DNA from: Paragordius varius
Lineage: Eukaryota; Animalia; Nematomorpha
Length of the DNA: 64,000 bases
Reading direction: 5' to 3'
Assembly (NCBI GenBank): GCA_964247055.1
Contig: OZ176050.1
Location: forward strand, 9,610,001-9,674,000
Part shown: positions 1-64,000 of the stretch, one piece after another
How the letters are laid out: every line of letters starts with the position of its first letter
Position numbering within the stretch: position 1 is the stretch's first letter
Position numbers and translations under genes: made by a program
The notes under the pieces: model-generated
Databases searched by the model: none
Seen by the model: the letters and a program-made list of their open reading frames with translations, nothing else
Told to the model about the DNA's origin: nothing

Positions 1-241
1 ATAAAAATTTTATAATTATTTTTCTTTACAAATTTAGGAAATTGAATAATAAAATAAAACATATAAATAAAGTCAATAAATTTAACTTATGAACATTTTT
101 TTATTGGTGTAATATGCATTTCGGCGGCCTCTGTCAGCACAGGCCAATTATAGTTTTGGTTGCCCCAAAATTCAGGGATGCGTTTTATTTAAAAATTAAT
201 ATATAAACGAATTATGTCATATAAATTATTTTTACTGGCAG

Positions 242-2488
242 ATTTGTGTTAAGGGGCGAAACGTGTTTCAAGGTTATTTAAATTTGGAAGATGCAACAAA
301 GGAGGTAATAGATTCGGATGGATGGTTTCATACAGGCGATATGGGAAAACTGGTTTATACTTGTACTGGTGGTCCCTTTATAGTAATTACCGGAAGATAT
401 AAAGGTAAAATAAATTTTGTTGATATGATTTTAAAATAAACACAAAAAATCAAAAAAATATCAATATCTTTGAATTAAGCGCAATTTCATCTACAAAAAA
501 TTATATTAATTTTAAACGATGGCCAAGCCTTATTTTAAAATCGAATTTATGGCTAGCCGTCAAACGTGTAAAAATTTGATTATTTCAAAGATATTTATAA
601 TTTTAATCAAATAATCTATCAATTTTTTTTGTAATTAGCTATTAATATATGTATATAGATAAAAATTTTATAAAACATTTTTATATTATTAAAAATAAGA
701 GCTAATTATAACCGCGGGAGGCGAAAATGTAGCTCCAGTTCCCATCGAAACGGCAATTCACCAGCAATTGTCGCACATTATAAGTAATGTTATGGTCATT
801 GGGGATTACAAAAAATTCTTGTATGCACTTCTTACTTTACAGGTATAAATTTCATTGGTAAAATGTCATTTTAAATAACATAATATATATAAGGATATTG
901 TATGATAAGTGTAAGCTTATATGGTATTAATATTACAAATTATATTGTTGACAATTTGTTTAATAACTGTAATATAAAACTATACAAAACATTAAATTTC
1001 CTGTTTATTCCAATTCTTTTATTTTTTTTAAATGTACGAAAAAAGCTAAATATATGTTTTTATTGTGAAGGTAAATGACGGATTTATAATGTTTAATAAC
1101 AGGTGTTAAATCCGTAAAATAATGATAAACGAAAATTTAGAAAATTAATTTAAAATTTATATATTACAAAAATCATAAACGATATGTGAAACCCTTTGGT
1201 CAATAGTAATGTCAGACTAGTTTCGTGCTTGTTAACACTCATCAGTACGACACAACTATTTGACTTGGGGTTTTCATATATCGATTTCGTGTGTATATAT
1301 ATATCCAACTTTGCAATTTTGGTATAAATGCGGTTGTTTATACGAATTTAAATTAAATTTAATTGACATTTATGTAAATTAAACTGAAAATTTGAAAATA
1401 AACTACAAATTTGAAAATAAACTGAAAATTAACACTAGGTTTAACCCTAGATTTAGAGTATAGCTACTTAGATTTTTAGATATTTATTGATGCAATTGAA
1501 CATTTCTTTTTTATAGACTGAAATAGACAGTAAGACTGGTTTACCTACATCAAAAGTGACCCGTACAGCTTTACAACAAATTGAGATGATAGTGGGGAAT
1601 GCTGATAAGACTAAAGGTAAGTTTATAATATCTTTTTTTACAGAGGCTTCATTGAATACATATGTGCATATTTAACGATATTTACAAAAAAATTTCCATA
1701 GTTAATCATCACCCGAAACTGTGTATAATCTTAATAATCCTTTCTATAAATCTTAAGTAAGTTAGATTTTTTATAAATAAATTTTTCCACTTTCTTATAT
1801 CTTATTCGTTTTATTAACTTAGAAATGTTAAAAAAATATGGAAAAATTAGTTTTCAATAACTATTTTATGGTTTTCTTAAATTTTTATCACTATAAAAAT
1901 TTAATATAAAAGCCTGATCCGTAGTTGAACTAGGCTCATTTTGATAATTAAATATACATATTAATGAAATTTATTGTTGAATATAAATTTTTTAATAGAA
2001 TTTGACATGACTAACTCGAATTCCTACACTGAGACAAACAATATCCCGCCCTCCCTACGATCTCACATTCAAAATGCAATCAAGGAGGCCAATAAGAGCG
2101 CCCAAAGTAATGCAGCCACAGTTAAACGTTGGACGATATTGCCTGTAGATTTTAGCTTAGCTGGTGGAGAATTGGGTATATATTTAAAAAATACATCCAT
2201 GATATAATGATAAAAAATATGAATTAGCTTCAAAACATATAGATAGTTGCACAAATTTTTAAATTTCAATCTTCATCTGCATTAACACTAATCAATCATA
2301 TTTGGAAAAAATGAGTGTGGTAATCTGTTTTAAAAACATTTTATATGGATTAACATTGTATGAAATCGATAATTAACTGATTTTTTGTGTATAAAGGTCC
2401 TACCTTAAAACTCAAAAGACCATTCATCGCTCAAAAATATCATGCATTGATTGAATCTCTGTACGCGAATGCCGAAGATTCCTCATAA
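242..2488 (+). CDS. ACSBG: Long-chain-fatty-acid--CoA ligase, bubblegum/ACSBG family, paralog 1 (3' part only; 5' exons lie left of the window)
   Basis: Exons 242-404 ([12 protein letters not shown]...GWFHTGDMG...ITGRYK), 700-842 ([17 protein letters not shown]...[16 protein letters not shown]), 1517-1616, 1999-2175 ([30 protein letters not shown]), 2397-2488 ([10 protein letters not shown]...TAA). GT-AG junctions with consistent phases; motifs typical of the ACSBG C-terminal half. Confidence 0.93.
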
Positions 2489-2684
2489 ATATATATCAAC
2501 ACTTAAATAATCAATTTTATTATTATAATTATTATATAATTCTTTTATACATGTCTATTAATTTAAATAATGTCATATAAGATATATTGGGCTAGGATGA
2601 ATGCAATAATTACCATATAATTGTGATTTATTGTTACATAATAATAATAGTTTAAAGTGCTAATAAATACATTAGTGATGGTAT

Positions 2685-3284
2685 TCTATATATTTATAAA
2701 AATGGAAAGTGGTGGCTTTGTGATCTGTTTTCGGAAAACCGGTAGACCCATTGAAATCCAAACATCGAAAAAATATAATCATTAATGAATGCCCCGACAA
2801 TAGCTTCGCCCTTTTTTTGAATTAGGCCCCCAGTTCGGGCCTACCCCGTGTCAAAAACGGTTTTTTTGAAAACAGTCTACAAAAATCGTGTCTTTGAGAC
2901 AATTTTCCGTAGAACGTGTTGGACCATTCAATTTCAAATATGATATTTGTTTACTTATTTTCGATTGCGCCGAACATCGTCGTCTCGCTTTTTTAATTTA
3001 GGTCCTCTTTTTACCCGTTCCCCCCGTTATATGCCATTTTTTTTCAAAAACACGAAATCCACAAAAATAATTTTTTCTATTTTCCCCCCAAGTAAACAAT
3101 ATATTAGTATGAATGCACTGTTTTAAAATTCCTATGAGATCATAGCTATTAAATAATGTTTCGAAATAATCCACATATGTGGATCATTTTATTGTCTCTT
3201 TTTTCAAATGGCCTACCCCCCCCCCCCCTTCCAAAAGTCCGAAGGACTTCTTTGGGCTGCGTAGCAGCACGAAATTTACGCTAG
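2685..3284 (+). mobile_element. Non-autonomous Helitron, short ~600-bp form
   Basis: 5' TCTATATATTTATAAAA; 3' hairpins GAAGTCC-GAA-GGACTTC-like and GCTGC-GTA-GCAGC about 12 nt upstream of terminal CTAG|T; no TIR or TSD; same family at 6797, 18116(-), 27762, 31310. Confidence 0.8.
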
Positions 3285-3470
3285 TATTTTATATATATAA
3301 AATAATTAAAAATTTAAATTTTATCCAAGTTATATTTACCTAATTTTAAACGATTGTTTAAATTAAATTTTTGTTAATTTGAACATTAAACACTAAAACC
3401 CAGTCGAAATTGAGTTTAAACCAGTTTGGTCTTGAGTTATTTAAACCATAATCCAATTTAATTTCTATTA

Positions 3471-4665
3471 CAGTGTGTCCAAAAAATTTTTTTAACAGAA
3501 TATTTTTTTCATAAGATAGCTTATGCAGCGTATTTTGCCGTAAAATTTTTTATTTGTTTACGACCTATTTGAAATATTGATAGAAAATCGAAATCAGGCA
3601 AAAGAAATTAATAATAATGGATAATTTAAAAAATAATGATGAATGTAATATTATGGTTTATTATCTTTTTAGGAGATATTTTCAATGTATAAAGAGCCTA
3701 AAATTATATAGTTAGGGTTCAAAATCTCAGTTCAAAAGTTGGCGTTTTCTTTTAACACACTTATAAGACAAAATTTTTTTATGAAACTATATATATATAT
3801 ATATATAATTTTCTTAAATTATTTCTAGCTAAACTCACTATTAAAATTTTAAAATTTATATTTTATTCAGTAAAAAAAACTTATATATCAAAATTAAACT
3901 AAAAAATATTGTTTTTTATTTTTTCATTTTTCTTTTTCTCGGTTTATGACGGTATAAAAAATTTAGTGTTTTATTTTGGAATATCACATGAGCGGAAATT
4001 ATAAAGTATATAAATTAATACAAAATAAAATTTACAAGTAGTGGAAAATCAACCAAAAATCCGAACATATCCTAGTAAAAATTAATTTGTGAAACAAACT
4101 TTTCACAGGTTTGTAAGGATTTTTGGTTGATATTCCACTACTTTTAAATCCTATTTTGCATAAATTATATAATAATTTCAACTCATGTAAGATTCAAAAA
4201 TAAAACAGTATAAATTTTTTATACACTCATAAACCAAATGATAAAAAACAATATTTTTTGATTTTTTGATACATAAGTTTATTTTAACTGAAAAGATCTT
4301 AATAGTTTAGCTAGTAAATAATTAAAAAAAATGTTTAATATAGTTTCATAAAATTGTCTTTCAAGTGTGTTAAAACTGAGATTTTATTGAAACCCTTACT
4401 ATATGTATTTAGGCTATTTATATAATGAAAATACTTCTAAAATGATAATAAACCATAATATTTTAACTTTTATCGTTATTTTTTGAATTATCCTTAATCA
4501 TCCTTAATATTCACTTTTTCCCCGATTTCGATTTTCTCTTAATATTTTAAAAACTAAGTCGTCAACAAATAAAAATTTTTTTGGGCAAATGAATTCGCTG
4601 GTCATAATCTATCTCATGAAAAAAAAAATTTTGTTAAAAAAATAACCCTCTTTTTTTCACACAGT
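3471..4665. mobile_element. Degenerate fold-back/MITE-like element (long imperfect inverted repeat, arms of roughly 500-600 bp)
   Basis: Starts TA|CAGTGTGTCC; the left arm (e.g. aagtagtggaaaatcaaccaaaaatcc) is mirrored in the right arm (ggatttttggttgatattccactactt) around ~4070. Confidence 0.6.
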
Positions 4666-5649
4666 GTTGTAATTTGTTGCTGGAAGAGTACTGTGGATTT
4701 TAAATATTGCACCGTATTTTTTTGGAACATAAGTAAAAGAAATTAATATAAATAGTTTTTTGTTCGATTATAAATAACTGGTTTTCCCGCTTATGGATGC
4801 GATCAATTTGGTAATAATTAGGGCTTAATAAAAAAAACATTTTAATAGTGTCCTTATTTTTTATTTTGGGCATGATTCTTATAGAAATATTACAAAGACT
4901 AATAGAAATGACCTTTATGAATATTGCTTTAATTATATTTGGAGAAGATATAACTCTAACTTTTAAACAGCTACGGATCTTTAAACTACTCGATTTCAAC
5001 ATTCGAGAATTAAGACATATGCTTCTATGTTTTTTAAAAAAGTTATAAATATATATTTTAAAATTTCAATTATAATTATCACAATGATTGATATAAATGG
5101 TCACCTAAAAACTGATGTTTAAAATTATTACATTTTTTCCTTATTAAAATAGTATAGTATAATTCCATACACTTCATTAACATCAAACATTATACGGTTT
5201 TAAAATTAATTAAAATTCGTTAAATCAGAATGGTAAAAATAAATTTATGCTGTATGTGAAAAATTGTAAAATTCAATCATAAAGGATAGCATGACATTTT
5301 CCCCTACCTTTCAAATTTAATATTTGAATTTTAATTATATATAACATTGAATGACAAATTAGAAATTTTAGGGATTCAAAATTTAATTTAAAATATAGCA
5401 CATGTGAAATCAAATAGTCGAAAAACAAACTAGAGTGTCAAAAAATATACGGATCTTGTTTTTAATCGCTAAATATAGAATCCAAAATTTTCAAAATAAA
5501 GAAGAAGGTATAATGATTTTTAAATAAGTTATGCTAATTTTTTAAAATTTGTTTTTCGATGTTGAATTTGAAGTTCTAAATAAAAAGGGACATCCTAGGA
5601 TACGAGAGTGGAATTTTTTTATCTCATTTTGAGATATTTACTTAAATTA

Positions 5650-5939
5650 AATATGGGTATCTGAATACCCCAGACAATATTTAAGTTGATATTCTTTAAA
5701 AATAGTTAAAGAAACGCTCCCAATTTAAATTTATACTTTTCTAATAAAAATTAAATAAATAAGAAAATATAAATAAAATTTAGATTTGAAAAAAAGTACC
5801 ATATCAAACTACTTCGACGATTTTAATTTTACATTTTGGCAAAATATCGTCTTCATTTGATTCAAACGCTAAAATTAAGTTTACTTTTTTATTAAAATTA
5901 TTAACATTAATATAAACATAAAAAGTCGTATATTTTGTA

Positions 5940-5996
<57 letters not shown>

Positions 5997-6200
5997 GCTT
6001 ATACACACATGTCATGTTGGCTAAATCTTTACCTCTGAATAAGTAATATCACCTATTTTTGAATGAATTTTTTTATATTTTTTATTAATGATATATCAGT
6101 TTAAACTTTTGCCATGGTTCCGATTCCTTCTATATTTACTAGAGTATTTTATTCAGACCTGGGGTATCCAACTACCCCATTTTGAATCGAAAATGAATCT
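5650..6200. repeat. Dispersed ~500-bp repeat family (further copies ~15670-16200 and ~21150-21520)
   Basis: Shared blocks gggtat(c/t)t(g/a)aataccccagac, ggcaaaatatc, aagtaatatca and tttgaatcgaa recur in the same order in all three places. Confidence 0.65.
5945..5993. repeat. (TA)n microsatellite inside a dispersed repeat
   Basis: Pure TA run; further runs at ~41780, ~42010, ~53207, ~53605. Confidence 0.95.
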
Positions 6201-6796
6201 GTTGTATCCATTACATTTATATAACATTAAACAGAAATATATAAAAAATTCATTCAAAAATACTTGATATTACTTGTTTTAAGGTAAAACCCTAAGGTAA
6301 AAATTTAGTTAACATGACATGGGCATTAGCAAAAACAATACAAATAAACCACTTTTTCTGTTTCTATCATTGTTAATTTGATTTAAATAAAAAATTAACC
6401 TCAATTTCAACTTTGAAATTAAATAAACACGATATTTTGCAAAAATGTTGTAAAATAAAAATGGTGTCAAAGCAGTTTGATAAGGAACTTATTTCATAAC
6501 CATTTTTTTATTTAGATATTTTGGTTTATTTATATAATTTTTATAAAGGAAGGTCAAATTTAAATTGGGCCCTGTCTTTAACTAGTTTTTTTTAAGAATA
6601 TTAATTTAAATATTATTTTGGGTATTTAAATACCCATATTTTAATCGTAGTGTTAATAAGTTTGTTTATTACATTAAAAATTGTTTTTTTTGTATTAATA
6701 TTTCATTTTTTCAAGAATTAGGATTTTCTGTTTTTGGTCCTTTTAAGAGAAAATGCATTAATTTTGAGAACAGGAAGCTTCAGTATATCCTGATCA

Positions 6797-8866
6797 TCTA
6801 TATATTTATAAAAATGGAAAATGCTGGCTTTGTGATGTGTTTCCGGAAAACCGATAGACCCATTCAAATCCAAATGTCAAAATAAAATAATCATTAATGA
6901 ATGCCCCGACAATATCGCCCTGTTTTGAAATAAGCCCCCAGTTCGGGCCCACCCCGTGTAAAAAAACGGGTTTTGTTTGAAAAGGAAAGTCCATAAAGAC
7001 AATTTTCCGGAAAACGTGTTGGATTTAATTTTAAATATGATTGTTTTTACTTTTTTCAATTGCGCCAAACATAGTCGGCTCGCTTTTTTAATTTCAACCC
7101 TCCTTTTACCCGCCCACCTCCCTCCCCCCCCCCCCCGTAAAATGCCATTTTTTTCAAAAATTAAGTCCAAATTTTTGAATCTATTTTTCGCCTAAGATAT
7201 GAGACCATAAAAATTCAATCAAGATTCCAGGTATTCTCCTAAAAAGGCAAAATTAGTCGTGCGTTTCTTTTATATCGGCTGCTGGGTAAGGAGATACCTG
7301 CTAAAAACTGCATCGTCATATTGAAATAGCGTGCCTTTGGGGCTAAATTCGAGAAAACCTATCGGGCCGTATGAGTTCAATAGCTGCTAAAAATATTACC
7401 CGTGACAAGGCAAAATTTAGGTCATGCGGTTTTTTTAAATAAGCAGTTAATTAGGGCCTTCACGCCCTGAAAAATGCCCCACCATAGAATGATTCTTAGT
7501 TCTGAGGTAATTTTTCCAAAAACTAATGAGAGCATATGGAATCAATCATTATTCCAGGTATTCTCCGTAAAAAGGCAAAAATTTTAATCAAGCGCTATTT
7601 TTGCATCAGCTTCCGGTAGGAAGCTACCCGCCTAAAACTGCGCCACCATATCGAAATTGCGTTGTTTAGAGTTAATTTTCAGAAAACTTATCAGGCCATA
7701 TAGGTTCAATAAGGGACTGAAATATTACCCGTAAAAAGTCAATAATTTAAGTCGAGCGGTTTTTTAAATTAGCAGTTAATTAGGCTCTTTATGCCCGAAA
7801 AAATGCGCTATCATTGAAATTATTAAGTTTTGAAACCATCCTTATAAAAATTATTGAGAACATATGGAATGAATGATGATTTCAGGTATTCCACTTATAA
7901 AGGAAAAAATCTTTGCCGAACGTCTTTTTTAAATTGGCCTCTGGGTAGGGTACGCGCCTATAACTGCCATCATATCTATACAGGGTGACTTCGGAGGCAA
8001 ATTTTAGTGAGTTCAATAAGGGCTTGAAAAATTACCCGTAAAAAGGCAAAAATTTAAGTAGAAAGGTTTTATTATATTACCCCTTGATTAAGCCCTTGCC
8101 CTGAATGCTCCACCATAAAATGACTTTTTGGTTTGGAGGTATTTTTCGAAAATCCCACGAGAGCATATGGAATCAATCATGATTTCACCCTAGTCAAATC
8201 AAGGCAAAAATTTTAATCGAGCGTTTTTTTGTTTCGCCCCTAGTTAGGGGGCTCCCCGCGTAAAACTGCGCCCCCATATCGATACAGCATGCCTTTGGAG
8301 CCAAATTTCCGAAATCTATGTGAGTTCAATAATAGCCAAAAATATTTATTACCCCTTAAAAAAACAAATACTTTATTGTAGGGGGTTATGAGTTGCTAAG
8401 TAAAGTTTTACGCCCTGAAAAATGCGTTGCCATAGAACAATTTTTTAATTTTGAAGCAATAATTCCAAGAACTTATAAGAACATATGGGATACATGATAA
8501 TTACAGATATTCCCCATATAAAGGCAAAAATTTTGTCCAACGCTTTTTTATACCCCTAAGAGTTACCTGCCAAAAACTGCGCCACTATATAGAAATTGGG
8601 TTGTTTTGGAGCTAATTTACAGAAAATTTATGATGCCATAGCTCATTAAAAGCCTGAAATGTTACCCGTAACTAGGTAAAAATTAAGGTGAGGCGTTTTT
8701 TATAAGCCGTTAATTTGGGGCCTTTACCTAAAAATACGCCAATAACGATTATTTAGTGCTGAGGTATTTTTTCGAATAACCCATGAGACGATGATAAAGA
8801 TGATTCCAAATTTTTGCCCTAAAAAGGCAAAGAATTTAACTCAGCGCTTTTTTCATATAGGTCTAT
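6797..8866 (+). mobile_element. Long Helitron variant: same 5' ~400 bp as the short form, followed by an internal tandem array
   Basis: A|TCTATATATTTATAAAAATGG start matches 2685/27762; diverges after ...tttttcgcc at ~7190 into the array; no clear 3' CTAG hairpin seen. Confidence 0.65.
7200..8866. repeat. Tandem array of ~160-bp subunits arranged as ~320-bp A/B dimers (about 11 subunits)
   Basis: AAGGCAAAA-like marker near 7244, 7407, 7572, 7736, 7899, 8043, 8201, 8521, 8824; every second unit is preceded by a GATTCCAGGTATTC-like motif. Confidence 0.85.
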
Positions 8867-9049
8867 ATTTAAAATTAATTCAATGTAGGCGATCTGAATA
8901 AATCTTTCCAAATTTTTCTAGTAGAGGAATAAACAACAATTAAAATAACTAGTAGATATTTCGGGTTATATTTTTTTAAAGTCCCATGATCAAAATATTT
9001 ATTGATGTCCATTTTTTATATTGTTATCAATGCGGCCAGCGAAGCCATT

Positions 9050-9310
9050 TGTATTGGATACCCCTGATAAAATGATGAACCTATTGTATGCTAAACACCA
9101 GTAAATTGAATCTATCCCTATCGAAATACATTCGTAGGAGCACATATGTTAAGCGAATAGCCGAAAATGACAAACAATAGGCTATGTTGGATTAGTCTCA
9201 TTGAGAGGAGAGATTCTAATTATATTGCAAAAACCATAAAGAGTCATAAGGAAAATGAGGACGTGGGCGGAAAACGAGATGGATGAACACAATTAAAAGA
9301 AAGTTGGCAT
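9050..9310 (+). mobile_element. Degenerate non-LTR (RTE-like LINE) 3' fragment
   Basis: Broken translation ...K*GRGRKTRWMNTIK resembles the GRP+xRWxD tail of RTE-clade ORF2; contains stops. Confidence 0.5.
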
Positions 9311-10520
9311 ATGAGATGAAAGCAGCAGACGCCTAATAAGTTCTGTAACGAGACAGGTTGTCCCAAACCGCTCTAAAAACATGAATGTAATAATAATAAG
9401 TGAAATTTGATTTATATCCAAACTGTTTAATGATTTAAAGTTTAATAAAACTATTAAAAATATTATAATAAATAAATATTTTGCGTTTCCCAAGTACCAT
9501 ATTGTTAACTTGCAAAGATGAGGAGATAATATAAGAAATGTGAAATGAATTCATTCGGTTTTTTAGGGTTTATATATACTAATTTTAGTTGTACATAATT
9601 TGCATTATATCAATAAAATTTCAAGTAACAAAGGATATACTATTTACATAGTACACAAAAAATATAGAAAATAATACAATTCAAATAGCGGTGAAAGTTA
9701 TGATACACAACCAAGGTATGTATTTCACATTTGCATGTAACACAGAAAATTATGATATAAAAACAAAGTATATCTTTCAGATTTGCATAACACATATCTA
9801 AAAAACAATGGTTTTTGACCCGTTTATCAATACTGTTTTTCACTATCTTACCTGGTGAATGACTCTACAAATGTCTTATAAGTACATTATAGAAAAGTGC
9901 ATTTTATATTCTACAAACATTGCAATTCTAAAGTGAGAGTTTTGCCAAAATTTAAAGAGGCACTAAAAGCTAGAATACTAATGGTTTTTATGGTACTTTC
10001 AAGCTAAACAAAAGTTATTAAACTCTTTCACTTTGCTGCAAAAAAAACCATTTTCATCCCATACAGAAATAAACTACAGCATATATATATTAAATTTGCT
10101 AAAATAAAACAGAAAATTAAAAATAATGTATTTATGACCACAGTTCAGGAATATTGTCTGTGAAAATAAATATATTACACGACATATATGTATTCCAACT
10201 TTTGTTGTAAAGTTTGTTTGCCTAGTTTGTTATATTGTTTTTAAACCAGCCAGACAATACCTAATATATTAATGTATATGCTACAAAATTTGTTTTAACT
10301 ATTTTGAAAAAGTATAAATTGTAGAATCTTAACTCTAGTAATACTGATCAATTTTTAATTTTTTACAAATTCCAAACTTGTCTCTTATATTTTATTTAAG
10401 TATGACAATTACATTAATTATGCATAAATTAATCTAATAATCTTAAAATGGAATGCAAGCGAAATTATAATCAAATGCGTGCTTCAATTTATAAATCTGA
10501 GTGATTCAAATTTTATAGTG

Positions 10521-13025
10521 ATGGATAATCACACAATCAGAAATAATTACCCAAGGGAATTTCTATTCATCCCATCAGTAAATGCAACACAGTTTTTTTC
10601 TTTCAACTATTCGAATGATTATCATATAACGTTTTCAACTACTCCCTCAATATCGTTCGTTTGGCATTATTATAATTGGATTCATGATGTTCATATTTTA
10701 AACCAACAACAAATTTTGTTGAATAAATCAAACGGCAATTTTGTGGCAAATATTTCTGAAGAGGAGGCTAGTATGGATCGTTGCTTGTTGAAAAAAACTT
10801 TATACACCAATTCAAGTTATTTATATGCCGAACATAATGGCCATTTGATCCATTTGAGTAATGTTTGCATACTGTTGGCATTAGTTTTACCTCTAACATA
10901 TTATCGCGATTCGGTCTATCGCTTTTTCTTAGGTCTTGGATGTCTAATAAATGTCCTATGGTGGCTCCTTAACTATGACAATAATATGAATCAAAATGTA
11001 GCCACACTTACAAATAATTTTATCGACAATGATGATTTGAGCAGTAATGTGTCGCTATCAAGCGTTTTTTATTTGAATGACACTCTTTCGGTAAAAAATC
11101 ATAAACTTCATAACTATTCAACCATTCTTATATCTTTGCTTAACCATACCGATATTGACTATATAATTTGGAATATGTGTTTTGTTATAATCAATTTTTT
11201 GTATCTAACTCATATAATTTATGGATTGCTTAGAGCCCTGTTGGCTAATCCAACTATTAAAAACTTTTACGCCACCAATCTTTTACCACTGGGATTAAAG
11301 TATGGAGATTGTAAAAGCCTACTTAACCATGCTAATGTAATAGCTTTTGTAAATGATTGTACCAATATTAATAACTGTAACGGCCGTGAGAGCGTCTATA
11401 AAATCAAAAATGGGGATAAAGAACGGCTTAACCATAATAATAATTTATACCATAGTTATGTAGCCTGGAATGCCGCCAAAATCTCTGTTAACATAAGAAA
11501 ACAGTCATCAGATGATATCAAAGATATTCGATTGAAATATAAAATTGGACATTTGAATAGAACTAGGGATGGAATTTTACAGATTGATTCAAACACACTG
11601 TATTATTTGATTGAAGGAGAGTAATATATAAATCATATATGAGTGGCGAAACTTATACAGTAAAAACTGAAATTATACGGACAAAACGTAAAAACATTAA
11701 GGCAAATATTTTTTTAAAAGACAACCATGCTTTTAAAATATTTCTCATATAAATTTTATAATTACAATTTTAAAATGTATAATTAATTGTGTGACCAATA
11801 TAGATATCAATTCTGTATTATGCAATATGAAACAATAATAATATTTAAACTTAAAAAAGTATGGTTGTCTTTTGAAAAAAAAATTTTGTCTTTATATTTT
11901 TACGTTTTGCCCGTATAATTTCAATTTTTACTGAATGTTTTTGAAACAAATCGTGTTATTTTGAAATTAAAAAAATCGTGATCCTTGTGTTCGCATAAAG
12001 ATCGACACTATCATATACAATTTGTTATTTTAAATTATAAATAAAAAGAGAAACGGGTAATATGTTGTTTTTTATGAACACTCAGGATAGACAGGAAGAA
12101 CTGTTTTTATGAAGAACCACAAACCTTTAAATAAAAAAACACTGCGGTCTTGCACATTTTTTTATAAAACAATTTTAAACTTTTACAATAGATTTTATGG
12201 TTTATGTGGTTATGTTCTTGCGGTTGTTTAATCACCTTCCATCAAAAAATAGTATATGTAATTCTTAAAAAAGATCCACATATTAGATCGTTAGGACAAA
12301 AAACAACGAAATTGGAACCAATATTTTTGGCAAAAAACATAAACTATAAATAAAAAATTTTATGCAATAGAAACCGGGCCCGCTTTTTAAATTATGTGTA
12401 AACAGTATCAGACGCAAAATAAATAGACTAGAAAAAGTATTCAGATTTAAATCCCTGGTTTAAATTTAGTGATGTTTTTGTAAAACAATTGGGATTAAAC
12501 AAAAAGTTTATTTGTTATATAATGTGTAATTTAATTAAAAAAATTTATAATTAGTTCAAAATTTGTTGCTTTAAATTACAAAGAGATTTATTAGTAGTGT
12601 TATATAGGGATTTTTTAATGATTTTAACACATATATTTTCGACCAGGATTCAAATGTGTCTGAAACCAGGTCCAAAAATAATTTTAACCATAAAAGCTAA
12701 TGCTTTTGTTAATTCGTTTGAATGGAATTCCATGTCTTTGAAGCACGACAAGGCCACGTTCCATCACAGTTTGGACAAGAAAATGCAACATACAGAATCC
12801 ACAACTCATGAAGACAATAATTTAATTAAGGTAATTTAACGTTTTATCATAATAAGTAATTATTATTTAAAGTATATTATTGCTACAGAATACGTAATTG
12901 TTGTGTGTTGGAAACCATGTAATTGGTCCAATTGGTCAAAGATGGATCGTTTAAGGATGCAAACCTTGCTTCAAGACGATATGACAAAGAAATTATATGA
13001 AATTCAACAAAATTTAGAAGGATGA
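10521..13025 (+). CDS. BVES: Popeye domain-containing protein (BVES/POPDC-like), divergent
   Basis: Exons 10521-11620, 12647-12830, 12873-13025. TM1-2 HLSNVCILLALVLP...FLGLGCLINVLWW; TM3 DYIIWNMCFVIINFLYLTHIIY (cf. [22 protein letters not shown]); spliced LIEGE|IQM...TIKANAFVNSFEW (cf. NIYPCAFIDSPEF) and VIVVCW...LLQDDMTKKLYEI (cf. RFLCW...LIGKDITNKLYSL). POPDC1/2/3 subtype not resolved. Confidence 0.85.
11658..11933. mobile_element. MITE in POPDC intron 1
   Basis: TIRs CAGTAAAAACTGAAATTATACGG / CCGTATAATTTCAATTTTTACTG; left flank TA. Confidence 0.7.
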
Positions 13026-14899
13026 CTGACTAAGAGGCATTACAATTCTCTGTTTTTTAATTTTTATTTAGAATGTGAATGGGAAAAACAAAAAAATGCA
13101 ACATAGATGCCTTATATCAAATTACTTTATTTCTTTAACAGTCTATGGCTTTTAATAATATTTGATATTGTGATAAATCGCAAGCGTTGTCTCAATCTAT
13201 GCACATCGCTTTTTCTCCCAAATAATGCTACCAAATTAATTTTAATCAATATCTAGACGTTAAAATTGAATATGTATTGTTACTTTACAATATAATAATG
13301 CAACTTGTTCCATTATTGTATGTAATAAAATCAATAAAAAAATTGCTTCTAAATTAGACGCGGTTTTAGCTGATCATGTTAAGAGTGTGCATCTCAAATT
13401 ACCAGGCAGTAAATAATTGAAGGTAAAACTTAATATTATTGATTCGTCCTTTTTAATAATATTCTATTGTTAGCCTGAAGTAATTTTCTAAAAAAGTGTA
13501 AGCCCATTCAAATACGATAAGAATATTTTCCTATTAAATCAAAAATGCGGCGAGCATGATTGAGCCACATTTTTGTCGTACACCTGTTAAGCTCCACCCC
13601 AGGTGAAAAAAGGATCTAAAAAATAAAAGTCCTGAGTGCCCCGAAACTGGGAATATCCAACAAATATGACTTGTCGGGTCCCATTTTCAACTGGAATTAT
13701 CCACCGGTCGCTTACAAAAAATTTATCCACATGGGCAGATTTAGATAAATACTAGATTGTAATTTTTGTACAATTATAATATAATCACTAATTTAATTTA
13801 TTATGCCATACTAGTGGATATCATTGCCAATATTTGGAAATTCATATTACCCACATTTGTGAAATCTTTAACGATCCAAAAAATAATCTTTGATCGCATA
13901 TTAAATTTTCTCGAAACATTATCTTTGACATTTGATAATAACACACATCTCTATGCTAAAAAAATGTGAGAGATTGATATTTTATTAGAAAAAAAAACTA
14001 ACCCACAAAATCCCTGTTTTAATCAATAACTTACCAAAAATTCTAGCCAAACTCATGAGTAAAAAAAACCTGAAAATTCTTTGTTCCCCTTTTGAAGTTT
14101 TTTAACGTTAAATCCTTATATTCTGTTATGTAAAGAGATTGATCTATCTCTTAAATAAATATTACATTGCATGTTTTCAGTTATATCCGTGTTCAATAGC
14201 CAAAACTTGCAAAAGCTTTTATCAAAAAAACTAAACTACTAAATCCTGTTTTTTCACAAATACTTGACCAATATTTTTGAGAAATTCTAATAGATATTCA
14301 TTCTTTTGTAGTATTCCACGATTTAATCCCAAATTTTTTGCAATATCCAAAGCGTCTGTAAACAGAAAACAACTGCTTTTAGTTGGCAAATCACTTTCGC
14401 ACATTTAAAAAATAAACATTCTACTTAGAAAGGATTAATTTGCGTTAACTTGTTTTAGCGATACATAATCTTTGACTATTCGGAAATAATTTCTAATTTT
14501 TTGGATATTTACGTGGACTGCACTCATAGGAGGACCACATGTTGGACATTACCCCGGTATAGAGAGCAATTAATTTGATTTTATTTCCGAAACTTTATCA
14601 TCGATCCGATCAATGCAGTAATTAGAAGGCTACTTGACAAGCCTACAGAATGTAAAAGGGAGTTGCATGGAATTTTAATCGTTGGAACTAAAAACAAAAA
14701 AATGAGTCTAAAAGTTATTTTAAAATTCTCATAAGCAGATTCGGCTCTCCACATGCCATGGTAAAAACTTATTTTGGAGTGTCAGATACTATTAAAAATA
14801 AACTAGTGTGTGTACCAGATGTCAGCAATCAGTCCGTTGCTATTTACCTTATGCATGAAAAAAAAATTTAGTGGCTGGTATTCACGCTAGCTCTATAGA

Positions 14900-15480
14900 G
14901 CTGTCAGACAGGTTGTAAGAAATTAAGGAATTGTTAGATTGATATAATACAACAATGGGGTTTAATTTTGGTTATGAGGATAGGAAATACTAGAAAAAGA
15001 TTATATAGTAAAGGGACAAGAAATATTAAGATGTGAATTTAGCAGCAGATAGTTCTTAAACGCTTGATGTAAATATAATAACAATTTAAAATATTTGGTC
15101 AAATTATGAAAGGCTTTCAGATCTTTATGCGACAAAAACATTAATTTAGCAGAAAAGGGATGGTTTGCAGTGCGATTGTGGAGCCAACAATGTATAAATA
15201 AAAATACATGGGCTTTATAAAAAATTAGAAAATGAGAATTCCGTGAATGTGCAATTCACAAAGAAAAGACAAAATTAATATTTATAAACTTAAGCTAGTA
15301 ATGAAATAAAACCAATACAGAAAAAATTATAAATAAACCTAGGTGGTTTGGATGATAGAAAGAGCTAGTAACTATATATCGTTAAGAAATATATAAATAT
15401 ATTGTTGAAAATAAGAGAGGGTCCTAAAACACGATGGAGAGATACGATTGAAAGGGATTTAGAAAAATTAATTCAGGAAA
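14900..15480 (+). mobile_element. Degenerate RTE-like LINE reverse-transcriptase 3' relic
   Basis: Fragmentary translation with LCDK.I, .PTM, RWFG and KRGPKTRWRDTIERDL; many stops and frameshifts. Confidence 0.55.
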
Positions 15481-16860
15481 ATGCCATGATCGCCCGAAAG
15501 GGGGATATAATATATTAATTATTACATTTGAAATAAAATTTTTATAGTAACTTTAATTAGATTTAGTTTTTTACATATGATTTCTCACATAAATTATTTA
15601 TAAATTATTTGTTTGGTTTTGCAGCATTTTTTTTACTAATCTAAACAAACTTTTTAACACTTCGTTTGAAATTGGGTATTTAAATACCCCAGACTAAATT
15701 TGAGTTAGGATTTTTAAAAAACTACTGAAGGAAACGGTTCCAATTTAAATATCTTAATAAAAATTATATAAATATGCCAAAATATCTAAATAAAATTTTG
15801 TTTTGAAAAAAAAGTTTCATGTCAAACTACTCCGACGCCATTTTTTTACAAAATTTTTGCAAAATATCGTCTTCATTTAATTTTAAGGGTAAAATTAAAG
15901 CTAATTTATTTAAATTACATCTAACATTGATAGAAATAGAAAAAGTGGTTTATTTTGTATTATTTTTTAATTTTACCATTGCACACTTGTCTCGTTGACT
16001 AAATTTTTACCTTTCGGTTTTAGCTTAAAATAAGTAATATCAAGTATTTTTGAATAAAATATTTTATATATTTCGGTTTATTAATGTTATATAAGTGCAA
16101 TTTGCCATGGTTCGATTCCCATATTTTTTAAAGAATTTAATTTTAAACAGGCCTGGGGTATTTAACTAACCGAATTTGAATCGAAGGACTAAAAATGTGT
16201 TGTATCCAAGTGTTAATATAATATATTTTTATCTCAACAAATAATTTGTATGTGCAGGCAAACGATTGAATTAACTTTGGTTACCTAACCAAGGGCAATA
16301 AGATTTTTGGGCCGAATTTAAGAATATGTATTCAAAAGCACTTTACCGCTTCATGACCTTTTGGGGTAATTTTATACCCGAGGGCCATTTAAGTCAAATG
16401 TCTTATTTCACTGGTTTTTTAATATAAACTTAAATTGTTTGGGGTATTTACCCCAATTTGAACCAAAGTGTTTGAGTTAATTAATTACATTTTTTAATTA
16501 CAATATACATTTATTTGCCTGTTGCATAAGAGATTTAAAAAATTTATAAATAAATAAATGGTGACAAAAAAGTTTCAGATAAGGATTTTTGACAATTCAG
16601 ATTTTTTTAATTTTTTTTAATTGGCCTAAAACAGGGCTTCTTAAACTTTTCTAATTCCCGACCCCATTTATGATTGCAAGTTTTTTAACGACCCCAACAA
16701 ATTTAAAAGAAAAAAAATAGTTTCTCCAAATAACACTTAGAAATTTTGTTGATAATATTTATAAGGATTATTTCGGTTTTGAGAGATTGAGAAAAATAAA
16801 TCTACATTTTTTATAAACTTCTATAACATTTTCTGATACATAGTAAATTTATACAGGATA

Positions 16861-18116
16861 CTAGCTGGCCCTCTAACGCTTCGGTGTGGCGTAACCTCAC
16901 CGATAATTCTTAATAATTTAAAATAAATAGAGTTAATGGAGATAAAAAAATAATAATAATAAACATATTTAATAAAAAGATTGTCTTTAATTATTCTTTT
17001 ACGGGTTTTGCATAGGCTAAAACATTGTTTACTCGAAATCGACCATATTTAATCTGTCCCTTAATAAAGTTTATATTCAACTATCAATGGATTTAATTTA
17101 AGATTGCAAATCATGGTTAAAAGTTCTACTTTTAAATTGTGTTCATACATCTGGGATCAAGGGATATAAAAAATAAATCATTTGTGATCCCTTTTTAAAG
17201 CAAAGAATAATATACAAATTCCCCAGAAATGTGTTTAACTGAACTCGTATGGCTTCTTAAGTTTTTTGAAATTTAGCTCCAAAACTACGCCTATTTTGTA
17301 TGGCGTCTCAGTTTTAAACCCTTAGACCCCTACCCATAGACCTATATGGAAAAAGCGCTGAGTTAAATTCTTTGCCGTTATAGGGCAAATATTTGGAATC
17401 ATCTTTGATACCATCGTTTCATGGGTTATTCAAAAAAATACCTCAACAATAAATAATCGTTATATGATGGCGTTTTAGGGCATAAAGGCCCTAAATTAAC
17501 GCTAATTAAAAAATCCGACCTTAATTTTTACCTAGTTTCGGGTAATATTTCAAGCCTTTAATAAGCTCATTAAATTTTCTGTAAATTAGCTCCAAAACAA
17601 CGCAAATTCTATATAGTGGCGCAGTTTTAGCGGCTATCTTTTTACCCAGCAGCCAATATTAAAAAACGCAAGACTAAAATTTTTGCCTTTTAACAGAGAT
17701 TAATTCGAATCCTCAGTGAATTTTAACGGTCTCATACATTGGGCAAAAAGTTTAGTTTTTTTAAAAATGGCATTTTACGGGGGAACGGGTAAAAAGAGAG
17801 CCTAAATTAAAAAAAGAAGCCAAATAGGTTCGGTGCAATCGAAAAAAAGTAATAAAAACTATATTTGAAATAGAATGGTCAAGGACGTTTTTCGGAAAAT
17901 TGTCTCAAAGACACGGTTTTTGGGACCTTTTCAAAAAAAACCGTTTTTTACAGGGGGTGGGCCCGAACTGGGGGCCTAATTCAAAAAAGGGGCGAAGCTA
18001 TTGTCAGGGCATTCATTAATGATTATATTTTTCTGACATTTGGATTTGAATGGGTCGACCGGTTTTCCGGAAACAGATCACAAAGCCAGCATTTTCTATT
18101 TTTATAAATATATAGA
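16861..18116 (-). mobile_element. Long Helitron variant (minus strand) with fewer array units and a different 3' end
   Basis: On the minus strand begins A|TCTATATATTTATAAAAATAG at 18116, carries ~160-bp units (~17200-17740) matching 8480-8866, and ends ACGC-CACACCGAA-GCGT...GCCAGCTAG|T at 16861. Confidence 0.7.
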
Positions 18117-18840
18117 TTATATGATCGGAATAGAAATGCTGGTATAAACAGTCTTTCCGAACCATACGATATGATATATTTATCTACGATGATTGTTATT
18201 TTTCTTTATAACAATATTACGTTAAAAAACATATTTTGTTAAATTGTATTTTTATCACTCGCCTATAGTTTAAGGAGCACTGGCCTAAAAGGCTAAAAAG
18301 GCATATTCTTAAATTCGGCTTAATATCTTAAATATTTTTTAAGATATTCAAATTTCAAATACCACTGAGATATAAAACTATTAAAGGTAATAGAGTGTTT
18401 AATGTAGTTGTCGAAAATCTTAAAAATTATTAGTTTTTTACCCATTTGATAATTAAATTTTAACAAATATGAGGTAAAAAACTACCAGGAAATGTTTGCG
18501 CGAACAAAATATGAAATTTTAATGAAGTCTTAAGCGCTTTTAGAAAAATATTCACATATAATATTTTGCCTCCTAATAGTTTTTAAATTTTTTATTGAGT
18601 CTAAAAAATTGCCATAAAGAGCAATACTAATGTATATAATGTGTTTAATATTTTTAAAACAAATATTACCTTATGCTGATTTTAAAACGGTTAATTGTTG
18701 CAAAACAAGCTCACAAATTTTAAATGGAAGTTATAAAACTGCTATCTGCCAAATATTATATAAACTATTAATTAATATTACTTTAATATGATCACTTTAA
18801 AAGCACGCCAGTTAGTATTATACAAATTAAATATGTCAAT

Positions 18841-20222
18841 CAGTGTTACTCACCAAAAAAATTTGACGGGCCAAATAAAGTATGTTTTTTTCGCGGGCCA
18901 TGAACCTTATAATCACAAATATTCCATAGCTATTTGACACATATTCACATATTTATACTCTAAATAAGCAAAATGAATTTTTTGTAGATCGCATTTAAAT
19001 ATAAAAACTCGTTTTGCACCATTTAGTTTGAAAAATTAATAATTTTGATAACAACATTTATTTTGATATTAACTAATAATTTTTGACAAATTTGGTTTCG
19101 CCTCATGACCGGCCAGTCTTAATACGTCGTCCATATGAGGATCGGTTAAGCGATTTCTGTATGTATTCTTGACATACTTCATTTGTGAATATGCCGTCTC
19201 ACATGTGTAAGTTGAGGGAAAACAGTTAGGATAACTTGAGCAAATCGGAATCATTTTTAAATCTACCAATTTTTCAATGTGATCCAAACCGAAATGCTCT
19301 AGTTGCTTAATAATGGATATATCCATAAGCCATGGATTTTTAACGAGTTTTAAGCAATTTTTAATATTTCTTTATTCTTGAAATCTGAATTCGATATCAT
19401 TAGATAAAATTGTTAAATGATTGTCTATTATTAAATAAATCTCCGCGGTAAATTCCATATTTTTTTCATAAATCGTTTTAAGTGTTGAAAATATCTAGGA
19501 GACTATGGACATAATAGATTTTTCTTTCTAGTATAATTCCTTATTTTTTATTTTTCGTTTCTTTCCTCATGATTTTCTGGTGATGGATTGTAAAATGTCC
19601 TATATTGTGTTTTTTTGTAATTATGTTGTCCTTACATATATGGCAGGTAACAACTTTTTTATTTAAAACAACAAAGAATTTTTCTTCCAATCTTTTTTAA
19701 AGGAGCGATTTTCATCGGATAATTTACGTTTTTTAGCATTAGATGTCATTCTTTGAATTTATGTTTAAATATTATGTAAATTTTTTCAAAATAATAGGAA
19801 TTTGAATCATGCTATAAAAAAAGGTCGAAATTTGATGATGTTGAAAAATATTTTATGTAAATGTATATAAAATGATGCAGGATAGCAATATAAAGAATAT
19901 GCATATGCAAGTTTGGATGAATGATAGGCATGCTTACACAAAAAGGAATGCAACAAAAAAGAAAATATAATACAGAAACAAAACAACGTGTGCCAAAATT
20001 TTAATATCATTTTGATGTAGGAAAATTTTTCTAAACTTAAAATTGGGTAAAAAATATAAATTACCAAAATTAAAACTAAAGAAATAAATTAAAGCGAACA
20101 TTTTTGTTTATGTGTATTTAAAAAAATCATCAATAAAAAAACAATTTAAGTATCAATATGGCCATAGGGCAATTTTATGGCTCTCTTAGGGGCGCATGCG
20201 GCCCGCGGTTTGATTACCACTG
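18841..20222 (-). mobile_element. Internally deleted hAT (Charlie/SPIN/GTF2IRD2-like) DNA transposon
   Basis: TIRs CAGTGTTACTCA / TGATTACCACTG (10/12 match); near-TSD ATGTCAAT / ATGTAAAT (7/8). Minus-strand remnants: MTSNAKKRKLSDENRSF (N-terminus, ~19745) and FPSTYTCETAYSQMKYVKNTYRNRLTDPHMDDVLRLA (dimerisation domain, ORF 19069-19326). Confidence 0.85.
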
Positions 20223-20291
20223 ATGTAAATGCTAAGAGTATTTGGTTATATGTTTACAATTTTAAGTTAAACCTACAACCATCATGTATTA

Positions 20292-20519
20292 ATGTTTTCC
20301 ATATTCGGTGATAAAAAAGGGTCTGAAAAACATCTAGAAGATAATAAGAAACAAGAAAAGAAACTAAAACCTTGCTGTGCTTGCCCTGAAACTAAAGAAG
20401 CTCGTGATAATTGTATAATAACCAAAGGTATATTTTTCGTAACGGTAGGCGAAGCCAATTGTAAATATTTAATTGAAGCCCACAGAAAGTGTATGCTTGA
20501 TCACGGATTCTCGATTTAA
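20292..20519 (+). CDS. COX17: Cytochrome c oxidase copper chaperone COX17
   Basis: [22 protein letters not shown]|[23 protein letters not shown]: CCxC plus twin CX9C. Exons 20292-20427 and 20449-20519; the 21-nt GT-AG segment between them accounts for the extra IFFVTVG seen in the raw ORF. Confidence 0.95.
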
Positions 20520-20520
20520 A

Positions 20521-20757
20521 ATGTCTGTTTATCACGATGAAATTGAAATAGAAGATTTTGAATATGATTCAGAAAAGCAAATATATTTTTATCCTTGCCC
20601 ATGCGGCGATAAATTCCAAATAACCAAGGAAGATTTGGAAGCTGGCGAAGATGTCGCTGTCTGTCCCAGTTGCTCATTAATAATTAAAGTTATATATGAT
20701 TTAGATTCTTTTATGTTTGGAACTTCTATAAATCAATCAACTCCGATACTTGTGTAA
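20521..20757 (+). CDS. DPH3: Diphthamide biosynthesis protein 3 (CSL zinc finger), intronless
   Basis: [16 protein letters not shown]...[39 protein letters not shown]; AATAAA at ~20787. Confidence 0.96.
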
Positions 20758-23700
20758 CCAATTGTAGTCATATTATATATTAATATAATAAATCTTTATC
20801 ATATTATTAAGCCTTAATATATTTTAATTTCTAAATTACGTTAATGATATTTATTAACCGATCACATGGCAATTTAATGTTTCTATTAATTGCCAAAAAA
20901 TCAAAACTTATCAAAGATAGAAATAGAATTTCATTATAAAAGAGAATTTTAGATTTTGAAATTAAAATTGAGTGTCATCAATCTTTATCACCGAAATAAA
21001 TGCTAAATTACCGATGCCTAATATTAACAATATTTTACAGTTTGATAATTGTAACAACTAGTGACCCCATACCATATTTAATTAAAAAACTACTGAAAGG
21101 GCCGTTTAATTTATATTTATTATTAAAATTATAATAAGCCAAAATATTGTAATAATTTATTTTTTTAAATAAGCTCCATATCAAACCACCTCGAAGCCAT
21201 TTATTAAAACATTTTGGCAAAATATCATAATTTTTTATTTTAACGCTAAAATTGTAGTTTGTATAATAAAATCACATCTAACATTAGTATATACAAAAAT
21301 GGTTTTGCATTAATTTTATAGTTAATTAATGCAAAATGCCATGTTGGATAAATTTTTACATTTAGGTTAAATAAAACAAGTAATATCAAATTTTTTTGAA
21401 TAAACTTTTTTTTACCATTTAAATGTCATATAAGTGCAAACTTTTGCAAGGTTTCAATTCTTTTTTTGAAATATTTGATTTTAAACAGGCTTGGGTCACT
21501 AGTGGCCCAAATTTGAATCGAAGTATTTTCATGACCTTTTCACTTTTATGTCCGCGATGACATTTTTGGAGTTTTACAATACAGAGATTAATTTTGTAGA
21601 TAAACAAATTTTGAAAATTATTTTAGTTAAAATTTAATTATCCAACTTTGTTCTCCTATAATAATTAAAAAACTTATATTATATTGTTTTTTAATTCTTA
21701 AGTCTAAAATTGGGACAGATCCAAAACACGATTAAAAGAAAAAGCTGATTAAAAACCAATTTATTAGGTTTTTATTGGTAAAATATAAACTTAAAGCTTA
21801 CTAAAGCTAATTATTTACATTTTCTAACCATAATATACATTTATTTGCTTATTATATTAACGATTTTAAAATTAAAAAAAATGGCGATGAAAAAGTTTGA
21901 ATGACGGTTTTTTTTAATTTTATTATTTTAATTTTTTTTATGAAGCATGCACCTTAAAAGATAAAGAAAACATATTATTAAATGCAGCCTAATATTTTAA
22001 ACTTTTTAAGATATTCAAATGTGTATCTCTCTGGGAAAAAGTACCCCAAAAGATCATGCATGAAGTTTTAAATGGATAGTATTTTTATCATAAATTTATA
22101 TATAAATAAAATTATGGCTTTAAAGCGGGAATCACTAGGCGCATCCCATGAATGGATATTTTTATTGACTGATATATATAAATATAACGATCATCAACCC
22201 ACTTTTTTAATTAGGCCCTATCCTGAAATAGATAATTTTTAAAATTACAAGGCGCCAAAAATTGTTCTTTTAAACAATTTTCCGAAAAACTGTAAGATTG
22301 TTTGTATTCGAAAAATCAATTCATTCATCTATAAAGATGGTTTTATGGTGGATTCTTTTTGAGTTAGTTTCTTTGATTATCTTCCCCCTGAAAGCGTTTT
22401 TCGCAAAGTATTCCGATAATTTTTTTTCAGGATCACAGGATTTTGATGGCCTGGTATTTCTCTTATGAATATCATTATCATTGAGTGCGCTCAAATAAGT
22501 CTTGTTCATAGCCCCATTTCATTATAAACACTTTGACAAAAACGTAACGAAGGGATTCTCCAGAAAATGAGTCTTATTTTTAATTTAATCATGGCCAATT
22601 TACGAATGCGTCGATTATCTTTCGATCAAACCTCTTAATAAATGTATTTTATTATTCTTTATTCTAAGTTATTTATCTAAAAAACATGTCTCAATTCTTT
22701 AAATGTTATATCTTTGGCACGCGAATATCACTTTATGTAAAAATGTGAAATGTCAAATTTATAAATTTTTGATTCGGTTGTTATTAATAATGTTATTTAC
22801 CCTATTAAATGTATAATAGGTTAATTTGGGTTTTAACCATATTTTACAATAATGATTGAGTGAGATCATAAATAATTTATTCATAAGCAGGCTAGCCTGT
22901 CATTATTTTTGAGAGCACCTGAAAACAACATAAAGCCGAAGTTAAATCATTTTTAAATTAGCCATACTCCTTTAAAACAGGGTTTTTAAAAACAAGAAAC
23001 TCTTAACAGCGTATTATTGAAACAATGTTTCGGAAAACGTGTAAACCTTATTAAGATTTCAATGCGGCCATTTACAGTTCTTCTATATATACACCCTTCA
23101 TAGATCGGTCAGATATTTAAAATACACAAAAATATTAAATATAAAGCTACGTAAAAAACTAAAAGTCACATATTTTTTAAAAAAAGACAGCCATACTTTT
23201 TTAAAACTTTTTAGCAGAACTTATCGTTTACGATTGCGAAATTAGGAACAAAGATGGAAATAACTCTTTATACATTTCTCGATTGCAATCATTTATTTGG
23301 TTATATAGAAAAGTTAAGATTAAAAATATGTCGCTTTATTTTTAAAAAAAATATTTGTCTTTTTTACGTCTTTGTTAAATTTTTATTTTACCTTAAGTCC
23401 TGAGTACCACTATAGTGTGCTGCAATATAATCTATTTTATAATTGTGCGAGAAATATCATAATTTTCTGATCGTTTTATTAAATAAATTATAAATGATGC
23501 TAATTAATATAAGATAATGCAAAACAAGTTCAGATATGGTTAATAATATAATATGTTTGTGTTAATCGTCTTTGCACCATTTTTTAATGATAGATTATTA
23601 TGGATTGACTAATATTTTGATTATTAATTTGTTACTAATTATCAGCAGGGCGTATCTGGGCAAGCTACTTTCTAGCAATATTTATATGTTATATTTTAAT

Positions 23701-24590
23701 CCAACAATTTTTGTAAAAGTTTCAATTGTTTGACCCATTAATTTTCGAAAATACTTATTTTATAAAGTTCAATATACCTAAAGCATCTATCGGCTATGAA
23801 TCACAGTAATCCTAATTATCCATCAGTTTTATCGTACAAAATCTTTCTGTTCCACAGTATGTTGTATAAGATTTTGGGATACGGTTTGAGGCAGAATGCA
23901 TGCATGTTAATTTTTTCCATTAAATCTTTATTACTTGTTTATACCCAATCAAAAAGTTTTCTGTCTTTATGTATGAGCTGAATTACAGTGTACAACAAGT
24001 TTTAACTTTTAGGGTGCATTTTTGAAAATTCCAAAAATATTTCAATAAACAAATAAATTCAGATTATTATTTAATATTGAATTTTTTGACCCCGATTCAA
24101 CATTCAAAAATTTTTAAATCAAAAGTATTTCATATCACTCCCAAAAAAAGTGAATATTTTAAAAGGAGTAAAAATCACTTAAAATTGATGTTAAAGTTTT
24201 ACAGAGTCAAATTTTTAACCTATTAAGGAATAAAAATATCCAGGCACAATATTTTAAAGTATATATTTATTTAGGGTTGCGGATTAATAAATTAGAATAA
24301 AATTGTTGATAAGCTTTTAATTTTCTATTTTATCCACATATGCTAAAATTTACAACTCTAAATTCATCATAGCAACGGTTATAACAGATAATAGTGCTTT
24401 AAACTTCAATATTAATCATTAGAAGGTTTTTTCTTTCCATATAAAATATTTAATAATGATGTCATTTTAAAAAAGCAAAATAAAATTGCTGTTATGAATC
24501 AGGTAAAACAATTAATATGGTAAAAAACATCTTCTGTTTAATATTATTCATATGCAAAATTTCAACTATTTTCATTCATTAGCTCAAATA

Positions 24591-24815
24591 CAGTCATGTA
24601 TCCTTTATTTTATCAAAAATATATTTTTTTCGTTAATTGGGTATAAATATTTGGTAAAGAATGGAAAAAACAAGCCTCTATGGTATTAACAATATCATAT
24701 TCATCAAAAAAGTATAAGAACTACTATAGAGCTTTTGTTTTTCCCATTCTTTACCAAATATTTATACCCATTTAACGAAAATTTTTTTTTGATAAAATAA
24801 AGGATACATGACTGT
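24591..24815. mobile_element. Tc1/mariner-type MITE forming a near-perfect hairpin
   Basis: TA|CAGTCATGTATCC ... GGATACATGACTG|TA; arms complementary over about 100 bp. Confidence 0.85.
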
Positions 24816-25843
24816 ATATTTATGGACGAAACACATTTGTTTTACTGATTTGAGGCTCCATATCAATTCAATAATATACAATTTTGATGCATTCCATAGG
24901 GAATTTGTACTCTTTCAAATGATGTATTATAAATGGCCATTTATTGTATATTAAAAAAACCATTTTCATTACTTTTATTTTTATTTCAAATTTAAGGGTG
25001 TAAAGGGGCGTTTTGTCTAGCAGGTGGCGAAGCTGTAATTATACCCTTAACTTGATACTTAAAGATGATTGTATATTTAAGGCCTAAAAACAACTAAACG
25101 AAAAATTTATCTTGATGCACAATCATTTTAAAATAATAATATGTCCTTTTAATACAACAAATCTCCATTTTCATAGACTAATCTTTTGTAATATCTTATG
25201 AAATATACATATAATGTCCAAAAAAATATCCTGATGTAATATACATATTTGTAGGTATATCGTGGTCCTTTTGACTTTTGTCCTTACGAGTGATTTAAGG
25301 AAGTTATTTAAACTTTTGTGATAATTACTCATCTCAAAAATTAATTTTTTTGGTAAAAGTTAAATGTTTTACTAAAATCATCGGGCTCCGAAAGTTTTAA
25401 CCCCTTCTAAACTGGGCTGTGTTCTTAAAATAAACGCAAAAATGGCAGGAATGCGTCATAATTTTTTTTATACAGTATGCATATAAATGGTGGCTTTTTT
25501 TCCACACTATAATGGGCTATTGCAACACAGTTGTGTATGGAAAAAAACAAAATGTTAAATAAACAATTTTTACTTTCTTTTTTTCCATCCACTACTGTGT
25601 TGCGAATTTTCCAACTATAGTGTAAAATAAGCAACCATCAAAATGCACACTGTATATGTTATATTACCGTTTTTCTAAATGGATATCTGCTATTTTGATG
25701 CATGATAGAAAAGTTATAAAAACGCTATATTATATAATGTACATTTTATGATTCAATGTTGCTGAACATTTCTATCACCTCGGAATTTTAAAATCTTCGT
25801 TCGTTTTAATTAAATAATTTTTTTACAAAATTTCACCCAAACA

Positions 25844-28692
25844 TAAGGTGACCAGATTTTTTGAAGGAAAAAGCGGGACAAATCTGAGAAAGGGGGGGGG
25901 GGGTTATGAGGTGGGGTGTACAACCAAAAATTTTTATACAAATAATTTATTGTAGTATTTATTTATTTTTAACACAAATACATTATAAATATTATTTAAT
26001 TCCTTGGTATTTTTTATTTGAGTGAATGCGTTTTAGCAGATTGTCATCATTTTATAAAATATTGTAGAAGTCTTCACAAGAATTTGTCAAATTATATTTG
26101 ACAGAAATGGTAAGGTTTCAACATTTAAATTTGATTTTTCCGATGTCCACATCTGATTTACCGTGGAAAAAACGCGCTCAGTAGCAGCGTTGGTACCACG
26201 TAAAGATAATGCAAATTCTACAATTTTTAAAATATTGTATGAAACATAGTTTGTTTCAAAATGATGAAATATTTCTAACCCTTTCTTTTCTACTGTATTT
26301 TTTTCTGTTGTCCATATCTATTGATATATTTTATAACTAATGATATTTTAGAAAAAAGATATTTTCTGAAAGGTTACTTTTGGGAATTTTTGGGAGATGC
26401 AGAAATGATTTTTGAACATCGCACCAATTAAATTCTGGTTTTAATGTTATCCAATGAAAATGATCAATTTCATTAAATTGCACCGTCCAGTCTTCCAATA
26501 ATCTTTACAGTTTGTATAAAACATTTTTAATGGTACAGGATATCTTGGCGATTTATTAAGCCTTGTTTTTCTAAATTATTTATAATATTGCGGATGGTTA
26601 CTGGCATAAAATTATTTTATAACCTTTCTTGACATTGGAATTTTAGGTTACTAACTTCATTGGCTACTTCGATTGCCGAAGTTTTGTTACTTTCTATCTA
26701 TTTAATAACATTTTGAAAGAGAGAAGCTTGATTATGTAGGAACAACCATATTGAAGAATCACTTTCAAAAAACTTTTCCAAAGTTGTATGACATTTGTCC
26801 TGTGATAAAAAAATAGGATTTTAAAGGATCATTTTTTAAAATTCCTTCGATAGCTGACAGAAGAGCAAACCAACCAGTTTTACAATATCCAAGCATTTTT
26901 TAATATTGAACTTCTGCATTTGCACAGAATTTCTTAAGCGTTTCAACGCGTACCATGTATATAAAAATAGGAATATACCTGACCAATTACATTTTCCACA
27001 TCTAGGGGTAACAAATTAGCAGCTGTTTGAATAGCGTTGTGTGTTATATGCGCTACACACTCAACGTCAATAATGGATTAAGATTATCTGCTAATTACTG
27101 AAAATTATTTTTTGTTCCTTCCTTGCTTTTCCATTGAAGTTCGTATTGGTGTTGTCACCGCAATATGCGATAATTTTGTCTTTTAAATTATTTTTTCCTA
27201 GAATATTCATTATTGAAGTAAAATTATGTCGGAATTCGCACCGGGTAGAGAAAAATTTAAAATTTTAATCTTACTCCGGTTTCTGGACCAAAATATTTTA
27301 TTAACGTGGGAAATATTTTTGTTTCCTGATTTGATACATCAGAGTATGGCGATATGAAATCAATTTTTAGCAAATCTTTTTGTATTCAGAAAATGCATGT
27401 GGAGAAAGGACAATGCATATAATGGCTTCAGCCTTTGTACGGGCACGAATACATGTGAGGTACAATACACTAGAGGATGATCGTGATTAACGCGTGAAAA
27501 GATGAAACGCCTTGGGCTAGTGCCAAATCTCCAAAAGCGGTTTTACGATAAAAATCGATCATTTTGTAAGATGATGCCACCATATCTAAATTTTTTATTC
27601 CATATGCTTTGTAATATCATGCTTACCGCCATGTGGTAGGGTGAACCCCCTAACATAAAGCATTTAACAAATGATTCATTCTTCGTTTTTTTGATAAAAG
27701 GAAATTCTTTCAAATCATCGTTAAATTTACAACCTCTTTTTGTACTCATATTTTAAACTAATCTATATATTTATAAAAATGGAAAATGCTGGCTTTGTGA
27801 TTTGGTACCGGAAAACCGGTAGACTCATTCAAATCGAAACTTCGAAAAAATATAATCATTAATGAATGTCCCGACAATAGCTTCGCCCTTTTTTTGAAAT
27901 AGGCCCCCAGTTCGGGCCCACCCCGTATGAAAAACGGGTTTTTTTGAAAACAGAAATCCACAAAAATCATGTCTTTGAGACAATTTTCTGGAGAAAGTGT
28001 TGATTCAATTTACTTATTTTCGATTGCGCCGAACATAGTCGCTCGCTTTTTTGATTTAGGTCCTCTTTTTACCCGCTCCCTCCGTAAAATGCCATTTTTT
28101 TCAAAAAACAAAGTCCACAAAAATAATTTTTAAATCTATTTTTCGCCCTATTAAACAATATATTAGTATGAATGCTCCGTTTTAAAATTCCTATAAAATC
28201 ATATATATTAAATAATGTTTCGAAATAATCCACATATGTGGATCATTTATTGTCCCTTATTTCAAATAGCCCTTCCCCCAGAAGTCCGAAGGACTTCCTC
28301 GGGCTGCGTAGCAGCACGAGATTTACGCTAGTATTAATATAAAAAAATATTATATTACCTTAATTTTCTGGAGTAAACGTATAAGCTACCGATTTGTGAT
28401 ATTGTCTGTTTGATAATGTTGGCAGTAGGATTAGGAAGCAAGTGTATAATCATATGAAATAAATTTGAAAAAATAAATATTTTTATCGTAAAAATAAATT
28501 TAATTTAAAATTGATACAGTTTTTTAAGATAAAGAATGATAAAAAATTTAAACGGATAAAAAAAATAAATTTTATATACAAAATTTAAATGTATTTAAAA
28601 TTTTTTTTTATAATCGTTAAAAAGCGGGACATTTCAAAAACGCAGCGGGACGCGGGACAAAGTGTGAAAAAGCGGGACGTCTGGTCACCTTA
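25844..28692 (-). mobile_element. hAT DNA transposon copy A (Blackjack-like TIR), transposase pseudogenised, Helitron nested
   Basis: TIRs TAAGGTGACCAGA / TCTGGTCACCTTA. Minus-strand ATG at 27749 (MSTKRGCKFNDDLKEFPFIKK...) and GTNAATERVFS hAT dimerisation motif near 26170; many frameshifts. Flanks CCCAAACA / AGTATTAT do not form a TSD. Confidence 0.88.
27762..28331 (+). mobile_element. Short non-autonomous Helitron nested in hAT copy A
   Basis: A|TCTATATATTTATAAAA ... GCTGCGTAGCAGC...CTAG|T; canonical A^T target, 12 bp upstream of the transposase ATG. Confidence 0.88.
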
Positions 28693-29282
28693 AGTATTAT
28701 GCCAATATAATAGCGAACCAAATTTTCAAAGAGGCTAAACTGAAATCTGATAGTGAATCGCAAAATCACGACAAAACATCGCCGAAAACTTTGAATGCAA
28801 AACCCTCTATGTTGAAGTACTATACAAATATCATAGCAGCCCAAATATTAAATGAGGCCAAACTCAAAGCTGATAATGATGTGCGAAATCCAGACAAAAT
28901 ATCGCCAAGAAGTTCGTCCAGTGCAAAACCCTGTATGTTAAAGTAATATGTCAATATCATCGCTAACCAAATTTTCAAAGAGGCCAAACTGAAAGCTGAT
29001 AGTGATTTGCAAAATCAAGAAAAGATATCGCCAGGAACTTCTTTGAATGCAAGACCCTCAATGTTGAAGTATTATGCCAATATCATAGCGAACCAAATTT
29101 TCAAAGAGGCCAAACTGAAAGCTGAAAATGATGTGCAAAATCTAGACAAAATATCGCCGAGAAGTTCTTTGAGTGCAAAACCCTGTACGTTGAAGTTATA
29201 TGCCAATATCATAGCTTACCAAATTTTCAAAGAGGCAAACTTACAACGGGTAGTCATTTGCAAATTCATGAAAAACATTTAA
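28692..29282 (+). pseudogene. Truncated coding tandem repeat: five copies of an LKYYANIIANQIFKEAK-type helix in 42-aa (126-nt) units
   Basis: Helix starts at 28692, 28815, 28941, 29067, 29193 (spacing 123, 126, 126, 126). One reading frame throughout with a single TAT>TAA stop at 28944; 5' end cut by hAT copy A. Confidence 0.65.
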
Positions 29283-29385
29283 ACCATGATATCAAAGCAA
29301 ACTTTAGTGCAGGTTTAAATAAAGATGGTAATAGAAGTTCGAAGAGCATGGACCCGACAAGATATTAATCAACATCTGGCTAATA

Positions 29386-32300
29386 TAAGGTGACCAGATT
29401 TTTTGAAGGAAAAAGCGGGACAAATCTGAGTAAGGGGGGGTTATGAGGTGGGGTGTACAACCAAAAATTTTTATACAAAAAATTTATTGTAGTATTTATT
29501 TATTTTTAACACAAATACATTATAAATATAAAAAAATATTTAATTCCTTGGTATATTTTTTATTTGAGTGAATGCGTTTTAGCAGATTGTCATCATTTTA
29601 TAAAATATTGTAGAAGTCTTCACAAGAATTTGTCAAATTATATTTGACAGATAAAATGGTAAAGTTTCAACATTTAAATTTGATTTTTCCGATGTCCACA
29701 TCTGATTTACTGTGGGAAAAACGCGCTCGGTAGCAGCGTTGGTTGCTAACGTAAAGATAATGCAAATTCTTCAATTTTTAAAATATTCAAATGATGAAAT
29801 ATTTCTAACCATATCTTTTATACTGTATTTTTTTCTGTTGTCCATAATTTAAGTTTTTTTATTAATATATTTTATAACTAATGATATTTTAGAAAAAAGA
29901 TATTTTTTGAAAGGTTCCTTTTTGGGAATTTTTGGGAGATGCAGAAATGATTTTTGAACATCGCACCAATTAAATTTTGGTTTTAATGTTATCCAATGAT
30001 TTCATTAAATTGCACCGTCCAGTCTTCCAATAATCTTTACAGTTTGTATAAAACATTTTTAATGGTACATATCTTGGCGATTTATTAAGTTTTGTTTTTC
30101 TAAATTATTTATAATATTGCGGATGGTTACTGGTATAAAATTATTTTATAACCTTTGACATTGGAATTTCAGGTTACTAACTTCATTGGCCACTTCGATT
30201 GCCGAAGTTTTGTCACTTTCTATCAATTTAATAACATTTTGAAAGAGAGAAGCTTGATTATGTAGCAACTCTAACAATATTGAAGAATCACTTTCAAAAA
30301 ACTTTTCCAAAGTTGTAGGACATTTGTCCTGTGATAAAAAAATAGGATTTTAAAGGATCATTTTTTAAAATTCCTTCGATAGCTGGCAGAAGAGCAAACC
30401 AACCAGTTTTACAATATCCAAGCTTTAATATTGAACTTCTGCATTTGCACAGAATTTCTTAAGCGTTTCAACGCGTACCGTGTATATAAAAATAGGAATA
30501 TACCTTAACAACTACATTTTCCACATCTAGGGGTAACAAATCAGCAGCTGTTGAATAGCTTTGTGTGTTAAATGCGCTACGCACCCAACGTCAATAATGG
30601 ATTAAGATTATCTGCTAATTACTGAAAATTATTTTTTGTTCCCCTCCTTGCTTTTCCACCGAAGTTCGTATTGGTGTTGTCACCGCAATATGCGATGATT
30701 TTGTCTTTTAAAATATTTTTTCCTAGAATATTCATTATTGAATTAAAATTATGTCGGAATTCGCACCGGATAGAGAAATAAAATTTAAAATTTTGCTCCG
30801 GTTTCTGGACCAAAATATTTTATTAACGTGGGAAATATTTTTGTTTCCTAAATTGATACATCAGAGTATGGCGATATGTAATTAATTTTCAGCAAATCTT
30901 TTTGTATTGAGAAAATGCATGTGGAGAAAGGACAATGCATATAATGGCTTCAGCCTTTGTACGGGCACGTATAATATATGAGGTACAATCCATAGATCTA
31001 AAGGAATGATTGTGATTACCGCGTGAAAAGATAAAACGCCTTGGGCTAGTGCCAAATTCTTTTCTTTCTCTCCATAAGCGGTTTTACGATAAAAATCGCC
31101 CATTTCGTAAGATGATTCCACCATATCTAAACATTTTTATGTTTATGTGTTTCCATATGCTTTGAAATATCATACTTACCGCCATGTGGTAGGGTGAACC
31201 CCTAACATACAGCATTTAACAAATGATTTCTTCGTTTTTTGATAAAAGGAAATTCTTTCATTAAATCATCGTTTTTACAACTTCTTTTTGTACTCATATT
31301 TTAAACTAATCTATATATTTATAAAAATAGAAAATGCTGGCTTTGTGATCTGGTACCGGAAAACCGGTAGACCCATTCAAATCCAAACTTCGAAAAAATA
31401 TAATCATTAATGAATGCCCCGACAATAGCTTCGCCCTTTTTTTGAAATAGGCCCCCAGTTCGGGCCCACCCCGTATGAAAAACGGTTTTTTTTTGAAAAC
31501 AGAAATCCACAAAATTCATGTCTTTGAGACCATTTTCTGGAGAAAGTGTTGATTCAATTTACTTATTTTCGATTGCGCCGAACATAGTCGTCTCGCTTTT
31601 TTGATTTAGGCTCTCTTTTTACCCGCTCCCTCCGTAAAATGCCATTGTTTCAAAAAACAAAGTCCACAAAAATAATTTTTTAAATCTATTTTTCGCCCTT
31701 GGTATGAGACCGTAAAAATTCAATATGGATTCCACGTATTCCCTGTTAAAAGGCAAAAATTTTAGTCAAGCGTTTCTTTGATGCTAGCTGCTGGGTAAGT
31801 AGGTACCCGCTAAAAACTGATTCCTCATGTGACTTTGTGATCTGTTTCCGAAAAACCGGTGAACCCAATCAAATCCAAATAGCGAAAAAATATAATCATT
31901 AATAAATGCACAATAGCTTTGCCCTTTTTTTGAAATAGGCCCCCAGTTCGGGCCCACCCCGTGTGAAAAACGAGTTTTTTTGAAAACAGAAATCTACAAA
32001 AATCGTGTCTTTGAGATAATTTGGAGAAAGTGTTGATTCAATTTACTTATTTTCGATTGCGCCGAACATAGTCGTCTCGCTTTTTTGATTTAGTCCCTCT
32101 TTTTACCCGCTCCCTTCGTAAAATACCATTTTTTTCAAAAAACAAAGTCCACAAAAATAATTTTTTAATTATTTTTCGCCCTATTAAACAATATATTAGT
32201 ATGAATGCTCCGTTTTAAACCTATAAAATCATATCCATTAAATAATGTTTCGAAATAATTCACATATGTGGATCATTTTATTGTCCCTTATTTCAAATAG

Positions 32301-32694
32301 CCCTCCCCCCTCCAGAAGTCTGAAGGACTTCCTTGGGCTGCGTAGCAGCACGAACTTAATTTTCTGGAGTAAACGTATAAGCTATCGATTTGTGATATTA
32401 ATTTGTCTTTTTGATAACGTTGGCAGTAGGATTAGGAAGCAAAGTTTATAATTATATGATATAAATTTGAAAAAAAATTAATTTTAATTTAAAAAAAACT
32501 TTAATTTAAAATTGATACAGATTTTAAAGATAACTAATGATACAAAATTTAAACGGATAAAAAAAAATAATTTTTTTATAAAAAATTTAAATGTATTTAA
32601 AATTTTTTTATATAATCGTGAAAAAGCGGGACATTTCAAAAACGCAGCGGGAGGCGGGACAAAGTGTGAAAATGCGGGACGTCTGGTCACCTTA
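29386..32694 (-). mobile_element. hAT DNA transposon copy B, sister of copy A
   Basis: Same TIRs; perfect 8-bp TSD GGCTAATA (29378-29385 and 32695-32702); degenerate transposase with ATG at 31297; Helitron at the same internal site as in copy A. Confidence 0.92.
31310..32353 (+). mobile_element. Rearranged or doubled Helitron nested in hAT copy B
   Basis: 5' part to ~31697, then the start of one array unit (~31700-31830), then a restart inside the Helitron, ending at GCTGCGTAGCAGC with the CTAG terminus deleted. Confidence 0.75.
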
Positions 32695-35182
32695 GGCTAA
32701 TACCTCTGCAAATTATAGACATAATAAATTTTCTATTGAACCCAATTATTACACCTTACAAAATCTAAAAGAAAACGGAAAGAATGAAAATAATCATTTT
32801 AGTTTTAGCAATAGTGATGTGACTTTGATTGATGATTGAATATTGGAATAAAAAAAATATGAATAAATAATAACAAAAATATATTATTTTTGAAAAAGTG
32901 TTTGTAGGAAAATTATTATTATCAGTTATACATTAAATTGTGCTACATTTGTATAATAATTATTCTTTGGTTTATGTCTGTTGAATATACCCATTGAGTT
33001 TGGTATGCTCCCAGTAAATTTTGTTTTTTATGGCTTAGACTCCCTTTGATACTTTTTGCTTAATTTTTTGATAACCAGATTAAATGCTCCTTAAAGTTTG
33101 CAGTAAATGTTGTATCAATAGCAAAATTTATGTTATAAATAGTTTGGTTTACATAAATGCACGCAGATTCTTCATAAATCATTTTCATCACATTTATAGA
33201 ATAGAAAATAAACAATAACACTAGTCGACAAATTTAGACATTTTTGAGCACCACCACTCAAACTTTTAAATTATGACTAATTTCAGTGTTTTAAAACCGA
33301 ATGTAAAAATATTTTTGATCCCGCCAATCAGAATTTTGAATATTATAGGTTTTTCAATTTTTCAAAAACAAGAGAAAATCGAGATTTAAATATAACTTTA
33401 TAATAAAATGTTATTATATTATAAACTTAATATCATTTAAGAAAGCGTTTTAAACTCTATTTTTTGAATATAAATTCATTCAAATATCAGAGAGAATACG
33501 GACCTAAACATCAAAATTTAGTCTTTTTCTTTCAGTGAATTTTTAATACGAATAAAAATTTTTTAAAAAAATACTAAAAAAGGCATTCTATGTTAAACCT
33601 TCGGCTTTTAGATAGGCTATATTTTTTTTGTTAGTTATCGTTCTTTCGAGTACTTATTAGGCTTTTTTTCTTGAGTTGGTTCTAACAAAAAATCTTTTAT
33701 TTATACCTAGTGGATATACTTTAATTTTTAAAATTATTGGTTGTTTTGTATTTTCAATTTCAGATGGATGTTGTGTAGCCACTTTTAGTGGAATTTACTA
33801 TTATGGGATTGGACCATTTGTATTTACCTAATCTTTTTATTCAATTTAATTGTAGAATTTATCTAACTTTATTCTGTGAATCGGTTAATTTGACATGTCA
33901 ATTTGCCTGGATTTTGCTTGCAAGTCTCTCTTATCGGGCTTTACGATTACTTATTGTTATCTTTGCCATATCTGGCATAATTGGATCGCTTGGGGGATAT
34001 GCAGAGCTTGTGCAGCCGCCCGGATCTATCACACTATACATAAGCCCCTTTTAGATTTTTAATACTTTGGCTCTTAGCTTGTTTAGTATCTTATTTAATG
34101 CCTAGAATTTTGTTATTGATGCATGGAATATTACTTGTATCCACCTGTTCGTTTGAATATTTAAACATATGTACACGAGGAATGATTGTTATTTTAAATT
34201 AAATACAAATATAAAAATTAAATTTCGGAAAAATCCTATTGATGGCCTCAATTTTCTTTTTTGTTTTGGCCTTTCCATGCCATTAGGTATCAGAAAATGC
34301 AGCATTGTAATGGTGGAAACAAACGGTTGCTCTTTTTATAACCTATTGATTGCAAATAATTGAATTACTTGATAACATATGGTGTGATGGGATCCTAAAA
34401 TTTCGCAATCCTATAAGGCTTGAATATAATCAACCGATAGCAGTTCAGGCTTTGTATAGATAATATTAGAGGTTGTGATAGAATTTAGGATAAATCTTAA
34501 CAATATTCTTACCTTAGTAAATGTTGATTGTATATAAAAGTCAATATTGTCCAGTAAGTTCAAGTCGACTATAATTCATCTTCGATCCCCAAATTTTCGT
34601 TTCAACTACGAATTTTTATGTTTCGGTCTATTTTTTAATCCATCTCGATTTCAATACATGCTTAACATACCTTGTTGTTTTGTGGAAAAACTTTATTTTT
34701 TGAGAGAACTAATTACACCAGTTAAAAAATGCTAACCAGATTAATCGAGTTCGATTTGTGGCTATTTGAACCTCATAAATAGCCATTCACTATGGTTTTT
34801 TCATTTATAACAACTGCTAATTGTTATTTAGGTAATCTAATTGTTTCGACCGATCTAATGATATTACCCTGGCTCGTTTGCTAACATACCCTTATTATAC
34901 TTTGTCAGCAAAACATTTTTAGGCTATAGGTATATCAAATTTTCATCGGAAGAAATATCTATGTTTTTGAAAAAATGCTATTAGGTCAGAACTTTATTGA
35001 AATGTTAAAGATATCCAAAATATTGCTGTGGCGAAGAAACTAAAAGGAAATAAAGATAAATACAAGGTTTTTTTTACTTCCTTTTCTTTTGAATTTTTAT
35101 ATAATATAATGGCTTAGCTTTTAAAATATTTATAATATATATTTAAATAATATAGCTTATACTAGAAAATTAAAAAATTATA

Positions 35183-35440
35183 TTGAGCAAAATGTACCCT
35201 AATTTATTTCGCTATTTTCAAATACAGAGTTACAACAAAAGTGGTAACAATTTTATAATATCACTCGTAAAAGATAAAACCGACCGTGATAATCCAGACA
35301 CATTTTTCGATCAGAATTTCTATATATATCTGGATTTTTTATGCCCTCTGATTATGTGCTTATTGTGTATATTGGTTTTTACATTTTGCATTGTATACTT
35401 GGCCAAAATTATTATGAAAAAAACGGAATCAAACAAATAA
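35183..35440 (+). other. Possible terminal exon encoding a transmembrane helix and a short basic tail; upstream exons not resolved
   Basis: ORF ends FLCPLIMCLLCILVFTFCIVYLAKIIMKKTESNK*; the GC-richer region 33760-35060 may hold the rest, but no consistent model or homology was recognised. Confidence 0.25.
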
Positions 35441-36304
35441 ATCAAAAAATAATTATAATCATTATCCAAGTAAATATTTATTAATGTTATTAGTTACATT
35501 TCAAAATTATAAGTAATATTTACTACAATTGAATATATATATATATATATAATAAAAAATATAATGCCCTTATATAGTTTTGCTGATAAGAGTACTATTG
35601 CAATTATAATACACAGGTATAATCCATAATAAATTTGCTAATTTTTTTTATTTGACAAATTCTTGGTCATGTACATATATAACAACCAATATTTTTTAAA
35701 ACGTTTGTCAAATAAAAAATTTGACAATGCAGTATGAGTAAAAATACTTTGCTATTTTTTTTGATAATTCCAGATAGCATTTACATTAAATAAAATTATT
35801 GGGTTCAAGTTGACCAAAAAATATGTTCTTTATGTTCGCTATCTTATGATATTTAATGAAAAACTTGCAACGTATTTTTTTAACTGTATAATGAATCCAC
35901 AAACGAAATAAAACAACATCTAACATGATTTACATATTATTAACATCCATTTTAGTTTTAATTGTTATCAAAGAGATTGTTTAATTTGTTATAATAATAA
36001 AAAGTATAATATATCGTATATATAAATAAGATTATAAATAAAAAATGAAAATAAAATATATCACACAAATTGATATACATTGTAAACTGTGGTGAGGAAT
36101 ATGGTTTTGGAGGAAATTCATTTTTTAAGAATCACAACATATATGATAATTATAGTTATTTTTGTTAATCTTAAAGGGATTATAGATGCTATGTATCTCT
36201 TATATATAGTTAAAAAGTCTTGGTGTTAATTTAACATACAAATGAATACGTAGCTGGAAAAAACCAAAGACTAGTTTAAACGTATGTAGGGTGATCGTAG
36301 TAAC

Positions 36305-39300
36305 TTAGCCTGTAGATGATTCAGCATCCAAATATAAAGATTCAATGAATGATGCATACTTTCTTACAATAAAGGGTCGCCTTAATTTCATGGTCGGACC
36401 TAAATAAAAAGAGATATGTAATTTTTTTAAAAATAATCCTCAGATAAAATACGTAACCCAAAACAAAAATTATGTTCTATCACAAATAAATTTAGGCAGC
36501 TCAACTAAAAATCTAGCGTTATTTAATATTAAAAATGTTATAAAAACCCAATTCTCCCCCAGGTATCGTAAAATCGTGAGGCAGAATCGTCCAACGTTTA
36601 ACGGTTGCGGCATGACTAACCGCTTTTTTATTAGCCTTTTCAATACACGCATCAATGTGTCGACGCAATGCAAATGGGATTTTATCTATGACTGCATATG
36701 AATTCACATCTTCAAGATTGAATTCACTGTTTTCACCTGTAAAATAGATGTGCAATCAAAAGTTAAAAAAAACATAAGTGATGAAAATGATATGGTACAA
36801 AAGTATAGTAAAAAATAATTTTTTGTGCACAAGTTTTTTTAAACAAAAATTATTTAAATGATTATCAAAGACACGTATATTTAAAAGATATAAATTTGAT
36901 TTGAAATATATTTTGTTTGAAAAAGTAAGAAGAATAAAACTACTGTTTATTTAATAATAAGAACCAAGATATATTACCATTGTAATGACCATTAATGTAT
37001 CCATTGGAAAAATTTGTTCTAGTGGAATTACTAGTTTCATCAATATTAGAAATGGAAGATTTGTTTGTATGAATTATATTCTTAACAACTTTACTAGCTT
37101 CCTGAGTCAATTGGCTTAAGGGTAAACCTGTGGTAGGATCAACTTCAGCCTACATACAATATTAATTTATTTTATATTTATTAACTAATCTTAAAAACTA
37201 TGTAGGAAAAAAATAATACTTTAAGCGTTAAAAGGGCATATAAAAATTTTCGGTAATCTCCAATCACCATGACATTACTAATGAAATGCGATAATTCTTG
37301 TTTGATGGCATTTTCAATTGGCACAGGTGCGACGTTTTCCCCTCCGGCTGTTATAATAATCTCTGTAAATATGTAAAACAAACATATATAAAATAATATA
37401 AAGACAACCAACCGAATAAAAGTAATAAAATTTCATGAAGAAAAATATAATATTTTGCATATAAATGCTCTATAAATACTTAAAATATATGATTTAGAAT
37501 GTCCGGGACGATTGAGGGACAAAAAGGTTAACAAAATTTGATTAATATTTAATGGCCTAAATTTAAAATTAAAAACCAATTAATATTTAAGTCAATAAGA
37601 GCCATGATATAAACTGTGACTCAATAAAATCTACCATAGAAAGGTCAAATAGTTATCTGCCAACTCTGTTCGTTAACTTAAAAGGTTTTACACCAAATAT
37701 GTTTTAAAAAATCACCTTTAAGCCGACCGGTTATAATGAGAAAAGGACCACCCGTTTTTGTATAAACAATTTTTCCCATGTCACCCGAATGAAACCAACC
37801 GTCATCATCAATAGATTCTTCCGTCATCTTTTTCATGTTGAGATAACCCATAAATATATGTCTACCCTTTATCCATACCTAAAATATACACATATAATTA
37901 ATTATATATATACCCTCATATATAGTCATAAATTTAAAAATATTATAAATTTCGAGATTTACCTCGCCTTCATGTGTTGATTTTATAATATAGGGATCTG
38001 TTGGTATTGATGCGATTTCCGTGATAACTTTATCATTTATTGGAGACCCTAATATGGAAATCGCAATTTTACAAACATGTTCACATAACCAAAAAGTTAC
38101 TCTAAAACTAATAAAATTCGGAAATATTGGGTTGTACTTTACAGTAAATACCATATTAAAGCATAAATAAAAAATTGTGTGCATACAAGTTTTCCTTATA
38201 AGTTGCACATTTAAGTCCGATTCAACAAAAAAAATCGAAATTTAATTTGGCTTAACCAATATAAAACGGTTTAAACCAATAATATTACCATTATTCCCTG
38301 TCAAGGGTTCTTGTTGCGGGCTAGCGCGCAACTCAGAAATCTTTATTAACGTGCCTGAGAGAGGGAGTCCACAACTGCCCAACCAATTTGTTCCTAGGGC
38401 CGTGTAATTTACGGAAACAGGCCCGGTACATTCACTTGCCCCATAAATTTGGTGAATGGGAATACCAAGCCGAGCAAAGAAGTCTAAACAGGCCCGTGAG
38501 CAAGGAGCCCCCGTGCTCACAAAATAACGGCATTGATGGAGACCAAGAGCCTTACGAATCCGGGAAAATACGGCGTGATAAGCCACGGCTGATCCCCAAG
38601 GAAGTGGTTCTCTGTGTGCATAAAAGTCCATGTATTTTAAAAAAAAAGTAGTAATTGTCAGTTTTATTTGACGGCAAGTTTTTTTAGATTCACAAAGCTT
38701 AAATTAATCAAATAAATGATTATGGAAAAAGTACAGATAATATGATCAAAAACTTTTTGTTGTTAATTTTAGGACATAGCCTGTAATATTTTTTCAGATG
38801 CATTCTTACTACAAATCATTTTTTTAATACAATAATTTTGTCTTTCTTTTGTCAATTCCACCATATATTTATTACATGTAAAGAAAGTTAATAAAATATT
38901 TTAGTTGAAAAAATTAATATAAAATATAAAAAAATTGGATTATATACCCTAACATTGTGGCCTTAGTTCCATACTCGCCAATGGTCTTGGCCCACTCCAT
39001 TATGAAAAGTCTAATACCTCTGGCATTTTGGCTCGCGGCTGTTAGTTTATCACTGATTTTTTCCCAAACCCGAGGTACACCACAAAATATGGTAGGTTCA
39101 ACCTCTTTAAGCGAATCAACTAATGTACCCTAAAAATATTGACTTTAAATTAAACAGTAATTCGTTATAAACGTTTGCAGATAGCCATTAAATATAAATA
39201 TATACATATTAACGCTTTCTAATATAAATTACAAATTTTCGAAACTATTAATGGAAAGTTTTTGGAAAATAATTGATCAAATGTTTTTATGTTAATTTCT

Positions 39301-42007
39301 AATACTTTAAGTGCATCCGGTTGGGCAAACCAGACAGAGGATGCACAATCTAACATGACATACATGTCCAACATTTGAGCAGCGATGTGACTCAAGGGTA
39401 AATAGCTAACGATTCTTTCACCAGCCATTTTACATTCAATATCGTATGTTGTAGCCTGAGCCGTCCAAATTAACTAATATATCATAAAAATAAATTAAGG
39501 TAATATTGCTATAACTACTCAAAATGATTTTTAATATTCACCATTTTTATAAAGATAAAGTTTGTCAAAAATATAAAAATTTACGTTATCATGGCTAATC
39601 ATGACACCTTTGGAATTTCCAGTTGTTCCAGACGTGTAAATTAGAGTACAACAATTGTTTGGCTTTAAACTATCCATGATGCTATTCAAAGTTGGAGTGG
39701 AAACTTGATTTTCATATTTTCCAAGATCAGACCACTAATCGTGTTTTAAAACAGATTCAGTATTTATATAAATGTTGATTAATTGAAAGCGAGAATGATT
39801 AATTATAGTTTATACCATTTACACTTTAAATTTGCCTTTAAACATTAAAATTTAACCATTCCTTTCAAATTCACCCTAAAAATAAATTGTGCGTCCGCGC
39901 TAATAAAACTCGCAGTACATATTAAATATGAAAGATTCCATAATTAGCAATTAATAATAATAAAAAGTTCGGTAAGGCCTAAAACTAACATTTAAAGATG
40001 ATAATAGACCAAAAACGCACTTATTTTCAGTGTAATTCAACATTAAGGGTACGTTATTTAAATGAAAAATTTAAAGCGTTTAAACTGAATTTAAAGTGTA
40101 AATGGTAGGTACATCAAAGATATAAATCATGCTGCATTTATTGTTTTATCGATACTATATATCTCATATATCATGCGTGCGCTAAATATTGCAAACAAAC
40201 CTTAATAATTTTGATATTGTGATGCCTGACCAAACTTTCATATGTGGCCAAGTGATTGAGACTGATATCCTTGTAATAAATGATGGCTTTAAGGTGTGGT
40301 AAAACATTTTGGCTAACTACATCACTGTTAATAGTGTCGTCAGTAGTGTGCGTTGTATTGATGTTATTGTTTCGAATGATAGACAAAATTTTGGCAAGAT
40401 GCGTTTCATCATCCACAACGCAAATGTTAGCTTGACAATCCTGTAAAATGTGTTTGCATGCCTCAGAGCTGTTTGTCGTATAAATTCCGGCGGAAAGACC
40501 ACTTTATAAGCAGAACATATTATAAGGAAAGTAAGAATAAATGCCAATAAATATACAAATAAACCAGAGCTCTTCTTATTTGAATGGTATATCTATTAAA
40601 AACTTTTGCAAAAGCAGACATTCACAAAAATACGGTTAAAATGTGACATTATTAAGGGAGCGTGTATACGTAGCTTAAATATAAAAACGGATTTTTGCCA
40701 AGTTTAATATAACAAATTATACAACACTTATTATAGAGTATAAACTGGTCAAATATTCAACGCAATATAAATCTTGATAAAATTTATGATGATATATAAC
40801 GTTATGCACATATCATTATAGTATTCAAAATGCGGAAATGGTAAAATTAGTGGTTATTAATTTTTTGGGACAATTTAAATAATTTCAAATATTCAAAATT
40901 ATTTTTGAGATTACGCTGATAGGTATATAATAATAGTAACATCTTATAATTGTTAATTAATTATAAAAAAACTAAATATTGGAAAAGGATTTGTTTTTAT
41001 TTTTTGTAAAAAAAACGGTTTCAGACATAATGGCTCTTCAAATTTCCTTTTTTGGTTAAACTGTGATTTAGCATTAAAATTTATAACATTTCATGTAAAC
41101 AAAATATAAAGTCGCGTTTGAGCTAAATTTCTCTTAATTTGTATCACATACTTTGAGATTAAACTAATAAAAGCAAATAAATGGTATAAAATAATTGTAA
41201 GGTATAAAAAATTCCAAAACGGTTTTAAGGATCAGAGTTCATAACTGTTTAGGACCTATTACGGTTGCAAAACCATACCAAAAAAGTTAAGGGTAGTGCT
41301 GAATGATTGTAATTTATTTATGAAATATTTATTATAGTAAAAAAAATAACAATAATTAATTAAACATCATATCAATTATAATTTATATAATATAAAATTA
41401 CCCAGCAAAAATAGCAGAAAAATTGGAGATAAACCATTCAGGAGAATTAAATCCAAGGATACAAACACCATGGTACCTTTCCAGTCCAAGCTACATAATT
41501 AAATTTTATAATAATGTTTAATGGAAAGAGAATTTTTCAAAAAAATATTCTACAATGAAAAACTTTAATTTCATATAAATCTTTTGCAATCCGTTAAAAG
41601 ATTAATAAAAAATTTATATATATATATATATATATATTACAAAAAAAGTAAGCATATAAATTTTATTAATGGACTAATAAAGAATCCTAATGCTACACTA
41701 TAAACATGACTAAAAATTATAGCATTGCACCAAAGCAAAATTTTAAATACAAGGTCACCCATTTCTTATAAGTGATCCATATATATATATATATATATAT
41801 ATATATCATTTACAATTCAAATTTACCCTCAAAAAAATATATTAAGATTAAAAATTACCTCAATTTTTTTATATATTTAAAAAATAAAAATTTTGTTTTA
41901 AATTAAAATAATACTGAAAAAATAATTAACTATGCCATAAAGATATATTTCATATTATATTAGTTGGAAAACATATAATTTATTTTTGGGTGAATTTGAA
42001 TTGTAAA

Positions 42008-42069
<62 letters not shown>

Positions 42070-43101
42070 GCATAATCGATAGAAAAATTTAATATACCGC
42101 TAAAAAGGCTTTGGCAACTTTTATGACTTCATCGTAATACTGTTTAAAAGTTAATGTAATCCATGGCGTTTGGACATTACTTTTGTCATTTTGATGTACA
42201 TTGCCTGCTTTGAAGCTTAATGCAGGAGATGACCCATATTGAGCGACAATTTGTCCAAACCTTTGTGGAACAGTTAGGGGAGCAAGTAATTTTATTTTAT
42301 TGTATTTGTTGTTAGAAATATTGAAATTATTAGAATAATCGGATTTGTTAGCAAAAATAGGGCCAAAACGGTGTTCGTCAAGTTTTAACCCATCGAGATT
42401 AATGTTTTCTGTTGATGTAAAAGTTGTGTCCATTTGTTCCCAAAGTGTAGTATCAATGTGCGCTAAACCATTTGGTAATGTGTTTCGGTAAGTGGGGTGC
42501 ATTTTGTTTGCTACATCACCTGAAATATTGCTATTATTGCCGATATCCCAATTATGTGCGGTTTCTGGTTCTGAATAATTTTGTGGGATTTTATCCAAAT
42601 TGGATTTCCTAGTCTCTGTTGGTATTTTTGGTTGAATGTTTGAGGCATCAAAATAAACATCGGAAGTTGGGTGAGATAAAAAGGTTTCTTTGCTATTATT
42701 TTCGGGATCGAAAGATGTATTTAAATCATTCTTAGGTAGAGCATGATCTACAACGTGCATTAAGGATTGCGTTGAGTGAGGGATTAATTGCCCAAAATTT
42801 GTTTTATTAGTAGGCTCAAGATTATAAATAACAGAATCGGTTTTATCGTAATTTGATTCATTTAACATTTGCCCATTCTCATAAACAGCATTAGAATCGT
42901 CACTATTGGTGCCATTTGAATGGTAACATCCATTGGTTAGGACGACGCTTTCGACATCATTTTGACTTTTTGAATGTTTCAATGACATTGGCATAGAAGT
43001 GTTTTCAGCATTTCCAACATTGTCAAAGCTGGTGGATGAATATTTATTGCTGTAAAGTGATAGAGACTCATCTGTAACAACATGTCCATTGGATCTAATA
43101 C
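36305..43101 (-). CDS. ACSBG: Long-chain-fatty-acid--CoA ligase ACSBG family, paralog 2 (start codon probably in an unidentified upstream exon)
   Basis: Exons 43101-42098, 41490-41402 (GFNSPEWF), 40501-40201, 39734-39585 ([13 protein letters not shown]), 39473-39306 ([11 protein letters not shown]), 39129-38948 (GVPRVWEK), 38613-38289, 38048-37963, 37878-37716 (GWFHSGDMG), 37362-37220, 37149-36978, 36736-36548, 36399-36305; phases consistent. Confidence 0.93.
39815..40105. mobile_element. TA-flanked MITE (CCATTTACACTT family) in an ACSBG-2 intron
   Basis: TA|CCATTTACACTTTAAATT ... AATTTAAAGTGTAAATGG|TA. Confidence 0.8.
41806..42010. mobile_element. MITE of the same family embedded in (TA)n
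   Basis: TCATTTACAATTCAAATTTACCC ... GGGTGAATTTGAATTGTAAATGA, flanked by TA runs on both sides. Confidence 0.75.
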
Positions 43102-45597
43102 CTATTATAATTAATCGATGTAAAACTCAAATATATATGTGTTTAAATTATATATTAATATATATATATATATATATGTATAAATGGCATGGGAGCGTAC
43201 ATGGACAAAGACCCCTTATGACCTTGGCCACTGATTCGTTGCAAAATGAGTAAATTACTCTTTCAGATTTTTTTGGTATCTGGCAGAAGTTATTTTTTGA
43301 GTTAGATCAGTTATAAAATAGTTGTATAATGGAATGTTTGCTCAATAGAAAGCATCAATCTCTTAAAAATTCGTGCATTTCTCTGCAGTGTATTTGGATC
43401 CTGGTTTAAAAGTTTCATACGAAAAATGCACTGGAATAAATAACCTATTGGCTCTTCATAGAGATATTACGCCAAGCGAAGTAAGTCATGTAAATTCAAT
43501 GGAGAGGTGATATTTTTGATTCGTATTTAATGAGAAAAAATGAACACTCAGAAAGGATATAATATTTGATTTCGAGAAAACTCCATTTGTACCCATCTCC
43601 ACAATTTTGCATTTATGGAAAAATTTAAAGTTTAAAAATCGCGAATTAAATAACCTTGCAAAAATAATTATTGGAATACAGGCATTCCCTATTACATATT
43701 TACTAATATTTTAGGGAGTAGAGAGATCACGAATCTTACATCATTGTAACAAGGGTTTCTGAAAGCCATCATTTTTTTAAGAAAATTAACAAAAATTAGA
43801 TATGTTTGATTTTTATTGACCTACTTTTTTATAGATATGCTAATAAATAAATATAAAATACTTAATCTACACTTATCCAATTGTTGTTTATTTTATCACA
43901 TAATTTAGGTATGTATGTTTTGGAATAATTATCAGATATTTGGATATATGATCGAAACCCAGAAAACTGGTTCTGGAACCGATAAAATGCATAAACCAAA
44001 ACCAAAACAGTTTTAAAATTTTAAGTACCGTTTTAAAACAGGTCCCCCTTTTTAAATAACCAAAAAATGAAAAGAACCGGAACCAGTTTATCTTTTAAAA
44101 ACCGTTTTAGAACCGGTCCCAAATTGTAATAAGTTTAAATTTCTAAATCCGCTTTAAGATTAAGCGCATTAAAAGGGGATCGCCATTATGAACTTTTTTA
44201 AAAATTGAACGCATCTGTTATGGTTCAATCAAACCGAATATAGTTAACTAAGAAAATGACTTAAATAATTAAAAGCTACCTTTTCCCGTATTGATATGTC
44301 CGTTTTGAAGTATAGCACCTTCGTCATTCGGTGAAGCGGAGGGTTTGGGCGAAGGCGGAATTTTCATATATTATTGAAATAATCTCTTATACCGTAAAAA
44401 AATATAATTATGCCAAGCGTTTTAAAAAATATATTCAATATATAAAATCTTTACTTCCTTAATTTGTTTTTCATTTAATTTTAATTTTTATCAGAAAAGG
44501 ATATTTTAACAAAAAAGCATAAGGTTAGATAAAATCTTACATTTATAATCCAAAATCTAGTCTAATTTATAATATAGCGTACAATTTAAACTAAAATGTA
44601 GATATATGATGTACACATGGAAAATAATCTACCTTTGTATTTAGTTATCTAAGGCTATCTTTAGCATCCAAAAATAATTAAATTTAATAGAATTCCCTCA
44701 ATTGGAATAATAAGATACTTTATATACTGAAATAAATAAAATTAACTTTAAAAAATATGGTAATATGGATATATAAGTATAATAAATTTTAATCCGCAGT
44801 ATATTCAAATATTATCTTTTGTGGCTTACGAATTTAAATAAGAAATGGAGAATTATAGTCATGATAACATCCTTATGTAATTTGAATAGGATACAGCATT
44901 TTTAGATGTGTTATCCAATGGAGAGTAGATTAAAATTTAATAGAAATAAGGTGATATATATAACTTGAACCGTCAATAAAATACATGTAATGATAACGAA
45001 GAAAAATAAAAATATTTTAAAGCAAACATATAAACAACAAACATTTTCGACACAGAATGTGTCAACAAAATTGCCTTTAGAAATGTAAATAAACAATATG
45101 TGTGTAAATTTATAATTATAATGTGGCTATAATGAGAGTATTAGTATTATGACTTATCAAATAAAAAATCAATATACTTTTTTTGGTTAAATTGGAATAT
45201 AACCATACGGTAAAAGGAGTCAATTTTGTGATTGTACCCCATATGGTTTTTACTATTCCATTTGCATGTTGCAAAGTACAAACCCATTAAATTTATTGAT
45301 ATTCCAATTAGTTATGCATATAATAAAATAATTGGTTTACAAATTATTGAATATATTCAAGATATTTACTTTATTATATTTGTGATCATACAAAGTCGAA
45401 AGACCTACAATAAATAAAGTTTGCATTTTTGGTCCTCTCGAAATGCGTTACTTTCTATTTTGTTTTTTATTGTTTACATCATAGTAATATATTGTCATAT
45501 TATATTTTTGATGCTTGTTTCTTTCAGTCCATTTTTACAACATATATTACAGTAAACAATATTTTTGAAATTTGAAAACAACATTTTTCGTTGAAAA

Positions 45598-48500
45598 ATG
45601 TCACAAGAAAATTCGCATACACCTCTGTCCAATGGATTCGTTGGTCACGATACAATATTGGCTAGTAAGTTTTTTTAATGATTATTGCATCATAGCTAAA
45701 AATCGATAATATATTACTTATTTCACCAGAATAACCGTATTTTTAACTATTCCTTTTTAATGTTAGCTGCAGATTCGTATACGAGCAGTGATCCAACTCA
45801 GCCTGTATTGATACGAACAAATCTTGACGAAAAAAATGATTCCATTCCTAAAACGGGTACATATTTTTTTCATCAACCAGTAATTTTACGCTAAAAATAT
45901 ATAAAGCAATATATTTTTATTCTTACATGATTTTTTTTTAAAAAATTTGCTGGCTATCATTATATTTATTTATGCGAATATATTAAAAAAATGTATGTTT
46001 TTTGTTTAGACCAATTTATAACGGTACCCCAAAGATTTATACAAATTGCCCAAAAATATCCCACAAACATTGCATTTCATTATCAACCCTATGATGAAAC
46101 TGAAAAAAATACGACTTCAGACCAACAAATTAAACGGTCATGGTCTACTGTCACATACAAAGAATATCTCCAAAATGTTCGGAATACAGCAAAAGCTTTT
46201 ATCGCAGTAAGAAAATTTTTTTTTAAATTAATATTATAAACAAAATTTGGTTTGTTAATTAATCATTATCTTTTTTTCGTATTGAATATATATCAACACA
46301 TAACATATATTTTTTAAAAACTGATTGTAAAACTGACTGACCTTCCAGTTTTTTCCCAGATATATTTTTATATTAAAAATTGACTGATTATCTGTTATAA
46401 AAATTCTTTGCTTGTGATTGATTTTGGCAGACAAAAATAAATATTTATAAGTTTTTACAAAATATTTATAATATATACATAAGGAAAAAATAAACCAATT
46501 TTAATTAATTATAATCATAGTCAGTCTATTTGCACTAAATTGATAAAAAATTGGACCATATTTAAGTAACTGAAAATTTATATTTTAGTTAGGTTTACAA
46601 CCTAAACACTCCGTTGGTATAATCGGTTTCAATTCGCCTGAATGGTTTTACTCCAATTTTGGTGCAATCTTTGCCGGGTAAATTTTTGCTAATTTTTGTT
46701 ATCCCAATTAAAATTTAAACCACTTCAAGCTTTTCTGTTATTATACAGAATTAAAATCCTATAAAAATGAAATTGGCTTGGAATGAAGTTTTTTAATAAA
46801 CCAATTTGTATTAATTTAGCCCGTTCCAAAGTTTTAATTTACAACTCCTGATCTTAATGCTTTGCTTTTAAGTTGTGTTATTATCTGTCAATAATTTAAC
46901 TGTTTTTAATTATAAATTACTTTTCAAGAGCTTATACACTGGTTAACTCGCCTACAATGATTTTATTTTGGCAAAAAATATATGGCCCATTTTTGCATCA
47001 TTACCCTTTTTCTATAACAATAAAACATTGAAATTTATTTAATTATTAATATTTCTTTTTATTTATAACAATATTGAATAATTTATCATAACTAGGACCT
47101 TATATCAATTGCCGAAGAGTGCATGATAATAAACATAAGCCAATTTATCAAGCGCTCTTTTTAAAATAAACGCATTCAAATTTTTTCCTGTTGCCCTTTT
47201 ATGTTTTCTTATATATTCATTTTCTATATAAATGCGTGATGGTATAGTAGGTAGAGCGCCGGATTCTTGCATTGTGTGTGTGAAGTGCCAGAGTTTATAT
47301 TCCGAAACTTCGCAATTTTTCCATCCTCACTGTTAGCCCTTAGCAGGAGAGTGTTAAAACTTTCACAAGTCCTGATACAATAAGTTGTCATTATTTAATA
47401 AAAAAACCAAAAAAAGTGACTCTAAACTCATATATTTATTCATTATATATAGTGGTTTATCTACTGGCATCTATACAACAAATAATCCTGAAACATGTCT
47501 CCACGTTTTGTCGGACAGTGCGGCCGACATTGTCGTAGTTGAAGATGATTCTCAAATGGCCAAAATCCAAAAGATTAAAGATAAATTACCCAATCTCCGA
47601 GCCATTGTTCAATACAAAGGGACACCGAATCCCGTGCTAAATTCGACATCTCAACCAAATCTTACAACAGATTTATCTAGTCCCAAAATATTTAGTGTTT
47701 GTTCTTACACATATATTGATTGAATATTGCAACCGACTAGGAATCAAAAAATAACATTATCTTTAATTATTTATGCGATAATAACCTTATTTTTTATTAT
47801 TCTTGTCTATCTTTCAACATAAATATTATATACCATTTGCACTTCAAGAGTGTCCTTGAGCACTTCAAGTTGGTCGTTGAACAGTTCAAGTTGGTCCTTG
47901 AACAATTCAAGTTGGTCCTACATTTCAAGTTGGTCCTTGAACACTTTAAGTTGGTCCTTAAAATTTATAAATTTTGATTAAACCATAGTTTTTGCATTTA
48001 TTTTTTTATTTTATTATTTTTAACCTATTTTCTTTATTTATTGTATATTCATTTAAAATTAAAATTTTTTATTGAAAAACCACTTTTTTGTTTCAAACTA
48101 TTTTTTTTCAATTGAACAAAATTATTTGACTTTTAATAATGAAAAATTTTAATTTATACCCAGAAAACTTATATATTTTTTGATTTCGTGTTAAAATCTT
48201 ATAAATATCCAAAATTATTTAAGGAATTAATAAAGATATACGATTTTTCAAAGATTAAAAGTTGATATCGATTTAAAATTTATGTTAAATAATAAAAAAT
48301 AGGAAAATAATAAAATAGATGAATTATTTACGATTTGATTGATAAAAGTTAAAAACAAAACAAAAAAGTCAAAGGACCAACTTGAAGTGTTGAAGGACCA
48401 ATTTGAACTCAAGGATCAACTTGAACTGTTCAAGGACCAACTTGAATTGTTCAAGGACCAACTTAAAATGTTCAAGGACCAACTTGAAGTGTTCAAGGAC

Positions 48501-51500
48501 ACTCTTGAAGTGCAAATGGTATATTGAAGATTTTCATTGAAAAGTAGCGTAGAATAAGTTTTTGATAATTTGTTACTATTTTTGACTAACTATTACATTC
48601 TATTAATGAGGCATCTGTAAAATTAAAAAATAACCGAATAACAACTTAACCAAAATGAAACCCAAATCAAAATTTTTTGCGCAAATGTGGTAAACTACTT
48701 TTTTCCCAAAACTTTTTTTCACAGGATTAATTTAGAATGTTTTTTTTTAAAAAAATATGGACTCGGAACTGAATACGGTTCCAGCACATATTCAATGTTT
48801 TTATATAATACTCCACTTAAATATTGTCGATAATTACCCATTTTTTTATATGTCATAATTATAGTGGAAAGATTTTATTGAGCTGCATGTTACGATATCA
48901 GACGCCGAACTTGATGAAAGACTTAATTATTTATATGCTAATATGTGTTGTTCTCTCATCTACACATCTGGTACGACAGGAAACCCTAAGGGTGTTATGA
49001 TAAGCCATGATAATGTAAAAAATGTTTTATAATAGTTTAACAATCTTAAATATTTTACATTTTTGTTTTCATACTATTTACATGAGTTATTTTGTTGAAA
49101 AAGAAAAATATGTTAATTAGACATGTATAAATTTGTTGGTTTTTTCCTGCTTATTAAAACATATTATCAATAATATGACTTGCTATTAATATAGTTTAAA
49201 TTTATTTTATGACATATATGTTTAACTGTTGTATAAATATACATTTAGGAGTTTTTTTAAAAAAAATAGATTATGTGGACGAAACAGGTTGCTAAAATGG
49301 TAGGTCTTAGGGTCGGTCAAGAAGTTCTTATGACATATTTGCCCTTGAGCCATATTGCAGCACAAATTGTGGATATGTATATGGTAATGGAAACGGCTAA
49401 TACATTATATTTTGCCCATCCTGACGTATTAAAAGTAAATTTTTTGAGCTTTACAATAGCGGGTAATTTGATATTTAATATAGTTTTGTAATTAGGAGTA
49501 TAAAAATAATAATATTTTTATAAAATCAAGATAGATTTATTTTTATATATGAGTTATATAAATGACTGTTATCTTTTTCCATAATCGCCATAATTGGTTG
49601 TTTCGGTCTTTTTGAATATTGAAACAAAAAAAAAACAAATATAATACTACTTATTTACATATATTAATTTTTTTTCATTATAAATTTAAAAAACGCTTAT
49701 AACCTAAAATATGGCTGTTAACTATGCTTCATACACATCTTAATTCCAATTTTTATATTGCGGAATTAGGGAACTTTAGTACAATATCTAAAGCACGTTA
49801 GACCAACTATATTTATTGGTGTGCCACGAGTTTGGGAGAAAATGGCTGAAAAAATGCAAGAAGTTGGTCGAAGTACGCGCGGAATAAAGAAAAAAATCGC
49901 TGATTGGGCAAAATCGATCGGTACCCAAGGCACTCGAGATTTAATGAAAGGGTATAATCATTTATTAGTTTAATAATTACGAGTATGACCAAAATTACTA
50001 ATTTTCCATTAAATATCGAGGGCAGTATGTAAAGTAAAGAGCAATATTATATTTTTAAACTTTTTCTTTTTTTACCAAAAATATTTCTCTTAACTTGTAA
50101 ATCCTACTAGCAATATATTTTACCCTACTTAAATTTACTAATTTTATGGATTAATGTTTAAAATTTTTAATTCATAATAAAATGAATATTTGTAGTCAAT
50201 TTCTATCGATATTATGTTTTGGTATTCTCTTACCTAGACATCCTATACCCTGGTCATGGGGATTAGCAAATGCACTAGTATTTCGTAAGATTCACAAAGC
50301 CCTTGGACTTGACCGATGTACATATATGGTTAGTACAGGGGCCCCTATCTCTTCGGAAACATTGGCTTATTTTAATGCTCTCAACATACGGATCATGCAA
50401 GTTTACGGTAAATTATAGGTTTTTCAAAAAATTTTATGGAATGAAAATCTCATAATATTGATCAGCATATAATTATTAGCGGTTTAAACTTTAGATTTTA
50501 AATTTGCGAATATAATACATCTTGCCCTTTTATTCGTCATGTTCTTATGAGTATTTTTGGCCTTGACTATGATTATATTTGATATGGATATGTATCCTAT
50601 ATATATAATGCTAAATTTATATTTTCCCTGTTTGCATGTTGCCTTTATAAGGATAAATTGAACCTGTAGTTAAATGGTTGAACATAAACATACATCATTT
50701 AATTCAACTGCCATACATAAAACAAAAATTAGGCATGAGTGAATGTACAGGTCCCGCCACATTAAATATTCCCATAACTGGCAAATTTTGGAATGGAAGT
50801 GTTGGATTAGCAATGGATGGCTCCCAAGTCAAAATCGATGATTCTCCTGATGACAATAGTCATAAAGAGGTAATTCCCCTTTTTTGTAATATTTCAAATT
50901 TTAATCCTTCAATATATACTATTTTTGAGGATTAGGTTATGATTTAAAGTTCATTTTCTTATATTTTTTATTTAGTTATGTTTACGTGGAAGGCATGTTT
51001 TTATGGGATACATACATAGGGACAAAGAAACAAGAGATATGATAGATAAAGACGGTTGGCTTAAAACCGGTGATCTTGGGGCTTTTCAAATTACAGAAAC
51101 TGGTGGACCCTTTGTTTACATTACTGGACGGATAAAAGGTAGATGAAATAATGAATGATTTAAATGGATTTAACTTTCTTTAAATATTTATCCAATATCG
51201 TGTTCAAATGAAACGCTTGTTTTTGTCCTCAGTTTTTATATTTTGGTTTTTTTATAATAACGGATATTATTCTTTTTTTTAAATTTGTTGACGAGAATAT
51301 AGAGTCTGCAAAATCATTTATCCTTAACTGTTAATCTTGTTAACGAAAACTTATTGTTTAGATGGTAAAAATGACTATAAATATTAATTAGATTCGAAAT
51401 TTTCAAAACATTGTTGTATTTTAATGCATTAAATAAAACAAGAAATAAAACCAATAAAATTCAAATAAAAAATAATTCATGGTTAAAATATATTTATTAT

Positions 51501-53139
51501 AAAAGATACTACCCCATTTCTAAAATTTTGGATATAATTTGTTTTAAATATTTAATTGCAGAATTAATAATTACGGCCGGTGGAGAAAACATTGCACCTG
51601 TTCCGATTGAAGATGCACTCAAAGAAGAGTTGCGTGATCTCATTAGCAATGCCATGGTTGTCGGGGATTACAAGAAATTTTTGTCCGTTTTACTTACGCT
51701 AAAGGTTATTAATTTTAGAAATTGACAATACTAAATTTTCAGTGTCAAACAATTATTCATGAAGAAATAATATAATCAAAACTAAAAATTATAAGATAAA
51801 CTGTAAAAACTTAAAAAAACTACTACTTTTTATAAAGAATAAATTTTTTTTTGATGCTTATTTTTCTATATCACGTAAAATGATTACGATTTCTTTGTTG
51901 GCTTAAATTTATAAGTATAAAATATTTGTTACTTTTAAAATTTGTCTTTGTAATTTTAGTTTCCTTAACATTGCCTTTTGCATTATATATTTTCTGAACC
52001 TACTAATTCTGCCTAAATTATGAATATTATTTATTTGCTGATTTCGCATCGAATTATTCTATATATATATTAGTAAAAAAGTTTCGTCAGAAATCCCAAT
52101 TGATGGAATTTCTACACTAACTTTTCATTATCACATTTGCCATTTAGTGTGAAACTGACCCAGTAACAAATATGCCATCAGATGACTTAACTCAAGGTGT
52201 TCGAGATTACCTTGTCCAGGTGTTGGAGAATTCGGATCATGGGATAACGCATGTTTCGGAAATTTGTGAACCTCAACATCCCTTACCCCCAAGATTCAAT
52301 GAAGCTATCCGACTTGCCATAAATCGTGTAAATGAACGCGCAGTGAGTCGAGCAGCCATGATACAGAAATGGAAATTTGTTCCTCGCGATTTTAGTGTCC
52401 CTGGAGGAGAATTAGGTAGTTAGCACAAAAAGTATAGTTTTGACTAGGTTCAACTTGTGTAACTATTTAATACATTAATAATACTTTTTATGCAGGAAAA
52501 ATGGTTTTGGCCGGCGATTGTCTATATCTATTCTAATCTCTATGGCCTAACTTTGATTTTGGGGCTACATTTACACCATTTTAAGATTGTTACCTTTATG
52601 ACCGATATTATATTTGTTACTATAGATGTAGTTGAATAATGAAGTAGATGTGCCATTTCGAAAAAAATATTAATATATAAGGGTAAAAGTTATGATGGGA
52701 ATACCTTTATTTGGCTAAAAAACTCGATATCGGGGTTCCTGAATACAGTTACGTCTATTTCTAAAAACATTCACTAGTTATTTTATAATCATTAGTTATA
52801 GTGAACAGCCAACTTTTATAATCTCAATGGTTTGAAAAGTACTATTGTAAATTTGCATAACTCGTATATTTTTTTCTAAATTAAGGCCCAACTCTAAAAC
52901 TTAGGAGACCTATTGTGTTAAAAATGTACGCAAATATTATCAATTCCCTCTATGACGAAAATAAGAATGCCTTACTGCAACCAGCGACTGATTATACCCA
53001 ATCAAATGGTGGAATGGAAAATACTTTTGTAGCGAATGGCCTGGAGAGTAACTCAACACATCATGTAGTTTCCAAAAAGTTTTTATCAACCGAAGACGTT
53101 AATCTAAAACATTCCGAAAGTTATATTACACACATTTAA
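45598..53139 (+). CDS. ACSBG: Long-chain-fatty-acid--CoA ligase ACSBG family, paralog 3 (complete)
   Basis: ATG 45598; exons 45598-45664, 45767-45856, 46010-46206, 46589-46677, 47453-47696, 48865-49014 ([11 protein letters not shown]), 49270-49434, 49770-49951, 50238-50407, 50733-50869, 50976-51138 (GWLKTGDLG), 51562-51704, 52148-52415, 52886-53139; GT-AG and in phase. Confidence 0.95.
47234..47313 (+). pseudogene. tRNA-derived relic or SINE head in an ACSBG-3 intron
   Basis: A-box-like TGGTATAGTAGGTAGAGCG; B box and cloverleaf degenerate. Confidence 0.3.
47833..48519. mobile_element. MITE with subterminal 21-bp tandem repeats, in an ACSBG-3 intron
   Basis: TA|CCATTTGCACTTCAAG ... CTTGAAGTGCAAATGG|TA; arrays of AAGGACCAACTTGAA(G/C)TGTTC, inverted on the two arms. 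Confidence 0.85.
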
Positions 53140-53197
53140 AAAAATACATATAATTTTTTTCATTTTAATTTCAAAATTGCTGTGCTAATACCCAAAA

Positions 53198-53248
<51 letters not shown>

Positions 53249-53601
53249 TACAAGACTGCTCAAATTATATCAAATCGTATTATTATATAACTTACTAAAT
53301 TATGGTTGTGCGCTCCCTACCATATATGATATAGCCAAAATTCTCATCATCACAACTTTTACCTTTCTATACTACTCAATAATAATTTGTATGTACTTAA
53401 TGATTTTTTTATAATTATATACTTATTTAGCAACAGTATTACATATTGTTCGTATAATGTTTTTTATCGATATTTGAAAAATGATTTTTTATGACTATAC
53501 ACCCCAGTAAATTTCATACCCTGTGATAATCTAAAATTATATGATAAATTTATATATAATAAATATCAATATCTATAAATCCAAATATGGGTTATTTTGC
53601 T

Positions 53602-53641
<40 letters not shown>

Positions 53642-53773
53642 GTAAGACATAAATGCTTTATATTAATATAGTGATTGTAAAAGGATAGTAAAATATTGAT
53701 GAAGACACAATCACGGGTATAATGTCATTTCCATTTAACATTTTTTCCTGTTACCATTTTCCATGTAATTGCT

Positions 53774-56655
53774 TTAAATGCTTTCGTTGGTTTTATTACT
53801 ACATTCTGTGGAACATTGATCATCTAAATTTTTTATTCTAAAAGACATTGGAGAAACAAGGGAAGAAGTCCGAATATGCGTTCTCAAATCGGTTGAGTTT
53901 GGAATATCGATTGATAATTTTGAACTATATAATGTTAGATATAAATATATATATATTACTTTACATATGTGTTTTTAAGAGAATATAAAATGTTTAAAAA
54001 CTTATTGTGAATGGGCAGATTAAAACAGTGTGTCTAATATTAGTATATTGTATACTTTGTCGAAATAACATCTAATCATTATTTTTTAAAGATATATAAG
54101 CCATTATATACAATATGCCTAGGAAAAAGTATATTGACAATTAAGCGAATTAAACCTAAAAACCAACTTTAACACTTAAAAAACTGATTAAAATTATAGT
54201 TTCCGTTATTGGACGTTTAATATGATTTAAAACTTTATATCGTGCTAAGATATTTTATAAAATATAATTAAATGAAGTTAAAAACTTATGTTACCAAAAT
54301 CGAAAATTGCCTATGGTATACAACCCGAATGGATCAAGGCGTTTATAAGAAATGATAAAACTCGTATTTATAAAAGCGCATTGGATTACGATAAACCATA
54401 CTGTCATATATTAAATTTTATCGCACCAAATTCAATTAAATTAAAATTCGAATTGTTAAAGTTTATTTCTAACATTTTTTATATATTCTATGTTTTAACT
54501 ATCATTTAAGATTATTGAAACTTAAAATGATTCATTAATCATAAAATAATCTCATTCGTTTACCATTGAGAATCCTCAGAGAAAGATGATGCTGTATTTT
54601 CACATATCAAACGATCGGCAGGTAAAGAAGTGTTAAAAACTTCATCAGAGTTATCGGATAATAGAGAGTTTGTGGCAGTAGTTACTAGCAAAGAAGGTTG
54701 TGATAATGAAATAGTTGTGATTAAGGATTTCCTCCCTAATTTCGGTCCTAATGTGGGCTTATTTGGATTATCTTTGGAAGCAGTATAATTATTATTTAAT
54801 CGAAGGTGATCAGTTAACATGTATCTTTTATAACGTTCACCATGATAATTGGATTCATTAAAACTCCCTTTACGGCGAATAGCAAATGGATTTGTGAATT
54901 CTTGATTGATAATTGCTTGGGAGTTTTTAACATTGGATGTTGGCCCATTCACGATGCCAAACCGTGAACTTTAAAAAATGAATGGCAAATAATTATACAA
55001 TATCATTCATATTTATATCGTGTTAATTATTAAACGGACTTAATTTAAAAATTAAGAGGTTTTAATAAATAAAATTTTAAGGTAAAATTCTTAGTTTATT
55101 ATTTGTATAGTAAAATGTTATTTAATTTAAAATTTTTTTCCACTCTGATGCAGATAAAAAACTTTTTGAAATATTTATTGTTATAATAATATAAGTTAGT
55201 TTAAGCAAAGCAAAGGCCCGTTTACATTTTTTACAGTTTACAGCAAAACAACAATTAATTAATCATCCGAGTATGCAATGCAAAATATTTGGAGAATCAT
55301 CTAATTTTAATTTTATTCGACATAATTTTTCCATATCAAAATTGATTGGTAGAAAGATTATAATGTACTATACGTATTACACCATTTGAATAAAAGAAAA
55401 AGGAGGAAACTATATTTTTAAAAAAACTAATTTATATATTTAACCTAAAGAATAAACTATTTATAAAATTTGTTCAAGTGACCATCATAGTCAATAAAAT
55501 ACTTGTTAACTTGGGCAATCTAAAATTCATTTTTAAAAACATTCAAAATCATATTTATAAGTTTACTCTATTTTATCACAATGATTTTCATTGTTAGAGC
55601 CAATAGAATTCAGGCTATTTTCTTTTAGAAATGGTTTGATAAGGCTATTATCAGATCGTGGGAGAACAGACATGGGATGACTAAAATCAAGATGCATTTT
55701 AGGTGAATTAATGGACAGGGGTGAAGGTGGAAGATAAGCAAATGAATATAATTTCTTGGGTGGGGGTGAATTGCTATATGTTGATTCTATATCATCGGAA
55801 TCATCTAAAAGTTTGTAGATATAAATAAAGGATCTTGGGAAAGTATGATTTAATTTGTTAGTCAAAAAATATAGAAAATATAATACATATATAAATCACA
55901 TAGTATATTCAGAAAATTTCAAATTAATAATAAAATTATACTTAAATGTTGAACACTTCAAGCTATAAAAATTGCAACATAAATGGGCTTAAAGGTAATA
56001 TTTAAAACCCCTAAAAAGCGAGTGTTGGAGATTGGTAAAAAGGAGTCTTGCTGGTTCTTATTTTATATGGTTTTAAAATCGGTTTCTGTAAGACTGAAAC
56101 AGGTTCTGGTTGCACACAATTCCGCATCTATCAATACAAAGAAGCAGTTTGTGTGCATGATGGTAAGCGCATAAAACTTGAGTTTATTTTTATTACGATT
56201 GGACATACATTTTCGTTTGGAATCAAAAGAGCTTGGACGCAAAACAATAACTGGGCTCGTACTTCGCCTAAAATATCAATATATAAAAAAACCTTGTGAT
56301 TTGTTTGGATAACGGGCTGATCAGTGCTTTCCTATCAACTTTAATTTCACCGTCATATATCTATTTTTATTTGCGTTATAACTTTGCTATTGTCGGAGTC
56401 GCTTAACCCACCATTAATTGAAAGAGAATCTGAGTCATAATCAGTGGCAAATTTAAATTTTGTAGGTTTTTTTCCATCAATCTCAGATTAAAAAATATTT
56501 ACCAACGATAAATCTTCGCAAGAATTGGCTAATCCTAAATTAATATGAGTGTTTCTTTCATGAATAGTTTCTCGATCTATTACTTCCTCTTGTATCAACT
56601 GATGTATTCGCGAAGAAGGTGTAGTTATTTTATTTAGGGAATAGGATTGTTTCAT
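53774..56655 (-). CDS. PABIR1: FAM122/PABIR-family PP2A-B55 inhibitor-like protein
   Basis: Exons 56655-56503, 56481-56383, 56360-56293, 56267-56209, 55804-55567, 54968-54565, 53924-53774, all in phase. SRIHQLIQEEVIDRETIHER resembles FAM122A SRLHQIKQEE...RETVHER, and SPLSKQITRRSTSPVIVLRPS...KRK resembles SPTTRFTTRRSQSPINCIRPS...KRK. Confidence 0.75.
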
Positions 56656-56734
56656 TTATGAAAACACCTAAAAATATCTACATTCATAAAAAATTAAAAA
56701 TTATAACCTTTAAAATGAACAACATTAAAAAATT

Positions 56735-56807
56735 GACTCTGTGGCCTAATGGATAAGGCGTCTGCCTCCGGAGCAGGAGATTGTGGGTTCGAGTCCCATC
56801 AGAGTCG
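56735..56807 (+). tRNA. tRNA-Arg (anticodon CCG)
   Basis: 73 nt GACTCTGTGGCCTAATGGATAAGGCGTCTGCCTCCGGAGCAGGAGATTGTGGGTTCGAGTCCCATCAGAGTCG; acceptor stem GACTCTG/CAGAGTC, A and B boxes intact, loop CTCCGGA, followed by a TTTTT terminator. Confidence 0.97.
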
Positions 56808-57037
56808 TTTTTGTTATTTTTATACTTTAAAACAGGCGATTCTTTAACAAATTGCTCCGGGGCCGCATTTTTGACTCCATAAATCGACATGTTTTTTTCT
56901 AGTTCGCCGGTCAGCAGAAAGATTCGGAAATTTGGTTGAGAAATTTAATTTTACTAATATGATGTGATCTTATTTTTCAAATTGTGGAATATGTATTTGG
57001 TGCTTTACCAGATTTTTCGTAGGCCGCACATAATATA

Positions 57038-57270
57038 CCATTTACGATTTATATTCACTCTTGAACAATTCAAATTCACCCTAAAAATAAATTTTTTTTT
57101 CAGTATGAAATATATGGCATAGTTAATTATTTTTTCAGTATTATTTTAATTTTAAACAAAATTTCATTTATAAAAATATTAAAAAATATAAGTAATTTTT
57201 AATCTTATAAGACACATAATTTATTCTAGGGTGAATGAATTGTTCAAGGGTGAATTTGAAGTGTAAATGG
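57038..57270. mobile_element. MITE of the CCATTTACACTT family
   Basis: TA|CCATTTACG...AAATTCACCCTAAAAAT and ...TAGGGTGAAT...AAGTGTAAATGG|TA. Confidence 0.7.
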
Positions 57271-58175
57271 TATATCTCGGGGGGCGTCATGCGGCCTCTT
57301 GGATTCCCCTGCTTTAAACAAACTCCTTTTACAATTTCCTAAAATATTAAACAACTACACCATAAATACTTTGACCTTTTAATAGCGAGATATCAGATAT
57401 GAAAAAAATAGTTCCTAACTTATTTTTTTATTAAAGTTAAATTATCGGCCTTATATTAATTAAACCAAATTATTGAATTTACTCGCCAAGTATTTTATGA
57501 TTCTAAACAACTAAAATACTCTGAAATCGTTTGTATTAAAAAGATTTCAGAGAAGAGGTTTAGGTATTCTATGTTAGCTTATTGAAAAAAATTAAACCGA
57601 AGGGGTACAGGGGCCTAGTATGGGAGGTATTATAACCCGCGCATCATAAATATGTTAGTGCCGTAATAATATATTTTACGATAAGACTGTCTTGAAATTT
57701 TGGCATGGGCCAATATAGGACCCTACCAAGGACCATTCTCCGGGTGAACTCACCGCCCCATTACCAGGAATGATGACATAGCGCAGTTTTATAAACAAAA
57801 CCAGTCTAGATGTGAAAAAATGTAACAAAAATAATTAAAAAAGTGATTCTGTCCGGTTCGTGAAATTCGGAACCGGTTCCTAATGCATACAAGAACATAA
57901 TTAGTCTAAGACAGCCACATATACAAATGAGTGAATTATATATCCAGCCTATTTAAGCATTAATTGGCTTATTTAGTACATTTTCTTTGGATATGGCAAT
58001 ATTTAGCATTTTCTTATGACTCTGTGATTTTTTGTAAACCGTTTGTTTGAAAGAAAAACATTTATTTACATGGAGTTTTGATATAAGGAATATCATTTTT
58101 CATGTATTATTATTATAATTTTTAATTTATAATTTTTGCAATTTTTTATTGTCCATTTAAAAGTGCGCACATAAA

Positions 58176-59919
58176 GGGTGGGTGATAGAAAAAATTTTGA
58201 TTTGACTTGCAAGTTCAAGTCATGGCTTGCTTTCATGTGATAAAAAAATTTAACATTAGACCACTTAAGTCAAGCAAGAAATCTTGATTCGGAGGTGATA
58301 AAAAACCATATGATCAAGTAAAACTTATAGATTTTTCAAGTGTGGTGTAAGGCACACTTGACAGATTTTAAAATGTGTATAATTTTTTTTTGAAACTATT
58401 TTTGGATGTAATTTAGGCTCTATATGATATAATTTTTATCTGATATTTGAATTAACCTATTCTAATTGAGTGGATACAAAAGAGGATAATTTTTTAGATA
58501 AATCTGCTAATATTTAAGAACAATGCTTATAAAAATACGCTAAATATATCGATCGTGAACCTGCAAAATAATTTGATTTTCGAAAATTACTTAAATTTCA
58601 TAATTAAATATTAAGCCTATGAAATTTCAAATCTTCGTTTATAAACGCTAAAGGTTACTTCACTATTCACTAATGTCAAGATTTTATTTTATCATAAATT
58701 TATATTGAATGTAATGTACACAATCAATTAAAAATAATAAAATGTTATATTGTATAAACATCTTCCCATTATATTTGCAAAACTCCTAACAAAATGAATA
58801 GTGTGGTAAAATAAGGAGTGTTTTAAGGGCGAATGTTTTATCAACTTAAAAATTATTGTAGGGCTCAATATTTAGAGAAATCCATCATATTAAATAAGAT
58901 ACGTGTTACTGAGTTTGAAAAACTTTAATAAATGCATATTGTATTAATTGCTTATCTTTTTGTGCCTTATTTCATAAATTTAAAATTTAAATTGGCAAAA
59001 AATGTTATATTCACAAGCAAAAGACTTGACTTAAGCGTTTTTTTATCACCGATCTTCAAGTGTAACATTTATTTGCCACCCAATTCGAATTTTACGCAAA
59101 TTATTTTGATTAATTTCAGCCAAAATTTATGAAATAAGGCACAAAAAGATAAACAATTAATACAATATGCATCTATTAAAGTTTTTCAAACTCAGTAACA
59201 CGTATCTTATTTAATATGATGGATTTCTCTAAATATTGAGCCCTACAATAATTTTTAAGTTGATAAAACATTCGCCCTTAAAACACTCTTTATTTTACCA
59301 CACTATTCATTTTGTTAGGAGTCCATTTGCAAATCTAATGTAAAGATGTTTATACAAGTATAACATTTTATTATTTTTAATTGATTATGTACATTATATT
59401 CGATAAAAATTTATGATGAAATAAATTCTTTACATTAGTGAATAGTGAAGTAACCTATAGCGTTTAAACCAAGATTTGAAATTTCATAGGCTTAATATTT
59501 AATTATGAAATTTAAGTAATTCGAGAATCAAATTTTTTTGCAGGTTCACGATCGATATATTTAGCATATTTTTATATATTAGCAGATTTATCTAAAAATT
59601 ATCCTCTTTTGTATCCACTCAATTAGAATAGGTTAATTAGCCAAATATCAGATAAAAATTATATCATATAAAGCCTAAATTACATCCATAAATAGTTTCA
59701 AAAAAAATTATACATATTTTAAAACCTGTCAAGTGTGCCCTACACCACACTTGAAAAATCTATTAGCTTTACTTGGTCATATGATTTTTTATCACCTCCC
59801 ATTCAAGTTTTCTTGCTTGACTTAAGTCGTTTAACGTTATATATTTTTTATCACATGAAAGCAAGCCATGACTTGAAGAACTTGTAAGTCAAGTCAAAAA
59901 AATTTTTATCACCACACCC
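58176..59919. mobile_element. Large fold-back palindrome (arms of about 800 bp)
   Basis: GGGTGGGTGATAGAAAAAATT...CATGGCTTGCTTTCATG mirrored by CATGAAAGCAAGCCATG...TTTATCACCACACCC; arms complementary nearly throughout; no TSD seen. Confidence 0.8.
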
Positions 59920-61570
59920 AATATTTTTTTTATAATTTTATAAAGGTGCTCTACATAGCTGGCGCTCAATTAGCCCCTCTATTTAGCCGCTCCCGCCGTA
60001 AAATTAATTTTTTTTGGAAAAAAATAAATCCCTAAAAATATATTTGAAGCCATTTTCACAAAAGTTATGAGACTATGTAAAATGAAGTTTTAGACATGCA
60101 GAATAAGGGTGAAATATTAGCCCAATGTTTTTTATAACCGCTGAGCGTTAGATCTGTGCGACTATATATAAATAACCTATCTTTGAAGCAAATTATAATA
60201 AAATCATCAAGAATTTAATTAAACGCTTTTATAAATAAGGTGGTTAGGCCTAGTCCTATGTTAAATATGCCAACATAAGTAGTTTTGAACATTTTCAGAA
60301 AGTTTATGGGACCATAATAATTAGGGAATTATAAATTAAGTTTTAGTATATAAAATAAGCTTCATCTCATGAACAATCTTCTATTCAATTTAATATAAGG
60401 TGTACTGCGCAAAAACTATTTTTTTCAATAAGAGCTAAAAATTACTTATGATATCAGAGTACAAAATTGGGATCAGAAAAAAATATCCTCGTGTATTAAA
60501 TATATTCTGACTTTGGGGCCTTAATAAGAAAAATATTCTTTTGTGCCAATTGCTGCATTTCAAAAAATTGCAAAATTAGCATACATTATAATAAAACCTT
60601 TTTTGGTGAAATAGATGTGTTATTTCATAAATATCATATCATAAAATACATTACAAAGGGTTTATATTAAATTTTTTATCCCGAACTCTAAGACTCCCAT
60701 AACCTACTTAAATTAATAAACAATTTTTGTATCAATTTAAAAAACAAATCAGCATCTTCGAATTTTATGAGGCCATTTTAGAATATCTTAAAATATTATT
60801 CTACCGTTTTCAACACGCTTCAAAATATCATTACCTACGCTTTAAGAAAATTTTGCTAAAAATTGAATATTTAATATATGTATATTTTAAAATAACATTT
60901 TTTTAATGTCATAATCTAGCACATATTAAAACGCGCATCGGTATTTTTCTGTTTATTTTGAGAAAGGCCATACTAAAGAAGCGCGAAACTTTACTTTAGG
61001 ACATATCTAAAAATTAAAATATATTATAAATATCGGCATACTTTTCAATTTTTTCAAATATTTTTCGAAATGAACCAGTTATCTTACTAAAGAATTTTAT
61101 TTGGTTAATTTTGCGACTTTCCATACAAAGCAATTAGCACAAAAGTATATTATTTTTAACAAATAACTCATAACCCAAAACCAGCGAATGAGAATTTTGC
61201 GACATTAACTATCAGAATATAAATATATATATATATATATATATTTCATCGAGATTTTTTTGCGTGCACTGTGCATATAAAAAGTTTCGATAAAATTGTT
61301 CAATAATTATCATCACTCTATTTATAAAGTCAGTTGCCCAAAAGGTAACGGGGTCCCATTATTTGATACACTATATACATAGCATATATGCATAAGATAA
61401 TAATAAATGCCAATAACAAATAATTTCGGACTCTTTTAATTAAATAAGCATTCATTGCAAAAAATTTGGTATAAATTATAATAATTTTTATGTAAATTTA
61501 TTTTATGGATAATGAATTAAATATTGCATAATTGAGTACTAAATATCCATATATCATTATAAGGTTGAGA

Positions 61571-63514
61571 CTAACGATCATTCAAACGACGCTTCTTATA
61601 TTCATGCCATTTATCAACAATCCATTCTCTTTGACTCCAAAGATATTTATCACCATATTTCCAATACCACCTAAATATTTACAAACATTATAAAGTTCAA
61701 GTATATCCAGCTAATAAATTGTAATATTAATTGACTAATTACACTCCAAAAGCCAAACCACCAAGATGGGCCGCATGATCAAACAATTTCCATTTCATTA
61801 TGATCCCCATAGTGTCAAAGATAAGCATGGCCTTTAAAGCCTAATTTAGAGAGTAGTAAAAAATAAAATATAATTAAAATTGAAGAAGTGATTAAAATTT
61901 TATAAATAAAAAAATACTTGTCTCTATACGCTACTTTAATAATTACTTGCATTTTAATTTTTATTAGGAAAGACAATAAAAACACACTGATAACTTTTTA
62001 GACAATATTTCGATGAAAAATGAGAACTATACCGTAAAAGCTGAAAAAGTGAAGGTAGGCAGAAATATGAGGGAGAGTTCTGCATTTGGATATTCCATGC
62101 ATACAACTCCGACCATAGCCATGAGTGCACCCGAGGCCCCCATAGATAAAGCTCGAGATTGGTTCAACACTTTTAGGGCATAACTTGTGAGGGATGAAAA
62201 TGTACCTACAAAATAGTTTTGGTAAAACCATATAGCGTAAATTATATATCAAAAAGGTTTTTACATAAAAAATTCGATTTTTAAATATATATCAAAACTA
62301 AGGCATAACCTATAATTTAGAACAATAGGTAAAAACAATATGGGCATTAAATAATAGATTTTATGGAAAGGAGTATGGAAAGTGATAAGGTTATATATTT
62401 TAATGGACTTGGACAAATTTTAAATATATGAAAAATTTTATAATTAAGAGCAGTAAAATAATAATTATCAACTTATAAGTCTTAACATTACCAGCCATTA
62501 AAAAGAAAGCTAGAAATTGTTCGCGTCCCATTATGTGCATTGTAGGATAGCTAAATGAGTACAACGCAATCATATTAAAAATTAAATGCCAGGCATTGTA
62601 ATGGCTAAAGGTTGAAAGTAACATGGAAAGTGTAGGGACGCCTAACAATACAAAAAATACATACAATGAACACTTTCGCGCAAAATGGTAGTCAAATATT
62701 AAAATTGTTATTATTTAAAATAAATTTTAAAATATTGGGAAACACTTGTTTTCTAATATGAATAAGTATTATAGAAAATTTGATTATTTTTGTTTAAGGA
62801 ATCCAAAGTTAAAAGCTTTTAAGTAAACTTAAATTTTCATAAGATTATATTTTTGTTATCAACGTTTTATCATGCATTAAATTATCTTGTCTATCAATCG
62901 ATCCACAAAAATATCATGATCATTGACATTCAATGTAAAGTAACCAAAAACATCCCAAAAAATTTTAAATTTGTATTATTTTCAATACAACACCATTAAA
63001 TTAATATTCATTTTTGTTAAACCTTGACGGGGATGAGATCCTAAATATTTAACCATCATTGGATATAACTTTGAAATATGCCATAGACAAAAAACACCGA
63101 AATTCATTCCCATTAAAAATACTATTAACTTTTCCTCGTTCTTTAACTCCCTATTCCATAGTTCTGAAATCTATTTATAAATTTATCAAACTTGTTGCCT
63201 AAATTCCCCAAATTTTGGAAAACCAGTATCAACAACTTTTATTTGTTTCTTAAGATTTTCATATTGCCAAATACCGCATCCTGCTATTGAAACACCAGAA
63301 ACCTATAACAATTTAAAATTAATTGTACCATAACGAAAAAACCGAACGGTTTTATAAGATCCGCGAATTTTAGAGTTTCATTGCTTGGGTCTCTGATTTT
63401 AGAGGGTAAAATATCGATTTTGTTATCTTTAACTGTTTTAAAAAATCTTAAAATTGATGAATTATTTTTGAACACTTTGAAAAACTTGAACAATCCCACA
63501 GTTGGCCGTATCAT
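61571..63514 (-). CDS. PARL: Presenilin-associated rhomboid-like mitochondrial protease
   Basis: Exons 63514-63329, 63302-63192 (GIWQYENLK), 63170-63023 (VFCLW), 62641-62492 (MLLSTFSHY...HLIFNM), 62205-62033 (catalytic GASGA), 61840-61743 (FDHAAHLGG), 61670-61571. Basic, acid-poor N-terminus fits a mitochondrial presequence. Confidence 0.96.
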
Positions 63515-63541
63515 TCATAGCTTCTCAGATGATATATAAGA

Positions 63542-64000
63542 ATGCAGGATTTATTCAATACTGTCAAAGGAAAAGCTTTGGGCATCGCTGATTTTTTAAC
63601 ACCAGTTCTTAAAGTACTGTTACTTTTTTATTTCATAGGAATCAAAGTTTAAAGAGACTGGTGTGATTACACCTGAAGAGGTATATTTTGTTCTCCAATT
63701 AATCTTATTAGTTTGTGATCGCCGGAGATCATTTGGTTCATCAATGTCCTACGTGGTCTTGGGCTATTGGTGAAACAGCCAAATCAAAATCTTATTTGCC
63801 TTCTAATAAACAATATCTTGTTACTAGAAATGGTAAAATTTAGCATATAATTTATATAGTTCCTTGTTATGATATGAAAAAATTCTCAGTTATGAAGGAA
63901 AAATGTAGAAGATTGGATGAAAATGATGATCAAGAATGGGTTGAAGCTTTTTACCAGTCTGGTTTGTATTTATTTAATATTTAGAAGAAGAAACGTCTCC
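63542..64000 (+). CDS. ATG3: Autophagy E2-like enzyme ATG3 (5' part; continues beyond the window)
   Basis: [24 protein letters not shown]|[14 protein letters not shown]|[18 protein letters not shown]...[14 protein letters not shown]|PCY...EWVEAFYQS; exons 63542-63613, 63639-63680, 63712-63832, 63860-63961, 63985 onward. Confidence 0.97.

Follow-up and report, generated by a model that had tools for sequence, protein, structure and literature searches.

The 3′ end of the analysed 64,000-nucleotide stretch of Paragordius varius DNA, hereafter the window, holds the first part of an ATG3 gene on the forward strand and, head to head with it on the reverse strand, a PARL gene. The coding sequences start at 63542 (+) and 63514 (−). 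Because only 27 nt lie between the two starts, either the 5′ untranslated regions are very short or the two transcripts overlap. The ATG3 coding sequence comprises five exon pieces separated by four segments of 23 to 31 nt, each bounded by GT and TAG (Table 1). The window covers the first 117 codons; the remaining two thirds of the protein, with the catalytic cysteine (HPC motif) and the C-terminal domain, lie beyond base 64000.

Table 1. Coordinates of the ATG3 and PARL features in the window, with the lengths of introns found at the orthologous ATG3 positions of five other animals
Feature	Position	Strand	Description	Orthologous position in other animals
ATG3 exon 1	63542–63613	+	24 codons from the start codon	
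ATG3 intron 1	63614–63638	+	25 nt, GTACTG...CATAG, phase 0, between K24 and E25	After coding nt 72, phase 0: Limulus 2311 nt, Nematostella 168 nt, Branchiostoma 344 nt, Tribolium 54 nt, Anisakis none
ATG3 exon 2	63639–63680	+	42 nt, 14 codons	
ATG3 intron 2	63681–63711	+	31 nt, GTATAT...ATTAG, phase 0, between E38 and F39	After coding nt 114, phase 0: Limulus 1673 nt, Nematostella 1655 nt; Branchiostoma, Tribolium and Anisakis none
ATG3 exon 3	63712–63832	+	121 nt, 40 residues and the first base of V79	
ATG3 intron 3	63833–63859	+	27 nt, GTAAAA...ATATAG, phase 1, inside codon 79	After coding nt 235, phase 1: Limulus 6049 nt, Nematostella 424 nt, Branchiostoma 529 nt; Tribolium and Anisakis none
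ATG3 exon 4	63860–63961	+	102 nt, the rest of V79, 33 residues and the first base of codon 113	
ATG3 intron 4	63962–63984	+	23 nt, GTTTGT...ATTTAG, phase 1, eight codons after a conserved W	After coding nt 337 (343 in Limulus), phase 1: Limulus 1803 nt; Nematostella, Branchiostoma, Tribolium and Anisakis none
ATG3 exon 5, start (EEETS...)	63985–64000	+	Cut at the window end, 16 nt seen	
ATG3 exon 1 polymorphisms	63586, 63601		Both synonymous	
ATG3 exon 3 polymorphisms	63771, 63810, 63802		63771 and 63810 synonymous; 63802 S to P	
ATG3 exon 4 polymorphisms	63885, 63935, 63936		63885 synonymous; 63935 and 63936 in one codon, E to G	
PARL candidate micro-intron 1	63303–63328	−	26 nt	
PARL candidate micro-intron 2	63171–63191	−	21 nt	
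PARL rhomboid-domain stretches	62403–62666, 62030–62170, 61742–61828	−	Pfam PF01694 positions 7–54, 66–99 and 107–134, colinear	

Translation of the ATG3 exons joined without the four segments yields 117 open codons, whereas the unspliced reading frame is full of stops. A blastp search with the joined N-terminus returned ATG3 proteins of chelicerates, fish, molluscs and other animals at 57–64% identity over 106–123 aligned columns (E ~1e-48 to 1e-51), with ~63% identity both to Limulus and to fish. The alignment extends from residue 1 to residue ~113–117 and passes through all four junctions. A first-pass annotation of this DNA, made from its letters alone, had claimed that the N-terminus reads through only after four removals and that the product closely matches the conserved ATG3 N-terminus; both claims are borne out, the second from end to end and with E-values of ~1e-50.

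The individual exon pieces support the same assignment. Exon 1 aligns with residues 1–24 of Limulus ATG3 and 3–26 of Actinia ATG3, and exon 2, the part in which the N-terminus is best conserved, matches Actinia at all 14 of its residues (100%) and Limulus at 93% of them. The exon 3 piece is recognised by the Pfam family Autophagy_act_C (PF03987, E=1e-7) and, among human ATG3 structures, matches chain 8fkm_A with 29 of 40 residues identical (E=1e-15). The VPCY and GWV/EWV motifs of exon 4 line up colinearly with those of other ATG3 proteins when the joined N-terminus is aligned by blastp. The visible sequence comprises the N-terminal region and the start of the Autophagy_act_C domain expected of ATG3, the E2-like enzyme for ATG8 lipidation. 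The GC content is 35% in the ATG3 exons and 19% in the four introns, against 27.9% in the window.

The spliced product is colinear with ATG3 proteins from hundreds of animals. Exon pieces 1–3 abut on the Actinia and Limulus proteins with neither gap nor overlap, so that no residue is gained or lost at junctions 1–3. These junctions are flanked by conserved residues (LK|ESKF, PEE|FV and TRN|VPCY), and a shift of any of them by a single codon would remove or insert conserved positions. MAFFT misplaced the short exon 4 piece on both reference proteins; the blastp alignment of the joined N-terminus covers junction 4.

The coordinates and lengths of the four segments in the first-pass annotation proved exact to the base. 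The donor is GTA in three introns and GTT in one, and the acceptor is TAG in all four. Retention of intron 1, 2, 3 or 4 alone leads to a premature stop at codon 37, 69, 82 or 120, respectively; retained intron 2 shifts the frame, and retained intron 3 brings in an in-frame TAG four codons past the junction. With GT and AG each found at ~4% of window positions, the chance of meeting both at four fixed orthologous junctions is ~8e-12. All four introns contain A residues 4–17 nt from the 3′ end in a T-rich context, a sample of four being too small to define a motif. Their lengths are far below those usual in animals, as had been remarked. Compared with the sub-30-nt class of animal introns (~20–30 nt), three of the four fall within its range (23, 25 and 27 nt) and one measures 31 nt.

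The donor of intron 4 is fixed, and its acceptor is a tandem TAG|AAG|AAG (63984–63990) at which introns of 23, 26 or 29 nt would all preserve the frame; the 16 nt of exon 5 cannot tell these acceptors apart. The site is of the NAGNAG type and could yield protein variants that differ by one or two glutamates.

We threaded the annotated ATG3 proteins of Limulus, Nematostella, Branchiostoma, Tribolium and Anisakis exactly onto their own genomic loci. Position and phase are shared with Limulus for all four introns, with Nematostella for three, with Branchiostoma for two and with Tribolium for one, Anisakis sharing none. The intron 4 donor coincides with the site and phase of the Limulus intron (WVDTHHYT|E versus WVEAFYQS|E), both lying eight codons after the conserved W. 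Because position and phase are orthologous, we interpret the four segments as shrunken ancestral introns, neither insertions nor errors. This interpretation agrees with the first-pass view of the segments as genuine introns of the ATG3 gene, given their GT..AG bounds, the breaking of the frame by each of them and the identical phase at four ancestral positions. We consider it highly probable that they are genuine U2-type GT–AG introns of a functional ATG3 gene, which would descend from an intron-rich ancestral animal gene and would have shrunk to 23–31 nt.

The locus is present in four public runs (X1–X4, from two samples) as genomic unitigs, in which the segments are kept and ATG3 occurs without splice-type joints. 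In the interval 63000–64000, the contigs placed from these four runs show no insertion or deletion relative to the window. A 292-nt contig of the second sample (S2), which is ~3.6% diverged from the window, runs through introns 3 and 4 with 10 substitutions and 0 gaps. Since this contig spans both introns gap-free, introns 3 and 4 are not collapsed and keep their lengths across diverged individuals. For introns 1 and 2, coverage comes from sample S1 alone (runs X1 and X2), possibly the assembly's own sample, which leaves some room for an assembly artefact, that is, for longer introns having been collapsed or for the short segments being assembly errors. We give very little credence to an artefact: besides the absence of indels across both samples and the S2 bridge, a collapse would not leave exact, frame-restoring GT..AG units at four orthologous positions. 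The first-pass annotation had named longer introns in the raw reads as the observation that would overturn it; no indel was found, and the bridge from an independent sample applies to introns 3 and 4 only.

The same contigs bear on the idea that the segments are removed from the DNA itself, by programmed elimination resembling that of ciliate internal eliminated sequences (IESs), or from the RNA by a non-spliceosomal endonuclease and ligase. The shortest ciliate IESs are similar in size to the ATG3 segments; otherwise nothing specific speaks for DNA elimination. The bounds are GT..AG rather than TA..TA, spliceosomal introns of other animals occupy the orthologous positions, and genomic contigs derived from whole-animal DNA keep the segments. 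We attach practically no credence to removal by either route.

Within 60373–62758 and 63727–64000, the only places matched by contigs of S2 (X3 and X4) are short blocks corresponding to exons, with 3–4% divergence. The DNA between these blocks is less than 95% alike, and the two samples, which carry one species label, are strongly diverged.

Of the eight exonic differences between individuals in ATG3, five fall at third positions and are synonymous when read in the spliced frames, whose genomic register is not the same from exon to exon. Though few in number, these differences are consistent with purifying selection acting on the spliced frame. They also bear on the proposal that this is a decaying or silent copy of ATG3, a pseudogene or a redundant paralogue, from which the segments are never removed. 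Such a copy would be compatible with the lack of a detected transcript and with a view confined to the first 117 codons. The proposal has to reckon with a spliced frame that stays open over 117 codons even though stops are frequent in DNA of 28% GC, with 57–64% identity to distant animals, with mostly synonymous differences between individuals and with eight of eight splice dinucleotides intact. We see only a small chance that the copy is silent.

We searched for transcripts and closer homologues in several ways. The RNA-labelled runs for the organism contained a fraction of 0.00 of the sampled sequence words, and none of the 343 proteins fetched was a near-identical, transcript-derived ATG3. 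Two profile searches with the exon pieces of the window each returned, among the best 120 matches listed, no ATG3 more than 64% identical to the N-terminus. With the 40-residue exon 3 as query, only two short fragments were recovered, and a representative search gave only fragments and distant ATG3 proteins. Spliced 30-mers of junctions 1|2 and 2|3 had no match in JGI metagenome contigs.

The first-pass suggestion that the spliceosome of this animal copes with introns of ~21–31 nt appears reasonable on comparative evidence; that the RNA is cut at the ATG3 junctions, and how efficiently, we likewise infer. In our proposed mechanism, each intron would be recognised as a unit, by intron definition, within conventional U2-dependent splicing. 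The 5′ signal would be a minimal GTA or GTT, the branch point an A located between a few and ~17 nt before the 3′ end, within the A/T-rich body, and the acceptor the first TAG after the branch-point A. Excision would be precise to the nucleotide, since gaining or losing a single base would ruin a strongly conserved protein. One element of the first-pass annotation does not survive, namely the use of a bypassed TAG, 11 nt into intron 3, to place the minimum intron length between 11 and 21 nt. This TAG is uninformative, since (i) an AG so near the donor comes before any usable branch point, or coincides with it, and would be skipped by any spliceosome, and (ii) the only ground for its non-use is that using it would create a stop codon.

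The introns could be real and nonetheless be spliced inefficiently or alternatively, either through skipping of exon 2 (joining 63613 to 63712) or through frequent intron retention. Exon 2 is a 42-nt exon between two micro-introns, and the removal of 98 nt that would skip it keeps the frame. In microsporidia, the splicing efficiency of extremely short introns has a median of ~25%, as cited in PMC13644364, and the premature stop caused by each retention would make the retained products removable by nonsense-mediated decay. Against skipping stands the conservation of exon 2, as seen in its identity to Actinia and Limulus: because this is the most conserved stretch of the N-terminus, an ATG3 form that contains exon 2 must be made. 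We regard substantial inefficient or alternative splicing as rather unlikely, and very probably the four segments are introns of a functional gene.

We also carried out a census over the whole window of all GT..AG segments of 15–60 nt that join two open frames. The counts did not exceed those obtained with 11 control dinucleotide pairs, nor did they peak at 21–31 nt. As random open frames of at least 14 codons are common, this census does not discriminate and speaks neither for nor against a short-intron class; the statistical support that the window offers for such a class is limited to the homology-anchored cases.

The neighbouring PARL gene contributes two candidate micro-introns, across which its N-terminal part can be read (Table 1). 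The junction of the first was chosen by reference to what we take to be the human PARL sequence. An alternative placement of this intron at 63284–63309 was dropped in favour of the homology-supported choice, a case which illustrates that open frames alone do not fix junctions. Ordinary introns of ~200–380 nt separate the three rhomboid-domain stretches of PARL. Because the gene carries candidates of 21 and 26 nt followed by introns of ~200–380 nt, the same spliceosome would have to process both sizes.

Among 51 metazoans, introns below 30 bp have been described in two lineages only, Dicyema and the myxobolids, both highly reduced parasites, and further cases were predicted (PMC13644364, MBE, September 2026). 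The median intron measures 27 bp in Henneguya salminicola and 22 bp in Thelohanellus kitauei and Myxobolus rasmusseni (PMC13644364). Hadjez et al. reported for myxobolids and Dicyema a 'GTa' donor, little beyond AG at the 3′ end and a weakly conserved upstream A, together with conserved U2 snRNA and U2AF and conventional U2 splicing (PMC13644364); the mechanism proposed above for ATG3 agrees with this description. The first-pass annotation had listed ciliates, nucleomorphs, microsporidia and dicyemids as the main bearers of such introns; that list is incomplete, as it omits the myxobolid Myxozoa with their medians of 22–27 bp (PMC13644364). As myxobolid introns had already been published, the short ATG3 introns are less unprecedented than it had implied.

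The myxobolid introns resemble those of ATG3 in being GT–AG animal introns of 20–30 nt at conserved ancestral positions between conserved exons, with a donor reduced to GTa, a 3′ signal of little beyond AG and A residues a few nt before the AG. Both hosts are AT-rich, with 29.1% GC in Henneguya and 27.9% in the window. In contrast, myxobolids have compact, fast-evolving parasite genomes in which the short class supplies the median intron, whereas the ATG3 protein of the window is slow-evolving and the adjacent PARL mixes introns of 21–26 nt with introns of ~200–380 nt. A further difference is the fourth intron position of the window, which is common to Limulus and absent from Nematostella. Together with the slow evolution of ATG3, this position weakly favours a bilaterian over a myxozoan.

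In Dicyema japonicum, introns average 38 bp and most are shorter than 30 bp (PMC6736024, PMC13644364). This animal shares with the window a bilaterian affiliation, GT–AG introns below 30 nt, a reduced 'GTa' donor and a repeat-rich genome (49% repeats). It differs in its GC content (36.7%, against 27.9% in the window), in its very fast-evolving proteins and in having nearly all of its introns short. Ciliate micro-introns of ~25 nt in Paramecium and 15–16 nt in Stentor are given in PMC5014332, as relayed by PMC13644364. Ciliate and nucleomorph introns cover the same size range, and their retention causes a frameshift or an in-frame stop, as does that of all four ATG3 introns; these organisms are unicellular and all their introns are tiny, whereas the window belongs to an animal with ordinary introns as well. 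The 'ultra-short' introns of humans measure 43–65 nt (PMC4463651) and, as outlined in 10.1101/784868, use special factors such as SPF45. Like the ATG3 introns, they mark the bottom of the size range that their own spliceosome handles. They differ in being roughly double the length, in their rarity within the human genome and in their use of special factors.

The Gordionus genome paper reports a GC content of 26.93% and a BUSCO score of 71.6%, and never mentions introns. The 27.9% GC of the window is close to this value and to that of Henneguya (29.1%), and does not fit Dicyema (36.7%). Our literature search found no paper linking horsehair worms with short introns. We lean towards the view that the window comes from a third independent animal lineage with spliceosomal introns below 30 nt, probably Nematomorpha. 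In this lineage, unlike in dicyemids and myxobolids, micro-introns would occupy ancestral positions near the 5′ ends of slow-evolving genes, in a genome that is rich in repeats, not compact and also carries ordinary introns and introns of kilobase size. If a third lineage of this kind exists, intron miniaturisation would not be a by-product of genome compaction, and an otherwise ordinary animal spliceosome would process introns of 21–31 nt and of kilobase size in the same transcript.

The ATG3 locus offers a clean test case, with four consecutive micro-introns whose shrunken ancestry is legible from orthologous positions. Such genes will be broken by gene finders and RNA-seq aligners whose default minimum intron length is 20–40 nt or more, and this minimum may contribute to the low BUSCO scores of hairworms, such as that of Gordionus.

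The remainder of the window holds several further features. The interval 58200–60000 is a very high-copy repeat, with a summed contig word depth of 1e5–3e5 against 300–600 in the flanking single-copy DNA in all four runs, and with the many internal joints and loose ends that are typical of a transposon family. A tRNA-Arg gene (anticodon CCG) at 56734–56808 (+) was detected at 66 bits in Rfam and also by ARAGORN, near the place at which the first-pass annotation had put a FAM122/PABIR gene with micro-introns. Exon-like open frames at 38242–42994 (−) and 47385–51725 (+), judged by eye from their translations, appear to belong to acyl-CoA synthetase genes, perhaps of the bubblegum type; the two sets are divergent, with a few kb between them, and may represent a duplicated pair. 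A 301-residue open frame of the window is not recorded as a called gene. No open frame of the window is longer than that at 10479–11624 (+), which encodes 381 residues and for which a protein-atlas look-up yielded only noise. Its N-terminal part is long and rich in asparagine, and is followed by a Popeye (POPDC1-3) domain (E=1e-11).
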